Part shown: positions 1 to 64,000 of the stretch, in pieces | Layout of the letters: each line of letters opens with the position of its first letter | Numbering within the stretch: the stretch's first letter is position 1 | From: Deltaproteobacteria bacterium | GTDB lineage: Bacteria; Desulfobacterota; Desulfobacteria; Desulfobacterales; ETH-SRB1 | Reading direction: 5' to 3' | DNA length: 64,000 nt | NCBI GenBank assembly: GCA_030272815.1 | Contig: JAJSZT010000001.1 | Span: 38,337-102,336 of the forward strand | Notes under the pieces: model-generated | What the model was told of the DNA's origin: nothing | Databases searched by the model: none | What the model saw: only the letters and a program-made list of their open reading frames with translations | Program-made: the position numbers and the translations under genes

Positions 1-16
1 AGACGACATAAATCCG

Positions 17-2524
17 ATGCTGTTCAGGGCCTATCTTCTACGGGAATCCCAGCTCAGACAGAAGGGGATGAACGTGGAAGCAGATTCAATTCATTGCCAG
101 GCCGCTACTTTTATGCCAACGTACGATAAGCTTTCCGACATGGATCTGATTGCCTTTATGAAAGGCGCTTCCATTGAAGACTTGATAAGCACCTATAACA
201 GGTATATCGGGGAAAATAGCCGCTCCAGTGCCGTAGAGCAGTATCTTGCAGGACAATTCCTTATTCACCGTCAATGGGACCTGCTGGACAACCTTGATGA
301 GAGGGTGCCCCTGAAAAAAGATGCTGCCCCGGTTTTTCGGGCAGCCGAGCTTATGCACAGCGGTGATTGGGAATCTGCTTTGGCCTGCCTGAAGCCTGTA
401 TCGAGAATTTCTCCTTTTGCTCCTGCCCGCATGTTTTGTCTTGCTATGGTATCTTTTTATAATGAAGATGATTCCGGGATGCAGCGAGCGCTTTCCATGA
501 TTCCAGAGGAATTTCCCATTTACAGGGTGGTGAAAAAGCTGAAAAAAAATCCTGCCGACCTTGCCTGCCTGTGGGAAGGTCCGGTAAATACTGAAAAAAG
601 AGTTGCTGAGGTTCTCGAACATCTGAAAAAAAAGCGTTTTAAAGATGCAGCCAGCCAACTCAGAAGTATCGCTGAATTAATTTGTCCTGATGATTTTGAC
701 CGTGCAATTTTCCATCTACTTGAACTGGTCTGGCGCTTTACCTGGGACAACACGATCAACGACTATGAATATTTCCGTTTTATCAAACGGTTGCTTCCTG
801 AAAACCAGTCTGAACTTCTAACTGCGAAAACCGAATATTTTGAGTTTGAGCAACCATTAATTAACACTGGCCAGTATCTTATGCATATAGATGCGGAATT
901 TCCTGACCGGGAACATGCCAGGATTGCCCATGCGCTGATTCTACTGCATGCTGTTGAAAAAATCCACAAGGAGAACTTTTTCGTTCAAAGCTTACGATGG
1001 GACTTTGAACTGTTAGGCCCGGCATTGGGAATCACTGCCGATAAACCTGATGAATGTCTAATTGAGATGACATTAAAGGCAATCAGGCTGGACCCTGAAA
1101 ACCGGCGTAGCTATGAACTGTTGGCAAACCAGCCCCGCTATTCCAGGCAGATAAAAAACCTGGTGGAAGAAGGGTTAATACAGATGCTGGACTATTTTCC
1201 GGATGACCCGTTTCCCTGCCTGGAACTGGCCACCATTTACTACGAAAAGAATGCCTTTCGCAAAGCCGAAAATATCTTAAAAGAGGCTATGAAGCGCGCC
1301 CCCCATGACAGCAGAGTTATTGACCGGCATGTGATTTCGCTGCTGATTTCTGCTGATAACAGCATCAAGAAGAAAAAGCTTCATCTGGCATCCAGAGATA
1401 TTGAAAAAGCCGATGCATTGAGCGGCAAGGCTACTCTGCCGCTGGTGGTTGAAAAACAGATACTGTTTCAGATTACAGAACAGGGGCAATTGTCCCTGTT
1501 CGACGGCAAGGTTGTAGCCGGTGCCGGAAATGTCCTATCTGTCATCGACAGAGCTGTCGCACACTTGTCTCCTTTTGAACAGATAAGTACCATAGCTATG
1601 TTGATTCTGGATGCGACAGGCCGGTTCCCCGAATGGGACAAAAAGATCTTTATCGAATTGGACAGAGCTTTCCGGCATTATGCCAAATCGATAAAGGATT
1701 TGTCTTCCGCACATATCGTTAGTTTGCTCAAGCCGCTAAGTAAGAAGGTGCGGCCGCTTACCCGTTCAAGGCATATTGCAGGTGTCATTTTATATCGTTG
1801 TAAAAATATACTCAAATATGTCGATGACACCGATATTATCCCTGTCCTTGATATCCTTGTTGATGCTGATCTGTTTAAACCGGCTCTGGATGAAATAAAA
1901 CGCAGGATAAAAAATGCCGGAGGGAGAGTAAAGGTATTGCTCGAATTTTACCAGGTTGTGATCCTGCATCTGACAGAAGAGCTGTTCATGGATCTGAAAG
2001 CTTTCCAGAAGGTAAAGGACAAAACTCCGGAATCGGATCTGGAATCGCTTCGGACCTCAGCCAGACGACTTGCAAAACATGCATCAGGGCCGTTAAAATC
2101 AGCCCTTGAAAGTTTTGATTTCACTATGCCTGCACCATCCTTCGGGCCTATGGACGATATGACATCGCCCTATGATTTGTTTGACGATGATTTTCTCATG
2201 GACGACAATGAAGAATATGATGAACAAGATGATCTGAAAGACTTTTTTGAACTTCTGGAAGCGGTGAAACAAAATCCCGGTGTTTTTGATCAGACAGTTG
2301 TTAAAAGTCAGCTTGATACAATTATTAAGGCATTAGAACACTTCATTGTCGCTATGGGTCTTCGGGGAGCACCCGATTTTTTAATCAACGAAATAATAAA
2401 AAATATGCGAAAAGAGAGCCCGGATATGGCAAAGACTTTTTCAACCGTGGCGAGTCTTCTTGACACGGAAGGGATAAATGCACTTTCCAGCGAAGCCCGG
2501 GCATTTCTCTTTGGAAAGGCTTAG
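17..2524 (+). CDS. large alpha-helical/TPR-like protein with acidic C-terminal segment; first gene of the atypical Hsp70 module
   Basis: 835-aa ORF with only short antisense competitors. TPR-like stretch LELATIYYEKNAFRKAENILKEAMKRAP and acidic run DLFDDDFLMDDNEEYDEQDD. Its stop lies 5 nt before the J-like gene. The start is uncertain (ATG 17 or ATG 68). Confidence 0.6.
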   Translation: MLFRAYLLRESQLRQKGMNVEADSIHCQAATFMPTYDKLSDMDLIAFMKGASIEDLISTYNRYIGENSRSSAVEQYLAGQFLIHRQWDLLDNLDERVPLKKDAAPVFRAAELMHSGDWESALACLKPVSRISPFAPARMFCLAMVSFYNEDDSGMQRALSMIPEEFPIYRVVKKLKKNPADLACLWEGPVNTEKRVAEVLEHLKKKRFKDAASQLRSIAELICPDDFDRAIFHLLELVWRFTWDNTINDYEYFRFIKRLLPENQSELLTAKTEYFEFEQPLINTGQYLMHIDAEFPDREHARIAHALILLHAVEKIHKENFFVQSLRWDFELLGPALGITADKPDECLIEMTLKAIRLDPENRRSYELLANQPRYSRQIKNLVEEGLIQMLDYFPDDPFPCLELATIYYEKNAFRKAENILKEAMKRAPHDSRVIDRHVISLLISADNSIKKKKLHLASRDIEKADALSGKATLPLVVEKQILFQITEQGQLSLFDGKVVAGAGNVLSVIDRAVAHLSPFEQISTIAMLILDATGRFPEWDKKIFIELDRAFRHYAKSIKDLSSAHIVSLLKPLSKKVRPLTRSRHIAGVILYRCKNILKYVDDTDIIPVLDILVDADLFKPALDEIKRRIKNAGGRVKVLLEFYQVVILHLTEELFMDLKAFQKVKDKTPESDLESLRTSARRLAKHASGPLKSALESFDFTMPAPSFGPMDDMTSPYDLFDDDFLMDDNEEYDEQDDLKDFFELLEAVKQNPGVFDQTVVKSQLDTIIKALEHFIVAMGLRGAPDFLINEIIKNMRKESPDMAKTFSTVASLLDTEGINALSSEARAFLFGKA

Positions 2525-2529
2525 ATAGT

Positions 2530-2823
2530 ATGTTATCAAGTTATTTTATCATGGGACTCGACTTAGATGCTACTGATGAAGAGATAAGAAAACGTTATCT
2601 GGAGCTTATCAAGCGGTATACGCCGGAAAAAAACCCGAATCGATTCCAGGAAATCACCAGTGCCTATGAACAGATCAAAACCCCCAGAGCCCGCATCCGG
2701 GGGAAATTGTTTGGCACTCTGTCAGTATCAGATGCGGAAGAGGCGCTGCTTTCTCTTGGACGCGCCCGAACACCGGTTCGAAGACGAGCGGGGCTCAAGG
2801 AGCTGCTTGATGAGGCAAGTTAG
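2530..2823 (+). CDS. J-domain-like protein with degenerate HPD motif (TPE)
   Basis: YFIMGLDLDATDEEIRKRYLELIKRYTPEKNPNRFQEITSAYEQI follows the DnaJ J-domain helix I-III pattern. The HPD tripeptide position reads TPE. There is no Zn-finger or C-terminal DnaJ domain (97 aa). Confidence 0.7.
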   Translation: MLSSYFIMGLDLDATDEEIRKRYLELIKRYTPEKNPNRFQEITSAYEQIKTPRARIRGKLFGTLSVSDAEEALLSLGRARTPVRRRAGLKELLDEAS

Positions 2824-2835
2824 GGATGGTTTCCA

Positions 2836-3621
2836 ATGCTGAAATTTTATATAGCTAAATTCGCTAAACGTTTTAAGCGGAGTGTTTTAGATAATGTTCT
2901 TTTGCCGCTTATGAAATGGACTTCGACCCTTTTGTCCGCAAAAATCAAGGCTTATGAGTCTGACACGGCTGAAGTTCCAGCAAGTAAATGGAAGGAAAAA
3001 GTCCTAGAGGATTTTAAGGCATGGATGACGGATCTGCCGGAAGAGATGCCCATTGATCGAAAGGTTGATATGGATTCTTGCGATCTATATACCTTGCTGA
3101 TGGAGTTTACCGCTCTGAGGCAGGAGATAAAATTCCAGAACCGCGAACAGAACAACACACTGAGAATTCAACAATCCTTTATTGATAGCTTGAAGGAAAC
3201 ACTAAAGCTGTTAAAGGACAGGACATTGAAACTCGAAACTCTTGAAGAACGTATACGCTTTGCAAGTGAAAAAAAGGCTGTATTACCGTTTCTGGATATC
3301 AGGGATGGCCTGATTCGGGGACTTAAAGCTGCAAAGGCTGCGGCCGCAACCAGACGATTGTTCGTCCGTCCGCCGCAGGGAATTGAAGGTATAGTTGAAG
3401 GTTATGAAATGGCCCAGCGCCGATTCGACCGGGCTCTGACCTATGTCGGGATAACCCCGGTGACGGCTATAGACCGGCCATTTGATCCCGCTACAATGCG
3501 GGCCGTTGGGCAGGGAAGTGACCTGCAGAAGGAAGCAGGCATAGTGATTGAAGAACAGGTGGGCGGATTTGTCCGACAAGACGAGGTAATCCGGACTGCT
3601 GAAGTAATAGTGAACAAATAG
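2836..3621 (+). CDS. GrpE-like nucleotide exchange factor
   Basis: 261 aa. A long coiled-coil N-terminal half is followed by a GrpE beta-domain-like C-terminus (YVGITPVTAIDRPFDPATMRAVG...GGFVRQDEVIRTAEVIVNK). It lies directly upstream of the Hsp70 gene. Confidence 0.7.
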   Translation: MLKFYIAKFAKRFKRSVLDNVLLPLMKWTSTLLSAKIKAYESDTAEVPASKWKEKVLEDFKAWMTDLPEEMPIDRKVDMDSCDLYTLLMEFTALRQEIKFQNREQNNTLRIQQSFIDSLKETLKLLKDRTLKLETLEERIRFASEKKAVLPFLDIRDGLIRGLKAAKAAAATRRLFVRPPQGIEGIVEGYEMAQRRFDRALTYVGITPVTAIDRPFDPATMRAVGQGSDLQKEAGIVIEEQVGGFVRQDEVIRTAEVIVNK

Positions 3622-3635
3622 CACGGAGACAAAAC

Positions 3636-5387
3636 ATGGAACCAATTATTGGAATAGATCTGGGCACTACAAACTCAGAAGTTGCTTTTATTTTTGACGG
3701 CACAACGGAGATTATTACCGATAACGATAATGGTATCTTACCATCATGCGTCAGCATCGGAGAAAATGGAAATATCATTGTAGGTGCCGAAGCCGGCAAC
3801 CAGGCGTTAATAAACCCTGAAAAAACCGTTCTTTCCGTCAAAAGGTGCATGGGCACAGACCAGAAACTTAAATTGGGTGAATTATCTTTTTCACCACAGG
3901 AGATTTCGGCTTTTATCCTTAAAGAGCTTAAAGAACGTGCCGAGAAAAAAATCAATCGTCCGGTTTCAAAGGCAGTAATCACGGTACCGGCCTATTTTAC
4001 AGATGACCAAAGGCAGGCCACTCGTGAGGCAGGTGAAATTGCCGGACTTGAAGTAGTCCGGATCATTAACGAGCCCACAGCGGCGTCTCTGGCCTATGAA
4101 AGCACCAACCCGGGAACCCAAAGAGTTCTGGTCTATGATCTCGGAGGCGGTACTTTTGATGTTTCCATTGTAAAAATAGAGGCCGGCGTTGTGGAAGTAC
4201 TGTCGAGCACCGGCGATAATCATCTGGGAGGCGACGATTTTGATCTAAAGATAGTCGATCATCTTGTAAAACACATGGAAACTGAGTTTGATTATTCGGT
4301 AAAAGATAAAGCCGCGGTTATGGCAAGACTCAAGCGAGCTGCCGAAGGTGCAAAAATTCAATTGTCATCAGCACCATATACAACCATTGAAGAAGATCAC
4401 ATCGGCAAAAAAGGATTTAAGGATCTTCACCTGTCGCTGGAACTGTCGAGGACGGAGTTCGAGGAAATGATTGAAGAAGATCTTGTCCGCACCATGGAAT
4501 CAGTGAATAAGGCATTAAAGGATGCCGCCATGCTGCCTTCGGCCATCAACAAAATAATCCTGGTGGGCGGATCAACCCGCATTCCCAGGATATCTCAAAT
4601 GCTGGAAGAGAAGATCGGGCATCTGCCCCACAGTGAAATAGATCCGGATCTGTGTGTAGGTATCGGCGCCGGCATGCAGGCGGGAAGAGAAATGGGACTG
4701 GAACGTTCCGGTGTGCTGGTAGATATTACCCCATATACCTTCGGCACTTCCGCCATAGGCGAAGTAGATGGTGAGCCGAGCAAGACGATGTTCGCTCCCC
4801 TGATCCGGCGCAATACCAAGCTTCCGGCAAGAAAAAGCGATGTTTTCTATACCATGGTCGACAATCAGGAGGCTGTGGATGTCAGGATCTATCAGGGAGA
4901 AGCGCCAGATGCTCTGGATAATATCTTGCTCGGAAATTACATGTTTGATCTGACCCGGGCCCCTTCAGGCAGCGAGATCATTTTGCATTTTGACCTGGAT
5001 CTAAATGGAATCTTAAAAATCAAAGCAGTTGAAAAAAAGACCGGCAACAAGATCAACGCAGTGATCGAAAATGCTATTTCCCGGTTTACCGACGAAGAAT
5101 TATCACAAACTCAAGATCGCATCAACGGACTCTGGACTGAAGGAAGGGAATCGGAAACACCTCTGAAAGAAAAGGCGCAAACCGAGGCTGATGTAAAAAA
5201 GCTGCCGCCCGAATATGCCGACATTGTCAGGAGGGCTGAGGGAAAGCTGGCAGAAGCTTTTGAAGACGACCGCGATGAAATGATTAACCTCATAGAAGAT
5301 ATTCGTGATGCTTTAAGTAAAAACCGAATGGAAGATGCAGAAACGTTTAAAAAAGAACTCGACGATATCCTTTTTTATATGGGATAG
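3636..5387 (+). CDS. Hsp70-family chaperone (DnaK/HscC-like, short lid)
   Basis: Hsp70 nucleotide-binding-domain (NBD) signatures IGIDLGTTNSEVA, VITVPAYFTDDQRQATREAG, VYDLGGGTFDVSIV and ILVGGSTRIPRI. The substrate-binding beta domain follows. At 583 aa it is shorter than housekeeping DnaK. Confidence 0.9.
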   Translation: MEPIIGIDLGTTNSEVAFIFDGTTEIITDNDNGILPSCVSIGENGNIIVGAEAGNQALINPEKTVLSVKRCMGTDQKLKLGELSFSPQEISAFILKELKERAEKKINRPVSKAVITVPAYFTDDQRQATREAGEIAGLEVVRIINEPTAASLAYESTNPGTQRVLVYDLGGGTFDVSIVKIEAGVVEVLSSTGDNHLGGDDFDLKIVDHLVKHMETEFDYSVKDKAAVMARLKRAAEGAKIQLSSAPYTTIEEDHIGKKGFKDLHLSLELSRTEFEEMIEEDLVRTMESVNKALKDAAMLPSAINKIILVGGSTRIPRISQMLEEKIGHLPHSEIDPDLCVGIGAGMQAGREMGLERSGVLVDITPYTFGTSAIGEVDGEPSKTMFAPLIRRNTKLPARKSDVFYTMVDNQEAVDVRIYQGEAPDALDNILLGNYMFDLTRAPSGSEIILHFDLDLNGILKIKAVEKKTGNKINAVIENAISRFTDEELSQTQDRINGLWTEGRESETPLKEKAQTEADVKKLPPEYADIVRRAEGKLAEAFEDDRDEMINLIEDIRDALSKNRMEDAETFKKELDDILFYMG

Positions 5388-5402
5388 AACAAGGCTGATA
5401 AT

Positions 5403-5678
5403 ATGGAACGCTGTCCAACCTGCAATGCTAGATATAAAGGCAAGCTCACCTGCCGTCGCTGCAAAACCGACCTGAGACCTTTACTGGATATTGAAGAAAA
5501 ATCCCGGACTCATTATAAAGCAGCGGCAGCAGCATTTGCCTGCAATGATTTCAATCGCATGTTTTTCCATGCCAAACGCAGTTTTTCGCTGATGCAAACG
5601 CCGGAAAACTGCCGCCTGCTTGCCTGTTCGGCTCTGCTGATCCATCGTTTTGACATAGCCCTGGCATTGGCAATCTAA
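5403..5678 (+). CDS. small zinc-ribbon protein (CxxC-x12-CxxC) with helical tail
   Basis: MERCPTCNARYKGKLTCRRCKTD N-terminus. It starts 15 nt after the Hsp70 stop on the same strand. 91 aa. Confidence 0.5.
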   Translation: MERCPTCNARYKGKLTCRRCKTDLRPLLDIEEKSRTHYKAAAAAFACNDFNRMFFHAKRSFSLMQTPENCRLLACSALLIHRFDIALALAI

Positions 5679-5931
5679 ACCATTCAAATATATTCCTCGA
5701 AAGGCCACAAATAACAATTTTTCGCTGGCCATGAACATCAATAGCAGCGTTGCTCAGGCTTGCAACTCCTATTAAACAGTTATCAACCGCTAACCCTTGT
5801 GCCGCAGGGAAAATTCGACTTTCAAATAACTAAATCATAACCTTCTGATATGATTGACAAGTTATTTTTCGGTTACAGTGTCGCGAATCGGCATAATATA
5901 GGTTTTTACGAAAATATCATTTCTAACGCTC

Positions 5932-6673
5932 CTATAACTCCCGAATCGCCCTCATCTCATATTCTTCGATCAATCCTTCATCGGCAAAGCTGAAATAGCG
6001 GTTGTCTCCGATGATGATATGGTCGAAAAAGCTGATGCCGGTGGCCCTGGCCGCCATCATCAGGCTTCTTGTAAATGCTTTATCATCGTTGCTTGGGATT
6101 ACTGAGCCGGAGGGGTGATTGTGGGCGACAATGATCGACGGGGCATTATATTTGATGGCTGTCTGGATAATATCGCGGATATATGGATTCGCCCTGTCAA
6201 CTGTGCCATAGTCGATATCAATCGTATCTGATACGGCATTCCGTCTGTTGAGAAGAAAAAGCACAAACCGCTCTTTTTTTAAGTCTCTCATGAGGGGGCA
6301 TAAGAAAATTCGCAACATCAGATGATTTTTTAATGGAACCTTCCATGGCCTTTTCCTCGCTAAGCATTCTCCTGCCCAGCTCGATAGCTGCTTTAATCTG
6401 GGCGATCTTGGCGTTTTTGAGGCCGGAAATCTCTTTAAACTCAGAAGCATCGATGCCGCTCATGGCGCGGAGCGACTTGTACTTGTGGAGCAATTCTCTG
6501 CCAATATCCACGGCGCTTCTTCCTGGCGTTCCCGTCCTGATTAAAATAGCGAGAAGTTCCGCATTGCTCAGAGCATGTTCTCCGTATTTGAGCAGTTTTT
6601 CTCGCGGCCGGTCATCTTCTGACCATTCACAGATGGGAAGGGGATATTTTTTAGCTTTCTTTTTCATTTGCAA
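5932..6673 (-). pseudogene. radC: radC (UPF0758/JAB-domain) interrupted by a +1 frameshift in a C5 homopolymer
   Basis: ORF 6218..6673 carries the N-terminal half (DDRPREKLLKYGEHALSNAELLAILIRTGTPG). ORF 5932..6450 carries the JAB half (IIVAHNHPSGSVIPSNDD). The frames meet at G5 on the + strand (6294..6298). Removing one base restores NFLMPLMRDLKKERFVLFLLN. Confidence 0.8.
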
Positions 6674-6804
6674 AAAAGGTGGTGTCGGTAATCATTTGTT
6701 TGTTTTTCCTGTTCCAGATCTTCAATAACTTCCTCATCGACAATATCAGGTTCCAGATCTATATTCTGCTGTGATTCAATATAGATGTTTTTTTATTCCC
6801 GGAT

Positions 6805-7644
6805 TCATTTTATCATTATATTCATACTGCCACCAACATAGCCTTCCATATCCAACGCTACATAAGAAAAAGCTAATGCCTTTAATTTATTGTTAATAAC
6901 CAGTCTAATTTTTTCATTTAATATTTTTTCAAAATCAACAGGGTCAATCTCTATTCTTGCAACTTTTCCGTGGCACCTTACACGACAAGTCTTAAAACCA
7001 AGATCTATTATGGTATTTTCAGCTTGTTCTATCATACTCAGTGCTTGTTGAGTTAAGGGAGTTCCATAGGGAATTCTGGTGGCAAAGCATGCCATTGCAG
7101 GCTTATCCCATGTGGATAAATTCATATCTTTTGAAAGCAAGCGGATATCATCTTTTGAAAGTCCTGCGTCAACCAATGGAGCAACAACACCCATTTCTTC
7201 TGCAGCCGAAAGTCCGGGTCGAAAATCATCAAGGTCATCTATGTTGGCACCGTGGGCGATAGGGGTAATGCCCATATCTGAGGCAATTTTTAAAATATCC
7301 TCAAAGAGAAGTTTTTTGCATATGTAGCATCTGTCTTTTTTGTTGGCCATAAAGCCGGAATGATTTATTTCCCTTGATTTAAATAGAATGTGCTTAATTC
7401 CAAGGTTATCGGCAAATTTTTTTGAATATTCTATTTCCCGTGATGGATGTATAGGTGAGGTTGCTGATATGGCTGCCACATTCTTTTTTAGCAATTTGTG
7501 AGCAATGGCAAGTAAAAAGGCGCTATCGACTCCGCCAGAAAATGCAACTATCAGAGAGTCGAAACCATTTATTATGGAGACCAGTCGTTCTCTTTTTTCT
7601 TTTAAGCCTAACAGTTTCTTGTTTTTCATGTTTTTTTGAACCAT
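6805..7644 (-). CDS. larE: LarE-family PP-loop ATP-dependent sulfur transferase
   Basis: PP-loop VAFSGGVDSAFLL, a DDFRPGL motif, and ACFATRIPYGTPLT plus RVRCHGKVARIEI matching the LarE C-terminal signature. 279 aa. Confidence 0.8.
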   Translation of the reverse strand: MVQKNMKNKKLLGLKEKRERLVSIINGFDSLIVAFSGGVDSAFLLAIAHKLLKKNVAAISATSPIHPSREIEYSKKFADNLGIKHILFKSREINHSGFMANKKDRCYICKKLLFEDILKIASDMGITPIAHGANIDDLDDFRPGLSAAEEMGVVAPLVDAGLSKDDIRLLSKDMNLSTWDKPAMACFATRIPYGTPLTQQALSMIEQAENTIIDLGFKTCRVRCHGKVARIEIDPVDFEKILNEKIRLVINNKLKALAFSYVALDMEGYVGGSMNIMIK

Positions 7645-7811
7645 TGTTTTTTCTCAATCTTTTTCCGATAACTTCCGTTAATCCTGTCAAAAAAGTCCAC
7701 CCCAACGGCGCTAAATTCATGATATTTTCATTTTATATGCTTTTCAAGTGAATATTAACGGTTCATGAAAACTTGACAAATTATTAAGGATGTGGGAAGC
7801 GTTGAACCGCT

Positions 7812-9347
7812 ATGTTAAAAGAAAATATGAACAATGAAAAAGAAAAAATCCTATTCGTAGATGATGAAGAAAGTATTCTGGATATAGCAAGTGAATATTT
7901 TCAAAAAAAAGGATATCAGGTAGTTACTGCAAAAAACGGGCTTGAGGCAGTAAAAATTTTAGGAGACGAAAACATTGACTGCTGTTTCACCGATATTAAT
8001 ATGCCTGAAATGGACGGCCTTGAACTTGCTGAACATTTAAGGAAAACTGATAATACTATACCGGTAATTATTATGACCGGTTATCCTTCCTTAGAAAATA
8101 CGATCAGAACCCTTAAAAACGGCGTTGTAGATTTCTTGATCAAGCCGGTTAATCTTAATCGGATGGAGGTTTGTCTCAGGCGCGTTTTACGTGAACGACA
8201 GTTGTTTGTAGAAAACATAATTTTAAAAAAGGAAGTGGAAGGTAAAGAACAGCTTGAAAGATTAAACAGAGAGTTGCTCTATAAAGTTGAAGAGCTAAAT
8301 ATCTTAAACAAAATAATGAGCGATTTTACAATTACCAGCTCAAGCTCCGATGTATTCAAGCGGTTAGTAGATACAACAATAAAGATCATGCATACTGATG
8401 AAGCAAGGTTTTATGTAATCAATGAGGCTGTAAAAAGGCCGTTTAAAGTTACTGCTGCTATATCAATCCCTAACAAGACTAAAAGCTCCGCCGGTACAGA
8501 TAAAGCCATCGAAAAGTTGATAATGGAGACCGTATCAGATGAGATGCCGTTGTTGATTTCTGAAAACAAAGGAGCAAGGAGTTTACCTGAAGACATATTA
8601 TCATTTATGGCAGTACCGCTGGCAATCAGGGAAAAAGTATTCGGTGTTCTGACTGCATGCATAAAAAAATCCAGCATTCGTTTTACTGAAAAAGATTTAT
8701 ATTATCTATCATTTATGACGAACAAAGCAGCCTATGCTATTGAAAATCTTGCTCTTTATGAGAATATTTACGAAAATCTGTTCTCAACTCTTTATGCATT
8801 TGTAAAAGCTATAGAGGCAAGAGATCCATATACCCAGCAGCACTCAAACAGAGTGACCAGCATATCAATCGTTATAGGAAAAGAAATGGGTTGCACTTCA
8901 GAGGAATTAGACATTCTCAATTTTGCGGGCCATCTTCACGACATTGGAAAGATAGGAATAAGAGACGCCATCCTGCTTAAACCAGGAACTTATACGGAAG
9001 AAGAGCGTAATATTATCAAGGAGCATCCAATTATCGGCGCAAGCATAATAGGACAGCTATGGTTGCTGGACAGTGAAAAACAGATAATAAAACATCATCA
9101 TGAGCGCTTTGATGGAACAGGGTACCCTGATGGTTTAAAAAATAAAGAAATACCATTGCTTGCACGCATACTTTCTGTTGCAGACGTTTATGATGCCCTA
9201 GCCTCTGATAGAGCTTACCGAAAAAAAATGGAGAAAAACGAGATAATAAAGATAATTAAAAAAGGAAGAGGCACCCAATTTGATCCTGATGTTGTAAATG
9301 CTTTTCTTAAACTCTATCATGCGGGAGTCATTGAGAAAATTATATAA
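7812..9347 (+). CDS. response regulator receiver + GAF-like + HD-GYP phosphodiesterase
   Basis: Receiver motifs ILFVDDEE and CCFTDINMPEMDG. HD-GYP motifs HLHDIGKIG and HHERFDGTGYPDGL. Confidence 0.85.
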   Translation: MLKENMNNEKEKILFVDDEESILDIASEYFQKKGYQVVTAKNGLEAVKILGDENIDCCFTDINMPEMDGLELAEHLRKTDNTIPVIIMTGYPSLENTIRTLKNGVVDFLIKPVNLNRMEVCLRRVLRERQLFVENIILKKEVEGKEQLERLNRELLYKVEELNILNKIMSDFTITSSSSDVFKRLVDTTIKIMHTDEARFYVINEAVKRPFKVTAAISIPNKTKSSAGTDKAIEKLIMETVSDEMPLLISENKGARSLPEDILSFMAVPLAIREKVFGVLTACIKKSSIRFTEKDLYYLSFMTNKAAYAIENLALYENIYENLFSTLYAFVKAIEARDPYTQQHSNRVTSISIVIGKEMGCTSEELDILNFAGHLHDIGKIGIRDAILLKPGTYTEEERNIIKEHPIIGASIIGQLWLLDSEKQIIKHHHERFDGTGYPDGLKNKEIPLLARILSVADVYDALASDRAYRKKMEKNEIIKIIKKGRGTQFDPDVVNAFLKLYHAGVIEKII

Positions 9348-9414
9348 GGACCTTTGCAGGGGACTATAGATTTTCACAAGCCTGACAGTATTCCCTGCAA
9401 TTCCTTTATTTTTC

Positions 9415-9560
9415 GTAGCCATTCACGGCTTGAAACTTGAAATTGGAAAGTAGAAATTTGGGAGAGATTAAAATAGAAATTGGAAAGTAGAAATTGGGAA
9501 GAACAGTACAAAAACATGAAGGCCCAATTTCCAATTTCTATTTTCAATGTTCTGTGAACG
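9415..9560. repeat. family A hairpin element, ORF-less copy
   Basis: The sequence runs gtagccattcacggcttgaaacttgaaattggaaagtagaaatttggg...aacagtacaaaaacatgaaggcccaatttccaatttc...tgtgaacg. It shares arms with copies at 22340, 36463 and 58564. Confidence 0.8.
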
Positions 9561-9564
9561 TTTA

Positions 9565-9954
9565 CTATTTTTCTTTTTCCTTGAGCAGCTTGTGCTGGTA
9601 AGCCTCTCCTGTTTTGATAAGCAGTTCGTCGATATCACAAGGTTTCATTACATAATCATAAGCGCCTAATTTCATGGCTTCCATACCAGACTCGATCGAG
9701 GCATGTCCGGTAAGCATAACAATCTCTATGGCCGGCTGGAGCTGCTTGATCTGCTTCAAGGTTTCAATACCGTCGATTCCGGGCATCTTAACGTCTATAA
9801 CAGCTACATCAAAAGACTTTTGCCTGACCAGATCTATAGCCTCCTTGCCGCTTGCTACATCCGTGATATCTATTTTCCTTAATTTCAGCCTGTTAGTAAG
9901 AGTTATTCTAAAGTCGTCCTCGTCATCGACCAACAGCATCCGAATTTCCTCCAT
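9565..9954 (-). CDS. single-domain CheY-like response regulator
   Basis: MLLVDDEDD, FDVAVIDVKMPGIDG and a conserved K in YDYVMKP. 129 aa, downstream of the kinase gene. Confidence 0.85.
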   Translation of the reverse strand: MEEIRMLLVDDEDDFRITLTNRLKLRKIDITDVASGKEAIDLVRQKSFDVAVIDVKMPGIDGIETLKQIKQLQPAIEIVMLTGHASIESGMEAMKLGAYDYVMKPCDIDELLIKTGEAYQHKLLKEKEK

Positions 9955-9990
9955 TTTCTATCTCCTTTATATTTTATTTATATTTTCAAC

Positions 9991-11673
9991 TTAGACTTCC
10001 GTCTCCTGAAGACAAGATGGGGGCAATGTAATATAAAATGTTGTTCCCTTGTCGACTTCGCTCTCGACCCTAAGCTGGCCGCCCAATTTTTCAACTATAC
10101 CGTAACTGGTGGAAAGTCCCAGGCCAGTACCTTGACCGACCGGCTTAGTCGTAAAAAACGGATCAAATATCTTTTTTTGAATTTCCTTCGGCATGCCCGG
10201 CCCCGTATCAGTGATAGAGACCAGAACGCCCCCGTCCTGCGCCTTTGTAATGAGACGTATCACGCCATCTTTATTAATTGCATCTATGGCGTTGTTCACT
10301 ATGTTGATGAAGACCTGTTGTAATTGGGCTCCGTCAGTGATTATACTTGGCAGGTCAGGCTGTAATTCTTTCATTAAGGCTATATTCTTAAACATTGCCT
10401 TTTTGTGCAAGAAATCATGTGTTTCATCCAGGACAGAATTTATATCTACATTTTTATGCACCATATCTTCCTTGCGGGCAAATCCCATAAGACGACTGAT
10501 GACTTTCTTCCCACGCTGAACATGTTTTTTGATATCCTGGGTAGCCTTGATCAGCTCATTGTAATTAGGGCTATTCTTTACATCCTCTTCGGTCAGCAAG
10601 TCTCCCATCCAGCCGGCCTTTTCAGCAATAACGGCCATGGGATTGTTGATCTCGTGAGCAATACCGCTTGCTAATTTACCGATGGCCGCTAATCTGTCAG
10701 AGCGAACAAGCTGCTCACTAAGTTGCAATTTTTCTATGTCGACTTTTTCCAACCATGCAAATACCCGTTTGGTAATAAGAATGGTGCTGATAATGATAAT
10801 AAGGGAGCTGATGATAAAAATGAGAAGAACGGTATTTTTAACATGAACCACAGGGCCCAGCTCATGTTTTAAATCCTGTTCGATTACCATCAGCCAGTCG
10901 TTGTTCTTTAACCAGGTACTGGCACAAAGAACAGCCTTGCCTTTTTGGCCCTTTTCCGTCTCTTTTATACCTCGAAACACGGAAGGCATTTTGAAATCGG
11001 ATTTAGTCAGTATCAGGTCGTCGTCGGCGCCGCTTATCTGATAGATACCTTCCCGGCTCAGGATATATGCGTCACTGCCGCCTTTACCCAAAAGGGCTGT
11101 ACTCATAAAATGATTTATCCTGTTTATGTCTATGGTCACCCGTAATATCCACGGCTTTCCATTTTCTATCCTTTTTACGGCAATGATGAAATGGGGAAAC
11201 TTTCTAAAACCAAGAAAGACATCACTGATATAGACATCTTTTTTCATGACTTCCTGAAACCACTCTGCCGTAGCGTATTGTTTACCCGTTAAGTGATACG
11301 GCCCGACATAAGCAACCTGTTCACCATCATTATTAATTATGCCCATATCCTGAAAGGCACTGCAAACCCTTTTTGACAAATGAAAAGAATTGAGCAGGTT
11401 TTCTTTTTTTTCCAGAAAGTCAAAGCTGTGCGTATAAGCCAGAACACTTAAGCAGTTAGCCCTGTCATTTAGAAAAAGATCAATGGTGTCTTTTCTGTTT
11501 TTCGTTATAAGCTTTAATTCGTTTTTGATCTTTTCTTTGACCGTGATGCTATAATAATAGTAAGTAGTTCCGCCTAAAAGTATTAACGGAATAAAAGCTA
11601 TGAAAAAAATGATAACCGTGATCTTTGTCCGCAAGCCGGTATAATATCCGTGTAATTCTTTTTCCTTAATCAT
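9991..11673 (-). CDS. sensor histidine kinase with extracytoplasmic Cache-like domain
   Basis: Two TM segments flank a ~270-aa sensor region. H-box GIAHEINNP, with N/G boxes (NNAIDA, DTGPGM, GTGLGLS). ATG 11673 is the preferred start (GGAGG 8 nt upstream) rather than ORF start 11742. Confidence 0.85.
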   Translation of the reverse strand: MIKEKELHGYYTGLRTKITVIIFFIAFIPLILLGGTTYYYYSITVKEKIKNELKLITKNRKDTIDLFLNDRANCLSVLAYTHSFDFLEKKENLLNSFHLSKRVCSAFQDMGIINNDGEQVAYVGPYHLTGKQYATAEWFQEVMKKDVYISDVFLGFRKFPHFIIAVKRIENGKPWILRVTIDINRINHFMSTALLGKGGSDAYILSREGIYQISGADDDLILTKSDFKMPSVFRGIKETEKGQKGKAVLCASTWLKNNDWLMVIEQDLKHELGPVVHVKNTVLLIFIISSLIIIISTILITKRVFAWLEKVDIEKLQLSEQLVRSDRLAAIGKLASGIAHEINNPMAVIAEKAGWMGDLLTEEDVKNSPNYNELIKATQDIKKHVQRGKKVISRLMGFARKEDMVHKNVDINSVLDETHDFLHKKAMFKNIALMKELQPDLPSIITDGAQLQQVFINIVNNAIDAINKDGVIRLITKAQDGGVLVSITDTGPGMPKEIQKKIFDPFFTTKPVGQGTGLGLSTSYGIVEKLGGQLRVESEVDKGTTFYITLPPSCLQETEV

Positions 11674-11758
11674 GTGTAATCCTCCAGGCAGACATAACCG
11701 GTAATAGGAGAACTGCCATTTAATGTATTTCCTGATGGACAATAGTTAACAACATTTC

Positions 11759-11930
11759 GTGACTACTCACGTAGTCAGGCTGAAGCTGTTTAGACTGAAG
11801 GCTGAAGGGGTCAGAAGAGCACGATTGCCGTACTTTAGCGGAAACATCTGATTCTTGCACCAAACATGGCTTCAAACTGCGCTTTTTCCTAACAGTTTTC
11901 AGCCTTCAGCCTATCCACCTGAGTAGTTAC
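11759..11930. mobile_element. family B MITE-like palindromic element flanked by an 8-bp direct repeat
   Basis: Terminal inverted repeats are gtgactactcacgtagtcaggctgaag and cttcagcctatccacctgagtagttac. The element is flanked by aacatttc at 11751..11758 and again at 11931..11938. Confidence 0.5.
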
Positions 11931-11960
11931 AACATTTCTACCCAACCACTCAACTACTCA

Positions 11961-14570
11961 TTATTGGGAAACATCTACAAATGAAGAAAGTTCTTTTAGT
12001 ATTTCTTCCAGGTACTTGTTCACCCTCCCGCTGCTAGACAGTACCATATCCAACTGCCTGGTATGCATGACAAGATGACCGAGAACCTTCAATCTCTCTT
12101 TCAAAAAAGGTACTTCCTGTCGCTCCAGCCGGGCAAAAACTGTGTCGCTTTTGACCTGAACCCAAAAATCGAATTTTTCCAGAATCAGCTTAATAAGGTT
12201 GGCTCTTCGCTCCCTGCGGACGTTATCGGCACCGCCGCCGTTAAAATTAAAACAGATATAATTTTCCGCCACCTTCTCACCGAAAAAAGCCTCCACAGTC
12301 GAAAAATGAAAACCGAATCGCGAGCTGAGATGACAAAAATTTCCGGATATCATAAAGTAATTACGGTCAGCATAACGTGAACGCATGCCGGGAACAAGAC
12401 TCCTGTCCATTGTCGCTCCATACATGACGGAGAAAAATCCTTTTGTATCTATCGGCGGCGGGCCTTTCCAGGGCATAGCCGTTATTCCCTCCCACAATGT
12501 CAGCATGGGACCGGAAATTATATCTTCAAGCCTGATCGTATCCCCTTTCATCCCTTCTTTACAACCACCACCCAGATCAACAACCCACCACTGCATAGGA
12601 ACATCTATAACCAACCTCCTGGCTAAATGCTCCGGGAAAGAAGCGTCCTTTTTGAACCCAAAAAGCTCACGCAAGGACATCTCGTGAGCAAAGCGGATAA
12701 TGTCATGTATAGTCCGGCATCCTTCAGGTGTAAAATCTGATGCATCCGGATCGGTAAGATTGAGTGGCGCAATATATTTTAAGACATTTCCCAGGGTGTT
12801 ATGAACAGGACTTCCCTTCATCAAGCTTGTCTTTTCAGCCTCCTTTTCAAGGAGAGATTCCGCCCTGCCGGCATAGACTGCGCAGCCGGTCGCATCGACC
12901 GTAATGAGGTCTCCATTTCGGATATGCTCCGTGGCGGTTGAAGTTCCCAAAAGGGCGGGAACCTTGAATTCACGAGCCACGGCCGCCATATGACCTGTGA
13001 CACCTCCTTTGTCTGTGATGACGGCAACAGCGCTATTTAAGAGCGCTGCCCATTTAGGAAGGGAATTTCTGGCTACAAGAACGGCCCCTGGGGGGAACTG
13101 TAGCATATCTACAGTTGTTTCAACTACAAAGGCATGGCCGCTGGCTGCCCCCGGGCCGGCTGTTACACCACCGGTCAGAATCACCGGAAGGTCAACCTTT
13201 GATTCGGGAATATCCTTAATCCCTGTCGGTTCTTTGCCAAGCACCATCAGCGGCCGGCTTTGTAAAATCGAGACAGAACCGTCCGGTTCAAAAGCCCATT
13301 CAATATCCTGGGGAGCGCCAAAATGTTTTTCCAGACGGAGGGCCAATTCGCCTAACAAAGCAGCTTGTTCGTCGGTTATTGCCGGCTTGTTGGCATGTTC
13401 GTCGGTTATATTCGCAAGGCGTATTCCTTCCAAAGCGCCGGAAACAAGTTGCTGCTTTTTGGCGCTGATTTCGCTTTTCAAAATAATTTTCGGATCTTTT
13501 TTGGAAAGAACAAACAGGTCCTGGGCCATACCTCCATCTACCACCGACTTGCCAAGCCCCCAGGCAGCATTAATTATAATACACTCATGACGTATATTCC
13601 CGGGATCTGCCGAATACATGACGCCACCGGCTCCGGCATCAACCATAGTCATGCAGCCGACACACATAATAATATCTTCATCACGAAATCCCTTGTTTAA
13701 ACGATAGGAAACGGCCGGAACGGAATATTTACTGGCAAGGATCTCCTTGTAGGCAAGGATCAGATTTTCTCTGCTCACGTTGAGTACGGACCGATACTGT
13801 CCGGCAAAAGAGGCATCCCTGGTATCCTCCCCGAGAGCACTGCTGCGCATGGAAACATGAAAGCCATGACCTGCTTTTTCCATTAAGTCAGTGTAGGCGT
13901 TCAGAATGGCCTCTTCAAGTTCCGGGGGGCAGGGTGCAGTAACAATAAGATTCTGGATATCAAAACTGGTTTCATGAAGCCTGGCAATATCTGCTGGTTC
14001 AAGAAATTGAATCCGACGGTTAATCTCATCTTGCAGATCACCATATTCCATGAAGCACTCATGGGCCGCAGTCGTAATGACAAAACCTTCGGGAACAGGG
14101 AGACCAACAGTATTTTTAACCTCGCCCAGATTTGCCATCTTGGCTCCAACATGGTCGGCCATTGTTTTATCGATGCTTTCAAGAGGGATGACTAATTCGC
14201 CCCCGGTCTCTAACTTTTTTTGTTGTAACTCCCTGTCAATTTTTAGAAGAATATCTTCAAGTACCCTTGGAAATTCTTTATATTTATCATTTGCTAATTT
14301 ATTTAAACAACTGATGATCTTATATGTATTGACTGAGATTGCTGTACAGTTCGCCCGAATAAAGGACATGCCGAAAGTGCGGCTTCCCGAAAATGCCTGC
14401 TCCATGTCGGTTATAAGTTCCAACACCTTGTTATTTGTGCTTAGAAGGGTCTTAAAATTCAAATACCTGTTTGTAAAAGCATTCCGAAGGGCTTCAAGCG
14501 CGACCTTCTGTTCAATTTTTTTGGTATCATCCTTCAGTAGTTTTTTGAAAAACCGTTTTAATCCAAACAT
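11961..14570 (-). CDS. PEP-synthase/PPDK-like enzyme (ATP-grasp + swivelling His domain + unassigned C-terminal domain), paralogue 1
   Basis: GAKMANLGE in the PPDK_N-type ATP-grasp and GGVTGHMAAVAREFKVPAL in the phospho-His mobile domain. The C-terminal ~330 aa lack TIM-barrel motifs I can recognise. Paralogous to 19775..22336. Confidence 0.75.
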   Translation of the reverse strand: MFGLKRFFKKLLKDDTKKIEQKVALEALRNAFTNRYLNFKTLLSTNNKVLELITDMEQAFSGSRTFGMSFIRANCTAISVNTYKIISCLNKLANDKYKEFPRVLEDILLKIDRELQQKKLETGGELVIPLESIDKTMADHVGAKMANLGEVKNTVGLPVPEGFVITTAAHECFMEYGDLQDEINRRIQFLEPADIARLHETSFDIQNLIVTAPCPPELEEAILNAYTDLMEKAGHGFHVSMRSSALGEDTRDASFAGQYRSVLNVSRENLILAYKEILASKYSVPAVSYRLNKGFRDEDIIMCVGCMTMVDAGAGGVMYSADPGNIRHECIIINAAWGLGKSVVDGGMAQDLFVLSKKDPKIILKSEISAKKQQLVSGALEGIRLANITDEHANKPAITDEQAALLGELALRLEKHFGAPQDIEWAFEPDGSVSILQSRPLMVLGKEPTGIKDIPESKVDLPVILTGGVTAGPGAASGHAFVVETTVDMLQFPPGAVLVARNSLPKWAALLNSAVAVITDKGGVTGHMAAVAREFKVPALLGTSTATEHIRNGDLITVDATGCAVYAGRAESLLEKEAEKTSLMKGSPVHNTLGNVLKYIAPLNLTDPDASDFTPEGCRTIHDIIRFAHEMSLRELFGFKKDASFPEHLARRLVIDVPMQWWVVDLGGGCKEGMKGDTIRLEDIISGPMLTLWEGITAMPWKGPPPIDTKGFFSVMYGATMDRSLVPGMRSRYADRNYFMISGNFCHLSSRFGFHFSTVEAFFGEKVAENYICFNFNGGGADNVRRERRANLIKLILEKFDFWVQVKSDTVFARLERQEVPFLKERLKVLGHLVMHTRQLDMVLSSSGRVNKYLEEILKELSSFVDVSQ

Positions 14571-14583
14571 AAACCAACCGTTT

Positions 14584-15621
14584 TTACGACAGATCTTTCT
14601 TCGGGATGGCCGATGAGATCTCGGTCGTTGGCTTACCCTTTCGGTCCACCTTTAAGTTATATTTGTTGAGCTTGTGTCTTAACGTTCGAGGGCTGATGTC
14701 CAGCATTCCGGCTGCTCGTTTCCTGTCGCCTCCCACACGGTAGAGCACGTTCAGGATGGCTTTTGTTTCGGCCGATTGCTTAACCTCTTCCAGATTCATC
14801 ATCCCGGGAGGATCTCTGAAATGCCACAAAAAGTCGGAAGGGAGATGTTCTATATTTATCACATCGTGATTGTTGAGAATGAACACTCTTTCCACAAGAT
14901 TTTTCAATTCCCTGACATTGCCAGGCCAATTATAACGAGAGAAAATATCAATGACTTCTAATTTTACCGTGGGTTTGGGCTTTTTGTAATCGGCTGCCAA
15001 TTGATCGAGAAAGCGATCCACCATCTTGGGGATAACCGATTTTCTCTCTCTCAAAGGAGGTATATATATAGGAACCAGGTGAAGTCGGTAAAAGAGATCA
15101 TCGCGAAACGACCCCTGCCTCATCTCGGTCTTGAGGTCCTTATTGGTTGCCGAGATAAGGCGAATATCAACCTTAATCAGCTCATTTCCTCCGATCCGTA
15201 TAAATTGGAAATCTTCCAGTACCCGCAAAAAGTCCACCTGGTTTTCCAGTGGTATTTCAGCGACCTCATCGAGAAACAGGGTTCCTTTGTCAGCCAGCTC
15301 AAGGCAGCCCTTTTCCCGGCGGATGGCCCCTGTAAAGGAGCCCTTTTCATGCCCGAAAAGCTTGTCCTCAAACATCAGGCCGGAAAGAATACCGCAGTTG
15401 ACCGGTACGAAAGGATTTTCAGATCTGGGGCTTTGCAGGTGAATGATCTTGGCAAGCAGTTCCTTGCCCGTGCCGCTTTCTCCTATAATGAGCACATTCA
15501 CATCGTATTTTGCTACTTGATCAACCTCCTTCATGATGGAATGCATCACATCAGAACCCAGGATAAACTCCTGCATGATGGATTTTTCAAGGTGTTTTAT
15601 ATATAGAGATTGTAGTTTCAA
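14584..15621 (-). CDS. sigma-54-dependent transcriptional activator (AAA+ and Fis-type HTH, no receiver)
   Basis: GESGTGKELLAKIIH (Walker A), GSFTGA (GAFTGA variant) and a C-terminal HTH (RKRAAGMLDISPRTLRHKLNKY). 345 aa. Confidence 0.85.
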   Translation of the reverse strand: MKLQSLYIKHLEKSIMQEFILGSDVMHSIMKEVDQVAKYDVNVLIIGESGTGKELLAKIIHLQSPRSENPFVPVNCGILSGLMFEDKLFGHEKGSFTGAIRREKGCLELADKGTLFLDEVAEIPLENQVDFLRVLEDFQFIRIGGNELIKVDIRLISATNKDLKTEMRQGSFRDDLFYRLHLVPIYIPPLRERKSVIPKMVDRFLDQLAADYKKPKPTVKLEVIDIFSRYNWPGNVRELKNLVERVFILNNHDVINIEHLPSDFLWHFRDPPGMMNLEEVKQSAETKAILNVLYRVGGDRKRAAGMLDISPRTLRHKLNKYNLKVDRKGKPTTEISSAIPKKDLS

Positions 15622-15643
15622 AGGTCTTTTTTCGAAGCCTATC

Positions 15644-15768
15644 TATAGACTTTCAGATAATTCATTTCACAAGGCTAGAAGAAAAAATCTGAGTAAGTCG
15701 TGCTTATGTGTACGTCGTCGAAGATTTTGACTGATAACGCAGTGAAATTATTTATCTGAAAGTCTATA
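15644..15768. repeat. family D palindromic element (complete copy)
   Basis: Arms are tatagactttcagataa and ttatctgaaagtctata. Partial copies lie at 16682..16700 and, inverted, at 19061..19120. Confidence 0.8.
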
Positions 15769-15887
15769 TCCTTTTTGAGCCATTTGTCCGGTAGTCAAGA
15801 CCGCAAGCTAAGGGCTGGATAAAGCAACGGCCGAAAAATGATTATCACGAATAGCCTCTGAGTGTCAAACAGATTCATTTTCAAAAC

Positions 15888-15921
15888 GGCAAACTTTTGC
15901 CTCTATCGGCAATAACTTGCC
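15888..15921 (+). promoter_or_regulatory. two tandem palindromes GGCAA-N4-TTGCC (putative enhancer/UAS for a sigma-54 activator)
   Basis: ggcaaacttttgcc (15888..15901) and ggcaataacttgcc (15908..15921). Their centres are 20 bp apart, ~100 bp upstream of the -24/-12 element at 16021. Confidence 0.4.
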
Positions 15922-16020
15922 CAAATTATATATCAGGATTCGCTCCTCGCCAGGTAGCTGCAAGGAATAAAAACAATAAATATCAATAGGTTGTTATAAT
16001 GCAAGATGTCTCCTGGGAAC

Positions 16021-16035
16021 TGGTATATTTCTTGC
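16021..16035 (+). promoter_or_regulatory. sigma-54 (-24/-12) promoter candidate
   Basis: tggtatatttcttgc has the GG-N10-GC spacing (TGGTAT-N5-TTGCT against consensus TGGCAC-N5-TTGCW). It lies 34 nt upstream of the CBS gene start, with an activator gene divergently adjacent. Confidence 0.5.
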
Positions 16036-16068
16036 TTCTAAAAGGCAAGATATCGGGGAAGATAGACT

Positions 16069-16572
16069 ATGCCTTCAGAAAAGCTCGTTAAAGATTTTAT
16101 GCGTTCCTTGGACCACTATTCTTACATCAAAGAAGACGAAACAGTCCAGGAGGCTATGAGACTTATGAACAAGGTAAGGAAAGAGGGTACACATCCGTGC
16201 CTTTTTGTCGTGGGAGAGGAACAGTACGAAAAGCGATTTATCAAAGGCTTTGTTACACCCTCTGAGCTTGTTTTTGGATTATCGGCCCATTTTTTAAAAG
16301 GCGCGCAAAAAAGCGGCCCCGTTTTTTGGGAGGGGCAGCTTGAATCAGAATGTATGGAAGGGCGCAAGAAGCGTGTTCGAGAGATCATGGTTCCGGTCGT
16401 GGCGTGTGTTCGGGAAAGTAACATGCTTATGGAGGCAGTGTTTCTGCTTAACAAATACCACATTGATTTTCTCCCCGTGGTGAACAGGGATGACGTAGTG
16501 GGAATGATTCACATCCATGAAATTTCAGCCTATATTGCCGAACTGGCATTAGGAATACAGCTTAGCTCATAG
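16069..16572 (+). CDS. CBS-domain-pair protein
   Basis: 167 aa. CBS-like modules are VKDFMRS...VQEAMRLM and VREIMVPVVACVRESNMLMEAVFLLNKYHIDFLPVVNRDDVVGMIHIHEI. Confidence 0.75.
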   Translation: MPSEKLVKDFMRSLDHYSYIKEDETVQEAMRLMNKVRKEGTHPCLFVVGEEQYEKRFIKGFVTPSELVFGLSAHFLKGAQKSGPVFWEGQLESECMEGRKKRVREIMVPVVACVRESNMLMEAVFLLNKYHIDFLPVVNRDDVVGMIHIHEISAYIAELALGIQLSS

Positions 16573-16749
16573 CTGATGGCTCTTAAGCTCATAAGATAAA
16601 AGGTTATAACAGCTCAACAGCTTAACAGCTAACATAGCCTGACGCAGAAATTGGGGAAATTAGCAGTTTTCGTTCAGGCACTATAGACTTTCAGATAATT
16701 GGTGCGTTGTTTGGATTTACACAAAACAATTTATTAAAGGAGGTGTGGC

Positions 16750-17274
16750 ATGTCGAATGCCAAGAAGGTTAGAGATTTAATGGTTGAGATAACCGAGTAT
16801 CCGCACATTCCGTATTGGCTGAGTGTGAGGGAAGCTATTTTCCTGATTCGCAGTACTTATGATGAGAAATCAGGTCTGGGAATACATCGCATGGTTCTGG
16901 TGTTTGATGAAAAGTATCAACTCCTCGGTGTCCTGACACTCAAGAAACTTCTCATCGGCATTGAGCCGAAATTTCTTAGAAGGAATGAAAAGTCGCCTTA
17001 CCAGGGTCTGACAGACGCCGATTACGCAGGACTTTCGGCTCTCCTTGAAGGGACGTTTGCTGAAGGGTGTAAAAAGGAGGCAAAAAAGCCGGTGAGTGAG
17101 GTCATGATGCCGATCAAAGCCAAGGTTGACGTAAATGATTCTATTGCAAAGGCGGCATTTATCATGATTCAGGCTGACATCAACCTGATCCCGGTGATGG
17201 AGGGTGAAATAGTAAGAGGCGTCCTGCGCATGAGCGACGTTTTTAATGAGCTAACCAAAATTGTGGTAGAGTAA
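16750..17274 (+). CDS. CBS-domain-pair protein
   Basis: VRDLMVEITEYPHIP...VLTLKKLL and VSEVMMPIKAKVDVNDSIAKAAFIMIQADINLIPVMEGEIVRGVLRMSDV. Paralogous to 19235 and 42742. Confidence 0.8.
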   Translation: MSNAKKVRDLMVEITEYPHIPYWLSVREAIFLIRSTYDEKSGLGIHRMVLVFDEKYQLLGVLTLKKLLIGIEPKFLRRNEKSPYQGLTDADYAGLSALLEGTFAEGCKKEAKKPVSEVMMPIKAKVDVNDSIAKAAFIMIQADINLIPVMEGEIVRGVLRMSDVFNELTKIVVE

Positions 17275-17286
17275 GGGAGGTGTAAA

Positions 17287-18816
17287 ATGGTTGAAAAGAA
17301 AAAACCGATTGCTAAAGGGCCGGGCCTCCCGGAGATGCCTGATGAGATTTTGATTTCTCCTGAGAAGCCTGCATTAGACTGGAAGCGCCTGCTTTTTATG
17401 GGAATAGGGATTACCCTGTTTCTAATTGTCTATTATGCTCCGCAATGGCCGGACGCCATTGATCCTGCGGGAAAGCATTTTGTTTTGTCAAAAGCGGGCA
17501 AGGGAGCGTTGGCCGTGTTTTTGCTGGCCAGCACCTGGTGGATATTTGAGGTTGTGCCGATCGGTGTGACCAGTCTCATGATTGGGGTGTTGCAGGCCCT
17601 CTTTCAGGTCAGATCCGCCAAAGTAGCTTTTAAGGATTTCATGGACCCATCGGTTATGTTTATCTTTGGTTCAATAGTCATCGGCATGGTCTTTACCAAG
17701 ACTGGCCTGACCAAACGTCTCGCGTATAAGATGCTGGCTATTGTAGGAGAAAAGACCAGCATGATCTATCTCGGCTGTTTTGTGGTAACATCGGCCCTGA
17801 CTCACATCATGGCCCACACAGCGGTAGCCGCTACTATATTCCCTTTGCTTATGGCTATCTATGCCCTGTACGGAGAAGGTGATAAACAGACCAGGTTCGG
17901 CAAGGGGCTTTTTATCGGCATGGCCTATGTGGCCGGTGCAGGCAGTATCGTAACTCTTTTGGGCGCAGCACGCGGGGCTGTGGCCATCGGGTTTTTTAAT
18001 GATATTATGAATCAGGATATAAGCTTTTTTCAACTCACATATTACATGTTTATCCCCGGCTGGCTGATGACCTTTGCCTTGTGGGGATTTTTTATGGTCT
18101 TTTTTAAACCAGAGAAAAAAACCATTCCCGGACTCCGTGAGAAAGCAAAAGAACTCAATGCACAATTGGGAAAGATTACCAAGGATGAGATTTTAGCCAT
18201 CTTCGTTGTCCTTTCGGTGATTATTTTTCTGGCTTTGCGGTCCTTTATACCGGAATTGAAAATATTTCATAAAACCGCGATTGTTTTGCTTTCAACCGTA
18301 ATATTCTTTCTTACAAAGATTCTTGATCAAAGTGATCTGGAGGAAATCCCCTGGAATATTATACTGCTGTTTGCCGGAGCCATGAGCATCGGTTTTTGTC
18401 TCTGGGAAACAGGCGCTGCCAAATGGATGGCAGTAAACTGGCTGGTGATGTTTCAGGATTCCCCGGGTTTTGTATTTATCCTGGGTATTGCTTTTTTTGT
18501 GATGATCATGACAAACTTTATCATGAACGTGGCAGCCATCGCCATTTCACTTCCTGTGGCATTGGTAATTGCTCCGTACCTGGGCGTGGCCGGAGAGGTC
18601 ATACTCTATGCATCACTGGTAACAGCGGGTATGCCATTCCTCCTGCTGGTGGGTGCGGCTCCAAACGCTATAGCCTATGATTCAAAGCAGTTTACCACGG
18701 GCGAATTTTTTCTATACGGCATTCCAGCCAGTATAATACTGATGGCCGTAGTAGCCCTGTGCGTATTGGTGATCTGGCCGATTCTGGGAATGCCGATCGC
18801 GCTGCCCACACCGTAG
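17287..18816 (+). CDS. DASS/SLC13-type anion (sulfate/di-tricarboxylate) transporter
   Basis: 509 aa and polytopic. The hairpin-tip-like motif VGAAPNAIAYDS resembles the DASS PPNAI motif. The start lies 12 nt after the CBS gene. Confidence 0.8.
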   Translation: MVEKKKPIAKGPGLPEMPDEILISPEKPALDWKRLLFMGIGITLFLIVYYAPQWPDAIDPAGKHFVLSKAGKGALAVFLLASTWWIFEVVPIGVTSLMIGVLQALFQVRSAKVAFKDFMDPSVMFIFGSIVIGMVFTKTGLTKRLAYKMLAIVGEKTSMIYLGCFVVTSALTHIMAHTAVAATIFPLLMAIYALYGEGDKQTRFGKGLFIGMAYVAGAGSIVTLLGAARGAVAIGFFNDIMNQDISFFQLTYYMFIPGWLMTFALWGFFMVFFKPEKKTIPGLREKAKELNAQLGKITKDEILAIFVVLSVIIFLALRSFIPELKIFHKTAIVLLSTVIFFLTKILDQSDLEEIPWNIILLFAGAMSIGFCLWETGAAKWMAVNWLVMFQDSPGFVFILGIAFFVMIMTNFIMNVAAIAISLPVALVIAPYLGVAGEVILYASLVTAGMPFLLLVGAAPNAIAYDSKQFTTGEFFLYGIPASIILMAVVALCVLVIWPILGMPIALPTP

Positions 18817-18871
18817 TGAATGAAGTGAAAGTAGTCTGGACTTTTGGAGACCTTTGAAAAACACCAATATT

Positions 18872-18953
18872 GTCATTGCGAGCGAAGCGAAGCAATCTCA
18901 TAAGATGTTGATAATCCACGAGATTGCTTCGTCGCTTCACTCCTCGCAATGAC
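18872..18953. repeat. family E palindrome (gtcattgcgagcgaagcgaagcaatctc...gagattgcttcgtcgcttcactcctcgcaatgac)
   Basis: Near-perfect hairpin that yields the spurious LRFARNDN-type ORF. A second copy at 47643..47727 is nested in a family C element. Confidence 0.85.
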
Positions 18954-19060
18954 TAAAACAGCGGTTATGCAAAGGTATAGAAGGATGCCTTACTACTCAT
19001 TTTTAATTCATACTGGAGGTCTAAACGGAACGTCATGCCACAGCGTTATTTCTTTCCTGC

Positions 19061-19120
19061 GATGTACACATAAAGATTTTTCCTTCTAGCCTTGTGAAAT
19101 GAATTATCTGAAAGTCTATA
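19061..19120. repeat. family D half-element, inverted relative to 15644..15716
   Basis: The reverse complement matches tatagactttcagataattcatttcacaaggctagaag(a/g)aaaaatct...ttatgtgtac(g/a)tc of the 15644 copy, apart from a 13-nt gap. Confidence 0.75.
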
Positions 19121-19234
19121 TCTCGTATTTTCAAACAAAAAACCTTGAGCACAATGTACAAACAATGTACAAATGACTGTGACCAGCCTTTTCGGCTGGA
19201 GCGGGGCTCTTGACAAGAAAAAGAGGATTAAGAG

Positions 19235-19711
19235 ATGGCTAAAATCAAGAATCTAAAAGGACTAATGATTCCCATTACAGATTACCCCCATATGCCGTAT
19301 TGGGCCACGTTAGAAGAGGCTGTTGTTCTGCTGAATTTTTCTTATGAGACAGCCCATGACACTATTTTGGTCTTTGATGAGTCTTATAGACTCGTGGGTG
19401 TTTTAGACCAGAAAGAAATTTTGAGAGATATCCATCCAGGGTTCTCAAAACTTTCTCTGGAGAAAGTTTCTGATAAATGGGAAAAGCTTATATCGACTCA
19501 TAATCTTGAGCAGTTAAAAAAACCGATAAAGGATTTTATCACTCCATTTAACATAATTGTAGATGTCGAAGATCATGTCCTGAAAGCAGCCCATCTCATG
19601 CTTAAACACGATATAGATCTGCTGCCGGTTAAGGAGTCGGAAAAGTTGGCAGGGGTAGTGAAAATGCATGATATATTTCATGAAATTGCAGCGTTTATTC
19701 TTAAGTCTTGA
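19235..19711 (+). CDS. CBS-domain-pair protein
   Basis: LKGLMIPITDYPHMPYWATLEEAVVLL and IKDFITPFNIIVDVEDHVLKAAHLMLKHDIDLLPVKESEKLAGVVKMHDIF. 158 aa. Confidence 0.8.
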   Translation: MAKIKNLKGLMIPITDYPHMPYWATLEEAVVLLNFSYETAHDTILVFDESYRLVGVLDQKEILRDIHPGFSKLSLEKVSDKWEKLISTHNLEQLKKPIKDFITPFNIIVDVEDHVLKAAHLMLKHDIDLLPVKESEKLAGVVKMHDIFHEIAAFILKS

Positions 19712-19774
19712 AAATGCCCAAGTTATTTTTGACCAAGCCCTAAGACAGATAACAAAGGGAAGTTGGGAGATCAA

Positions 19775-22336
19775 GTGCGTAGTTTATTAAACATATTTAA
19801 AAAGATCAGGTTTAAGAAGGCCGACATTCCCAAAGCATCTCCTCCTGATAAAATGTCATTCAAAGAGAGATACGATTGCTTTCAGAATCTCCTCGCCGAT
19901 AACAACTCCATCCTGGAAACACAGGCGGATATGGAGGAAAAGCTCTCAGGGGATTATATCTTTGACATGCATTATGTTGATTCCAAGTGTGATATCCTGG
20001 TAGAAAAGGTTCAGAGTCTCATAGAGAATCTCAATAGCCTCTCAAACGGAGAATATCTTGGCCTCTATGATGCATTTGAAAGAATTAACTCTGGAATCAA
20101 AGATACCCTTATCAAAAATATCGAGATTCCGGTAACGGATTTTACCATACCTTTTGAAGATGTAACAAAAGATATGGTACGCAGTGTAGGTGGCAAGAAT
20201 GCCAATTTAGGGGAAATCAAAAACAGGCTTAATCTCCCGGTCCCTGAGGGCTTTTGTATAAGCTCTCATGCCTTCAAAAGATTTATGGATTATAATGAGT
20301 TGGGAGATAAGATTAATATTTCTTCGGTAGATACAGATAGTCTGGTAGAGCTCACCAGGGTAAGCAAGGAGGTGCAAAACCTGGTTCTGAATGCCGGCGT
20401 CCCCCCTGATTTAGAAAAAAGCATATTAGATGCCGCCTTGGAACTAAAGAGAAAGGCAGGTCACAGGGCCGGCGGATTCTATGTATCCGTCAGGAGCAGC
20501 GCCATCCATGAGGATGCCCAATTTACCTTTGCGGGGCAGTACAAGACTGCTCTTAACGTTACGCCGGAGGATGTAGTCTCAGCATATGTTGAGATTGTCG
20601 CCAGCCTGTTTACCTCAAGGGCCATATTCTATTGTAAAAGTAAAGGCTTCCATGTAGAAGATATGGTTATGGCCGTTGGGGTGGTTGAAATGATTGATGC
20701 CAAGGCAAGCGGGGTTGTGTACTCGCGTGATCCCACGGATGAAGGCAAGCGGGGGATCATAATCAATGGGGTTTGGGGCTTGGGGAAATACGTTGTTGAT
20801 GGTATAGTAAAACCGCATACTTATGTAGTCTCAAGGGATATTCCCATGCCCATTTTGGAAAAAAACCAACCTGTGCAGCCGTTTATGCTCATATGCGGCC
20901 TTGAAGGGGGCGCAATAGATGTCAGGGTGCCGGATTATATAAGACGAATGCCGTGTCTGACCGATGAACAAGTAACCACCCTTGCCAGACATGCCCTGGT
21001 ACTTGAGAAACACTATGGGAAGCCACAGGATATAGAATGGGCGCTTGATTTGAATGATAACCTTCTGATTTTGCAGGCAAGACCACTTCGGATTGTAGCG
21101 GAAAAACAGAGCAGGCCTGTTCCCAGATTTTTACCGGGCCATAAGATTTTGATCAATAAGGGGCAAATTGCCTGCAAGGGTGTTGGCGCCGGAAAAGTAC
21201 ATTTTGTCACCAATGATGAAGAATTAAAGAGCTTCCCGGAAGGGGCTGTTCTCGTAGCCAGACACACCTCTCCGAGGTTTGTGACCGCCATGAATAAGGC
21301 CGGCGCTATTATTGCAGATGTAGGAAGCCCTATAGGCCATATGGCATCAGTTGCCAGAGAGTATGGTGTGCCCACCATTCTTAATACCGAGATAGCCATG
21401 AAGACCTTGAAAGCTGGCCAGGAAATCACCGTTGATGCGATTAATGGAAACATTTATGAGGGGCGTATAGAGCAACTTATTGAGGCAGGAAAAAGAGATA
21501 ACACCTTTAAGGATACCGCTGTTTTTGAGGTGTTAAGAGGTGTTTTGCAGAGCATAGTCCCTCTGAACCTTATCTATCCTGAGGATGAGAAATTTAGTCC
21601 ACAATATTGTGAAACCTTTCATGACATAACCCGGTTTGCCCATGAAATGGCGATGAATGAGATGTTCAAGCTTGGTGAAGGTGCACATCAAAGGAAGGGC
21701 GGGGCAGTGAAACTGGTGGTCAAGCTTCCTCTTGATATACGTGTGATAGACCTGGGTGGTGGTGTGGAAAACGGTTCAGACAAGAAGATTACAGTCGATA
21801 ATATTGCCTGCATCCCCATGAAGGCTCTCCTGAAAGGGATGATGGCCATAGAATGGCCGGGCCCCCCACCTGTAAATGTAAAAGGCCTGCTCAGTGTAAT
21901 TGCCAGTACCGCTATGCAGCCCAACTCCGAGAAGTCATTATCTGAATCCAGCTTTGCTGTAGTATCCAGGGAATACATGAACTTCAGTATCAGGCTCGGT
22001 TATCATCTGCAGACCCTCGAGGCGTATGCAGGTGAGCGCATCAATGATAACTATATCCGTTTCTTGTTTAAAGGTGGCGGGGCATCCCATGACAGACGTG
22101 CCAGAAGGACCCGGCTCATAAAGGAGATTTTAGAAAAAATAGACTTTCATGTTGAAAGGACCGGCGATGTCCTGGATGGCAGGGTGACCAAGTATGACAG
22201 GACTAGTATTGAGAAAAAACTGGGTGTAATGGCCAAGTTGACCGCATTCACCAAGCAACTGGATATGACTCTGTTTAATGATGCTGTTGTAGACTGGTAT
22301 GTCAGGGAATTCATCAAGAACCATTATGTCGAGTAA
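19775..22336 (+). CDS. PEP-synthase/PPDK-like enzyme, paralogue 2
   Basis: GGKNANLGE, GSPIGHMASVAREYGVPTI and the shared C-terminal block DNYIRFLFKGGGASHDRRARRTRLIKEILEKIDF. The ORF opens at TTG 19763. GTG 19775 is preferred (GGGAG 5 nt upstream, and the N-terminus aligns with paralogue 1). Confidence 0.75.
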   Translation: MRSLLNIFKKIRFKKADIPKASPPDKMSFKERYDCFQNLLADNNSILETQADMEEKLSGDYIFDMHYVDSKCDILVEKVQSLIENLNSLSNGEYLGLYDAFERINSGIKDTLIKNIEIPVTDFTIPFEDVTKDMVRSVGGKNANLGEIKNRLNLPVPEGFCISSHAFKRFMDYNELGDKINISSVDTDSLVELTRVSKEVQNLVLNAGVPPDLEKSILDAALELKRKAGHRAGGFYVSVRSSAIHEDAQFTFAGQYKTALNVTPEDVVSAYVEIVASLFTSRAIFYCKSKGFHVEDMVMAVGVVEMIDAKASGVVYSRDPTDEGKRGIIINGVWGLGKYVVDGIVKPHTYVVSRDIPMPILEKNQPVQPFMLICGLEGGAIDVRVPDYIRRMPCLTDEQVTTLARHALVLEKHYGKPQDIEWALDLNDNLLILQARPLRIVAEKQSRPVPRFLPGHKILINKGQIACKGVGAGKVHFVTNDEELKSFPEGAVLVARHTSPRFVTAMNKAGAIIADVGSPIGHMASVAREYGVPTILNTEIAMKTLKAGQEITVDAINGNIYEGRIEQLIEAGKRDNTFKDTAVFEVLRGVLQSIVPLNLIYPEDEKFSPQYCETFHDITRFAHEMAMNEMFKLGEGAHQRKGGAVKLVVKLPLDIRVIDLGGGVENGSDKKITVDNIACIPMKALLKGMMAIEWPGPPPVNVKGLLSVIASTAMQPNSEKSLSESSFAVVSREYMNFSIRLGYHLQTLEAYAGERINDNYIRFLFKGGGASHDRRARRTRLIKEILEKIDFHVERTGDVLDGRVTKYDRTSIEKKLGVMAKLTAFTKQLDMTLFNDAVVDWYVREFIKNHYVE

Positions 22337-22339
22337 ACC

Positions 22340-22422
22340 GTAGCCGTTCACGGCTTGAAACTTGAAATTGGAAAGTAGAAATTGGGAAGAACAGCACAAA
22401 AGCATGAAGGCCAAATTTCCAA
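22340..22422. repeat. family A hairpin element, short ORF-less copy
   Basis: gtagccgttcacggcttgaaacttgaaattggaaagtagaaattgggaagaacagcacaaaagcatgaaggccaaatttcc. It lies immediately upstream of the leader of array 1. Confidence 0.8.
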
Positions 22423-22453
22423 CCAAAAAAAGTAACAATGCCATATAATTTAG

Positions 22454-22650
22454 ATAGTTGTACGAAATTAAAAAAAGCCCAAAAAAAGGGGGTGGTTACA
22501 GGAAATTTATAATTATTTGTTATTGTTGATAAAGATTGTTGTTTACTATAGAAAATAAGGTAGTGAAGAGATGAAAAAAGAGACGAAAAAGAGAGGTTAC
22601 AGAAAAGGCCATTCTAAGTATCTGTATTTATTGGCTGGAAAAAGGCTGCT
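22454..22650 (+). promoter_or_regulatory. CRISPR leader copy 1 (197 nt)
   Basis: Near-identical to 34398..34594 and 36681..36877. It is preceded by atataatttag, the last 11 nt of cas2, although no cas2 is present here. Confidence 0.8.
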
Positions 22651-22988
22651 ATCTGAAACTGAGACCTGATGAATAAGGGATTGAGACGACTGGCCTTCCG
22701 CTCCAAGCACGGCGCCTTTACCAGATCTGAAACTGAGACCTGATGAATAAGGGATTGAGACAAATTATCGCGGATAGCAATAATTTTTTTATTGCTTACA
22801 TCTGAAACTGAGACCTGATGAATAAGGGATTGAGACTTAATTATTGTTTCTTCTCTTATTATAGCTTTCATTTTTATCTGAAACTGAGACCTGATGAATA
22901 AGGGATTGAGACAAACATTATAGATGATGCTTCTATAGAAGTATTTTCATCATCTGAAACTGAGACCTGATGAATAAGGGATTGAGAC
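22651..22988 (+). CRISPR. CRISPR array 1: 5 x 37-bp repeat, 4 spacers (37-39 bp)
   Basis: Repeat ATCTGAAACTGAGACCTGATGAATAAGGGATTGAGAC at 22651, 22725, 22800, 22876 and 22952. Orientation is inferred from the upstream leader and the 3-prime ATTGAGAC, which fits the 8-nt Cas6 crRNA tag. Confidence 0.95.
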
Positions 22989-23089
22989 GCCTGCGGCGCA
23001 GGGATTAGGGATGTAGTGATAAGGTCGAGCAGTTCTATAAATATACTTTGCACGGCTATAAACTGCGCTTTTTGAAACGGTCAGGATTA

Positions 23090-23192
23090 TAAGGAAAAAT
23101 CAAACCACGAAGGACACGAAGGGGCACGAAGATTAGAATTAATGCTTTTTATAATTTCTTTGTGAGCTTCGTGAGCTTCGTGGTGAAAAAAA
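23090..23192. repeat. family F palindrome (accacgaaggacacgaaggggcacgaag...cttcgtgagcttcgtggt)
   Basis: Inverted arms built from tandem cacgaag motifs. A related fragment lies at ~26010..26045. Confidence 0.7.
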
Positions 23193-23263
23193 CATAATAA
23201 AAAAGCTCAGATTTTGAGCGTTTACAAGAGCTTGAAGAAACAGTAATATAATGGAGCGGCCGA

Positions 23264-24223
23264 TTGGAAAAATTCTACTTTTCCAGATTTACGTTTTCCG
23301 TCAGATGCAAAACAACCATCTTTCTTCCATCTTACGCTGGTTCCACTCTCCGCGGCGGATTCGGCCATGCATTTCGCCGCATCATCTGTGCCTTCAAAGG
23401 CAAGGAATGCACAGATTGCCTTTTGCGGGGCCAATGTGTATATGCCTACGTCTTTGAAACACCCATTCCGGCTGATGCTCAAATAATGCGAAAATATACC
23501 GCAGCTCCTCATCCTTTTATCCTTGAACCCTTTACAAACAGCCGGAAATCCTGTCAAGAAGGAGAAGATTTCTCATTCGGCCTCACCCTGATCGGCAGGG
23601 CAACAGACTATCTACCCTATTTTATCTATGCCTTTGAAGAGCTTGGCCGTATCGGAATCGGCAAAGGCAGGGGAAAATATGAGTTGAGGGAAGTAGCTGA
23701 AGAAGGCGGCAAAGGTAACTCTCTCCAGAAAAAAAGAGTCATTTACAGTGGGGATACAAAACTCCTGACTCAAACCAATCCTCCGATACGATGGTCTGAC
23801 ATTGTTATAAACCATCCTTCGCCTCCCTCTGCAATCAGTGTCTCTTTTATCACCCCCACAAGGATCAAGTACAAAAACAGCCTCACCAAAGATCTCGAAT
23901 TTCACGTATTTTTCAGAAGCCTCCAGCGCCGCATATCGCTCCTTTCATACTTTCACTGCAACCACAGGATAGATGACACCGGATTCAAAGATCTTATTCA
24001 GCGAGCCAGGGATATTAAAATCATCAAGAGGTCGCTCTACTGGCACGACTGGGAGCGGTATTCCAACCGCCAGGAGACCCGGATGAAAATGGGGGGATTT
24101 ATGGGCGAGATTACATATGAAGGAGAGTTAAAGAAGTTCTGGCCTTATATCAAGCTGGGAGAATATGTGCATGTGGGAAAGGGGAGTGGATTTGGGTTGG
24201 GGAGGTACAGGATAGAGGAGTGA
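23264..24223 (+). CDS. cas6: Cas6-family pre-crRNA endoribonuclease (RAMP)
   Basis: STLRGGFGHAFRR near the N-terminus and a C-terminal glycine-rich loop HVGKGSGFGLGRY typical of Cas6. It lies between array 1 and the type III effector genes. Confidence 0.8.
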   Translation: MEKFYFSRFTFSVRCKTTIFLPSYAGSTLRGGFGHAFRRIICAFKGKECTDCLLRGQCVYAYVFETPIPADAQIMRKYTAAPHPFILEPFTNSRKSCQEGEDFSFGLTLIGRATDYLPYFIYAFEELGRIGIGKGRGKYELREVAEEGGKGNSLQKKRVIYSGDTKLLTQTNPPIRWSDIVINHPSPPSAISVSFITPTRIKYKNSLTKDLEFHVFFRSLQRRISLLSYFHCNHRIDDTGFKDLIQRARDIKIIKRSLYWHDWERYSNRQETRMKMGGFMGEITYEGELKKFWPYIKLGEYVHVGKGSGFGLGRYRIEE

Positions 24224-25806
24224 CTATGAATTACAGAAAACCGAAACGGATTTTTGAAGATTCCGGGACAGTTGATCCCAGAATGTCATACCATGTTGAG
24301 TTAAAGAATGTGGTTAATACAAGAAAGCAGGATATTAAAACTATGGTTGATCTGGGAAGGTACTTTTCGATATTTGCTCCCAGACAGAGCGGCAAGACTA
24401 CGTTTTTTGAAGGTTTCTGCCGCAAGCTGGAAAAAGACCCTGCCTACGCGGCCATCCTTCTTAGTTTCCAGAGATACAAGAACCTCGATATACAAAGATT
24501 TTATCAATTAGTTCAAAGAGATTTTTATAGCCAACTAACCGACAGGCTCGAAGCCGTGAATTGTCCAAAGCTGGATGCCATAAGAGCGTATCTAAATACC
24601 CATAATTTAACAGATCATATCTCGTTCAGTGAACTCTTCGAAGAATTAAACCGGAAAATAGAATTCAAGAAAATCGTTATCCTTATAGATGAATTTGACG
24701 GCATACCAATTAATGAACTGGAGAATTTCCTTACTACCTTAAGAGATCTGTATCAGAAATACAAGAAACGCACCAGTAAGGCTTTATATTCTGTCGGTCT
24801 GGTCGGTATTCGTAACATCACAAAATTGATTGTGGGCGGTGTTTCCCCCTTTAATATCGCTGATCAGGTAAAACTTCCACCTTTTACTCTAAAGAACGTC
24901 CAAGACCTTTATAACCAGTATACAGAGGAAACCAACCAGCCCTTTACCGAAGATGCAGTAAAAAAGGTATTTAATGAAACAGCCGGCCAACCCTGGCTGG
25001 TGAACCGGCTTGGGACGATTCTGACGGTTGACATAAAACCGGAAACCACGGATCCAATCACCGCAGAAGATGTGGAAAAGGGAATAATGCATCTCCTTAA
25101 AGAAAGAAACAGCCACTTCGATAATCTTTTTGAAAAAGCAAAATTGTACAAAGAGACCTTTGTACAAATCACATTTAATGGGGTTGACTATAGTCCCGAT
25201 AATGAAGATCAATCATGGCTGGAACAATATGGTCTAATCAAGGAGAAAAATAATAATGCTGTTGTGGCCAACGCAATATACAAAAGACGATTCTTAAAGG
25301 CTTTTTTTCAAGAATCCGGGGCAATCGCAGATACTTCACTTAAGGCCTATTTTACTTCCGATGGTTTTTTAAACATGAAAGCTGTTTTATCTGATTTTGA
25401 GGAATACATCATGCAGATAGGTGTAAATGCCTTTTATGCAAGCCAAAAGCCATACGAAAAGACAGGACAATTCCTGCTCACTGCCTGGCTGTATCAGTTT
25501 GTGGAACAGGGAAAAGGGGAGCTCAGTTTTGAGGTTTCAACCGGATTAGGTAGAATCGATATTCTGCTGACCTATCAAGGCAGAAAATACATTGTAGAGA
25601 CCAAAATAAATCGCTCAAGCTTTGAAAGAACTGCGCAAAAGGCGATTGATCAGCTTTGCGGCAAGTATCTTTTAACCGAGCGTGCAAATGAAGGATACGT
25701 AGTGATTTTTGATCCTAAAACAACAGTGGGTGAATTATGCACGCCGCAAGAACGGCTGGTGCAAGGGAAAAAGATATTGATCTTTAATATCGGTATAGGA
25801 AGGTAG
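24220..25806 (+). CDS. AAA-ATPase-like protein with C-terminal PD-(D/E)XK nuclease-like domain
   Basis: Walker A FAPRQSGKTTF, Walker B IVILIDEFD, and a C-terminal GRIDILLTYQGRKYIVETKI (D...ExK). The start (GTG 24220 or ATG 24226) overlaps or abuts the cas6 stop. Confidence 0.7.
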   Translation: MTMNYRKPKRIFEDSGTVDPRMSYHVELKNVVNTRKQDIKTMVDLGRYFSIFAPRQSGKTTFFEGFCRKLEKDPAYAAILLSFQRYKNLDIQRFYQLVQRDFYSQLTDRLEAVNCPKLDAIRAYLNTHNLTDHISFSELFEELNRKIEFKKIVILIDEFDGIPINELENFLTTLRDLYQKYKKRTSKALYSVGLVGIRNITKLIVGGVSPFNIADQVKLPPFTLKNVQDLYNQYTEETNQPFTEDAVKKVFNETAGQPWLVNRLGTILTVDIKPETTDPITAEDVEKGIMHLLKERNSHFDNLFEKAKLYKETFVQITFNGVDYSPDNEDQSWLEQYGLIKEKNNNAVVANAIYKRRFLKAFFQESGAIADTSLKAYFTSDGFLNMKAVLSDFEEYIMQIGVNAFYASQKPYEKTGQFLLTAWLYQFVEQGKGELSFEVSTGLGRIDILLTYQGRKYIVETKINRSSFERTAQKAIDQLCGKYLLTERANEGYVVIFDPKTTVGELCTPQERLVQGKKILIFNIGIGR

Positions 25807-26172
25807 GTGTATTTTATTGGGGAGATCCTTTCCTCTCCTTTCCTCTTGATCTCATTGTGCGGAGGTCTGCGGATGTTGACCGCAGATTTAGATTGGGGGA
25901 TTTTTTTATAAAGGAGATTGTGTAGGAAGGCAAGATACTGTATGAAAAAACTGCCTGATGATTTGGAATGGTCATAATTGACCGGATGCCGGTATTATTT
26001 CGTTCGGTTTTTTTCACCACAAAGAACACGAAGATAAAATCATTTATATTTTGGCTGTTTTTGATTACCACGCAGCACATTGTATTTTATATAGCTTAGT
26101 AGTTATAACCTACGACCGTAATACCTTTAACTTTTGAGAAGTTGCCTCAATATAGTTACAAAAGAGGTGGAT

Positions 26173-28560
26173 ATGAATCGTATTGAACCTGTCTTAAAGG
26201 CTATCCTTATAGAGGGATTGCAAAAAGTTCGTGAGTGGTTTTTAAGAAAAAATGTTTCATACCTTCGATCAATTTTCGATCAAGTCGGCTTTATCGACAC
26301 AAATGAAATGTCGGATATCTATTATGTGCCGCCTTATAGCCTGACATCTGAGATCATATATCCGGTCAAGAGTAAGAACCCTCTCCTTGATGAGGTCAGA
26401 TCAAAAACATATAACGAAATATTTACTCAACACCACAGCTTTAATGACGATTATCTTGCCGGCCTTCCTGTAAACAGGCTCTTATTCTTGCTCGAAAAAT
26501 TTGGTGGAACCGTCCCTGTTGATGGAGACAGTACTATCTCAATATTTGATATGTACAAAATAATGGGCGCCAAAACCATTGTAAGATTAAACAGGGAAAC
26601 ACTTAAACATGAACAGGGAAACCTGATAATAAATATTGATCTGTCTGGAATACAAAGATTTATTTACAACATTGTTTCGCGAGGCGCTCTAAAAAACCTA
26701 CGATCCCGCTCTTTTTTTATCGAACTCTTATGTGGTCATGCCGTTAATCGTGTAATAAACAGTTTTAACCTGCACCAAGTTAATGTTCTTATGAATGGTG
26801 GCGGCAATGTAAAGATTCTATCAAGCAAACCTTCAAACCACAAAGAATTGCTGGATAATATCGACTGCGATATGAATTTATGGCTGTCTGAAGAATTCAA
26901 CGGGAGGTTAAATCTTGTCCTTACGTCCGTAGAAACATCTGACCGCGATATGAACGGTGACATTTCAAAATTGCTAAATAAGATTTCGGCTAAATCTTTT
27001 ATAAAGAAAAACAGGAAATTCGACTTACTTATCCAGAGAGATGAGCTTTCATTTGTAGATAAAGAGGATCCTGGCTACCAGCGCTGCGAGATATGCGGCA
27101 AGGACTTTACTCCACAAACCGGCCAAAAAAAAGCTGAGCATGAGGAAAGTTTAAGGTGTGCATTCTGTGAAAAGTTGGTGCGCCTTGGCAACATTATTCC
27201 GGAGGCAAAGTACATATATTTGTCCAAGAAAGATATGCACTGTTCTTTTCAGATACAGATAGAAGATTATTTCTATTTGCTCTCAAAAGAAAAAGAGAGG
27301 GAATTGAAGTGTGCCTGGGTCATCTTTGATAACAGAAAGGGTTTTCATGATGACCTTACTGCCTCAGAAGTTACTTTATTTGCTAGAACCTGTATAGTAA
27401 AAACCGAGATGTTGCCAAAGGATGTATATGAGCAAATTGATAAAAAAAAGAAAGAACTCAAGGTCGTGCTGAAAAAGAGCGAGGATTCTCAAGAGAAACA
27501 ATGGCTAAGAGATGAGATTGATTCTCTTTCAGATGAACATCCTGCTATGCTCGAACACCTGGCTAATTCTTCGGAAGGAGCAAAACTCATAGGCGCATTG
27601 AGAATGGATGCAGATAATATAGGAAAAATTCTGTATAAAGGGTTTTATGGAAATGCCACCCTCGAAAAAGTCTCATCATTTTCACGAAACCTTAACTACT
27701 TTTTTAAACTTTACCTGGAGTCAACTTTCAAGCCAAATAGAATTCAACAAAGGGAAAAGAGAAGATTAATCCACGTAATCTATGCCGGAGGAGACGATCT
27801 TTTTGCCCTTGGTACATGGAATGATATCGCCGAACTTTCGCTATGCATAAACAAAACTTTTGGGAAATATACCTGTCAAAATATAGACCTTGGACTCAGC
27901 GCCGGTTTTACTATCCACAAGCCTAAATTTCCTGTAAGCAAGATGGCAGATTTATCATTAGCGGCCCTGAATTATTCCAAAGACAATTTGGAGCCGTGCT
28001 GGTTTTGCCGAAAAAAATGGCTTGAATGCCCCCTTTTTAGAAATGGAAACTGTCTCAGAAAGGATTCTGTTACGCCGTTTTTTACGGAATACAAAGCAGC
28101 TCTTAAATATAGACTCGATAAGGAGTTTATCCTGAAGTATTCGTCCGAACCTTCCAGGCTGAAGTTGAGTTTCAGGCGAAAACGATTTATCAAAGAGTTA
28201 CAAAGAGTTGAAGATGAAGTTGAAAAATTCGTTTTTAAACCTTTTAAAGTATTTACTGCGGATAATGTACCCCAGCGCCGCAGCGGTTTTATGCATAACG
28301 TCTTGAACATGCTTGAAGTGTGGTATTCAGACGGTCTTATCTACCTGCCTAAAATTGCATGGCTGTTGCAAAAGCAAAGAGAAGAATTGCAACGTATAAT
28401 CGAAGAAGATACAAGAGAGTCTATGTATGATCTCTATGATCAACATCTTCACCTTGCCACACCCCGTATGCTGTCCGCACTTCACATTCCGCTATCGTGG
28501 GCAATATTGTTGATGAAAGAAGGAGGAAAGAGAGATGAATCCAGAACCAATGGAAGATAA
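26173..28560 (+). CDS. cas10: Cas10 (type III large subunit), cyclase motif intact, no recognisable HD dyad
   Basis: Palm1 IDLSGIQRFIYN and RSRSFFIELL. Zn cluster CEICGK...CAFCEK. Palm2 VIYAGGDDLFALGTW. No His-Asp dipeptide occurs in the first ~400 aa. ATG 26173 is preferred (AGAGGTGG upstream) over TTG 26134. Confidence 0.9.
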   Translation: MNRIEPVLKAILIEGLQKVREWFLRKNVSYLRSIFDQVGFIDTNEMSDIYYVPPYSLTSEIIYPVKSKNPLLDEVRSKTYNEIFTQHHSFNDDYLAGLPVNRLLFLLEKFGGTVPVDGDSTISIFDMYKIMGAKTIVRLNRETLKHEQGNLIINIDLSGIQRFIYNIVSRGALKNLRSRSFFIELLCGHAVNRVINSFNLHQVNVLMNGGGNVKILSSKPSNHKELLDNIDCDMNLWLSEEFNGRLNLVLTSVETSDRDMNGDISKLLNKISAKSFIKKNRKFDLLIQRDELSFVDKEDPGYQRCEICGKDFTPQTGQKKAEHEESLRCAFCEKLVRLGNIIPEAKYIYLSKKDMHCSFQIQIEDYFYLLSKEKERELKCAWVIFDNRKGFHDDLTASEVTLFARTCIVKTEMLPKDVYEQIDKKKKELKVVLKKSEDSQEKQWLRDEIDSLSDEHPAMLEHLANSSEGAKLIGALRMDADNIGKILYKGFYGNATLEKVSSFSRNLNYFFKLYLESTFKPNRIQQREKRRLIHVIYAGGDDLFALGTWNDIAELSLCINKTFGKYTCQNIDLGLSAGFTIHKPKFPVSKMADLSLAALNYSKDNLEPCWFCRKKWLECPLFRNGNCLRKDSVTPFFTEYKAALKYRLDKEFILKYSSEPSRLKLSFRRKRFIKELQRVEDEVEKFVFKPFKVFTADNVPQRRSGFMHNVLNMLEVWYSDGLIYLPKIAWLLQKQREELQRIIEEDTRESMYDLYDQHLHLATPRMLSALHIPLSWAILLMKEGGKRDESRTNGR

Positions 28561-29023
28561 GCTTTTAAAACAATGGAACCTTAACACGGAAAAGGATATC
28601 AAGGCAAAAATATTCGAGGACTATGCCGAAGGCGACAAACTCACACATATCCTTGACGGCGAAAAGCTTGTCGCATGCAGCTATGCACTGGGCCGGATAC
28701 TTGCGAGCTATAATGTTGGACTAAAGACAGCTCAGTTGAGACGGTTTTATGGATCATTATTGAACATAAAAGCCTCTGCAAATCGTATCAGGGCAGAGTC
28801 TGGGACTGATAACACATTTAAATCTAAGATTATTCCTCAAATACTAATGTTAAAACCATTACTCGCGAATGCAAAGGCAAGACATCGACGGGCAATAACC
28901 CCTTTTTTTGAGGTTATGAATCCGTTGTTCGATGTTGTTAAGGATGGAGATGATTACGATCGGTTTTGCGATTTTGTCGAAGCGATCGTGGCTTATCATA
29001 AGTACTGTGGCGGCAAAGACTAA
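28535..29023 (+). CDS. csm2: Csm2/Cas11-like small subunit
   Basis: 162-aa helical protein between cas10 and csm3. AGGAGG lies 8 nt upstream, and the gene overlaps the cas10 end by 26 nt. Assignment is mainly positional. Confidence 0.65.
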   Translation: MNPEPMEDKLLKQWNLNTEKDIKAKIFEDYAEGDKLTHILDGEKLVACSYALGRILASYNVGLKTAQLRRFYGSLLNIKASANRIRAESGTDNTFKSKIIPQILMLKPLLANAKARHRRAITPFFEVMNPLFDVVKDGDDYDRFCDFVEAIVAYHKYCGGKD

Positions 29024-29044
29024 ATTGTAGAGGAGATTTTCATC

Positions 29045-29956
29045 ATGGGTCAAAACGGACAAAGAGTTTTCTTGGGAAAGGTGTTCTTTAGAGGTAAAAT
29101 TATTCTCAAAACAGGCATGCATATAGGAGGTTCTCAGGAATCAATGCAGATAGGCGGCGTTGACTCTCCAATTATCAGGGACTCAGGAAACAATCTTCCT
29201 TATATTCCTGGAAGCTCCTTAAAAGGGAAACTAAGGAGCACTCTTGAAAAATTCGGAAAAAGGATCAAAGAAGGAAAAGAAGAGAAGTTATCATCCAACA
29301 GGAGCATAGGAACATTCAGACAAAAGGTTTTTATACACTGCTGTGAAGACATTCAGCTTGCCCTTAACTGTGAGGTCTGCCGTATATTTGGTGCAACTGG
29401 AGATGATCGGGAGTTTCAAAAAGGCAAAAAAGATCGGAGAGGCGATAAAGCAGGTAACTTTCCTGCATTATTAATGGTTAGGGATTCCCTTCTTGATGAT
29501 GCCTTTATGCATCCATCCCGCCTTCTTACAGAGGTAAAAACAGAAACAGGGGTGGACAGGTCAACCATGGCGGCAAATCCGAGACAGGTAGAAAGGCTTT
29601 TGCCTGATACAGCCTTTATTTTTGAGATGGTCTATTCCGTGGAAAATATTACTTTGGCTGGAAAAGCTAAGACAAATTTTCCTGAAGCCAATCTCAAGAC
29701 CGATCTGGACAATATCCTGACATGTATGGAGATAATTGAAAGTGAGGGAATAGGTGGGCATACATCAAGGGGATACGGTAAGGTGAGTTTTGTGTTCACC
29801 GAATTTTCAGGAAGATCTCTTGACTACTTTAAGGGTAAAACAGAAAAGGAGAAAGAGAAATCTGATGGCGGCTTTTCGATTCAGGAAGCAAGGGAAAAGA
29901 TAGATGAGATTGTAAAATTGCTACAAAAGGAACCAGAAAATGCTGTTTCTGATTAA
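29045..29956 (+). CDS. csm3: Csm3/Cas7 RAMP backbone subunit
   Basis: LKTGMHIGGSQESMQIGGVDSPIIRDSGNNLPYIPGSSLKGKLRS, the Csm3 N-terminal signature including the Asp of the RNase site. Also CEVCRIFG and GGHTSRGYGKV. Confidence 0.9.
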   Translation: MGQNGQRVFLGKVFFRGKIILKTGMHIGGSQESMQIGGVDSPIIRDSGNNLPYIPGSSLKGKLRSTLEKFGKRIKEGKEEKLSSNRSIGTFRQKVFIHCCEDIQLALNCEVCRIFGATGDDREFQKGKKDRRGDKAGNFPALLMVRDSLLDDAFMHPSRLLTEVKTETGVDRSTMAANPRQVERLLPDTAFIFEMVYSVENITLAGKAKTNFPEANLKTDLDNILTCMEIIESEGIGGHTSRGYGKVSFVFTEFSGRSLDYFKGKTEKEKEKSDGGFSIQEAREKIDEIVKLLQKEPENAVSD

Positions 29957-30887
29957 GTTAAACTTTAAAGGAACGCTTGCTGTAGGAGGGAATGAGTTCG
30001 GAGAAAGCAACGTTCTCAGAGGCGCTGTTCATTCCGATACGCTATTTAGCGGCATTGTCAACCAATGGGTAAAGATACCTGCTGCATACGACATTGACCA
30101 TCTGATTTCCAAGTTGAATTCCAATTCTCCGCCTTTTAGAATATCTTCTGCTTTCCCCTATCACGGAACCGAATATTATCTGCCTATACCTCGCGGCACA
30201 GATGAACTGTACATGGACATATCAAAGGATGTTCCTTATCTCGAACTTTCGGATTTTCTCGAACTTGCAAATGGAAAGAGGGGACGCCTCGCCAAGATTC
30301 CACGAAAGAATCCTGCTGCTGAATTTATAACCGGTCTTACATCACCAAGAGTAACTATAGATAGACTTGCAAATGTTTCTAATCCTTATCAACTCACAGG
30401 ATGTAAAATGGCTGAAGGCAGCGGTCTTTATTTCCTTCTGAATATCCAGGATAAAACAATCAAAGATACCCTTGAATTATGCATCAGGATGCTCGGAGAC
30501 GCTGGCATTGGAAGTGATAGAAATGTAGGATATGGAACTTTCGATCCAGAAATCAGTCCAATATCAGACGATTCCAACTGGACGGAACTGTTTCTTGATA
30601 GAACAGGCGAAGTGATAAGTTATTGTACGCTTTCACTCTGTTGTCCTGCTAATAATAGTGAGGCTAAAGAGGCCATTTCCTACGGGATCATTTCAAGAAA
30701 CGGCTGGATACTTTCAAACTCATCTTTCGTGCAGATGAAACGAAGAGAATGCAAGATGTTTTCCGAAGGTTCTCTGTTCAAAAGTCCGATTAAGGGATGC
30801 GCGGCTGATGTTACGCCATCTGTTTTTAGACAGGAACATAATGTTTATCGCTATGGATTGGGGATGATGGTTGCGGGAGCTTGGTGA
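29940..30887 (+). CDS. csm4: Csm4/Cas5 RAMP subunit
   Basis: GAVHSDTLFSGIVNQW near the N-terminus and GDAGIGSDRNVGYGTF glycine-rich loop. Overlaps csm3 by 17 nt. Confidence 0.85.
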   Translation: MLFLIKLNFKGTLAVGGNEFGESNVLRGAVHSDTLFSGIVNQWVKIPAAYDIDHLISKLNSNSPPFRISSAFPYHGTEYYLPIPRGTDELYMDISKDVPYLELSDFLELANGKRGRLAKIPRKNPAAEFITGLTSPRVTIDRLANVSNPYQLTGCKMAEGSGLYFLLNIQDKTIKDTLELCIRMLGDAGIGSDRNVGYGTFDPEISPISDDSNWTELFLDRTGEVISYCTLSLCCPANNSEAKEAISYGIISRNGWILSNSSFVQMKRRECKMFSEGSLFKSPIKGCAADVTPSVFRQEHNVYRYGLGMMVAGAW

Positions 30888-31914
30888 GATGGAAGAATCC
30901 ACTGGACTTTTATCAGAAGTGGAAGAATTCCTGAATGACTATCGAAAAGACTTGTACAGCCTAAATGATGAGGCATGGTCGATATTTCAGGAATGCTATA
31001 GAAGTATAGGTATAGACTATGAACATTCTCATGGTTTTTTTATCGATATAGGAAAGAAAATAGAATCGATGGAGAACTTTTATAATATTAAAGCAAAATC
31101 AGAAGAACTTGAAAAAGCAAGAGCAAACTGTCTTCTGGAATATTATCAACTTGCCAGTCGCAACCCAAATCATAACCAAAAATCAGATAAATGGAATTCT
31201 TTTGCAAACAAGGTTCAAGAAATTATTAATTTGAACGAATTGGCTGTAAGTATGTTGCTGGATAAAGCAAGCACTGCCTATGAAAAAATAATAACTTGTC
31301 CATATGGTAAACAGAAAAACAAAAACATCAATGCCTCATTATTCGAAAAAAAGGTTTCGGAGTTTTTTGATTGGCTATTCATAAGTGCGTTGGGAAGGGT
31401 GGATTTAACGGAAATTGAAACCTATCGCCTGCGGAGAGACTGGGTATACAAGGTGCGTGATGAATTTGATACCTTAGAAAAGTGCGGTTTCCCATTCAGG
31501 GACATACTTATTGAATGCAAAAATTTTGCACAACCCAAGTATCCATCATTAATGCAAGTATTTGTTTACACTTTGAGCTGTCAGGATTCAGAAATATCAA
31601 AAGTGCCTCTTTCTCAGCCCAACGCCGGTAGCATACATGGGGTTGTTTACCGTCAGGATTCAGAAATATCAAAAGTGCCTCTTTCTCTGCTAATAAGCCG
31701 AAAAAACCCTGACAGAGAGAGCACCATATGGAGAATAAGACGTGCTATATTTAACAAACCTATGAAGAAAGAAACCAGACTTATTCTCTTTCTGGATGAC
31801 CACGATTTGGGCAAGATGTTAGAAAATAAGCAGAAAGGGATTGACCCCGCATTGGTATTAAAGGAAAAAATAGCAGAACTGGAAAGATCGAATATTCAAC
31901 ATGGAGGAATTTAA
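30871..31914 (+). CDS. uncharacterised protein in the csm5 position; helical N-terminal half plus possible PD-(D/E)XK nuclease core
   Basis: No RAMP G-rich loops. The candidate core is VRDEFD...FRDILIECKNF (D...ExK). It is translationally coupled on both sides (overlaps the csm4 stop; TAATG junction with the next gene). Alternative start at ATG 30889. It contains a 24-codon repeat-insert-repeat (see findings). Confidence 0.55.
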   Translation: MRELGEMEESTGLLSEVEEFLNDYRKDLYSLNDEAWSIFQECYRSIGIDYEHSHGFFIDIGKKIESMENFYNIKAKSEELEKARANCLLEYYQLASRNPNHNQKSDKWNSFANKVQEIINLNELAVSMLLDKASTAYEKIITCPYGKQKNKNINASLFEKKVSEFFDWLFISALGRVDLTEIETYRLRRDWVYKVRDEFDTLEKCGFPFRDILIECKNFAQPKYPSLMQVFVYTLSCQDSEISKVPLSQPNAGSIHGVVYRQDSEISKVPLSLLISRKNPDRESTIWRIRRAIFNKPMKKETRLILFLDDHDLGKMLENKQKGIDPALVLKEKIAELERSNIQHGGI

Positions 31915-32930
31915 TGCCACAAAAAATCGAAGTGCCTAATATCACAGTCTTTGAAGGCTTGCTCGCTATCTGGAAGCAAAGAGACTACGATTTATATTTT
32001 TATTTTAACGAAATATTTGATAAGGCACTTACAGCCCTTAAATCAAGAATAAAGGCCAGCGCAATCCAGTTGGCCACAGGAAATGAACCTGTCTATAAGG
32101 CAATGTTTCTTCCAGTTGGCTTTAAAATAGAAAATATTGCTCTTATCGCTGTTCTGTTCAGGCCGCTTCACTTGACGCTAGCCTTTTCCGAAACAACGAG
32201 AGCATGTCATAGAAGCTATTTCCATATCGTAGAGAATAAAATAAAGCAATATTGCCCTTCCGTTATAATTGACAAAATTCCTCCTATAGCCAGCGATGAT
32301 CACCACCATATGGAGAAAAAAATTAAAGACTGGGCGGAGAAGATTAAGAATGAGCACAGATATTCGAAGGCCCAACTGGCCATTGATATTACCGGCGGTA
32401 CCAAACCAATGTCCATTGGGGCACAGAATGCGGCCAAGTCGCTTGACATCCCAGCATTCTATTTGAGCGTTGATTACGATACAGATACACAACTCCCTAT
32501 CCCGGGGACTGAATCATTAGTCGAGATGCAACGGTCATATACTGATCCGGACTTGGTCTTTGTCATAATGCCTTTTAGTAGCGAATTGGATTCGGTTTAT
32601 GGGTGCATAAAAGAATCTGTTAGAGAGGTTCAATTACGATGTGTCCGGGTTGACGAAGAGGTATTTTCCGGCAGTATTATGGAAAGAGTAAGAGGAAACA
32701 TATACAAAGCAGGAATAATAATCGCAGAACTTTCAAAACATAATCCCAATGTCTATTTTGAACTTGGATTGGCATACGCCAAAAAGAAAAAGATAATTAT
32801 GATCACACAAAAGATACAGAAAGTGCCTTTTGATCTCAAGCACTTGAGAATGGTCATATATAAGCCCAACGATATTAACCGCCTAAAAGAAAAGCTTAAG
32901 ACTGAATTGGTCGCTTTGAAATCTGCCTAA
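31914..32930 (+). CDS. CARF-domain protein fused to nucleoside-2-deoxyribosyltransferase/TIR-like domain
   Basis: CARF features AMFLPVGFKIENIALIAVLF and AIDITGGTKPMSIGAQNAA. The C-terminal Rossmann-like module reads LVFVIMPF...AGIIIAELS...NPNVYFELGLAYAKKKKIIMI. Confidence 0.65.
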   Translation: MPQKIEVPNITVFEGLLAIWKQRDYDLYFYFNEIFDKALTALKSRIKASAIQLATGNEPVYKAMFLPVGFKIENIALIAVLFRPLHLTLAFSETTRACHRSYFHIVENKIKQYCPSVIIDKIPPIASDDHHHMEKKIKDWAEKIKNEHRYSKAQLAIDITGGTKPMSIGAQNAAKSLDIPAFYLSVDYDTDTQLPIPGTESLVEMQRSYTDPDLVFVIMPFSSELDSVYGCIKESVREVQLRCVRVDEEVFSGSIMERVRGNIYKAGIIIAELSKHNPNVYFELGLAYAKKKKIIMITQKIQKVPFDLKHLRMVIYKPNDINRLKEKLKTELVALKSA

Positions 32931-33114
32931 CAAAATCAAAATTAGTGAACTGATGCTGAAACGGAGATGGAAAGATTGGTTATTTTTTTTAAATTGCAAT
33001 GGGATTAGCAAATAAGCTTGAATATCATATGCTCCTCATTCGTGATCTCTATATGTTGAACAGTGCATTATCCTGTTATTCCTGTTTATCCTGTCAAAAA
33101 CCAAAATAGAAAAA

Positions 33115-34116
33115 ATGGCCAATCTTTACCTGACAGAGCAAAACTCAATCCTCCGCAAAACCGGCGACAGACTTATTGTGCAAAAAGCCGATGAAATCCT
33201 TCTTGATGTGCAATGCCACAAGATAGATGCAGTCCTTATCTTCGGAAATGTCCAGTTCACCACTCAGGCTGTGCATGAACTTTTTGAGCATGGCATAGAA
33301 ATGGCCATTCTCTCGCGAAGAGGAAGACTGATAGGACAGATAACATCTCCAGCTACAAAAAATATCACTTTGCGCGTCCAGCAGTTTGAAAAGTACACTG
33401 ATAATGAATTCAGGCTGAAGTTGTCTATTGAAATTGTAACTGGAAAAATCAATAATTCTCTTAAAGTTATCCGTCATTTTTCTTACAATCATCCTGATAT
33501 TGCACTTAAATCCGAGACTGCTGCTTTAAAAACATCACTCGAAAACGTTAAATCTGCCAGCCGGATTGACCAACTGTTGGGACTGGAAGGAGGAGCGGCT
33601 AAGACCTATTTTAGCGCATTTGGCAAGATGATTATTGGCGAGTTCAATTTTACGGGCAGGAAAAAGCGCCCTCCCACAGATCCGGTTAATGCAATACTTT
33701 CTTTAAGCTACACAATGATCTTTAATGAAATATCATCACTTTTAGACGGGTTAGGCCTTGATCCCTATCTCGGTTATTTTCATAGCGTTGACTACGGGAG
33801 AGCATCTCTTGCCGCAGACCTTATTGAAGAATTCCGGGCGCCGATAGCTGACCGTTTTACACTCAATCTCATAAACAATCGAATTGTCGGGGAAGAAGAT
33901 TTTTACACAAATCCCAAAGGCGCCGGGGTTTATCTGAAACGTGAAGCATTAAAGCGTTATTTTACAGAATACGAAACTATGCTCAACCATGAATTTATCC
34001 ATCCGAAAACAAAGGAAAATACCACTTTTAGAAAGTGTTTTCGCTTACAGGCAGAGAATCTTGCTTTGACAATTCAAAACGACAGCTCATATATTCCTTT
34101 TGCTCTGGAGATATAG
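33115..34116 (+). CDS. cas1: Cas1 integrase
   Basis: LLGLEGGAAKTYF, RPPTDPVNAILS and GYFHSVDYGRASLAADLIEEFR (Cas1 catalytic E/H/E context). 333 aa. Confidence 0.95.
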   Translation: MANLYLTEQNSILRKTGDRLIVQKADEILLDVQCHKIDAVLIFGNVQFTTQAVHELFEHGIEMAILSRRGRLIGQITSPATKNITLRVQQFEKYTDNEFRLKLSIEIVTGKINNSLKVIRHFSYNHPDIALKSETAALKTSLENVKSASRIDQLLGLEGGAAKTYFSAFGKMIIGEFNFTGRKKRPPTDPVNAILSLSYTMIFNEISSLLDGLGLDPYLGYFHSVDYGRASLAADLIEEFRAPIADRFTLNLINNRIVGEEDFYTNPKGAGVYLKREALKRYFTEYETMLNHEFIHPKTKENTTFRKCFRLQAENLALTIQNDSSYIPFALEI

Positions 34117-34121
34117 CCTGC

Positions 34122-34397
34122 ATGTTTTACCTTGTTTCATACGACATACCCGACGACAAACGGAGAACCAAACTTGCAAAAACCATTAAGAATTTTGGAG
34201 ACAGGGTTCAATATAGTGTTTTTGAGTGCATCCTGGACAAAAACCTCCTTGACAAAATGGCAGACAGAATAGATAAAATCATCGTTGAAAAAGAAGACAG
34301 CGTACGCATCTATTGTCTTTGCGCGAACTGTGAAAGGGAAATCAGGATAATCGGCAAGGGAGAAGTGTCTAAAAACGAAGATGTGTATATAATTTAG
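34122..34397 (+). CDS. cas2: Cas2
   Basis: MFYLVSYDIPDDKRRTKLAKTIKNFGDRVQYSVFEC is a canonical Cas2 N-terminus. ATG 34122 is chosen because the upstream part of ORF 34035 overlaps cas1. Confidence 0.95.
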   Translation: MFYLVSYDIPDDKRRTKLAKTIKNFGDRVQYSVFECILDKNLLDKMADRIDKIIVEKEDSVRIYCLCANCEREIRIIGKGEVSKNEDVYII

Positions 34398-34594
34398 ATA
34401 GTTGTACGAAATTAAAAAAAGGCCAAAAAAAGGGGGTGGTTACAGGAAATTTGTAATTATTTGTTATTGCTGATAAAAATTGTTGTTTAGGACGGGGAAT
34501 AAGGTGGTGAAGAGATGAAAAAAGAGACGAAAAAGAGAGGTTACAGAAAAGGTCATTCTAAGTATCTGTATTTATTGGCTGGAAAAAGGCTGCT
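34398..34594 (+). promoter_or_regulatory. CRISPR leader copy 2 (197 nt)
   Basis: Starts right after the cas2 stop and is near-identical to the leaders at 22454 and 36681. Confidence 0.85.
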
Positions 34595-35237
34595 ATCTGA
34601 AACTGAGACCTGATGAATAAGGGATTGAGACTGATAAACCATGCAGCAGCATCAGTAAGATAATGATTCAATCTGAAACTGAGACCTGATGAATAAGGGA
34701 TTGAGACTTTTTTGCTAAATCAGTATATGTTTTAAAACTACCTATTATCTGAAACTGAGACCTGATGAATAAGGGATTGAGACTCGCGCCACATTAACCT
34801 GAAAACGGGAGCCAAGTTATCATCTGAAACTGAGACCTGATGAATAAGGGATTGAGACTTTTAAAAGTATTGCCATTTATACCAAGTCCGTTACTCTATC
34901 TGAAACTGAGACCTGATGAATAAGGGATTGAGACCTGGGGGGTTATAAATGCATACATCAGAGATTTGTTTATCTGAAACTGAGACCTGATGAATAAGGG
35001 ATTGAGACTGTTGCAGAGCTATTTATACCTGCCTGGATACCATCAATTATCTGAAACTGAGACCTGATGAATAAGGGATTGAGACTATGTAAGCTCCGAT
35101 GTTCTGTTTATAATCTCGTTGATCTGAAACTGAGACCTGATGAATAAGGGATTGAGACTCCGTAAACACCTTGCTGTTGTTAAACCCGGCAGTTCCTATC
35201 ATCTGAAACTGAGACCTGATGAATAAGGGATTGAGCG
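34595..35237 (+). CRISPR. CRISPR array 2: 9 repeats (last one degenerate), 8 spacers (36-42 bp)
   Basis: Repeats start at 34595, 34671, 34747, 34822, 34898, 34972, 35049, 35122 and 35201. The terminal repeat ends ...gattgagcg instead of ...gattgagac. Confidence 0.95.
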
Positions 35238-35298
35238 CCTGCGGCGTAGAGATGTAGGGATGTAGGGACGTAGAGATGTAGGAAAGTAGAGGAGGAAG

Positions 35299-35385
35299 AT
35301 GGGGAAGATAGAATCTTTCAGGGAGTTAACTGTTTGGCAAAAATCCCATCAGTTATTTTTGGATATTGCAAATGATGTGGAATGA
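35299..35385 (+). pseudogene. 5-prime fragment of a four-helix-bundle (23S rRNA IVS/Avd-like) gene in the array trailer
   Basis: Encodes MGKIESFRELTVWQKSHQLFLDIANDVE then a stop, matching the family N-terminus (F..L.VWQKa..L). It is preceded by tandem gtag(a/g)gat motifs. Homologous trailer pieces lie at 22989..23033 and 38204..38349. Confidence 0.6.
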
Positions 35386-35429
35386 TGAATGATGAAAGCG
35401 GAATGATGAATAATAAGGAGGTAAATAGC

Positions 35430-35684
35430 ATGGAGGATGTCTTAACCATCCATATTCCTGACGAAATTCGGCAGAAGCTAAATCGCACGCCCGAAGAAAT
35501 GTGCCGTGATATTCGCATTTACGCTGCATTAATGCTTTTCCGTCTCGGGAAATTATCTTCAGGAGCGGCGGCATTAATGGCGGGAATTCCCCGCGTGATG
35601 TTCCTGGATCTGTGTGCGGAATATAATATTCCTATCTCGCAAATCACTCCGGAGGAACTACGTCGAGAGGTAAGCGATGCATAA
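35430..35684 (+). CDS. UPF0175-family antitoxin
   Basis: LRIYAALMLFRLGKLSSGAAALMAGIPRVMFLDLCAEYNIP is typical of UPF0175. AAGGAGG precedes ATG 35430, and the gene overlaps the PIN gene by 8 nt. Confidence 0.75.
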   Translation: MEDVLTIHIPDEIRQKLNRTPEEMCRDIRIYAALMLFRLGKLSSGAAALMAGIPRVMFLDLCAEYNIPISQITPEELRREVSDA

Positions 35685-36177
35685 ACAGTCATTAGTTTGT
35701 GACACATCGCTGCTGCTATACTTAGGACGTATGGAGAACGAAGACCTTCTTCGGGTGTTGTTTGAAAAAGTATATGTGACGGAACAGGTAGCCCTTGAAC
35801 TGGATGCCGGGCGTTTGCTACGAAGCGATACTATTAATCCCCGCTTGTTTGATTGGATAACATTGATATCGATTTCTCAGGAAGAAATGGATACTTTGCC
35901 CCCAAATCGGTTGGGAATTGGCGAGCAGTTAGTCATCGCTTATGCAAGAATCCACGCTAACTGTGTGGTAGGGCTCGATGATCGACAGGCTCGAATTCTG
36001 GCAGAACACCTTGGTCTAAAAGTGGTTGGCGTGATTGGTATTTTGTTGAAAGCAAAACGTGCAGGGTTGCTTTCTTCCGTACGTCCTTTTTTGGAGGCTG
36101 CCCAGGCTCATGGCTTTCGCATGGCCAAAGAATTGTACGAGGAAGCAGTACGATTGGCTGGAGAAGAAAATGAGTAA
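35677..36177 (+). CDS. PIN-like (DUF3368-type) toxin
   Basis: LVCDTSLLLYLGRMENEDLL at the N-terminus (acidic PIN residue context) and VVGLDDRQAR. 166 aa, paired with the UPF0175 gene. Confidence 0.7.
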   Translation: MHKQSLVCDTSLLLYLGRMENEDLLRVLFEKVYVTEQVALELDAGRLLRSDTINPRLFDWITLISISQEEMDTLPPNRLGIGEQLVIAYARIHANCVVGLDDRQARILAEHLGLKVVGVIGILLKAKRAGLLSSVRPFLEAAQAHGFRMAKELYEEAVRLAGEENE

Positions 36178-36187
36178 AAGGCATGTA

Positions 36188-36462
36188 ATGTTTACCTTGT
36201 CTCTTACGACATACCCGACAACAAACGGAGAACCAAACTTGCAAAAACCATTAAGGATTTTGGAGACAGGGTTCAATATAGCGTATTTGAATGTTTACTC
36301 GATAAAAGTCTCCTTGACAAAATGACTGGCAGAATAGATAAAATTATCGTTGAGAAAGAAGACAGTGTACGCATCTATTGTCTTTGCGCAAACTGTGAAA
36401 GGGAAATCAGGGTAATCGGCAAGGGAAAAGTGACTAAAAACGAAGATGTGTATATAATTTAG
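36188..36462 (+). pseudogene. cas2: second cas2 copy, frameshifted just after the start codon
   Basis: About 90 percent identical by eye to cas2 at 34122..34397. It reads atgtttaccttg where the intact copy reads atgttttaccttg (T4 to T3). The Cas2 frame then has no start codon until an internal Met. Confidence 0.8.
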
Positions 36463-36580
36463 GTAGCCGTTCACGGCTTGAAACTTGAAATTGGAAAGTA
36501 GAAATTAGGGAGAGATAAAATAGAAATTGGGAAGAACGGTATAAAAGCATGAAGGCCAAATTTCCAATTTCTAATTTCGG
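36463..36580. repeat. family A hairpin element inserted between the cas2 pseudogene and leader 3
   Basis: gtagccgttcacggcttgaaacttgaaattggaaagtagaaattaggg...catgaaggccaaatttccaatttctaatttcgg. tatataatttag occurs at 36451..36462 and again at 36669..36680, separated by this element plus ~90 nt of additional sequence. Confidence 0.75.
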
Positions 36581-36680
36581 CATTGTTAAATAAGAATAGG
36601 TTTAAACAATTTTTATTGTATTATTTCAACGCATTGAGATAAATAAAACTATCCAAAATTAACAATGCTATATAATTTAG

Positions 36681-36877
36681 ATAGTTGTACGAAATTAAAA
36701 AAAGGCCAAAAAAAGGGGGTAGTTACAGGAAATTTATAATTATTTGTTATTGCTGATAAAAATCGTTGTTTATGATGGGGAATAAGGCGGTGAAGAGATG
36801 AAAAAAGAGACGAAAAAGAGAGGTTGCAGAAAAGGCCATTCTAAGTATCTGTATTTATTGGCTGGAAAAAGGCTGCT
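36681..36877 (+). promoter_or_regulatory. CRISPR leader copy 3 (197 nt)
   Basis: Near-identical to the leaders at 22454 and 34398. Confidence 0.85.
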
Positions 36878-37216
36878 ATCTGAAACTGAGACCTGATGAA
36901 TAAGGGATTGAGACATGTTTTATAGCTTCCCAAAAATGTGTAACTTGATCAGATCTGAAACTGAGACCTGATGAATAAGGGATTGAGACGCAATATATCC
37001 CTGAACTTTGCCAAGATATAGATCAATTATCTGAAACTGAGACCTGATGAATAAGGGATTGAGACTTCGTTTTTTCTAACTGTTGGACCAACTGTTCCCG
37101 CTGTATCTGAAACTGAGACCTGATGAATAAGGGATTGAGACACAAAGAACTGAAATAGAGATTGTGCTCGTTTGTTAGAATCTGAAACTGAGACCTGATG
37201 AATAAGGGATTGAGAC
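36878..37216 (+). CRISPR. CRISPR array 3: 5 repeats, 4 spacers (38-39 bp), 3-prime end disrupted
   Basis: Repeats start at 36878, 36953, 37029, 37105 and 37180. There is no degenerate terminal repeat or trailer directly after 37216. Confidence 0.95.
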
Positions 37217-37411
37217 TCATCTCGGAGTTCCGTAATTATCGTTTTTTCTATTCCAAATGAAATCAGATGGCAGCCACTACTTGGCAACAATGCCCTTATG
37301 GTTAGCTCCAGGGATATGAATTCAGGGGGAGGAGACGGTTATGGAAAAAAGTGAACATAGCATTTTGGATTTTGGATTGCGGAATCTCGTGAAGAAAGGA
37401 GGTAAACTTCT

Positions 37412-37693
37412 ATGAACGTAGTTCTCAAAAAACAATTAAATGAAATGACGGACAGTGAACTTAAGTATCTCCTTAAAAGAGATTACTTGAGAAGGCTTAC
37501 CCGCTATAGGATGACCGACGATTATTACAGGGCAAAATATGAGATGGACTTTGATAACTTCGAGAAGGCAAATATTGTTCGCGACCAAAACTATAGCTTT
37601 GAGGTGGAATCGCATGCTCAGGAATGGGAACTTGCAATTGATGGGATTAAGACGATCAAAAAGAAGCTGAAGGAGCTTTCTCGTGAAACTTAG
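37412..37693 (+). CDS. hypothetical small protein (possible antitoxin-like partner)
   Basis: 93-aa ORF with AAGGAGG 8 nt upstream. It overlaps the next ORF by 11 nt. I recognise no family. Confidence 0.45.
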   Translation: MNVVLKKQLNEMTDSELKYLLKRDYLRRLTRYRMTDDYYRAKYEMDFDNFEKANIVRDQNYSFEVESHAQEWELAIDGIKTIKKKLKELSRET

Positions 37694-38003
37694 CGGTATT
37701 ATTAGCGAAGCCAATGATGTCGCAGAAAAATACAACTTGCAACTTGTGGAAATAGACAGTACCGATAATATCATTAGCCTGAAATTATTGATAGACAATG
37801 ATCTATTTATCCAAGTATATGGAAATGCACAAAAGGACAAGCTCAATCTTGCCCTTGCTGTCATTCCCTTGATGCTCCCGATGAACATATCTTTGTTGAT
37901 GACAGGAAATCTATCGGAGACTTTGTTTGTGAATCGATGGAATTCCTGGAAAGCAGGGATATATTATAGACCTGATGTTCCTGGATCTGTGCGCAGAATA
38001 TAA
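37683..38003 (+). CDS. hypothetical protein, probably truncated by rearrangement
   Basis: 106-aa ORF. Its 3-prime end runs into the 147-bp duplicated toxin-antitoxin segment starting at 37973, so the C-terminus is likely not native. Confidence 0.35.
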   Translation: MKLSGIISEANDVAEKYNLQLVEIDSTDNIISLKLLIDNDLFIQVYGNAQKDKLNLALAVIPLMLPMNISLLMTGNLSETLFVNRWNSWKAGIYYRPDVPGSVRRI

Positions 38004-38119
38004 TATTCCTATTTCACAAATCACACCGGAGGAACTGCGTCGAGAGGTAAGCAATGCATGAACAGTCATTAGTTTGCGACACATCGTTGCTGCTATACTT
38101 AGGACGTATGGAGAACGAA
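37973..38119 (+). repeat. 147-bp duplicate of the UPF0175 3-prime end / PIN 5-prime end
   Basis: Aligns with 35596..35742 (tgatgttcctggatctgtg...cttaggacgtatggagaacgaa) with scattered substitutions. Confidence 0.85.
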
Positions 38120-38180
38120 AAACAAGTTAATTTCCTCTATCACTTTGTCCATCTGTCCCTATCCCCTTCAGCGCAAAGCG

Positions 38181-38349
38181 CTGTTGAATAAGGGATTGAG
38201 CGCCTTCGGCGCAGGGATTAGGGACATAGAGACGCAGGGATGTAGAAAACTAGAGTGAGGAAGATGGGAAGGATAGAATCTTTTAGTGGGTTAACTGTTT
38301 GGCAATAATCCCATCAGTTATTTTTGACCGAGCCCTAAGGTCGAGCAGT
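38181..38349 (+). repeat. orphan degenerate terminal CRISPR repeat fragment plus conserved trailer
   Basis: ctgttgaataagggattgagcg matches the last 22 nt of the degenerate terminal repeat. It is followed by ccttcggcgcagggattaggg... and a four-helix-bundle gene fragment (MGRIESFSGLTVWQ then stop). Confidence 0.75.
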
Positions 38350-38392
38350 CGTAAATATCGCCCTCACAAAAACAGACAAAAAGCACAGCATA

Positions 38393-39526
38393 ATGCATGA
38401 TATTACGGAAAAAGAACATGGATTAAACTCAATGGAAGGGTTGTTGGAAGCCAACAGGTTTCTTAACAGTGTTTTGGATGGTATCAAAGACACAATTATG
38501 GTTGTTGACAGGGATTACAGGATAGAAGGAGTAAATAAATCGTTTGCAAGAAAAGTCGGCAAACCAGGGCATGAGATTCTTGGCAGATGTTGTTATCGGC
38601 TTCTTCACCATCTGAACAAACCCTGTGTGCACAATCATCCCTGCCCGGTGAAAGATGCATTTAAAACAGGTAAAACCGCCGAGGTGCTTCATATATATCT
38701 TGAAGGGCCTAACATTGCATATTCCAGGATCATAGCCTATCCAATATTGGATGACCGGGGCGAAGTTTCACGAGTGATTGAATTGGAAAGAGACGTCACC
38801 GAATGGAAAAAAACTGGTGACCATTTGTATAATATACAAAAGCTGGCATTCTTGGGAAAGTTGGCGGCTGATCTGTCCCATGAATTCAACAACCCTCTGG
38901 CGGTAATCCTTGGGTTTGTTGATCTTCTTTTAGAAAAAACGGAACAGGGCACTCAGGGCTACGAGATTCTTAAGACCATAGAGAGACAGGCATTTAATTG
39001 TAAACGGATTGTTGAAAACCTTATAAGCTTTGCCGCATCTCCGGACGTGACCAAGCATTCTACTGACGTCAATGCAAATCTTGAAAGGGTGGTTTCTGTG
39101 GTTGTGGATATCTTACGTGCGGAGAAGATCGTTATAGAGAAAAACCTTGCAGCAGATCTGCCAAGAGCAAAAGGAAATCCAGGGCATTTACGGCAGGTCT
39201 TTACGAACCTGATTACCAATGCTGTTGCCGCTATGCGCGGAGGAGGGCTTTTAACCATTTCTACCAGACACAATAGCCCTGAAAACAGAGTAGAGGTTCT
39301 TTTCAAAGACACAGGACATGGTATTAAAAGGGAATACAGAAACGAAATATTTGATCCTTTTTTCACCACAAGAGAGGTGGGGGAGGGGGGAGGCCTGGGT
39401 CTTTCGGTCTGTTATGGTCTGGTGTCCAAAAACGATGGAGAGATAACCTTTGAGTCAGTGACTGAAGAAGAGGATAGAGAGAACAAAGGCACCACCTTTA
39501 CTGTGTCTCTGCCTGTCGCTCCTTGA
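38393..39526 (+). CDS. PAS sensor histidine kinase (cytoplasmic)
   Basis: PAS region with a Cys/His cluster (GRCCYRLLHHLNKPCVHNHPCP). H-box LSHEFNNP, with NAVAAM, DTGHGI and GGGLGLS boxes. Confidence 0.85.
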   Translation: MHDITEKEHGLNSMEGLLEANRFLNSVLDGIKDTIMVVDRDYRIEGVNKSFARKVGKPGHEILGRCCYRLLHHLNKPCVHNHPCPVKDAFKTGKTAEVLHIYLEGPNIAYSRIIAYPILDDRGEVSRVIELERDVTEWKKTGDHLYNIQKLAFLGKLAADLSHEFNNPLAVILGFVDLLLEKTEQGTQGYEILKTIERQAFNCKRIVENLISFAASPDVTKHSTDVNANLERVVSVVVDILRAEKIVIEKNLAADLPRAKGNPGHLRQVFTNLITNAVAAMRGGGLLTISTRHNSPENRVEVLFKDTGHGIKREYRNEIFDPFFTTREVGEGGGLGLSVCYGLVSKNDGEITFESVTEEEDRENKGTTFTVSLPVAP

Positions 39527-39782
39527 CGTCTTGGTGTTCTTGTGACAAAAAATATCGGTGTACTTATGGTTAAGCCCTTAGGTAGTGCCTGAACGAAAAG
39601 TATTTCTTTCAATACTGGCAATAGTTTCAGCTTATTTGTAAAAAAGCTAACTGCTAAAAAACAAAGCTAAAGGCTAATTGCTAAAAGCTAACTGCTAAAA
39701 ATCTTCGATTTGAGAATAGTATCCAACTAACTATAATTTCAGGTGTTCTGAGTTTCCGTTCGGGCAATAAGGTAAGGATAAA

Positions 39783-42059
39783 ATGAAGAAAGAAAAAACA
39801 AATTTCTCCGAGAAATACTATAATATAAGAAGAGCTATTATCCTTGTCGGCATTCTTGTTATGGCGCTCCTCGTGGTTGCATTCTGTCTGAGCATGTTCT
39901 CTGCAGGGCAGATGAAAGAGATCATCTCTGAAGATTTTAACCGGCAGCAATTGGTATTAGCAAAGTATGCCGCCAATCGGATGGAAAACAGCCTGGATTT
40001 TATTAAAAGAGAACTTTCGCTGTTAAACCTTTCTCCATCCATTCAATATTTGGAGAAGGTATCCTGGGCCAGTCGCATGAATACCACCTTATCTGCCGTT
40101 AAGGATAACGGGGTCCTTGAAATAAGATTTATAGACCGCAACGGCAGAATTGCCTATATTGTTGATGAGCGGGGGATGTCCCATGTGATACAGGGTAATT
40201 TTAGCGATATGGAGTGTTTTAAGTGGGTGCATTTAAAAGAAAACAAGAATAGGATTTATGCTGGTGAGATTACACGAAAAAATGAAGGATATCCCGGCCA
40301 ACTCGTTATGTGCTTAGCCATAGCTACTTATGAGCAATCCGTTGATGAGGCTTATCCGGTGGCTACCGGAAACTTTTCCGGAGTGCTTTTTTTTACGATA
40401 GATGTTACACGGTTGGTTGAAAAGGCCGTCAAAGGTATAAAATCGGGTAAGACCGGATATGCCTGGGTTATCGACAATAACGGTATGTTTTTGTACCATC
40501 CGCACAGAGAGTTCATCGGAGAGAATGCCTTTAATGTCCGTGCCATGAGAAAACCCAAGATCTCTTTTTCCCAGATTAATATGATTCAAAAGGAAAAGAT
40601 GCTCGAAGGTAAGGAGGGAACCGGGTGGTATACCTCGGGGTGGCACATGGGCATAGAAACCAAAATGAAAAAATTGATCGCATATGCGCCTATCCATCCT
40701 CGGACGCATTCTCAATTCTTCTGGTCGGTGGCGGTGGTCGCGCCCTTAAGCGAAGTTGAAGACGCTGTCCATTCGGTTTTTATCCGCCAGTTTTATATCC
40801 AGGGCAGCATTTTTCTCGCTATTATTTTGGGGAGTGCATATATCATAAGTTTTGAGCGACGCTGGTCCAAGACACTGGAAGCAGAGGTAATGAAGAAAAC
40901 AGAAGATCTAAAGAACTCGCTTGAAGAACTGAAAAAATCAGAGGAGCAATACAAGACCCTTGTAGAAAGTGCAGAGGACCTGATCTTTACTGTAGATGAA
41001 GAGGGAAATATCCTGTCCATGAATAGATGCACTGCTAATTTCTTCAGAGACTTCCCGGACGATCTGATCGGCAAAACTTTTCGCGACCTTTTTTCTGAAG
41101 AGAGCGCGGAGTTGCAGTTGCGTTTTATCAGGGAGGTGTTTAATACAGAAAGGAACGTAAACGTAAAATATCCGGTGGTAGTCGGGAACCGTGAGTATTG
41201 GTTTTCCAGCAACTTTGCGCCCCTTAAGGATGAGGGAGGCAAGGTGTTTGCTGTTCTGGGAATTTCGAGGGATATTACAAAGGGAAAGAAGCTGGAAGAA
41301 GAACAGATGTATAATACAGAAAAGCTGGCCTCTTTGGGAAAATTGTCTGCCGGTGTGGCGCATGAACTCAATAATCCCGTGGCGCTGATCCTTGGTTTTA
41401 GCGATCTTCTTTTGGAAAAGGTGGAGCCTGACAGCAAGAGCCATGAGATTGTCAAAACCATAGAAAGGCAGGCGCTCAATTGTAAAAGGATAGTTGAAAG
41501 CATTTTGAGCTATGCCAGACACCCCGAGGCAATTGAGTACTCTTCTGATGTCAACGAAAACATTGAAAAAGTGATTTCTGTGGTTGAAAATATTTTGGTT
41601 ACAGAAAAGATTACTTTAGAGAAGCGCCTCACAAAAGATCTGCCAAAAGTAAGAGGAGATTCAGGACGCTTGCAGCAGGTCTTCATGAATTTTGTTACCA
41701 ATGCTTTTAGCGCTATGAAGGGAGGCGGGGTTTTGACTGTCTCTACCAGCCTCAATAGCGCTGGAAACAAAGTAGAGATTCTTTTCAAAGACACAGGACA
41801 TGGTATTAAGAGGGAATACAGAAACAAGATATTTGAAGCGTTTTTCACCACAAAAAAGGTGGGAGAGGGCACAGGTCTGGGTCTTTCAGTCAGTTATGGT
41901 ATAATAAATAAATATAATGGAGACATAAGCTTTGAGACAGTGGCTGAAGAAGAGGACATGGAAAGAAAAGGCACCACCTTTAAGGTGTCTTTGCCTGTTG
42001 CTTTTCTGGACAGTGAACACCAGACTGATCAGGCACGAGGACCCGCTCCGCGGATATAA
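39783..42059 (+). CDS. membrane sensor histidine kinase (Cache-like + PAS + HisKA + HATPase)
   Basis: Two TM segments flank a ~290-aa extracytoplasmic region. PAS (YKTLVESAEDLIFTVDEEGNI), H-box VAHELNNP and GTGLGLS. Confidence 0.85.
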   Translation: MKKEKTNFSEKYYNIRRAIILVGILVMALLVVAFCLSMFSAGQMKEIISEDFNRQQLVLAKYAANRMENSLDFIKRELSLLNLSPSIQYLEKVSWASRMNTTLSAVKDNGVLEIRFIDRNGRIAYIVDERGMSHVIQGNFSDMECFKWVHLKENKNRIYAGEITRKNEGYPGQLVMCLAIATYEQSVDEAYPVATGNFSGVLFFTIDVTRLVEKAVKGIKSGKTGYAWVIDNNGMFLYHPHREFIGENAFNVRAMRKPKISFSQINMIQKEKMLEGKEGTGWYTSGWHMGIETKMKKLIAYAPIHPRTHSQFFWSVAVVAPLSEVEDAVHSVFIRQFYIQGSIFLAIILGSAYIISFERRWSKTLEAEVMKKTEDLKNSLEELKKSEEQYKTLVESAEDLIFTVDEEGNILSMNRCTANFFRDFPDDLIGKTFRDLFSEESAELQLRFIREVFNTERNVNVKYPVVVGNREYWFSSNFAPLKDEGGKVFAVLGISRDITKGKKLEEEQMYNTEKLASLGKLSAGVAHELNNPVALILGFSDLLLEKVEPDSKSHEIVKTIERQALNCKRIVESILSYARHPEAIEYSSDVNENIEKVISVVENILVTEKITLEKRLTKDLPKVRGDSGRLQQVFMNFVTNAFSAMKGGGVLTVSTSLNSAGNKVEILFKDTGHGIKREYRNKIFEAFFTTKKVGEGTGLGLSVSYGIINKYNGDISFETVAEEEDMERKGTTFKVSLPVAFLDSEHQTDQARGPAPRI

Positions 42060-42078
42060 CTAACACAGGAGGTAGGAA

Positions 42079-42531
42079 ATGGCCGCACAAATTTTGGTTG
42101 TTGATGATGAACTTGATATGCTTGCGCTTCTTGCTATGATTATTGCGGAAAAGACCGAGCACAAAGTTACTACCACCAATAATCCCTTAGAGGTGCCGGA
42201 ATTGATTAAAACAGGAGACTACAATCTACTGATTGCTGATCTCAAGATGCCAGGCATGGATGGTGTGGAACTCATAACTGAGATTAGAAAGATAGATAAA
42301 CATATTCCAATACTTATCATCACGGCTTACGGCTCTGTTGAGTCGGCAGAAGAGGTTATACGTAAAGGCGCCTATGATTGCATCACCAAGCCCTTCCGTA
42401 AGGAACAGATATTGATCGCTATTGACAGGGCATTAGAGTGGCAACAGATGAAAAAGGAGTTGCGCCAACTAAAAGAGAAAACAGTGAAGCGCCAAGTTAT
42501 AAAGACGAACGTCGAACATATTAAAAGATGA
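42079..42531 (+). CDS. single-domain response regulator
   Basis: ILVVDDELD, YNLLIADLKMPGMDG and YDCITKP. The last ~9 codons and the stop lie inside palindromic element H. Confidence 0.85.
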   Translation: MAAQILVVDDELDMLALLAMIIAEKTEHKVTTTNNPLEVPELIKTGDYNLLIADLKMPGMDGVELITEIRKIDKHIPILIITAYGSVESAEEVIRKGAYDCITKPFRKEQILIAIDRALEWQQMKKELRQLKEKTVKRQVIKTNVEHIKR

Positions 42532-42634
42532 ACGTCCAACATCGAATAATGATGTCGCTCCGCTCCACCAGTTTATAAATTGGCAGAATACCTTATTCAA
42601 CATTCGATGTTGGACGTTCGATGTTCGATGTTCA
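42505..42634. repeat. family H palindrome (gaacgtcgaacat...gaacgtccaacatcgaat / attcgatgttggacgttcgatgttcgatgttc)
   Basis: Inverted arms built from tandem cgaacat/cgatgtt motifs around a ~45-nt centre. Confidence 0.75.
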
Positions 42635-42741
42635 TTTTTTTTCAGTCCCTCCTGGGCAAAAGGGGGCGTTTTGCAAAGCCCTTAGGGTCTGTCATAAATG
42701 TAATAGTTATTTCATGACAGACCCTCGCCCGGGCACAACAT

Positions 42742-43251
42742 CTATTGGGCCAAAATAACCTTTTTTATCTCATCAAAGATCTCCACGAGCCTGATCATCC
42801 CCTTGAACTCGCCGCCCGACACCACCGGCATCCGACCTATATTTTTGCTCACCATGACGTGAACAGCTTCGGACAGGGTGGCATCTTCATCTATGCTAAC
42901 CGGAAACGAAGACATAACCTCTTTGACCGATTTTTTCAATTGTGCCTTGCATTGTCCTGAAAACTCACCATCGTAATAAAAAACAGGATAGTTTTTAAAT
43001 GCTTCAGGGGTAAACCAGGAATGGCCCCACTTGCCCGGGGTATATTTGGGTTCCAGCGCTATCAGAGCATCTCTATAAGACAATTGTCCTATCGGCTCAT
43101 TGTTTTCGTCCAGAACCAGAATCGCGTGATGCCCTGTTTTAGCCATAAGTTCATAAGCATCCCTGACAGACTTATTCGAAGAGATACTGTCGTAATCTTC
43201 AAGCAAGATCATCAGGTCCCTTACTTTTCTTTCTGCATTAGTTGCCATCAT
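42742..43251 (-). CDS. CBS-domain-pair protein
   Basis: VRDLMILLEDYDSISSNKSVRDAYELM and VKEVMSSFPVSIDEDATLSEAVHVMVSKNIGRMPVVSGGEFKGMIRLVEIF. Confidence 0.8.
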   Translation of the reverse strand: MMATNAERKVRDLMILLEDYDSISSNKSVRDAYELMAKTGHHAILVLDENNEPIGQLSYRDALIALEPKYTPGKWGHSWFTPEAFKNYPVFYYDGEFSGQCKAQLKKSVKEVMSSFPVSIDEDATLSEAVHVMVSKNIGRMPVVSGGEFKGMIRLVEIFDEIKKVILAQ

Positions 43252-43319
43252 AACCCTCCGTTGTAATGTTTTGCCTCAACCTGAAAAAACGCAGCCAGGA
43301 TATCTGGAGCGTAAGCAGT

Positions 43320-43775
43320 CTATTTCTCCTTGATCTGTTCAAAGACCCGTCCAGGATGGGCTTGCAGCTCACGGATCCTGCTCTCCTGGATTTTTTGTTC
43401 GTGGGCCTTTTTCTTCTCATAGGCCTGGCTCATCTTCTCCAGCAACTCATCAAAATCTGCGGGTTTCATTATGTAATCAAAAGCGCCGAGTTTCAGCCCA
43501 TCAATGGCCGTTTCTACAGTTGAGTGGCCGGTGAGCATAATCACCTCCATGAGCGGCCTTATTCTTTTCATTTCCTGAAGAGTTTCTACGCCGTCCATAC
43601 CCGGCATTTTGACATCCAGTATTACCACATCAAAAAGTAGTTTATCCAGAATCTCCAGTGCCTTTTCCCCGCTTTCAGCACCAGTAACATTAAGTTCTCT
43701 TTTTTGAAGACGTTTTATAAATGTTTCGCGAAAATCATCCTCATCGTCAACGACCAAGACCCTAAACTCTTTCAT
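43320..43775 (-). CDS. single-domain response regulator
   Basis: VLVVDDEDD, FDVVILDVKMPGMDG and FDYIMKP. 151 aa. Confidence 0.85.
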   Translation of the reverse strand: MKEFRVLVVDDEDDFRETFIKRLQKRELNVTGAESGEKALEILDKLLFDVVILDVKMPGMDGVETLQEMKRIRPLMEVIMLTGHSTVETAIDGLKLGAFDYIMKPADFDELLEKMSQAYEKKKAHEQKIQESRIRELQAHPGRVFEQIKEK

Positions 43776-43856
43776 TGTTATCCCTCCTTGTTTTTATTCT
43801 GTTCAGCAAACTTCAAGACTTGCCACATGCCGATTAGAGGCTCTCACATCAAAGTA

Positions 43857-44807
43857 TCAACTATATAGCAGGTATATAAGTATCCCTATGACAATTGTTG
43901 CAAGCCTTGCCTTGCTTTTGTTTCTTTGCAAAAACTCTATTTGTACATAACGTCCCTTTTTTGGATTAGTAACGCATTCAAGCGCAAGATTTAAAAGAAA
44001 TACAATTAAAATGATATGTACCAGAGACCTTCCCAGATCAGACAGCCTTCTCCCAAACAGCTCATAAGAGCCGACTCTCTTTCTGAAGGAGTCAATATAT
44101 GAATCTCTCGGTCCAAAACCATCCTCAAATGACAAAGAAGCGACCATTTGCTGAAACAGGCTTTCGTGTGGGGCTGTGTTATCTATGGCATAAAGATTAA
44201 GATCAAGGTAGACCAGATGGGTTCCTCCCAAAAATACCCTGTGAAATTCTTTTGCCTTGTCGCCACCGGAAAGTCTGTAGGTGCAGATAAAACCAAAACC
44301 ATTGTTCTCCTTATCGTAAACCGGCTCTCCTACGATGACATCTTCAGCTCCTTTTTCGCCAAGTTTCTTTTTTATGAGTTCTCCAAATTTTTTGGTCACT
44401 TTGGCATCAAAAAATTCATCTATCGTAAGATAATCCGTGAAAACCTTGAAGCGCTTTTTTTTATGCTTATAGGTCTTGATACCCAGGAGAACAAGGCTCT
44501 TTGTCCTTTGGCTTAAAATATCCGGACTTAAAACATCCAAATAGATAAATATCTTATTATACTCTTTCAGGGCGTCTTTGCACAACTTGCAACGCTTTGG
44601 ATCAAGGACGCCGGCAGGAAGCCACCCTTGTGATATCTCTTGAAACCCAGCAGGTATGGCAATAGAAAAATGGGCAGTATCATCCTTATAGATACTTTCT
44701 CCGGCCGCCTTAAGGGCAGAGGTATCAAAACTCAACAAAAAGCACCCCAGGCAGATTATCATCATCCAATATACATTAGCGCTTTTTGTTTTTTCTTTTC
44801 TTGCCAC
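43857..44807 (-). CDS. hypothetical membrane-anchored protein
   Basis: Hydrophobic N-terminus (MMIICLGCFLLSF) and two C-terminal hydrophobic segments (VHIILIVFLLNLAL, LATIVIGILIYLLY). No family recognised. Confidence 0.5.
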   Translation of the reverse strand: MARKEKTKSANVYWMMIICLGCFLLSFDTSALKAAGESIYKDDTAHFSIAIPAGFQEISQGWLPAGVLDPKRCKLCKDALKEYNKIFIYLDVLSPDILSQRTKSLVLLGIKTYKHKKKRFKVFTDYLTIDEFFDAKVTKKFGELIKKKLGEKGAEDVIVGEPVYDKENNGFGFICTYRLSGGDKAKEFHRVFLGGTHLVYLDLNLYAIDNTAPHESLFQQMVASLSFEDGFGPRDSYIDSFRKRVGSYELFGRRLSDLGRSLVHIILIVFLLNLALECVTNPKKGRYVQIEFLQRNKSKARLATIVIGILIYLLYS

Positions 44808-44839
44808 CTGTTTATTTCCTCTTGTCCGGCACTTATCAT

Positions 44840-46462
44840 TTAACCGGTAATCGCGGGCCAGGGCAGGATCTGCCAGTATCCGAAGAAGGCCACTATCCAG
44901 AGAATCGCCATTGATATAAATACAAAGGGAATACCAATGCGGACAAAGTCAATGGGAGCGAGAAGCTGCTCTCCTGTCTCCGGATGTTTTGCCATCCCGT
45001 AGGCAATAGCGTTGTTTACGGTGCCGACGATCATAGCGTGAGCATAGGAAGACCCGAATGAGCATGCAAGCCCCACCTTCCACAAATGTACCCCTCCTAT
45101 TTCCGCCATGGGAAGCACCACAGGACCAAGGGCACCGACTGCCGCGCCGTCACTCATGAAATTGGTCACAATAGTAGTGATCAGGCTTGATGCCACCACG
45201 ATACCCATGCCTGTATGGAAAGCCTCCGGCAGCAGGTTCACAAAGTTCTGGGCTATCCACACACCGGCTCCCGTGTATTTCAGGGCAACACCCATGGCGC
45301 AGGCTCCCGCATAGAGACCTACAACATCAAAGCGCACCCTTTGCTGGACATCTTCCCATGTCATCAACTTTGTTACAAGGATTAAAAATACAATTAAAAT
45401 AGTAGCACCGCCAAGGCCGATCACCGCGCTGGCAGCCATCCAGAGAACAATCTGGGCAGCAAACAGAATAGCCATTGTAAGCTCTTTTCCCCGCAAAGGG
45501 CCTATGCCCTCAACGCCTTTTTTCATCACAGCGCCCACATCCATCTTGAGGGCGGGGCCGGTCTTGCGAGCCACGGCCATATATATCCACAAACCACAGG
45601 CCAGAGCAAGAAACGGGACCACAGGCAGGCCGTACATCATCCACTGGCCAAAGCTCATGGGCAGGCCATAATCGCTAAAATAACCAACCATAATAGCTGC
45701 ACGGCCGCCAACAGCAGGTGATCCTGAGCCGCCTACGTTCGCGGCAAAACATATCCCTAAAAACAAGGTGCAGGCCAGAGCATGAAGCTGTTTCTTATTG
45801 CAGCCTGCTTTTTCCCCGGCAAGATATACAAGGGCAAGGATCGGACACAAAAGGGCAACCAGGGCATGTTCTGAAAGAAAACCGGAAATTACGGCCAGAA
45901 CCGGAAAGAAGATAAAACAAAAACCCTTCAACCCCTTGATCTTGCCCAGAAGGATATTGCCGATTCTCCTGTCAAGACCTGTTACGCCCACTGCAGCGGC
46001 CAGAATAAGCACGCCCAGGATAAAGAATACCGCATCCTTCATGTAGGCTTTTGATATCTCATTGATAGGCAAAATCATATAAACATACATAATAACCCCG
46101 ACCAGGATGTTGGTTGCCCCCAGAGAGACCGCCTCCGTGCCCCAGAGAAGAGCAATGCTGAAAAGCATGGCCACGCACAGCATCATCTTATGGGCCACTT
46201 CTTCCGGGGTATAATTTTTGTGCGTAAGCTTGTTGTACGAATCCACGAAATTGCTGGTGCCCGGCTTATACTTGGCACCCTTGACGTTCTCCTGCTGCAC
46301 GAGATCTATCATGCTCTGGGGCGTGGGAACTATGTAAACGAGCGTAACAAAAAAGATCATAAGACCGAGTATGACAATTGGTATCTGCCCGGGTGATCCT
46401 TTCCACCACGGCCATGAAAAAGGCTTGTGATTTACTGATGATACTGCAGCTCCATGTTCCAT
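44840..46462 (-). CDS. DASS/SLC13-type anion transporter (second copy)
   Basis: 540 aa and polytopic. Motif IVGTVNNAIAYG at the position of the DASS hairpin-tip motif. Similar architecture to 17287..18816. Confidence 0.75.
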   Translation of the reverse strand: MEHGAAVSSVNHKPFSWPWWKGSPGQIPIVILGLMIFFVTLVYIVPTPQSMIDLVQQENVKGAKYKPGTSNFVDSYNKLTHKNYTPEEVAHKMMLCVAMLFSIALLWGTEAVSLGATNILVGVIMYVYMILPINEISKAYMKDAVFFILGVLILAAAVGVTGLDRRIGNILLGKIKGLKGFCFIFFPVLAVISGFLSEHALVALLCPILALVYLAGEKAGCNKKQLHALACTLFLGICFAANVGGSGSPAVGGRAAIMVGYFSDYGLPMSFGQWMMYGLPVVPFLALACGLWIYMAVARKTGPALKMDVGAVMKKGVEGIGPLRGKELTMAILFAAQIVLWMAASAVIGLGGATILIVFLILVTKLMTWEDVQQRVRFDVVGLYAGACAMGVALKYTGAGVWIAQNFVNLLPEAFHTGMGIVVASSLITTIVTNFMSDGAAVGALGPVVLPMAEIGGVHLWKVGLACSFGSSYAHAMIVGTVNNAIAYGMAKHPETGEQLLAPIDFVRIGIPFVFISMAILWIVAFFGYWQILPWPAITG

Positions 46463-46489
46463 TTTATCTTTCCCTCCTTATCTAAATTG

Positions 46490-46637
46490 AGCTTTTAGCA
46501 GTTAGCTTTTAGCAGTTAGCACAATAATTTCAATATATTGATAGATATCGACATTTCACCCAATGGGTGAAAATCGAATCGCTGGTAACCACCTGAAATA
46601 ATAAGAGCTAACAGCTAATTGCTAAGAGCTAATAGCT
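46490..46637. repeat. family G palindrome (gagcttttagcagttagcttttagcagttagc ... gagctaacagctaattgctaagagctaatagc)
   Basis: Inverted arms of tandem gctaa/ttagc motifs. Related half-elements lie at ~16561..16636 and ~39644..39700. Confidence 0.75.
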
Positions 46638-46691
46638 TATCTTGGGTATTATTAATTTTTTTATCCTCGCCTCTCGGGAAAAGGCGGGACA

Positions 46692-47141
46692 TTAATTAAC
46701 AAATAACTCTTTTTTGCCATGAACATAATATCCGAACACACACATGAGCATGACAGTTGCCAACTGGTTGACCGAGACTGACGACATCATTGTTATCAGG
46801 TTATTTGTAATACCAAAGGCAAAAAATATCATGTACACAATCCATGCGTTTCTCCTTAATTTCAGGAACCCGGTAAATATATAGCAACTGATTCCGGCAT
46901 GGAGAAAATGGATTACAACTGCCGGTGTTCCTGAAACTGCCATTCCTAAAATCCCGGCCGGAGTCTCCGAAAGACCCGCACATATACAGAACAAACCGCC
47001 GGCCAGCATAAAAATACCCAGCAGCGTAATTCCCAGCGGCCTTTTTTGCACATGTTCTTTTTTACTGTACATGGTATTTCTCTGGACATCACCCGTTTGT
47101 CTGGGCAGGCCCTCGTTTCCCATTGTCCTGACGCTTTCCAC
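46692..47141 (-). CDS. small integral membrane protein (about 4 TM)
   Basis: 149 aa with GTG start, AGGAGG 8 nt upstream, overlapping the upstream receiver stop (TAGTG). No family recognised. Confidence 0.5.
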   Translation of the reverse strand: MESVRTMGNEGLPRQTGDVQRNTMYSKKEHVQKRPLGITLLGIFMLAGGLFCICAGLSETPAGILGMAVSGTPAVVIHFLHAGISCYIFTGFLKLRRNAWIVYMIFFAFGITNNLITMMSSVSVNQLATVMLMCVFGYYVHGKKELFVN

Positions 47142-47512
47142 TATATCACCTCCTTTCCGAGTTCTTTCTTGATAAGCTCCTTTAAGTATTTCATATCCAC
47201 CGGCTTTGACAAATAATCCGTGCAGCCCATGCGCTCTGCGATCTGTTTTTTACCCCACGCGGGATAGGCTGATATCATAATCACCGGTATTTGCCTGTTA
47301 ATGCCCTTGAGCTTTTCCAGCACCTCAATTCCGTCCATCTCCGGCATGCAAACATCGACGACAGCCAGGTCAAAGGGCCTGTCTGCGGCAAGTCGAAGCG
47401 CCGCCGCTCCTGAGCCTGCGCACTCAACATCGTAACCCGCTTTGCCCAGCACGCGTTTTAAGAGCACCTGCATGTTCTCCTCATCATCAACAACTAAGAT
47501 CTTGTGCGTCAT
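47141..47512 (-). CDS. single-domain response regulator
   Basis: ILVVDDEEN, FDLAVVDVCMPEMDG and TDYLSKP. 123 aa. Confidence 0.85.
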   Translation of the reverse strand: MTHKILVVDDEENMQVLLKRVLGKAGYDVECAGSGAAALRLAADRPFDLAVVDVCMPEMDGIEVLEKLKGINRQIPVIMISAYPAWGKKQIAERMGCTDYLSKPVDMKYLKELIKKELGKEVI

Positions 47513-47601
47513 GAGCCTTTTCCGAATGAGGCAGTTTTAAAACGTTTAATTTTGTCCAGGGTGATGAAAGCTGAAAAGAGACAACCGTTACCAGATATGT
47601 A

Positions 47602-47763
47602 ATTAGTGCCTGAACGAAAACCTCCTGAATTACGTTTTTCCTGTCATTGCGAGGGAGGTACGACCGAAGCAATCTCCATGAAACAAGGGGATTGCTTCGT
47701 CGTTCGTTCCTCACTCCTCGCAATGACCGCTCGGAAACAGGGGTTTTCGTTCAGGCACTAATT
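47602..47763. repeat. family C palindrome with a nested family E palindrome
   Basis: Outer arms are ttagtgcctgaacgaaaac and gttttcgttcaggcactaa. The inner hairpin is gtcattgcgaggg...cctcgcaatgac (47643..47727). Half arms lie at ~16665, ~39577 and ~63205. Confidence 0.8.
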
Positions 47764-47990
47764 AGTCAACAACCTGAACCAGGCACTTATCTTGTTTATA
47801 GGTGTAGCAGGAAGTATGCCAGCGAAGGTGTATTGGCGATGGTGAAATGATAACTTATTGTATTAGTGATAAATTATGATTTTATGAGTCAGGTCGGCAC
47901 GGTAGTGGGGAGGTGTGTTTTTCCGTATACGATTTGGACGGTGTCTATTTATTTGGACACTGTCCAAATATGCTCGTTCATCAAGACATG

Positions 47991-48557
47991 TTACTCAGCA
48001 TCAGAATGATATTTCTTGATGCATTCGGGACATATTCCGTGAGAAAAATCTACTCCCGACATTTTTTGGTTGAAATACTCTTCAATAGAAACCCATGCAC
48101 ACTTATTGTGTTCTCTCTCATAACGTATTTTCTTGCAATGCATGCATATCGGAAGATTAGATTCGTATATCTGCAGGCGTCTTTCAGCTCTTTTCAATTG
48201 TATGGCTCTTTCAATAACAAAAAGAAGCGCTTTCCCAAGATTCTCTGTCTTTTCAGCGACAAAATCATCCGCTCCGATCCGCATCGCCTCAACCGCTGTC
48301 TCAACACTTTCTGTGTTGGACAAAATTACAATGGGAACACAATTATTTCGAATCCTGATATTTTCTATCAATTCCAGGCCGTTCATCTTCGGGATGTTTA
48401 AGCCTGTGACAAGAATATCATATTTCAGCCCTGTCACGTTTTGTAGAGCGGCTTTACCATGCTTCACGCATGTAACCTCATACCCGCCGACTTCAAGGAA
48501 AGATGTAACTGTACGGACGATTGAGGGAGATTCATGGACAAGCAATGATTGTTTCAT
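47991..48557 (-). CDS. pseudo-receiver protein with C-terminal Cys-rich (CxxC...HGICPEC) domain
   Basis: Receiver-like fold, but the acidic pair reads HE and the phospho-acceptor position reads Gly (YDILVTGLNIPKMNG). Tail: CMHCKKIRYEREHNKCAWVSIEEYF...FSHGICPECIKKY. ATG 48557 is preferred over TTG 48596. Confidence 0.7.
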   Translation of the reverse strand: MKQSLLVHESPSIVRTVTSFLEVGGYEVTCVKHGKAALQNVTGLKYDILVTGLNIPKMNGLELIENIRIRNNCVPIVILSNTESVETAVEAMRIGADDFVAEKTENLGKALLFVIERAIQLKRAERRLQIYESNLPICMHCKKIRYEREHNKCAWVSIEEYFNQKMSGVDFSHGICPECIKKYHSDAE

Positions 48558-48576
48558 AATGATGACTGGTATCCTT

Positions 48577-49953
48577 TTATGCTTTCCCAATTCCAAGAGC
48601 GCATATTTTATTATATAATGAACTTCGACTTATTCCAAGAATCCTGGCGGCCCTTGTCTTATTGCCGCTTGTCTCCTCCAATGCCTTTAATATAGCTTTC
48701 TTTTCCGCCTCCCGGCCAGCGGCCTTGATTACGGTTTTGAACGGTTCCAACTGCTTGGTTTTATAGGGCATCATTTGCCTGACAGGCAATGGCAGCGAAG
48801 CTTCATCAATAAGTGGGCCAGCGCTTAGAAGTACCGCACGTTCCATGACGTTTTCAAGCTCTCTGACATTTCCAGGCCACGGATTTTGCATAATGGCATG
48901 CATGGCATCCGGCGTGATATCGGAAAGTTTTTTGTCATAAATCGCAGCATATTTTCGCATAAAGTGATATGCCAGCATAGTGATATCAGACCTTCTTTCC
49001 CTCAACGGAGGCAGATCGACGGTGACCACAGCCAGCCGGTAGTAAAGATCCCTTCGGAATTTCCCCTCATGCATGGCCTCCTCAAGGTCTATGCTTGTGG
49101 CTGCTACCACCCGCACATCTCCTTTAATACTCGTAACACTGCCTACCGGTCTTACCTCTTTTTCCTGAAGCACACGGAGCAGATTCAACTGCATGGCTTG
49201 AGAGATGGTCCCGATTTCATCCAGGAAAAGCGTGCCCTTATCTGCCGCAATAAACAGCCCTTTTTTATCTTTAACCGCTCCGGTAAAGGCCCCCTTGACA
49301 TGGCCGAAGAGTTCACTTTGCAAAAGATGTTCCGGGAAAACACCGCAATCCACAGCAATAAAAGGTTTGTCTCTCCGGCCGCTCAGGTCGTGGATAAGCC
49401 GGGCGATCAACTCCTTGCCGGTACCGCTTTCTCCCTGGATCAGGACTGTCGCCTGGCTGTCTGCCACCCTGGCAACGAGTTTCAACACATCCCGCATGGC
49501 TTTGCTCTTTCCAATAATCTTTTTAACTCCATCTTTGTCTTTCAGCTTTTCGCGGAGTCGTTTGACCTCATTACGAAGTTCGCAATATTTTAAGGCCTTG
49601 CCCGTTACCAGAAGAATATCATCTTTGCGGAAGGGCTTGGTCAGATAGTCGAATGCACCTGTCTTCATAGCCTCAACCGCAGATTCGATAGTGCCATAGG
49701 CCGTGATTACAATAAAAGGAATGTCCGAATATCCGGCTTTTACCTCCTTTAACAGGTCCATGCCGCCAAGCTCAGGCATCAAAAGATCAGAAAATATTAG
49801 ATCAAAGTCATTCTTTTCCAATAGACTGATTGCCTCGGTTCCACTGGCCGCGGTTCGCACCTCATGGCCTTGCCTTGTGAGAATTTTTTCAAACAGCTTG
49901 AGCATGTGTTGCTCATCATCCACCACTAAAATCTTTGCCAACACCGTATCCAC
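48577..49953 (-). CDS. NtrC-type sigma-54-dependent response regulator
   Basis: Receiver (ILVVDDEQH, FDLIFSDLLMPELGG), AAA+ (GESGTGKELIARLIH, GAFTGA) and a C-terminal HTH (KTRAARILGISRSSLYNKI). Confidence 0.9.
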   Translation of the reverse strand: MDTVLAKILVVDDEQHMLKLFEKILTRQGHEVRTAASGTEAISLLEKNDFDLIFSDLLMPELGGMDLLKEVKAGYSDIPFIVITAYGTIESAVEAMKTGAFDYLTKPFRKDDILLVTGKALKYCELRNEVKRLREKLKDKDGVKKIIGKSKAMRDVLKLVARVADSQATVLIQGESGTGKELIARLIHDLSGRRDKPFIAVDCGVFPEHLLQSELFGHVKGAFTGAVKDKKGLFIAADKGTLFLDEIGTISQAMQLNLLRVLQEKEVRPVGSVTSIKGDVRVVAATSIDLEEAMHEGKFRRDLYYRLAVVTVDLPPLRERRSDITMLAYHFMRKYAAIYDKKLSDITPDAMHAIMQNPWPGNVRELENVMERAVLLSAGPLIDEASLPLPVRQMMPYKTKQLEPFKTVIKAAGREAEKKAILKALEETSGNKTRAARILGISRSSLYNKICALGIGKA

Positions 49954-49954
49954 C

Positions 49955-51070
49955 TCAATCTTTTATCGGAAAATAAAGGCTGCATATAGTTCCTGCCTCC
50001 TTTCGATTCTCTATTTCAATTTTTCCTTTGTGGTCTTCCATGATACGCTGACAAACAGAGAGACCCAATCCTGTCCCCTTGCTCCCCTTGGTAGTAAAAA
50101 AGGGATCAAAGACACGATGAAGAGTGTTTTCGGATATCCCGTTACCTGTATCTGATATGCTGATCCGAATCCAATCGCCGGGTTCCAGTAACTGCTCTTT
50201 GTGTACAAGACTAATACCAAAGGCAAGAACACCTGCGTCAGGCATTGCTTGAATAGCATTAATCATAATATTAAGAAAAACTTGCTGGATAAGCTGCGGA
50301 TCAACCTTGATGGTGGGAAGTTCCATTTCAAAATCCCTTTTGATACTCACCTTATTTTTCTTGATTCTTGGGGTCAGTAATACAATTGAACCTTCAAGAA
50401 GTTCAACGATGTCCACAGAAATTCTCTCAGGGGGCTTTAACCTGGCAAAGTCCAAAAGGTTTTTTACCACGTCTACACACCTGGCTGTCTCTTTTTCGAT
50501 AATTTTGATCGGTTCATTCAAAGGATCATTCAAAGGAATCTCATCTAACATATCCTGGACAAACCCGAGGATAATGCCAAGGGGATTGTTGATTTCGTGA
50601 GCAATGCCCGCGGCCAGCTCACCCATGAACGCAACCTTGCTGGATCGATGAAGCTGATCCTGCAACATATTTCGCTCTACAAGCAGCCTGCGGTATCGCT
50701 CCTCATCTTCCCGTGTTTTTACTTCCCGGATCCGCCTGGAGGTTACATCCCTTACAATTATAAGGAGATGCGGTGCCTGCCGGTAACGAAAGGGGGCAAA
50801 AGAGACATTTGCCGTAAATATCTCATCATTTTTTTGCTGAAGATCAATATCAACCTCGGTTGTTCTTTTGATATCAGGCAAACACGAGAAAATATATCGG
50901 TCTTGTTCATAAGGCGCGCACAGATCTCGCAGGTTGCTCTTCAAAAATTCCCGCCGGGTATACCCCATAAACTTTTCCAACCATTTGTTGGCAAAAATTA
51001 TCCGGCCTTTGCTGTCTGCGATCAACAGGGGAAGGCGCGCCTCTTCAATCATAGTCTTAAACAACGGCAT
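49955..51070 (-). CDS. PAS sensor histidine kinase
   Basis: PAS (PLLIADSKGRIIFANKWLEKFMGY), H-box IAHEINNP, and DTGNGI plus GTGLGLS boxes. Its stop abuts the NtrC-type gene start. Confidence 0.85.
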   Translation of the reverse strand: MPLFKTMIEEARLPLLIADSKGRIIFANKWLEKFMGYTRREFLKSNLRDLCAPYEQDRYIFSCLPDIKRTTEVDIDLQQKNDEIFTANVSFAPFRYRQAPHLLIIVRDVTSRRIREVKTREDEERYRRLLVERNMLQDQLHRSSKVAFMGELAAGIAHEINNPLGIILGFVQDMLDEIPLNDPLNEPIKIIEKETARCVDVVKNLLDFARLKPPERISVDIVELLEGSIVLLTPRIKKNKVSIKRDFEMELPTIKVDPQLIQQVFLNIMINAIQAMPDAGVLAFGISLVHKEQLLEPGDWIRISISDTGNGISENTLHRVFDPFFTTKGSKGTGLGLSVCQRIMEDHKGKIEIENRKEAGTICSLYFPIKD

Positions 51071-51266
51071 CTCCGTATCTTAGGGATTCACAAAAAAATT
51101 ACTATACAACACCCCGGCATAACCTTGCAACAGGCAAAACCGGCAATCTTTCCACAAAAAACGATTTTTCTCATGACTCGATCTTTTTCTTGCATTAAAG
51201 CTATTTCCGATTATAATTTCGGAAAGAGTCGTAACAGTTCAGCCCTATGTGGCAAAATTGTAATGG

Positions 51267-51524
51267 CTCACCGCAGAGACGCAGAGGGCGCAGAGGGAAG
51301 ATAATTTTTCCTTTGCCGTTGAGAGGACGGCAAAGGAAAACTACTCAGCAGCTTTGCTGCACAACAATTTAACTTTAATGCTCTATTGTTCATTGCCTTA
51401 CCATTACGAGGTGCTACGGAATGCCCCAAAGGGGCTGGTTCTTATTGTTTTCCGTCCTCTCAACGGAAAGCAATAAAAAACAACCTCTGCGTCCTCTGCG
51501 TCTTGAGCGAAGCGGGCGGTGAAC
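51267..51524. repeat. family I nested palindrome (caccgcagagacgcagagggcgcagagg ... cctctgcgtcctctgcgtc...ggcggtgaac)
   Basis: Outer arms are tandem gcagagg motifs. The inner pair is ccgttgagaggacgg / ccgtcctctcaacgg. Confidence 0.75.
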
Positions 51525-51701
51525 TATTACTCATAAAGATGACCCCAAATGAATCTCCAAAACCGACTTAAAGAGACCTTTGAAAAATGTTCAATTTTGT
51601 TCAAGTTCAAGGAAGGCGAAAATTTTAAATGCAGGAATACATTGAGTATTTTGAGGCTTAAAATTTGAGACTGACGCCGAAATTGGGCAAAAGGGGGCGT
51701 T

Positions 51702-53018
51702 TTGCAAAGGTCTCTTAAACTCACCAGAGTTGCTCTGATAATTGTCTGGAGTATCAGTTTTTTCTGTTTTGTTCTGACACTGATGACAGGCATGAGATCA
51801 CCCTATGCCGGGCCAAATAGCTTTGTTTGGCTTCAAAGTCTTGGCATTTTTACTTTACTTTTAGGAATAGGAGGCTGTTTATGTTATGGCCGATGGCGCT
51901 TTCGCAGCCTTCAAAATCAAATTTCAGACCAATCGAAAGAAATCAAACGATCTAAGGAGAGATATCGGATTTTGGTGGAAAGCGCTGAAGACTTTATCTT
52001 TACAGTAGATCGCTCCGGACGCTTTCGATCTCTCAACAGTTTTACCGCTGCTTTTTTTGGAGGAGTCCCTTCGCAATTTATAGGCCGGTCGCTTTCAGAT
52101 TTTTTTTCACAAGAAGTTGCCGGAGAACAACTCAAGCTTATCAAATCGGTGTTCCAGTTTGGAAAAAGCATGCGGGATGAGTTTATGATAGCCAGAGGGG
52201 AATATCAGATATGGCTCAGTGCTAACTTTATGCCACGCAAGGACGAGAAAGGCAATGTAATCTCGGTTCTGTGCATTGCCAGAGATATTACAGAAAGCAA
52301 GAAGCTGGAAAACCAGCTTATTAATACTGAAAAACTTGCTTCAATGGGAACCTTAGCTGCGGGAGTTGCACACGAGATCAACAACCCGCTTGGTATTATC
52401 CTGGGTTTTACCGATCTTCTTCTGGAAAAATGTGAAAAAAACAGTCAGGGTTATCAAGACCTGAAAACAATTGAACGCCAAGGCCTTCATTGCAAGGCAG
52501 TAGTGGAAAACCTGCTGAGATTTGCCCGTCATGGAGAGGGCATTTACGAACACTGTGATATCAATGAATCTATCAGAAATATCATGGACGTGGTTAAACA
52601 CTCATTGGACATGAACGATATTGAGCTTCGATTGAGTCTCGCGCCTGATCTTCCTGAAGTTAAAGGTGATTTACGACAAATGCAGCAGGTAATACTGAAC
52701 CTGGTCAATAACGCAACGGCTGCAATGAAAAATGGAGGTGTCTTGTGGATAAGTTCAGTTCTTGATGCTAATAATGAAAAGGTTGTTGTAATTGTTCGCG
52801 ATAATGGACATGGTATCCCGCCTGAATACATGGATAAAATTTTTGATCCATTTTTTACGACAAAGAGTGAAGGGGAAGGCACGGGTTTGGGTCTCTCTGT
52901 AACTCATGGAATTATAAGTAAATATGAGGGAACCATTTCCTGTGAGAGCAATACAGCTAACTCCGGCAACAACCCCCAAGGAACTACTTTTAAAATCACA
53001 CTCAGGATTAGGGATTGA
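51702..53018 (+). CDS. membrane PAS sensor histidine kinase
   Basis: Two N-terminal TM segments, PAS ([21 protein letters not shown]), H-box VAHEINNP and GTGLGLS. The TTG start at 51702 lies inside a palindromic repeat arm, so the true start is uncertain. Confidence 0.8.
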
Positions 53019-53032
53019 GTTAGGAACTAATT

Positions 53033-54424
53033 ATGGATGGAAGGATTTTAATAGTTGACGATGAAAAGGATATGCTTGTCCTTTTAAAAAGAATAATTGA
53101 AGAAAAAACCAACCATATTGTTGAAACAGAATACGATCCTTTGAAGGTCGTAGAACTGTTGAGAAAACAGCAATTTGATATCATAATAACTGATTTGAAA
53201 ATGCCGAAAATGGATGGGATAGCCATCCTTGATATGGTAAAAAATATTCAGTCCTCTGCTATTGTGGTAATTATGACAGCATATGCCACCATTGAAACCG
53301 CTGTAGAAGCAACCAGAAAAGGGGCTTTTGACTATATATCCAAACCCTTTCGTAAAGAACGGATACTTATAACAATTGATAAGGCCATGGAATGGCAAAA
53401 GCTCACACAAGAAAATATAACTCTGAGAAATTCCCTCCAGCAGAAAAAAGGATTTCTTCCTATTATTGGTTCCAGCCCCCCTATTATGTCAATTATAAAA
53501 ATGATCGATCAGGTGGCCAAATCAACAGCTACGATTCTTATAAGCGGAGAAAGCGGTACCGGTAAAGAACTGGCGGCAAGAGCTGTTCATTATTCAAGCC
53601 ATCGCAAAGACAAGCCTTTCATAACAGTAAACTGTACTGCCATGCCTGAACAAATAATAGAAAGCGAGCTTTTTGGGCACATCAAGGGTTCATTTACAGG
53701 AGCATGGAAAGATAAGAGAGGAATAGTTGAAGAAGCGGACCAGGGCACTCTCTTCTTAGACGAAATAGGAGATCTGAACATGGCCATGCAGGCTAAATTG
53801 CTTCGGCTCCTGCAAGAAGGGGAATACAAGCCGGTCGGAGGTCTAACAACAAAACAAGCAGATATCCGTTTTGTAGTTGCAACCAACCATGATCTTAAAA
53901 AGCTGATAGAAGCAAAACAATTTCGAGAAGATCTTTTTTACAGGCTTAATGTTATCAATTTACACCTGCCACCCTTAAGGGAAAGAAAAGAAGACATCCC
54001 AATTTTAGCACACCATTTTCTCAAAAAATTCAATTCTTTAAACGATAAAAAAATAAGTGGTATCGAGCCTGAGGCAATATCAGCACTAATGTCTAAAAGC
54101 TGGCCCGGAAATATCAGGGAACTGGAAAACTGTATTGAGCGCGGAGTTATCCTCTGCCAATCCGATACTATTAAAATCTCAGATATCCTGCCACAAGAAC
54201 CTGTAGCGCATACTTCGCCTGTTTTTGATCACAACATTTATACACTTCCATTTAAAGAGGCAAAGGAAATAGTTATAAAGGCTTTTCATAACAAATATAT
54301 TAATTGGATCCTTCAACAAAATAAGGGTAATATTTCCAGGGCTGCCGAGCAGGCTGACCTGCAAAGACAATATCTCCACAGACTCATAAAAGAAGAAAAT
54401 ATTAACGCTGAAATATTTAAGTAA
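53033..54424 (+). CDS. NtrC-type sigma-54-dependent response regulator
   Basis: Receiver (ILIVDDEKD, FDIIITDLKMPKMDG), AAA+ (GESGTGKELAARAVH, GSFTGA) and a C-terminal HTH (ISRAAEQADLQRQYLHRLI). Confidence 0.9.
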   Translation: MDGRILIVDDEKDMLVLLKRIIEEKTNHIVETEYDPLKVVELLRKQQFDIIITDLKMPKMDGIAILDMVKNIQSSAIVVIMTAYATIETAVEATRKGAFDYISKPFRKERILITIDKAMEWQKLTQENITLRNSLQQKKGFLPIIGSSPPIMSIIKMIDQVAKSTATILISGESGTGKELAARAVHYSSHRKDKPFITVNCTAMPEQIIESELFGHIKGSFTGAWKDKRGIVEEADQGTLFLDEIGDLNMAMQAKLLRLLQEGEYKPVGGLTTKQADIRFVVATNHDLKKLIEAKQFREDLFYRLNVINLHLPPLRERKEDIPILAHHFLKKFNSLNDKKISGIEPEAISALMSKSWPGNIRELENCIERGVILCQSDTIKISDILPQEPVAHTSPVFDHNIYTLPFKEAKEIVIKAFHNKYINWILQQNKGNISRAAEQADLQRQYLHRLIKEENINAEIFK

Positions 54425-54436
54425 AATAGTAAAATA

Positions 54437-54494
54437 GGTGGATAGGCTGAAGGCTGAAGGAAGCTTCAACCTTTGGTCTTTAGTCTATCCACCT
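54437..54494. repeat. family B short palindrome
   Basis: ggtggataggctgaaggctgaagg...agtctatccacc. It could double as a terminator hairpin after the NtrC-type gene. Confidence 0.7.
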
Positions 54495-54687
54495 GTAAAC
54501 TAATTATTTCACCACCCTAACTTATTGATATTTCATAATCTATCTGTCAAATCTTCATCCCTGCACACCAATTACTGTAACCTGATAGTTTACAAAAAAA
54601 TTAAAATCCAAACACAATTAATAAAATTGATAAGCAATTAATAATTATTACAGATAATTAAGATTTTATTCCCGCCGTCTGATTTTT

Positions 54688-54703
54688 TGGCACCTGTATT
54701 GCT
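54688..54703 (+). promoter_or_regulatory. sigma-54 promoter (near-consensus)
   Basis: TGGCACCTGTATTGCT equals TGGCAC-N5-TTGCT. It sits ~100 nt upstream of the CBS gene, downstream of an AT-rich tract and the NtrC-type gene. Confidence 0.8.
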
Positions 54704-54805
54704 TCTAAATCATCTGATATCTTACTACTGTAATGCTTTAGCTTTATAAAACAAATAAGCTGGGCAATGAGCTTCAGGTGTAATCAATTTCAAAACAGGA
54801 ATATA

Positions 54806-55078
54806 ATGGAAAAACTCAAGGTTAAAGATATTACTCTCCTCATGGATGAAAATCTTTCTACCAGACCATCTGTTTCTGTAGAGGACAAGATTACAGATGC
54901 AATTGAAGTCATGCTTAAAAATGACCTCGACCGCATTGCCGTGACAAGCAAAGATAAAATCCTCGGCATGATAAAGCTTAAAGATGCGTTTAAAGTAATT
55001 GGATTAGAAGACGACCTGAAAAAAAAAGCAGCAAAGATTATTATCAGACATGGACGTAAAATTATAATAGAGCAATAA
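54806..55078 (+). CDS. small single-CBS-motif protein
   Basis: VKDITLLMDENLSTRPSVSVEDKITDAIEVMLKNDLDRIAVTSKDKILGMIKLKD, then a basic tail. ATG 54806 is preferred over 54767. Confidence 0.65.
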   Translation: MEKLKVKDITLLMDENLSTRPSVSVEDKITDAIEVMLKNDLDRIAVTSKDKILGMIKLKDAFKVIGLEDDLKKKAAKIIIRHGRKIIIEQ

Positions 55079-55087
55079 GCATATTTT

Positions 55088-55164
55088 GTAATTACTCAGG
55101 TTGGTTAGGCTGAAGTCTGTTTCCTTCAGCCTACAGCCTTCAGTCTAAACACCTGAGTAGCTAC
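55088..55164. repeat. family B palindrome
   Basis: gtaattactcaggttggttaggctgaag...cttcagcctacagccttcagtctaaacacctgagtagctac. Confidence 0.75.
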
Positions 55165-55350
55165 CAATAAAGAAGGGAGGGGGGGTTAAATTATTGAATT
55201 CATCATTTTGAATAACTAACTGACATTGAACATAATTATAAAAACCTAAATTGAACGATTTTTTACTCGACCTGTACCAATCTCTTGCGCATTTCTTTGC
55301 AAAAAATCGCTCAACTTAGGTAAAACCAGCGGAAAAGGAGAAATATTGCT

Positions 55351-56637
55351 ATGAATTTCTTTAAACAATTGGGCAGTTTTATGATGATGGGCGCAAGAGC
55401 CCATGCAAAATGGGAGCTTAATGTTTCCAATACAATACTTGGTGACAGAAAGCGGCTTCTTATACTGGGCCTGCTTACCATTCCCGTTATATTGGGAAGT
55501 ATTGCATTTGCTGATCAGGTGGGCGGAGCCCTTCCTGAACTGCTTGGCGGGAAAAAGGCTTACAGCCCGGCTTTTTACAGTACAGGCATCTTTATCGTAT
55601 CAATCCTTATTGGAATGGGTGCGGGCCTGATTACCGGCTGTATCGGTGCTGGTGGTGGTTTTATCATCGCTCCAGCCCTGATGAGCGCAGGGATCAAAGG
55701 TATCCTTGCAGTTGGAACCGATCTCTTTCACATCTTTGCCAAGGCGATAATGGGAAGCGTAATTCACAGGAAGTTGGGAAACGTATCAGTACCTTTGGCC
55801 ATAGTCTTCCTTATAGGTGCCATCATAGGAGCCACGGCCGGCGGAGTTCTTAACCGCGTACTTTACGAAATTAACCCTGTACTCAGCGATGCCTTTATCA
55901 CAACTGTCTATTCACTTATGCTGGGTTTTCTGGGTATTTATTCTTTGATAGACTTTCTTAAGGCCAGAAAGGCCCCTGGTGCAGCAGATGAGGGTGCACA
56001 TGGCGGAAAAAGCGAAGGCGCTGATATGGGCGGCCTTCCTAAAAAACTTCAGGCCGTGAAAATACCTCCTTTGGTCAAATTTGATTTTGATCTTGTACCG
56101 GGAGGCAGAGGCATTTCATGGGTATTTTTAGTACTCAGCGGCGCGCTTGTAGGACTTGCTGCAGGTATTATGGGTGTTGGCGGAGGATTTTTGACGTTCC
56201 CCATATTCGTTTATGTTCTTGGCGTTTCATCAATGACCACAGTTGGAACCGATATCTTTCAGATCGTTTTCACAGCAGGTTATGCATCAATAAGCCAGTA
56301 TGCTATTTACGGCTTTATCTTTTATACGCTCGCTATGGGCATGCTCCTTGGCTCCCTTCTGGGAATCCAGATAGGTGCACTGGTAACAAAGGTCGTTCCT
56401 GGCATCACGATCAGAGGCTTTTATGCAATGGCAGTTTTGGCTGGTTTCATTAACCGTATCTTTGCCCTGCCCGCAAAACTGAATGCAATGGATGTTATTA
56501 AAATAGACCCGGGAACCGCAAGCGTACTTGAAAGTATAGGTGTCTGGGCATTCTTCATTGTAATAGGTGTATTTTCAGTCTGGGTAATTGGAACGTTTCT
56601 GACCAACATTCCAAAACTTAAGGGAGAGGAGGTGTAA
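55351..56637 (+). CDS. TauE/SafE (TSUP, DUF81) family anion exporter-like membrane protein, enlarged
   Basis: Duplicated GxGGG motifs (GCIGAGGGFIIAPALM and GIMGVGGGFLTFPIF) typical of TSUP proteins. At 428 aa it has a central Gly/Ala-rich loop. Confidence 0.7.
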   Translation: MNFFKQLGSFMMMGARAHAKWELNVSNTILGDRKRLLILGLLTIPVILGSIAFADQVGGALPELLGGKKAYSPAFYSTGIFIVSILIGMGAGLITGCIGAGGGFIIAPALMSAGIKGILAVGTDLFHIFAKAIMGSVIHRKLGNVSVPLAIVFLIGAIIGATAGGVLNRVLYEINPVLSDAFITTVYSLMLGFLGIYSLIDFLKARKAPGAADEGAHGGKSEGADMGGLPKKLQAVKIPPLVKFDFDLVPGGRGISWVFLVLSGALVGLAAGIMGVGGGFLTFPIFVYVLGVSSMTTVGTDIFQIVFTAGYASISQYAIYGFIFYTLAMGMLLGSLLGIQIGALVTKVVPGITIRGFYAMAVLAGFINRIFALPAKLNAMDVIKIDPGTASVLESIGVWAFFIVIGVFSVWVIGTFLTNIPKLKGEEV

Positions 56638-56639
56638 TT

Positions 56640-57326
56640 ATGATTGCTAATAAAAAAGAATTTTACGGGGGTTTTGGATTATTGGTGGGTTTTTTTGTTA
56701 TCTTGTTTATAATATTTTCACCTGTCTTTAATGGACAGAACGGCATGGAATATCTGGATGATCTGTATAACTCCATTTCCAAAGGTTCAGCCAACTATAT
56801 CCCTAAGGTAAAAAAAGAAACAGATACGTTTAAGGGGAATACTGTAAACATGGCCCTGAAAATGGCGGACGAAAACCAGGCGCAACAGACAGCCATGCTG
56901 TTTACAAATGCTGGAGCAACAGCGGAAGTATCAGGAGCCCAGCTAAATGTATCCGGCGATCTCGGCAATATCCTTACAAACTGTCTAGAAGATTCAAAGA
57001 GCATGTATAATAATGACGGAGCAACGGTCTCAAACAAATATGGCTACAATGAGAGACAGGTTCTTTATAACTGGCATACGGCTCTAAAGGCAGCAGATAA
57101 AGACTTGAAAAAGCAGAAGCTGTTCAAAGAAGCCAAAGTAGTTGCATTGGTTATAAAGAAGGTTGTTGAAACTTCTTATAACTACTATACAATTGAACCA
57201 CAAAAAATTACCGACAAAATGGGAATCGTTATATTTTCTCTAGTCTTTTATGTATGTTACACGCTGTGGTATGGTTTTGCCATTCTTTTCATGTTTGAAG
57301 GATGGGGCCTGAGGCTGGAACATTAA
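56640..57326 (+). CDS. hypothetical membrane protein
   Basis: 228 aa, starting 2 nt after the TauE-like stop. One N-terminal TM and two C-terminal TM segments. No family recognised. Confidence 0.5.
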   Translation: MIANKKEFYGGFGLLVGFFVILFIIFSPVFNGQNGMEYLDDLYNSISKGSANYIPKVKKETDTFKGNTVNMALKMADENQAQQTAMLFTNAGATAEVSGAQLNVSGDLGNILTNCLEDSKSMYNNDGATVSNKYGYNERQVLYNWHTALKAADKDLKKQKLFKEAKVVALVIKKVVETSYNYYTIEPQKITDKMGIVIFSLVFYVCYTLWYGFAILFMFEGWGLRLEH

Positions 57327-57351
57327 ACCAATTAACATCATATACATTTAA

Positions 57352-57380
57352 TTGCAGGGCCATATTTGGCCCTGCAATTT
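57352..57380 (+). terminator. rho-independent terminator candidate
   Basis: Perfect 10-bp stem ttgcagggcc / ggccctgcaa with a 6-nt loop, then ttt. It lies 25 nt after the stop at 57326. Confidence 0.55.
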
Positions 57381-57411
57381 CTGTCCTTATCCCAAAGATT
57401 CCATGATACCG

Positions 57412-57472
57412 TACAGCCTTCCACCTTCAGTCTTCAGCCTTCTACCTTCAGCCTAAATACCTGAGCAGTTAC
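57412..57472. repeat. family B right-arm fragment
   Basis: cagccttccaccttcagtcttcagccttctaccttcagcctaaatacctgagcagttac. It overlaps the stop of the antiporter gene. Confidence 0.65.
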
Positions 57473-58452
57473 AATGCCTTACCTGTAAGATAGATTATAT
57501 ATCCAACATAGCAGAATAAAAGAACAACTCCGTCTCTTCTCATAACTGTGTTTGTTTTTCTCATCATTACCCAGGGAAGAAAACTAATAAACAGCATAAC
57601 CAGGTAATCAATTAGTAAACCGCTCTGAATAAAACCACCTGGAATCAAAACAGGTCTAACCAGAGAGGCTGCCCCAAGCACCCCGAGTATGTTGAAAACA
57701 TTGCTTCCCACCAGATTGCCGATGCTGATATCCATCTCCTTTTTTATTGCCGCTACAACGGAAGTGGCAAGTTCAGGCAGCGAAGTTCCTAATGCTACAA
57801 CTGTAAGTCCAATAAACTTTTCGCTTATGCCAAATGTATGCATAATTTTTACTGCTGAATCTATGAGTATCTGTGCACCTGCAACTACGAATAGGATCCC
57901 CGCTACAATCAAGGCAATTTGCCTCGCCCTGGAAGGAATGTGTTCAACGTCCTCTGCTGCAAGCTCTTTACTAAATTTCTCTCTGCTTGATGCTTGTTTA
58001 GTTCCTTTTACCGCATAATAATAGTTCAAACAGACATAAATGATTATTCCGCCTAACAGAGTAACCCCCTCAAGCCTTCCTATTGTAGAATTGAGAGAAA
58101 TCAGCATGAGATATAAAGATATTCCGAGCATAATAGGGATATCCCGCTTAACAACGGATTCATTACTTTTAATGGGCATAAATAAAGACGCCAGACCGAG
58201 GACAAGAGCTATGTTACAAATATTGCTTCCAACAACATTGCCAACGGCTATCATGCTCTTTTTTTGAAAAGACGAAATAATACTTACAACAAGCTCTGGT
58301 GCCGAAGTGCCGAATGCAACTACCGTCAAGCCTATAACCAGTGGCGTTAAACCAAGGCTTCGCGCGAGACTGGACGCTCCTTTTACAAGCCACTCCGCTC
58401 CATAGTAAAGCATCAACAATCCGATAACAAATAACACACAGGCAAGCACCAT
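57469..58452 (-). CDS. CaCA-family calcium/sodium antiporter (YrbG-like)
   Basis: Two alpha-repeat signatures, GTSAPELVVSI and GTSLPELATSV. 327 aa with about 10 TM. Confidence 0.85.
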   Translation of the reverse strand: MVLACVLFVIGLLMLYYGAEWLVKGASSLARSLGLTPLVIGLTVVAFGTSAPELVVSIISSFQKKSMIAVGNVVGSNICNIALVLGLASLFMPIKSNESVVKRDIPIMLGISLYLMLISLNSTIGRLEGVTLLGGIIIYVCLNYYYAVKGTKQASSREKFSKELAAEDVEHIPSRARQIALIVAGILFVVAGAQILIDSAVKIMHTFGISEKFIGLTVVALGTSLPELATSVVAAIKKEMDISIGNLVGSNVFNILGVLGAASLVRPVLIPGGFIQSGLLIDYLVMLFISFLPWVMMRKTNTVMRRDGVVLLFCYVGYIIYLTGKAL

Positions 58453-58563
58453 CTCTTAAATCTCCATTTATAAAGCCATCAAATACTGATAAACAGATTA
58501 ATTTATATCTATAACAAATGTTTCAGAGTTAACAAACAATATAAATTTCTTATAAGAATTTAT

Positions 58564-58870
58564 GTAACCGTTCACGGCTTGAAACTTGAAATTGGAAAGT
58601 AGAAATTGGGGAGAGATGAAACGAGTTTACGAGTTGGATGTCTACAAACTTGCAGAAGAGTTATCAGATATGGTCTGGCATGACTTTGATAAATGGAACA
58701 AAAAGGTTCAGAACACCGTGGGCTATCGGATAATACGATCATCCGACAGCATAGCTGCAAATATAGCGGAAGGGTATGGTCGGCACACTCCCGCTGAATT
58801 GAATGCGTTCATCAACAGCACAAAAGCATGAAGGCCAAATTTCCAATTTCTATTTTCCGTGAACGCTTAC
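58564..58870. mobile_element. family A hairpin element, longest copy, carrying a four-helix-bundle gene
   Basis: Terminal inverted repeat gtaaccgttcacgg / ccgtgaacgcttac. The inner arms match copies at 9415, 22340 and 36463. The ORF sits between the arms, with the left arm supplying GGGGAGAG as RBS. Confidence 0.5.
58616..58831 (+). CDS. four-helix-bundle protein (23S rRNA intervening-sequence protein/Avd-like family), truncated
   Basis: YELDVYKLAEELSDMVW and RSSDSIAANIAEGYGR are the family signature. Only 71 aa, whereas my recollection is ~120 for the family. Confidence 0.65.
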   Translation: MKRVYELDVYKLAEELSDMVWHDFDKWNKKVQNTVGYRIIRSSDSIAANIAEGYGRHTPAELNAFINSTKA

Positions 58871-59070
58871 GAATTTATTTTGTATTCTGAATAGTTTTCT
58901 ATGATGCCGTGCTTGCTGTCAGCTATACAGGTTTGAGCTTTGAACCCGGTGACCGGTCGTTGATGTTAATTATGAAAATTATTTTGATCTTATGAGCATA
59001 TTTTTCATTGACAGCAGTCAATGTAAGCTTTATATTATGCTCAAATGAGCGTAATAGGAGAGAATATTCA

Positions 59071-59409
59071 ATGCCCCGACCCAAAAAGCCCAGATTTGTA
59101 TCCGCCTATCCGGCCATCGCTGCTTTTGTTCCTCAGGGAGTGACCGTTACCGGCGAGATTTTTATGTCCGTGGAAGAACTGGAATCTATTAGGCTAAGCG
59201 ATTTTGAACACCTGGATCAGGAAAGGGCCGCAAATATGATGGAGGTATCCCGGCATACCTACGGCCGAATTCTTGCCAATGGCCGCAGCATCGTAGCAGA
59301 AGCCCTGGTTACCGGAAAAGCCCTGAAAATCGGGGGCGGTGCATATGAATTTCGCGGCATGGGCGGGCGTCGACGCAGAAGAGGCGGAAGAGGGCATGGA
59401 AGGAGGTGA
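59071..59409 (+). CDS. DUF134 (UPF0251) family DNA-binding-like protein
   Basis: MPRPKKPRFVSAYPAIAAFVPQG and EELESIRLSDFEHLDQERAANMMEVSRHTYGRIL (sigma-70 region-4-like HTH), with an Arg/Gly tail. ATG 59071 has TAGGAGAG upstream. Confidence 0.75.
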   Translation: MPRPKKPRFVSAYPAIAAFVPQGVTVTGEIFMSVEELESIRLSDFEHLDQERAANMMEVSRHTYGRILANGRSIVAEALVTGKALKIGGGAYEFRGMGGRRRRRGGRGHGRR

Positions 59410-59414
59410 GCGAT

Positions 59415-59621
59415 ATGCCACAAAGAGATAGAACAGGCCCCCAGGGCCAGGGCCCGAAGACGGGACAAGGCCTAGGGAAATGTGGTCCTAAGGGCGGAAA
59501 CCCTGCACCACAGAGTCAAGGCGGTATGGAAACCGGCAGGGGACAGAGAGCAGGCAGGGGAGCCGGCCGAGGTCAGGGAAAAGGCAGAGGAGCGGGACAA
59601 GGCCGCGGTAACAGACGGTAA
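59415..59621 (+). CDS. DUF5320-like Gly/Arg-rich small protein (short form)
   Basis: MPQRDRTGPQGQGPKTGQGLGKCG N-terminus typical of DUF5320, with GGAGGTG upstream. It lacks the C-terminal coiled coil. Confidence 0.65.
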   Translation: MPQRDRTGPQGQGPKTGQGLGKCGPKGGNPAPQSQGGMETGRGQRAGRGAGRGQGKGRGAGQGRGNRR

Positions 59622-59669
59622 ACGGTAATCATTCAATCCAAAACAAAATTACATTGAGGAGGTAATACT

Positions 59670-60029
59670 ATGCCAGGATTTGATCAAACAGGTCCGATGG
59701 GTGCCGGCCCCATGACCGGCGGAGCCAGGGGCCTTTGTAATCCTGCAAATGCGGGATACAATCCCAGGTTCACTGAAGGCTTTAGCTATGGTAGAGGTTT
59801 AGGGCTAAGACGCGGATTTCGAGGTGGATTCGGCCCCAACCGGGGTTTGGGACGCGGTTTTGGCAGAGGTTACGAATGGTATCCGCCTGCTGTTGGCCCG
59901 GCCTATCCGGCGGGCGCATCAGATGAGATAGACACGCTAAAGGCTGACGCCAATTACATGCGAAAATCATTGGATGCTATCAATAAACGAATTGAGGAAT
60001 TGGAAAAGAAACCTTCCGCATCATCTTAA
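59670..60029 (+). CDS. DUF5320 family protein
   Basis: MPGFDQTGPMGAGPMTGGARGLCN N-terminus, an RG-rich middle and a C-terminal coiled coil EIDTLKADANYMRKSLDAINKRIEELEK. Confidence 0.75.
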   Translation: MPGFDQTGPMGAGPMTGGARGLCNPANAGYNPRFTEGFSYGRGLGLRRGFRGGFGPNRGLGRGFGRGYEWYPPAVGPAYPAGASDEIDTLKADANYMRKSLDAINKRIEELEKKPSASS

Positions 60030-60069
60030 TTGAGCCGCAGTGCTGTGAGGCTGCATGATACTAAATGAA

Positions 60070-60105
60070 TTAAGGGGTGGTAAATATACTGCCCCTTAAT
60101 TTTTT
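60070..60105 (+). terminator. rho-independent terminator
   Basis: Stem ttaagggg / ccccttaa (60070..60077 and 60092..60099) followed by tttttt. Confidence 0.65.
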
Positions 60106-60144
60106 ACTCGACCTGCAATTTAAATTAAGTATTTTGGGTAATCA

Positions 60145-60385
60145 TCAGACATCCAGATCATCAAGAGGACTCAAGACACCATGTCCTCCTTGTTTCAACA
60201 CATGGGTGTTGCAACATCCTTGTGGCCTAACAAAGTTAAATCCTGCCGATTCGTCATGCTGTGGTACCGTATATATCGTTTAATCCAGTCGCAATACGTT
60301 CGTTCTGTATGGATTGAGTAGTGATGCGTCGCATCACATCCCGAACTTCATCTAACAATTTCCTGTTTTTTTGAAATGTTGACAT
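60145..60385 (-). pseudogene. heavily deleted integron-type tyrosine recombinase remnant
   Basis: The minus strand encodes MSTFQKNRKLLDEVRDVMRR... (IntI-like N-terminus). In shifted frames it encodes LLGHKDVAT and HVLKQGGHGVLSPLDDL, the IntI C-terminal LGH..V.TT.IYTHVL...GV.SPL block. The catalytic core is missing. Confidence 0.6.
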
Positions 60386-60492
60386 ATTATACACTTTTCA
60401 AATATGATGTCACGATATTAGGATAATAAGGCAAAGCAAATTTGCTTGTCAATCAATGGTTATGTGCAAATAATCATAAGGAAGGAGATACA

Positions 60493-60759
60493 ATGCCTAC
60501 TATTTCTATGTTTTACGGAATCATAATCCGAATGTATTGCTTCCCGGGTGAGCACAATCCTCCACATATCCATGCGTACTACCAAGACTTTAAAGCTGTC
60601 ATAGATATTCAGGCATGTGAAATAACGGAAGGGAAATTACCACGGAAGCAAGCTAAACTTGTTTTGGCATGGACTGAAATTCACAAAGAAGAACTGATAG
60701 CGGATTGGGAGTTATCTTCAAAAGGCGAGTTGCCATTTAAAATTGACCCTCTGAGATAA
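60493..60759 (+). CDS. DUF4160 family protein
   Basis: MPTISMFYGIIIRMYCFPGEHNPPHIHAYYQDFKAVIDI is the canonical DUF4160 N-terminus. ATG 60493 has AAGGAGA upstream. Confidence 0.8.
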   Translation: MPTISMFYGIIIRMYCFPGEHNPPHIHAYYQDFKAVIDIQACEITEGKLPRKQAKLVLAWTEIHKEELIADWELSSKGELPFKIDPLR

Positions 60760-60773
60760 GAAGGGAGGAATTC

Positions 60774-61022
60774 ATGTATTTATCAGTTAAAAGTGTAAAG
60801 CCGCTTGATGGATACAAATTGCTTTTAAAGTTCGAAAATGATGAGGAGAAAGTATTTGATGTTTCCCCATATTTGGATTTAGGGAAATTTTCAGAATTAA
60901 AAGATGTTTCCTTATTTAATTCGGTAACAGTTAGCTTCGATACAATTAAGTGGTCAAATCATTTGGATTTGGATCCAGAGCTTTTGTATCAAAAAAGCAC
61001 TCTGCTTCATCAAGACACATAA
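60774..61022 (+). CDS. DUF2442 family protein
   Basis: VKSVKPLDGYKLLLKFENDEEKVFDVSPYL is typical of DUF2442, and the protein is the usual partner of DUF4160. Confidence 0.75.
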   Translation: MYLSVKSVKPLDGYKLLLKFENDEEKVFDVSPYLDLGKFSELKDVSLFNSVTVSFDTIKWSNHLDLDPELLYQKSTLLHQDT

Positions 61023-61365
61023 CAATCGCATACACTCTAACAAGCAGGGTCGGACGCCTGTAGCATTTGCCAAACTTGGGTAGTCCCTACAAAACAGTGC
61101 AGGTTTGGAAATACCGCCATGTTTTGCTTTGTAAACACCTGATTTTTCACCATGTGCTGCCAGAAGCTATAATATGTAACTTGTTGAAATTATTGACCCG
61201 CATTGTTTTGTAGGGACTACCAGCTGAAGGACTCCAGCCTCAAAGCGGACGAGCTGTTTCTGGTGACCAGAGACAGTGATAAAAAACTGGACAGTACAAG
61301 ATTCGTCCCCCTCTGGGAGTGGCTTCTGAGCAGGGACTTTTTTTGAAGGAAAGGAGGTAAAATAC

Positions 61366-62217
61366 ATGAAAGTACGGAAAGCTATGCTTGCTGGAAGCTG
61401 GTATCCGGAAAGCGCTTCAGAATGCGAAAGAGAAATAAACAATTTTCTTAATGATGCCACTGTTAGCCCTTCATCAAAAAATAAATTAACAGGAGGGATC
61501 GTACCCCATGCAGGGTGGTATTATTCAGGCAGTATTGCCTGCAATGTAATAAATTGTCTTAAAAAAGGAGCTGATCCGGATGTTTTTGTAATTTTTGGAA
61601 TGCATCTGGGGCCTGAATCTCCTTGCTACATTATGAAAGAAGGAATATGGGAAACTCCTTTTGGTGATATTCAAATAGAAAAAGAGATTGCAGGAGAACT
61701 CGTTAAAAGATTTAACTTCAACGTCGAAACCCCTGAATATTTTACAGAAGACAATACAATAGAACTCCAGCTTCCTTTTATAAAATACTTGTTTGGAGAT
61801 GTTAAAATTGTACCTGTAGGTGTACCTCCTGCAAAAAAATCCCTTGAAATAGGAAGAGCGGCTGCAGATATTTCAACCAAGCTGGGCCTGAATATTAAAG
61901 TCATTGGATCAACCGACCTCACACATTATGGTTTAAACTATGGTTTTATGCCCGAAGGAACCGGTCATTCAGCGGTTGACTGGGTGCGCAAGGTCAATGA
62001 TAAAAGAATAATTGAAATTATGCTCGAAATGGACCCGAACAAAGTTATAAGTGAAGCCTTAAAACACCAGAATGCTTGCTGTTCCGGGGCTGCTGCAGCA
62101 GCAATTGCTGCCGCAAAACAGCTCGGTGCTGATCATGCAGATGCTATAGTTTATGCGACAAGTTATGACAAAAGGCCGAGTGACAGTTTTGTAGGATATG
62201 CAGGAATAGTATTTTGA
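61366..62217 (+). CDS. AmmeMemoRadiSam system protein B (MEMO1-like)
   Basis: RKAMLAGSWYPESASE, GGIVPHAGWYYSG and GSTDLTHYG match MEMO-family metal-site motifs. 283 aa. Confidence 0.8.
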   Translation: MKVRKAMLAGSWYPESASECEREINNFLNDATVSPSSKNKLTGGIVPHAGWYYSGSIACNVINCLKKGADPDVFVIFGMHLGPESPCYIMKEGIWETPFGDIQIEKEIAGELVKRFNFNVETPEYFTEDNTIELQLPFIKYLFGDVKIVPVGVPPAKKSLEIGRAAADISTKLGLNIKVIGSTDLTHYGLNYGFMPEGTGHSAVDWVRKVNDKRIIEIMLEMDPNKVISEALKHQNACCSGAAAAAIAAAKQLGADHADAIVYATSYDKRPSDSFVGYAGIVF

Positions 62218-62221
62218 AAAA

Positions 62222-63058
62222 TTAAAAAAATGAAATAATTAATTTTAATGCTTCATTTCGTGCAATTGGCTGCGAAAAATAATGATCTACATCCAAAGAA
62301 TGGAAGGTGACCTGTGGGCATAATCGTTTAATATCATTCTCATAATTTACTTTGAAACCAGTATCAAAAATTTCCAAAATTCTATCTTTACGAGCATAAA
62401 GACATAAAACAGGAGTTTTATCCAAACATACACCGCGCAAAGGCTCCCAGGTAAATAATTCTGATACAATTCTAAACAGACTGGTTCTTCTCCGTTCTAA
62501 TACACCGAAATAATTCTCATTTTTTTCAATTCCCGGGAACAGGAAGTCCATGTAATAGCTGACCGCCTCTATTGTTTTTTTAAGACTTTTATGAGGCGAA
62601 AATTTCTCCCGGTAATATGAAAAAAAAGAATTTATAACTGACTTAAGACATAATTTTGAAATTGCATTTATTAGCACCAGTCTTTTAAAAGGTTCCTCCA
62701 GGCTGTGAGCCGCATACAGGATGGGTATCGCGGAATAACAAGAAGCTATGCCGTATAAAGGCAAACTTTCTTTTTGGCTCAGCCTGCATACATGTAAAAG
62801 CATATGCAAGGTATCCTGATTGGAAGATTTAAGTGAAAATTTATCTGATGAGCCTCCATGTCCGGAAAAGTTAAAAGAGATAAGGTCATATTTCTTGCGA
62901 ATTAACCAGCGAAAGGAAATTACCTGTTGTGATAATTTGCCGCCTATCAGTGGCGGAACAAATATAAGACCCTTTGGGGAAGTATTTCTTATACGGCCCC
63001 ACTCAATGCTCTTATTTTTTCCAGTATATAGATAACCCTTTTCAAAAATTGTCTTCAT
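62222..63058 (-). CDS. probable alpha/beta-fold hydrolase
   Basis: LIFVPPLIGG, FNFSGHGGS, a nucleophile-elbow-like YGIASCYSA and a C-terminal DVDHYF. Weak, pattern-based only. Confidence 0.45.
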   Translation of the reverse strand: MKTIFEKGYLYTGKNKSIEWGRIRNTSPKGLIFVPPLIGGKLSQQVISFRWLIRKKYDLISFNFSGHGGSSDKFSLKSSNQDTLHMLLHVCRLSQKESLPLYGIASCYSAIPILYAAHSLEEPFKRLVLINAISKLCLKSVINSFFSYYREKFSPHKSLKKTIEAVSYYMDFLFPGIEKNENYFGVLERRRTSLFRIVSELFTWEPLRGVCLDKTPVLCLYARKDRILEIFDTGFKVNYENDIKRLCPQVTFHSLDVDHYFSQPIARNEALKLIISFF

Positions 63059-63207
63059 ATAAAACTTGATGAATTTGCCTTTTTAAGAATTGATAATATT
63101 GACATGTTATCTAATAGCAATTACAGTAATTTTTATCTATTGTCTGAACGGAAACCTCGATTTCTTGTAGGTTGGGTTGAGTTCCTCAATTTTCGTTCAG
63201 GCACTAT

Positions 63208-63410
63208 CGTAATAGTTCACCACGGATTTTCACGGAATTACACTGAATTATCGTAACTGTTCAGGTTGTTAGGTTCACGGTTGGTTGCCTTGTTCAATTT
63301 TTATCGCTCTCTAACCTTGAACCGTGAACTGTGAACCTGAGTAGTTACACTTACTCATTGTTTTCAATTTTCAGTGAAACTCCGTGTCGTTCCGTGGTGA
63401 ACTTTTACGG
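63208..63410. repeat. nested palindromes (outer gttcaccacgga.../...tccgtggtgaac; inner gtaactgttcaggt.../...acctgagtagttac)
   Basis: The inner element uses family B terminal arms with gttcacgg-type internal motifs. A family C right arm (ttttcgttcaggcacta) lies just upstream at ~63200. Confidence 0.7.
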
Positions 63411-63435
63411 ATAAAACAATTCTCGGAGGCCGATT

Positions 63436-63864
63436 GTGTACTCAAAAATACTTATTCTTCGCTTTCCAAAAACTATGGTTCAAAAGCCTATAGTCTGTTA
63501 CCTCGTTAAAGATTATGATCTTACCTTTAATATCCTTAATGCCACAGTACTGCCCAGAAAAGAGGGAGTTATGGTTCTTGAACTATCCGGAACCAGAAAA
63601 AACTTCAGAGAAGGTGTACAATATCTCAAGACTGAAGGAGTAAACGTTCAGAATGCATCCCAGGAAGTAAAGCATGATAATAAAAAATGCACGCATTGCG
63701 GAGCATGCACTGCTGTCTGCCCAACCGGCGCTCTGTCCATTCAAAGGCCCGAAATGAATGTTGTGTTCGATCAAAAAAAATGCAGCGTATGTGAACTTTG
63801 CGTACCCGCCTGCCCACCCAGGGCAATGGAAGTTCGCCCTACAAAAAACACTTTTTTTGAATGA
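63436..63864 (+). CDS. NIL-domain + 2x[4Fe-4S] ferredoxin protein
   Basis: The N-terminus (KPIVCYLVKDYDLTFNILNATV...GVMVLELSG) is NIL-like. CTHCGACTAVCP and CSVCELCVPACP are the clusters. GTG start with GGAGG 6 nt upstream. Confidence 0.75.
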   Translation: MYSKILILRFPKTMVQKPIVCYLVKDYDLTFNILNATVLPRKEGVMVLELSGTRKNFREGVQYLKTEGVNVQNASQEVKHDNKKCTHCGACTAVCPTGALSIQRPEMNVVFDQKKCSVCELCVPACPPRAMEVRPTKNTFFE

Positions 63865-64000
63865 AACGGTTAACGGCCATAGCGATAAGCGGCGGCGTAG
63901 ATTCTCTGACAGCAGCCTATTTATTAAAAAAACAGGGCCTTAAACTCATTGGTATCCATTTTATAACCGGATATGAAACCAGGCCCAGTTATCATAAAAA
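63861..64000 (+). CDS. mnmA: PP-loop ATPase, MnmA-like tRNA 2-thiouridylase (5-prime partial, runs off window)
   Basis: MKRLTAIAISGGVDSLTAAYLLKKQGLKLIGIHF carries the SGGVDS PP-loop in a MnmA-like context. ATGA start/stop overlap with the preceding gene. Confidence 0.6.
   Translation, partial: MKRLTAIAISGGVDSLTAAYLLKKQGLKLIGIHFITGYETRPSYHK

Follow-up and report, generated by a model that had tools for sequence, protein, structure and literature searches.

Intervening sequences (IVSs) of 23S rRNA genes and the S23p ORFs associated with them have been suspected of mobility since 1990-93, and in 2016 neither their origin nor their function was yet regarded as clear (PMC4990558). A mobility function for the IVS ORF was proposed by Ralph and McClelland (quoted in PMC4990558). 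The IVS of Coxiella has a stem made of terminal inverted repeats (TIRs); its S23p ATG is preceded by tandem heptamers, the number of which varies between strains, and in one strain 176 bp of the ORF are deleted (PMC4990558). Genes of the PF05635 family have also been reported to be enriched in cas loci (PMC3936711; PMC10910872). Among insertion sequences, members of the IS66 family have inverted repeats beginning with GTAAGCG and 8-bp direct repeats (PMC11946415).

Here we describe a repeat family, family A, which is most probably a non-autonomous DNA transposon cassette (mobile insertion cassette) accompanied by its MITE derivatives. Four copies lie within the 64-kb stretch of DNA that was analysed (the window), at 9415, 22340, 36463 and 58564. 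Only two of them, 9415-9565 and 58564-58870, are complete, the right TIR being absent at 22340 and 36463. The features are as follows.

58556-58563, no strand: left target-site duplication (TSD) gaatttat of the 307-bp copy; the same 8-mer recurs at 58871-58878
58564-58577, forward strand: left TIR GTAACCGTTCACGG of the 307-bp copy (consensus of 79 copies, GTAGCCGTTCACGG)
58578-58615, forward strand: left subterminal arm of the 307-bp copy, made of spacer CTTGAAACTT, heptads GAAATTG/GAAAGTA/GAAATTG and then GGGGAGAG up to the ATG
58616-58831, forward strand: truncated four-helix-bundle ORF, 71 aa, identified by PF05635, TIGR02436 and alignment to 117-aa relatives
58832-58856, forward strand: right subterminal arm AGGCCAAATTTCCAATTTCTATTTT of the 307-bp copy, complementary to the left heptads
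58857-58870, forward strand: right TIR CCGTGAACGCTTAC (reverse complement GTAAGCGTTCACGG), with an IS66-type GTAAGCG end
58871-58878, no strand: right TSD gaatttat, flanking the 307-bp copy
9407-9573, forward strand: complete ORF-less copy including its TSDs (element 9415-9565, 151 bp; tatttttc on both sides)
22340-22422, forward strand: right-truncated copy with the left TIR, left arm, 3' end of the ORF and start of the right arm
36463 to about 36578, forward strand: right-truncated copy lacking the right TIR, upstream of the CRISPR array 3 leader
34386-34397, no strand: paralogous site without an element, upstream of the CRISPR array 2 leader, where TATATAATTTAG occurs once

An initial inspection of the window from its letters and ORFs (the sequence-only reading) had described a mobile hairpin family with a full-length form carrying a four-helix-bundle gene and short copies derived from it by internal deletion. 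The observation is real and its core is supported by the present analysis, although two corrections are needed, so that it is partly confirmed overall. The 307-bp copy at 58564-58870 does have the TIRs attributed to it, 13 of their 14 positions being complementary, and folding its RNA in silico gives a long stem at the termini (-85 kcal/mol, z=-3.45). A 31-mer said to be common to the four copies is found in all of them (at 9502, 22390, 36535 and 58814) with 0-3 mismatches (chance expectation, 0). Both arms had also been ascribed to all three short copies; this holds for 9415-9565, which has both arms and both TIRs, but not for 22340 and 36463.

The ORF at 58616-58831 bears out the proposed four-helix-bundle assignment. 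It matches PF05635 with 45.2 bits (cut-off 33.8; E=1.2e-11; profile positions 2-64 of 106) and TIGR02436 with 41.2 bits (cut-off 24), the reconstructed 117-aa ORF scoring 82.7 bits against the latter. It is truncated, as had been stated: codons 1-61 are joined in frame to the last 10 codons (junction 58798/58799) through a 138-bp deletion spanning reference positions 233-371. The family protein of 117 aa thereby loses residues 62-107, and the remaining 71 aa, short of helix 3 and most of helix 4, do not make up a complete bundle (~110-125 aa). The 307-bp copy is a decayed one; because of this loss, and because no promoter-like site was found in the left arm, it is most likely a pseudogene. The motif GGGGAGAG, put forward as its ribosome binding site, does end 0 nt before the ATG at 58616. 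Such a role is doubtful, since the usual spacing is 5-9 nt and here only 2 nt separate the SD-like GGAG core from the ATG. The neighbours of this copy in the window are a Na/Ca exchanger gene and a DUF134 gene.

The full-length unit measures ~452 bp and comprises a TIR, a spacer, a heptad array, a 117-codon gene, the complementary heptad array and the second TIR. The TIRs are 14 nt long (left, GTAGCCGTTCACGG; right, as reverse complement, GTAAGCGTTCACGG (AACGTTGAAA)), and the arms form an inverted array of ~7-nt purine-rich repeats, GAAATTG/GAAATTA. The PF05635/TIGR02436 gene fills the loop, beginning at the base next to the left arm and stopping 3 nt short of the right arm. Intact 452-bp masters with TIRs, arms, 117-aa ORF and TSD do exist: their duplications are gataatct (L111), gaaaatca (L122/123) and aaaaaact (L130, in which the TIRs have diverged). 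The sequence-only reading would have fallen had full-length genes never been flanked by these arms and had the copies been fixed in all relatives; in these loci the genes are so flanked, by arms, TIRs and an 8-bp TSD. In MAGs labelled Bacteroidales, Marinimicrobia and Verrucomicrobiota, labels that may err, intact copies have kept the arms, but neither a TIR nor a TSD is clear in them. Intact copies have housekeeping genes as neighbours.

A search for the protein gave 1419 homologues, of which many have a length of 117 aa and share 90-97% identity with the reconstructed ORF. For family B, a query consisting of a 28-aa fragment and a synthetic consensus tail returned generic family members only and is uninformative on that family. 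An intact relative (P0005) was modelled as a four-helix bundle (pLDDT 80); its best fold match was Xcc0516 (2GSC; TM 0.84, 24% identity), followed by BT_0352 (TM 0.82). The dN/dS ratios of intact ORFs range from 0.04 to 0.17 (dS being saturated between phylum-level copies), and strong purifying selection therefore acts on the protein of intact copies. Across phyla the heptad arm core, GAAATTGGAAATTAGAAATT, is nearly invariant, whereas identity at codon position 3 is merely 0.38-0.60; the arm core is thus more strongly conserved than synonymous sites.

The resemblance to the S23p-carrying IVSs of Leptospira, Coxiella burnetii and Xanthomonas is extensive. The protein family is the same (PF05635/TIGR02436), the inverted repeats form a long stem enclosing the ORF, tandem repeats of ~7 nt that vary in number between strains stand directly before the ATG, SD spacing is poor and the ORF is prone to internal deletion. 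Location sets the two apart: family A copies occupy more than 100 sites in AT-rich intergenic DNA and none in rRNA, neither 23S nor 16S helices. No conserved 16S or 23S motifs were detected in ~145 loci, whose neighbours are protein-coding, and Rfam gave no match at gathering thresholds for the whole window or at E<=10 for the element, in agreement with the earlier placement of this stem-loop outside rRNA. Family A further shows 8-bp target duplications and empty-site polymorphism, neither of which is reported for IVSs in PMC4990558. Covariation in the stem lends the RNA hairpin no support: among 20 short copies, 0 of 27 pairs were compensatory, these copies being too similar to be informative. 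No tRNA was found, and PADLOC returned no defence-system match. The TIR-plus-arm pattern was not found in viral contigs; the arm core occurs in 7 of them, solely as ORF-less remnants.

Perfect 8-bp direct repeats, which the sequence-only reading had missed, border both complete window copies; those of the 9415 copy are tatttttc at 9407-9414 and 9566-9573. Across 72 unique complete copies, the flanking repeats are perfect (8/8) in 19 and match in at least 7 of 8 positions in 26. By comparison, 11 shifted registers gave 0-1 perfect repeats, and 1000 permutations of the flanks gave a mean of 0.29 and a maximum of 3. Insertion thus duplicates 8 bp of AT-rich target DNA. A precise empty site was found for the 9415 copy: a 34-mer that joins the left flank to the right flank through one TATTTTTC occurs in 9 orthologous metagenome contigs, and to either side of the site these contigs match the window at 93-98% identity. 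The alignments break exactly at 9414/9566, with the subject blocks overlapping by 8 nt. The 9415 copy is therefore a proven insertion, present or absent among close relatives, and the insertion polymorphism suggested as a check is borne out; the copies are not fixed. An exact 25-mer of the arm was found at 110 or more loci in ~35 MAGs of seep and hydrothermal Desulfobacterota among the matches listed, and these arm-matched loci represent 106 independent sites, so the family is dispersed over more than 100 independent locations. Elements lie preferentially in the same direction as the genes that flank them. When both neighbours are co-directed, the element runs along them in 44 cases versus 8 (p=4e-7); relative to the upstream gene alone, the figures are 73 versus 30 (p=2.7e-5).

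Short copies arise in two ways. In ~33 copies, N-terminal pieces of the ORF begin at a constant distance from the left arm, and the breakpoint map reveals many distinct deletions. One of these (50->388) recurs at no fewer than 10 different sites, which means that the ORF-less form was itself amplified as a MITE; ORF-less deletion derivatives have multiplied on their own. Copies also decay in place. In relatives, the 9415 site is occupied by variants of 255, 151, 144 and 95 bp, and several sizes at a single site denote decay in situ, through internal deletion and gain or loss of heptads; the left and right heptad counts change independently of each other in decayed copies. Conversion between copies probably contributes. 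Not one of 116 arm-matched copies from the sampled Desulfobacterota MAGs has an intact ORF. The distinction previously drawn between autonomous copies and deletion derivatives stands as far as the derivatives are concerned; the term "autonomous" is not supported, as the full-length unit encodes a 117-aa helical protein only.

In these properties family A resembles MITEs and mobile insertion cassettes: it has 14-nt TIRs, a TSD of fixed length, high copy number, presence/absence polymorphism with a precise empty site, no internal transposase, deletion derivatives that amplify, and a preference for AT-rich intergenic targets. It differs from them in its strong orientation along host transcription and in the joint conservation, across phyla and under strong purifying selection, of a passenger gene and subterminal arms, which is unusual for cargo. 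This conservation counts against the non-autonomous reading: such an element would hardly retain a strongly constrained ORF across phyla, so that the ORF must make some contribution of its own.

The ends of the cassette suggest what might move it. Among 79 copies, the right end reads GTAAGCG in 31 and GTAACCG in 17; a real IS66 element (L139) was measured to have GTAAGCGTC... ends and a perfect 8-bp TSD. Since GTAAGCG ends together with 8-bp duplications are the IS66 signature, an IS66-family DDE transposase might mobilise family A in trans, a proposal to which we give slightly less than an even chance. Unlike IS66, family A has the left end GTAGCCG (52 of 79 copies) in place of GTAAGCG, measures ~450 bp as against ~2.5 kb, and lacks tnpA, tnpB and tnpC, both within the element and in the loci examined; not even a TnpC DDE transposase was found there. 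Searches by tblastn with a TnpB query (validated on plasmids) and two TnpC queries gave no match in ~1 Mb of loci or in the window. As no such homologue was found, it is the ends and the TSD length that argue for an IS66 partner. No transposase lies between family TIR pairs, three long pairs enclosing host genes only, and none was recognised by a Pfam scan among ~20 window proteins. A general scan for GTA...TAC ends with TIRs and 8-bp TSDs yielded no credible candidate, and no cognate element with matching ends was present in ~1 Mb of loci. The sole ORF inside the element is the 117-aa PF05635 gene, with no recognisable transposase. Having no tnp genes, the element is not an IS66 member; it could be a derivative or a hitch-hiker at most.

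By analogy with 23S rRNA IVSs, read-through transcription from host operons would let the arms fold into a long hairpin, a substrate for RNase III. Such a hairpin could limit harm to the host transcript and gate translation of the enclosed ORF, a proposal that we regard as tentative. Avd is part of the ribonucleoprotein of diversity-generating retroelements (DGRs), and it shares with the family A protein the four-helix fold (TM ~0.70 to chains 4DWL and 8UB7) and a Pfam clan-level family. This likeness suggests nucleic-acid binding as a possible role. By the same analogy, an oligomer of the bundle protein might bind the heptad arms of its own element, an idea that is more doubtful.

Could the protein be sufficient for movement? 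Family A would then represent an ancient class of self-sufficient mobile elements found across phyla, in which a small oligomeric protein binds its own heptad arms and drives or directs transposition, through a novel mechanism or with the help of unrelated transposases that it recruits; classical 23S rRNA IVSs would be members of this class that inserted into rRNA loops. We consider this unlikely. Also quite unlikely is that the element is autonomous, with the four-helix-bundle protein (perhaps aided by host factors) providing the mobility function and the TIRs and heptad arms serving as its recognition sites. That the ORF is the only gene of the unit, is subject to strong purifying selection, travels with conserved arms across phyla and has no transposase near any copy examined all speak for autonomy. 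Yet no known catalytic motif of nucleases or transposases is discernible in the 117-aa helical bundle, whose structural relatives Xcc0516, BT_0352 and Avd are non-catalytic (for Avd, to our knowledge). Moreover, the fixed 8-bp TSD and GTAAGCG ends are the signature of an IS66 DDE enzyme, and the ORF-less form has reached at least 10 sites although 116 of 116 arm-matched Desulfobacterota copies lack an intact ORF.

The orientation bias, the conservation of the arms and the occupancy of both complete window copies in several relatives would also suit immobile hairpins, namely host regulatory or terminator (REP-like) structures spread by recombination around what would be an ordinary host gene. 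This is very unlikely: the 8-bp TSDs far exceed controls, there are 106 unrelated sites among the matches listed, a scan found no intrinsic-terminator-like site within the element, and the precise empty site in 9 contigs already contradicts it.

The window also seemed to tie the family to CRISPR, as copies had been described as flanking CRISPR leaders. Two of the four do lie immediately upstream of leaders, and PF05635 genes can be found in cas loci (see above), as expected of a leader-proximal element or a "cas-associated" gene. The 22340 copy is fused to the leader of array 1 and stops at 22422, within the right heptad arm; the 36463 copy is part of a ~218-bp insert (36463-36680) upstream of the array 3 leader, with the direct repeat TATATAATTTAG at the borders of the insert (36451-36462 and 36669-36680). 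Insert and truncation pattern are common to the copies at arrays 1 and 3, which therefore represent a single insertion that was copied along with the module. The leader of array 2 is the same but has no element, relatives without the 9415 insertion already show the array 1 copy in its truncated state, and the remaining examined copies are intergenic, beside unrelated protein-coding genes. Association with CRISPR leaders is the product of segmental duplication: one old, untargeted insertion was duplicated along with the leader, and a functional link is highly improbable. Descent from a DGR, with the ORF as its Avd accessory gene, can practically be dismissed: Avd does fall under PF05635 and is retrieved by the fold search, but sequence and fold are nearer to the S23p/IVS branch (9% identity to Avd), all examined copies stand beside unrelated housekeeping genes, where neither a reverse transcriptase nor a template/variable (TR/VR) repeat pair occurs, and TIRs with TSDs are foreign to DGRs.

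A limited literature search found no earlier paper on the arm or TIR sequences, although a prior description elsewhere is possible. The finding means that an IVS-type architecture, with its inverted-repeat stem, heptamers before the ATG and PF05635 ORF in the loop, behaves as a transposon outside rRNA, as judged from the TIRs, the 8-bp target duplications, the precise empty site, the intact masters and the amplified deletion derivatives. The candidate transposase family suggested by its ends is IS66. This raises the question of why protein and heptad arms are co-conserved across phyla if movement needs the TIRs only. Mobility of this kind offers a possible simple explanation for the abundance of "four helix bundle protein" genes and for their frequent truncation. 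It would also explain why they are dispersed over operons and cas loci, a setting in which they were taken to be CRISPR-associated (PMC3936711; PMC10910872).

Family A, a family of hairpin repeats, is represented in the window by four copies, the longest of which encloses a four-helix-bundle gene:

9415-9565, short copy
22340-22422, short copy
36463-36578, short copy
58564-58870, 307-bp copy with an ORF of 71 aa at 58616-58831

The ends of the 307-bp copy, GTAACCGTTCACGG and CCGTGAACGCTTAC, are complementary at 13/14 positions and form the terminal inverted repeats (TIRs) described in the sequence-only reading. As also described there, the left arm abuts the gene: its approximately 7-nt purine-rich repeats (GAAATTG GAAAGTA GAAATTG) are followed by GGGGAGAG and then directly by ATG 58616, while the pyrimidine-rich right arm, CCAAATTTCCAATTTCTATTTTC, lies 3' of the ORF. 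As RNA, the unit is predicted to form a long terminal stem (-85 kcal/mol, z=-3.45). Assignment of the product to the four-helix-bundle proteins was upheld by matches to PF05635 (E=1.2e-11, profile positions 2-64 of 106) and TIGR02436. A role of the left-arm end as ribosome binding site is doubtful: Shine-Dalgarno sequences are usually spaced 5-9 nt from the start, and the GGAG core, 2 nt from ATG 58616, is too near. Alignment to 117-aa relatives showed that codons 1-61 are followed, in frame, by the final 10 codons, so that the truncation already recognized is a 138-bp in-frame deletion (reference positions 233-371). Scanning revealed no promoter-like site in the left arm; a single strong match (11/12) was located downstream of the element at 59008-59036. 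Because of the ORF deletion and the lack of a promoter-like site in the left arm, this copy is best read as a pseudogene. It is surrounded by perfect 8-bp direct repeats, gaatttat (58556-58563 and 58871-58878), which had been overlooked.

The window contains four occurrences of a 31-mer spanning the last six ORF codons (0 expected by chance) and six of a TIR-like 14-mer (0.12 expected). The short copies had been said to retain both arms and the 31-mer; the latter is indeed found at all four sites, but the right TIR is missing from the copies at 22340 and 36463, leaving 9415-9565 as the only complete one of the three. It too lies between overlooked perfect 8-bp repeats, tatttttc (9407-9414 and 9566-9573). 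The insertion point is the exact 3' end of a response-regulator gene (9565-9954, minus strand), whose stop codon (9565-9567) consists of the last base of the right TIR and the first two bases of the target-site duplication (TSD). The predicted empty site, 34 nt comprising the left flank, one TATTTTTC and the right flank, was sought by exact match in metagenome contigs and found in nine. These contigs are orthologous to the window (93-98% identity on each side); the alignment breaks at 9414 and restarts at 9566, with the subject blocks overlapping by exactly 8 nt. The insertion polymorphism that the sequence-only reading had proposed to look for therefore exists, and the 9415 copy is a proven insertion. 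Other relatives have the element at this site in lengths of 255, 151, 144 (two kinds) and 95 bp. About 50 codons of the ORF survive in the 255-bp version; each 144-bp version is one heptad short, in the left arm in one and in the right arm in the other. The 58564 site is likewise occupied, by a 107-bp version, in MAG Meg22_02_Bin_90. The existence of size variants at single sites indicates that inserted copies subsequently decay at their site.

The family was surveyed by scanning one genome per species for an exact 25-mer of the left arm. This identified at least 110 loci and at least 116 instances, including the four window copies. The matches listed represent about 35 MAGs, almost all of seep or hydrothermal Desulfobacterota (including Seep-SRB2, Eth-SRB1 and Desulfaltia), and 106 unrelated sites. 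Among 72 unique complete copies, flanking 8-bp repeats are perfect in 19 and match at 7/8 positions or better in 26. In eleven shifted registers 0-1 repeats were perfect, and 1000 flank permutations gave a mean of 0.29 and a maximum of 3. The duplicated sequences are rich in A and T. Consensus ends are GTAGCCGTTCACGGCTTGAAACTT (left) and, as reverse complement, GTAAgCGTTCACgGAACgTTGAAA (right); the right end starts with GTAAGCG in 31/79 copies.

About 33 arm-matched copies carry N-terminal pieces of the ORF at a fixed offset past the left arm; the longest copy (L005, 461 bp) is frameshifted. A 117-aa reference ORF reconstructed from the ORF-bearing copies retrieved 1419 homologues, many with a length of exactly 117 aa and 90-97% identity to it. 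Intact elements ("masters") were found at the following loci of these homologues:

L111, 452 bp: gataatct, GTAGCCGTTCACGG, arm, GGGAGAG ATG, 117 aa, TGA, arm, CCGTGAACGGTTAC, gataatct
L122/123: TSD gaaaatca
L130, diverged lineage: TIRs GTAAGTGTTCAC / GTAATCGTTAAC, TSD aaaaaact

Full-length genes are thus flanked by the arms at all these loci, contrary to the possibility, raised with the initial reading, that they never are. Several intact genes (L111, L130, L137) lie within operons for the biosynthesis of sugars or polysaccharides (Bac_transf/PglD/DegT; epimerase/aminotransferase; GFO_IDH/aminotransferase), all co-oriented with the operon.

Placing 79 copies on the 452-bp reference revealed many distinct internal deletions; this breakpoint map and the ORF remnants at fixed offset bear out the view of the short copies as internal-deletion derivatives. 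One class (reference 50->388) produces a form of 100-114 bp, with the arm fused straight to AACAGTACAAAAGCATGA, the last ORF codons, and is found at no fewer than 10 unrelated sites with differing TSDs. Other deletions are also shared, such as 140->261, common to L007 and L058 at different sites. Since the same deletions recur at different sites, the ORF-less form has itself transposed and is a true MITE. In about one quarter of the copies the right end is replaced by unrelated sequence. Four loci (L002, L058, L069, L082) contain a 30-nt GC-rich palindrome, CCTGTCTGCGTGCGGGCACGCACAGGCAGG, between GGGAG and ATG; it displaces the start of the ORF by 30 nt and resembles a small nested hairpin element. 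All 120 best matches to a generic, partly synthetic PF05635 N-terminal query were 54-104 aa long, below full length, a hint that public assemblies contain very many truncated four-helix-bundle genes.

Comparison of seven intact copies gives dN/dS of 0.04-0.17. Where copies come from MAGs with different labels (Desulfobacterota, Bacteroidales, Marinimicrobia and Verrucomicrobiota), synonymous changes have reached saturation; therefore, the 79-97% protein identity across phyla reflects constraint and not recent transfer alone. The arm core (left TGAAATTGGAAATTAGAAATT, right CAAATTTCCAATTTCTAATTTC) is nearly invariant among these copies, whereas identity at codon position 3 is just 0.38-0.60, so the arms are functional sequence. 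The same plan is seen in two unrelated PF05635 subfamilies, with CAGAATA/CAGAAGT units (L163) or TAGAAT units (L165); heptamers in the Coxiella 23S rRNA intervening sequence (IVS) read GACAGAT (PMC4990558). Where both neighbours agree, 44 copies are oriented with and 8 against the flanking genes (p=4e-7); relative to the upstream gene the figures are 73 and 30 (p=2.7e-5), and all seven intact ORFs share its direction.

The sole product of the unit is the 117-aa protein, modelled as a four-helix bundle (pLDDT 80). Its nearest folds are Xcc0516 (TM 0.84) and BT_0352 (TM 0.82), the Avd protein of diversity-generating retroelements (DGRs) being further away (TM 0.70, 9% identity); none of the three is known to be an enzyme. 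Ends starting with GTAAGCG and a fixed 8-bp duplication are the signature of the IS66 family (PMC11946415), and an IS66 element on a Janthinobacterium plasmid, with GTAAGCGTC... at each end and a perfect 8-bp TSD, agrees with it. From the 8-bp duplication and the GTAAGCG ends we infer that a DDE transposase of IS66 type, acting in trans, may move family A. Neither TnpB/TnpC homologues nor an IS bounded by family A TIRs was found in the window or in the roughly 1 Mb of loci retrieved. An RNA-level role upon read-through transcription would be consistent with the exact fit of the ORF to the loop, the location of the pre-ATG purine tract within the stem and an orientation that follows host transcription. 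The read-through transcript would form a long hairpin that might be processed by RNase III in the manner of rRNA IVSs and might gate ORF translation. Compensatory changes affect 0/27 stem pairs, in copies too alike to be informative; in decayed copies heptad number changes independently in the two arms.

Family A behaves like a MITE or a mobile insertion cassette. It looks like the 23S rRNA IVSs but, as originally noted, has no rRNA context; IVSs themselves, whose origin is called unclear, have been regarded as possibly mobile or as possible leftovers of transposition (PMC4990558). It is not a DGR, as no RT or TR/VR lies nearby, and is not a member of IS66, having no tnp genes. The literature searched, with incomplete coverage, yielded no paper on these arm/TIR sequences and none describing PF05635 cassettes that have TIRs and TSDs. 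ORF-less heptad-arm hairpin remnants occur in a few IMG/VR viral contigs (L143, L146, L140-L142), one with a right end, CCGTGAAACGGCTCAC, resembling the family A TIR; hence, phages might carry such elements between hosts.

Two of the window copies adjoin CRISPR leaders. The arrays share a 37-nt repeat, ATCTGAAACTGAGACCTGATGAATAAGGGATTGAGAC:

22651-22988, CRISPR array 1
33115-34116, cas1
34595-35240, CRISPR array 2
36878-37216, CRISPR array 3

The three 260-nt leaders are near-identical, and segment 34126-34401 recurs at 36191-36466 with 91% identity; therefore, an array-plus-leader module was duplicated within 15 kb. In family B, a second hairpin family (35233-35385, 38201-38330, 22988-23020), tandem 8-nt units (GTAGGGAT/GTAGAGAT) lead into AGGAGGAAG ATG and a remnant, about 28 codons long, of another PF05635 gene (MGKIESFRELTVWQKSHQLFLDIANDVE*); since a copy adjoins the degenerate terminal repeat of all three arrays, it was copied with the array module too. 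A UPF0175/DUF3368 gene pair of toxin-antitoxin type (35382-36177) lies just past array 2, and a 147-nt piece of it recurs past array 3 (37973-38119). Family C, with 7-nt AGCTAAC/TGCTAAA units, is found at 39642-39700, 46490-46520 and 46602-46637 and in L057, L061 and L079, the stretch 46490-46637 being an inverted pair without ORF. In other MAGs such repeats interrupt or adjoin family A copies; nested insertions between hairpin families are suggested. Two exact copies of a 26-nt repeat, TGGGCAAAAGGGGGCGTTTTGCAAAG, lie 9 kb from each other (42653-42678 and 51684-51709), near sensor kinase and sigma-54 activator genes.

The earlier statement that copies flank CRISPR leaders holds for arrays 1 and 3 and not for array 2, upstream of whose leader there is no element and a single copy of the 12-mer TATATAATTTAG (34386-34397). 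At array 3, an insert of about 218 bp, beginning with the family A copy, is bounded by TATATAATTTAG at 36451-36462 and 36669-36680. The array 1 copy has the end of this insert and derives from it by deletion; it is already truncated in relatives without the 9415 insertion and is therefore older than the latter. The CRISPR-leader copies are thus one insertion, duplicated along with the leader module, and the leaders are not targeted. PF05635 has been scored as cas-associated (PMC3936711, PMC10910872), and such copying of the leader module may help explain this scoring.
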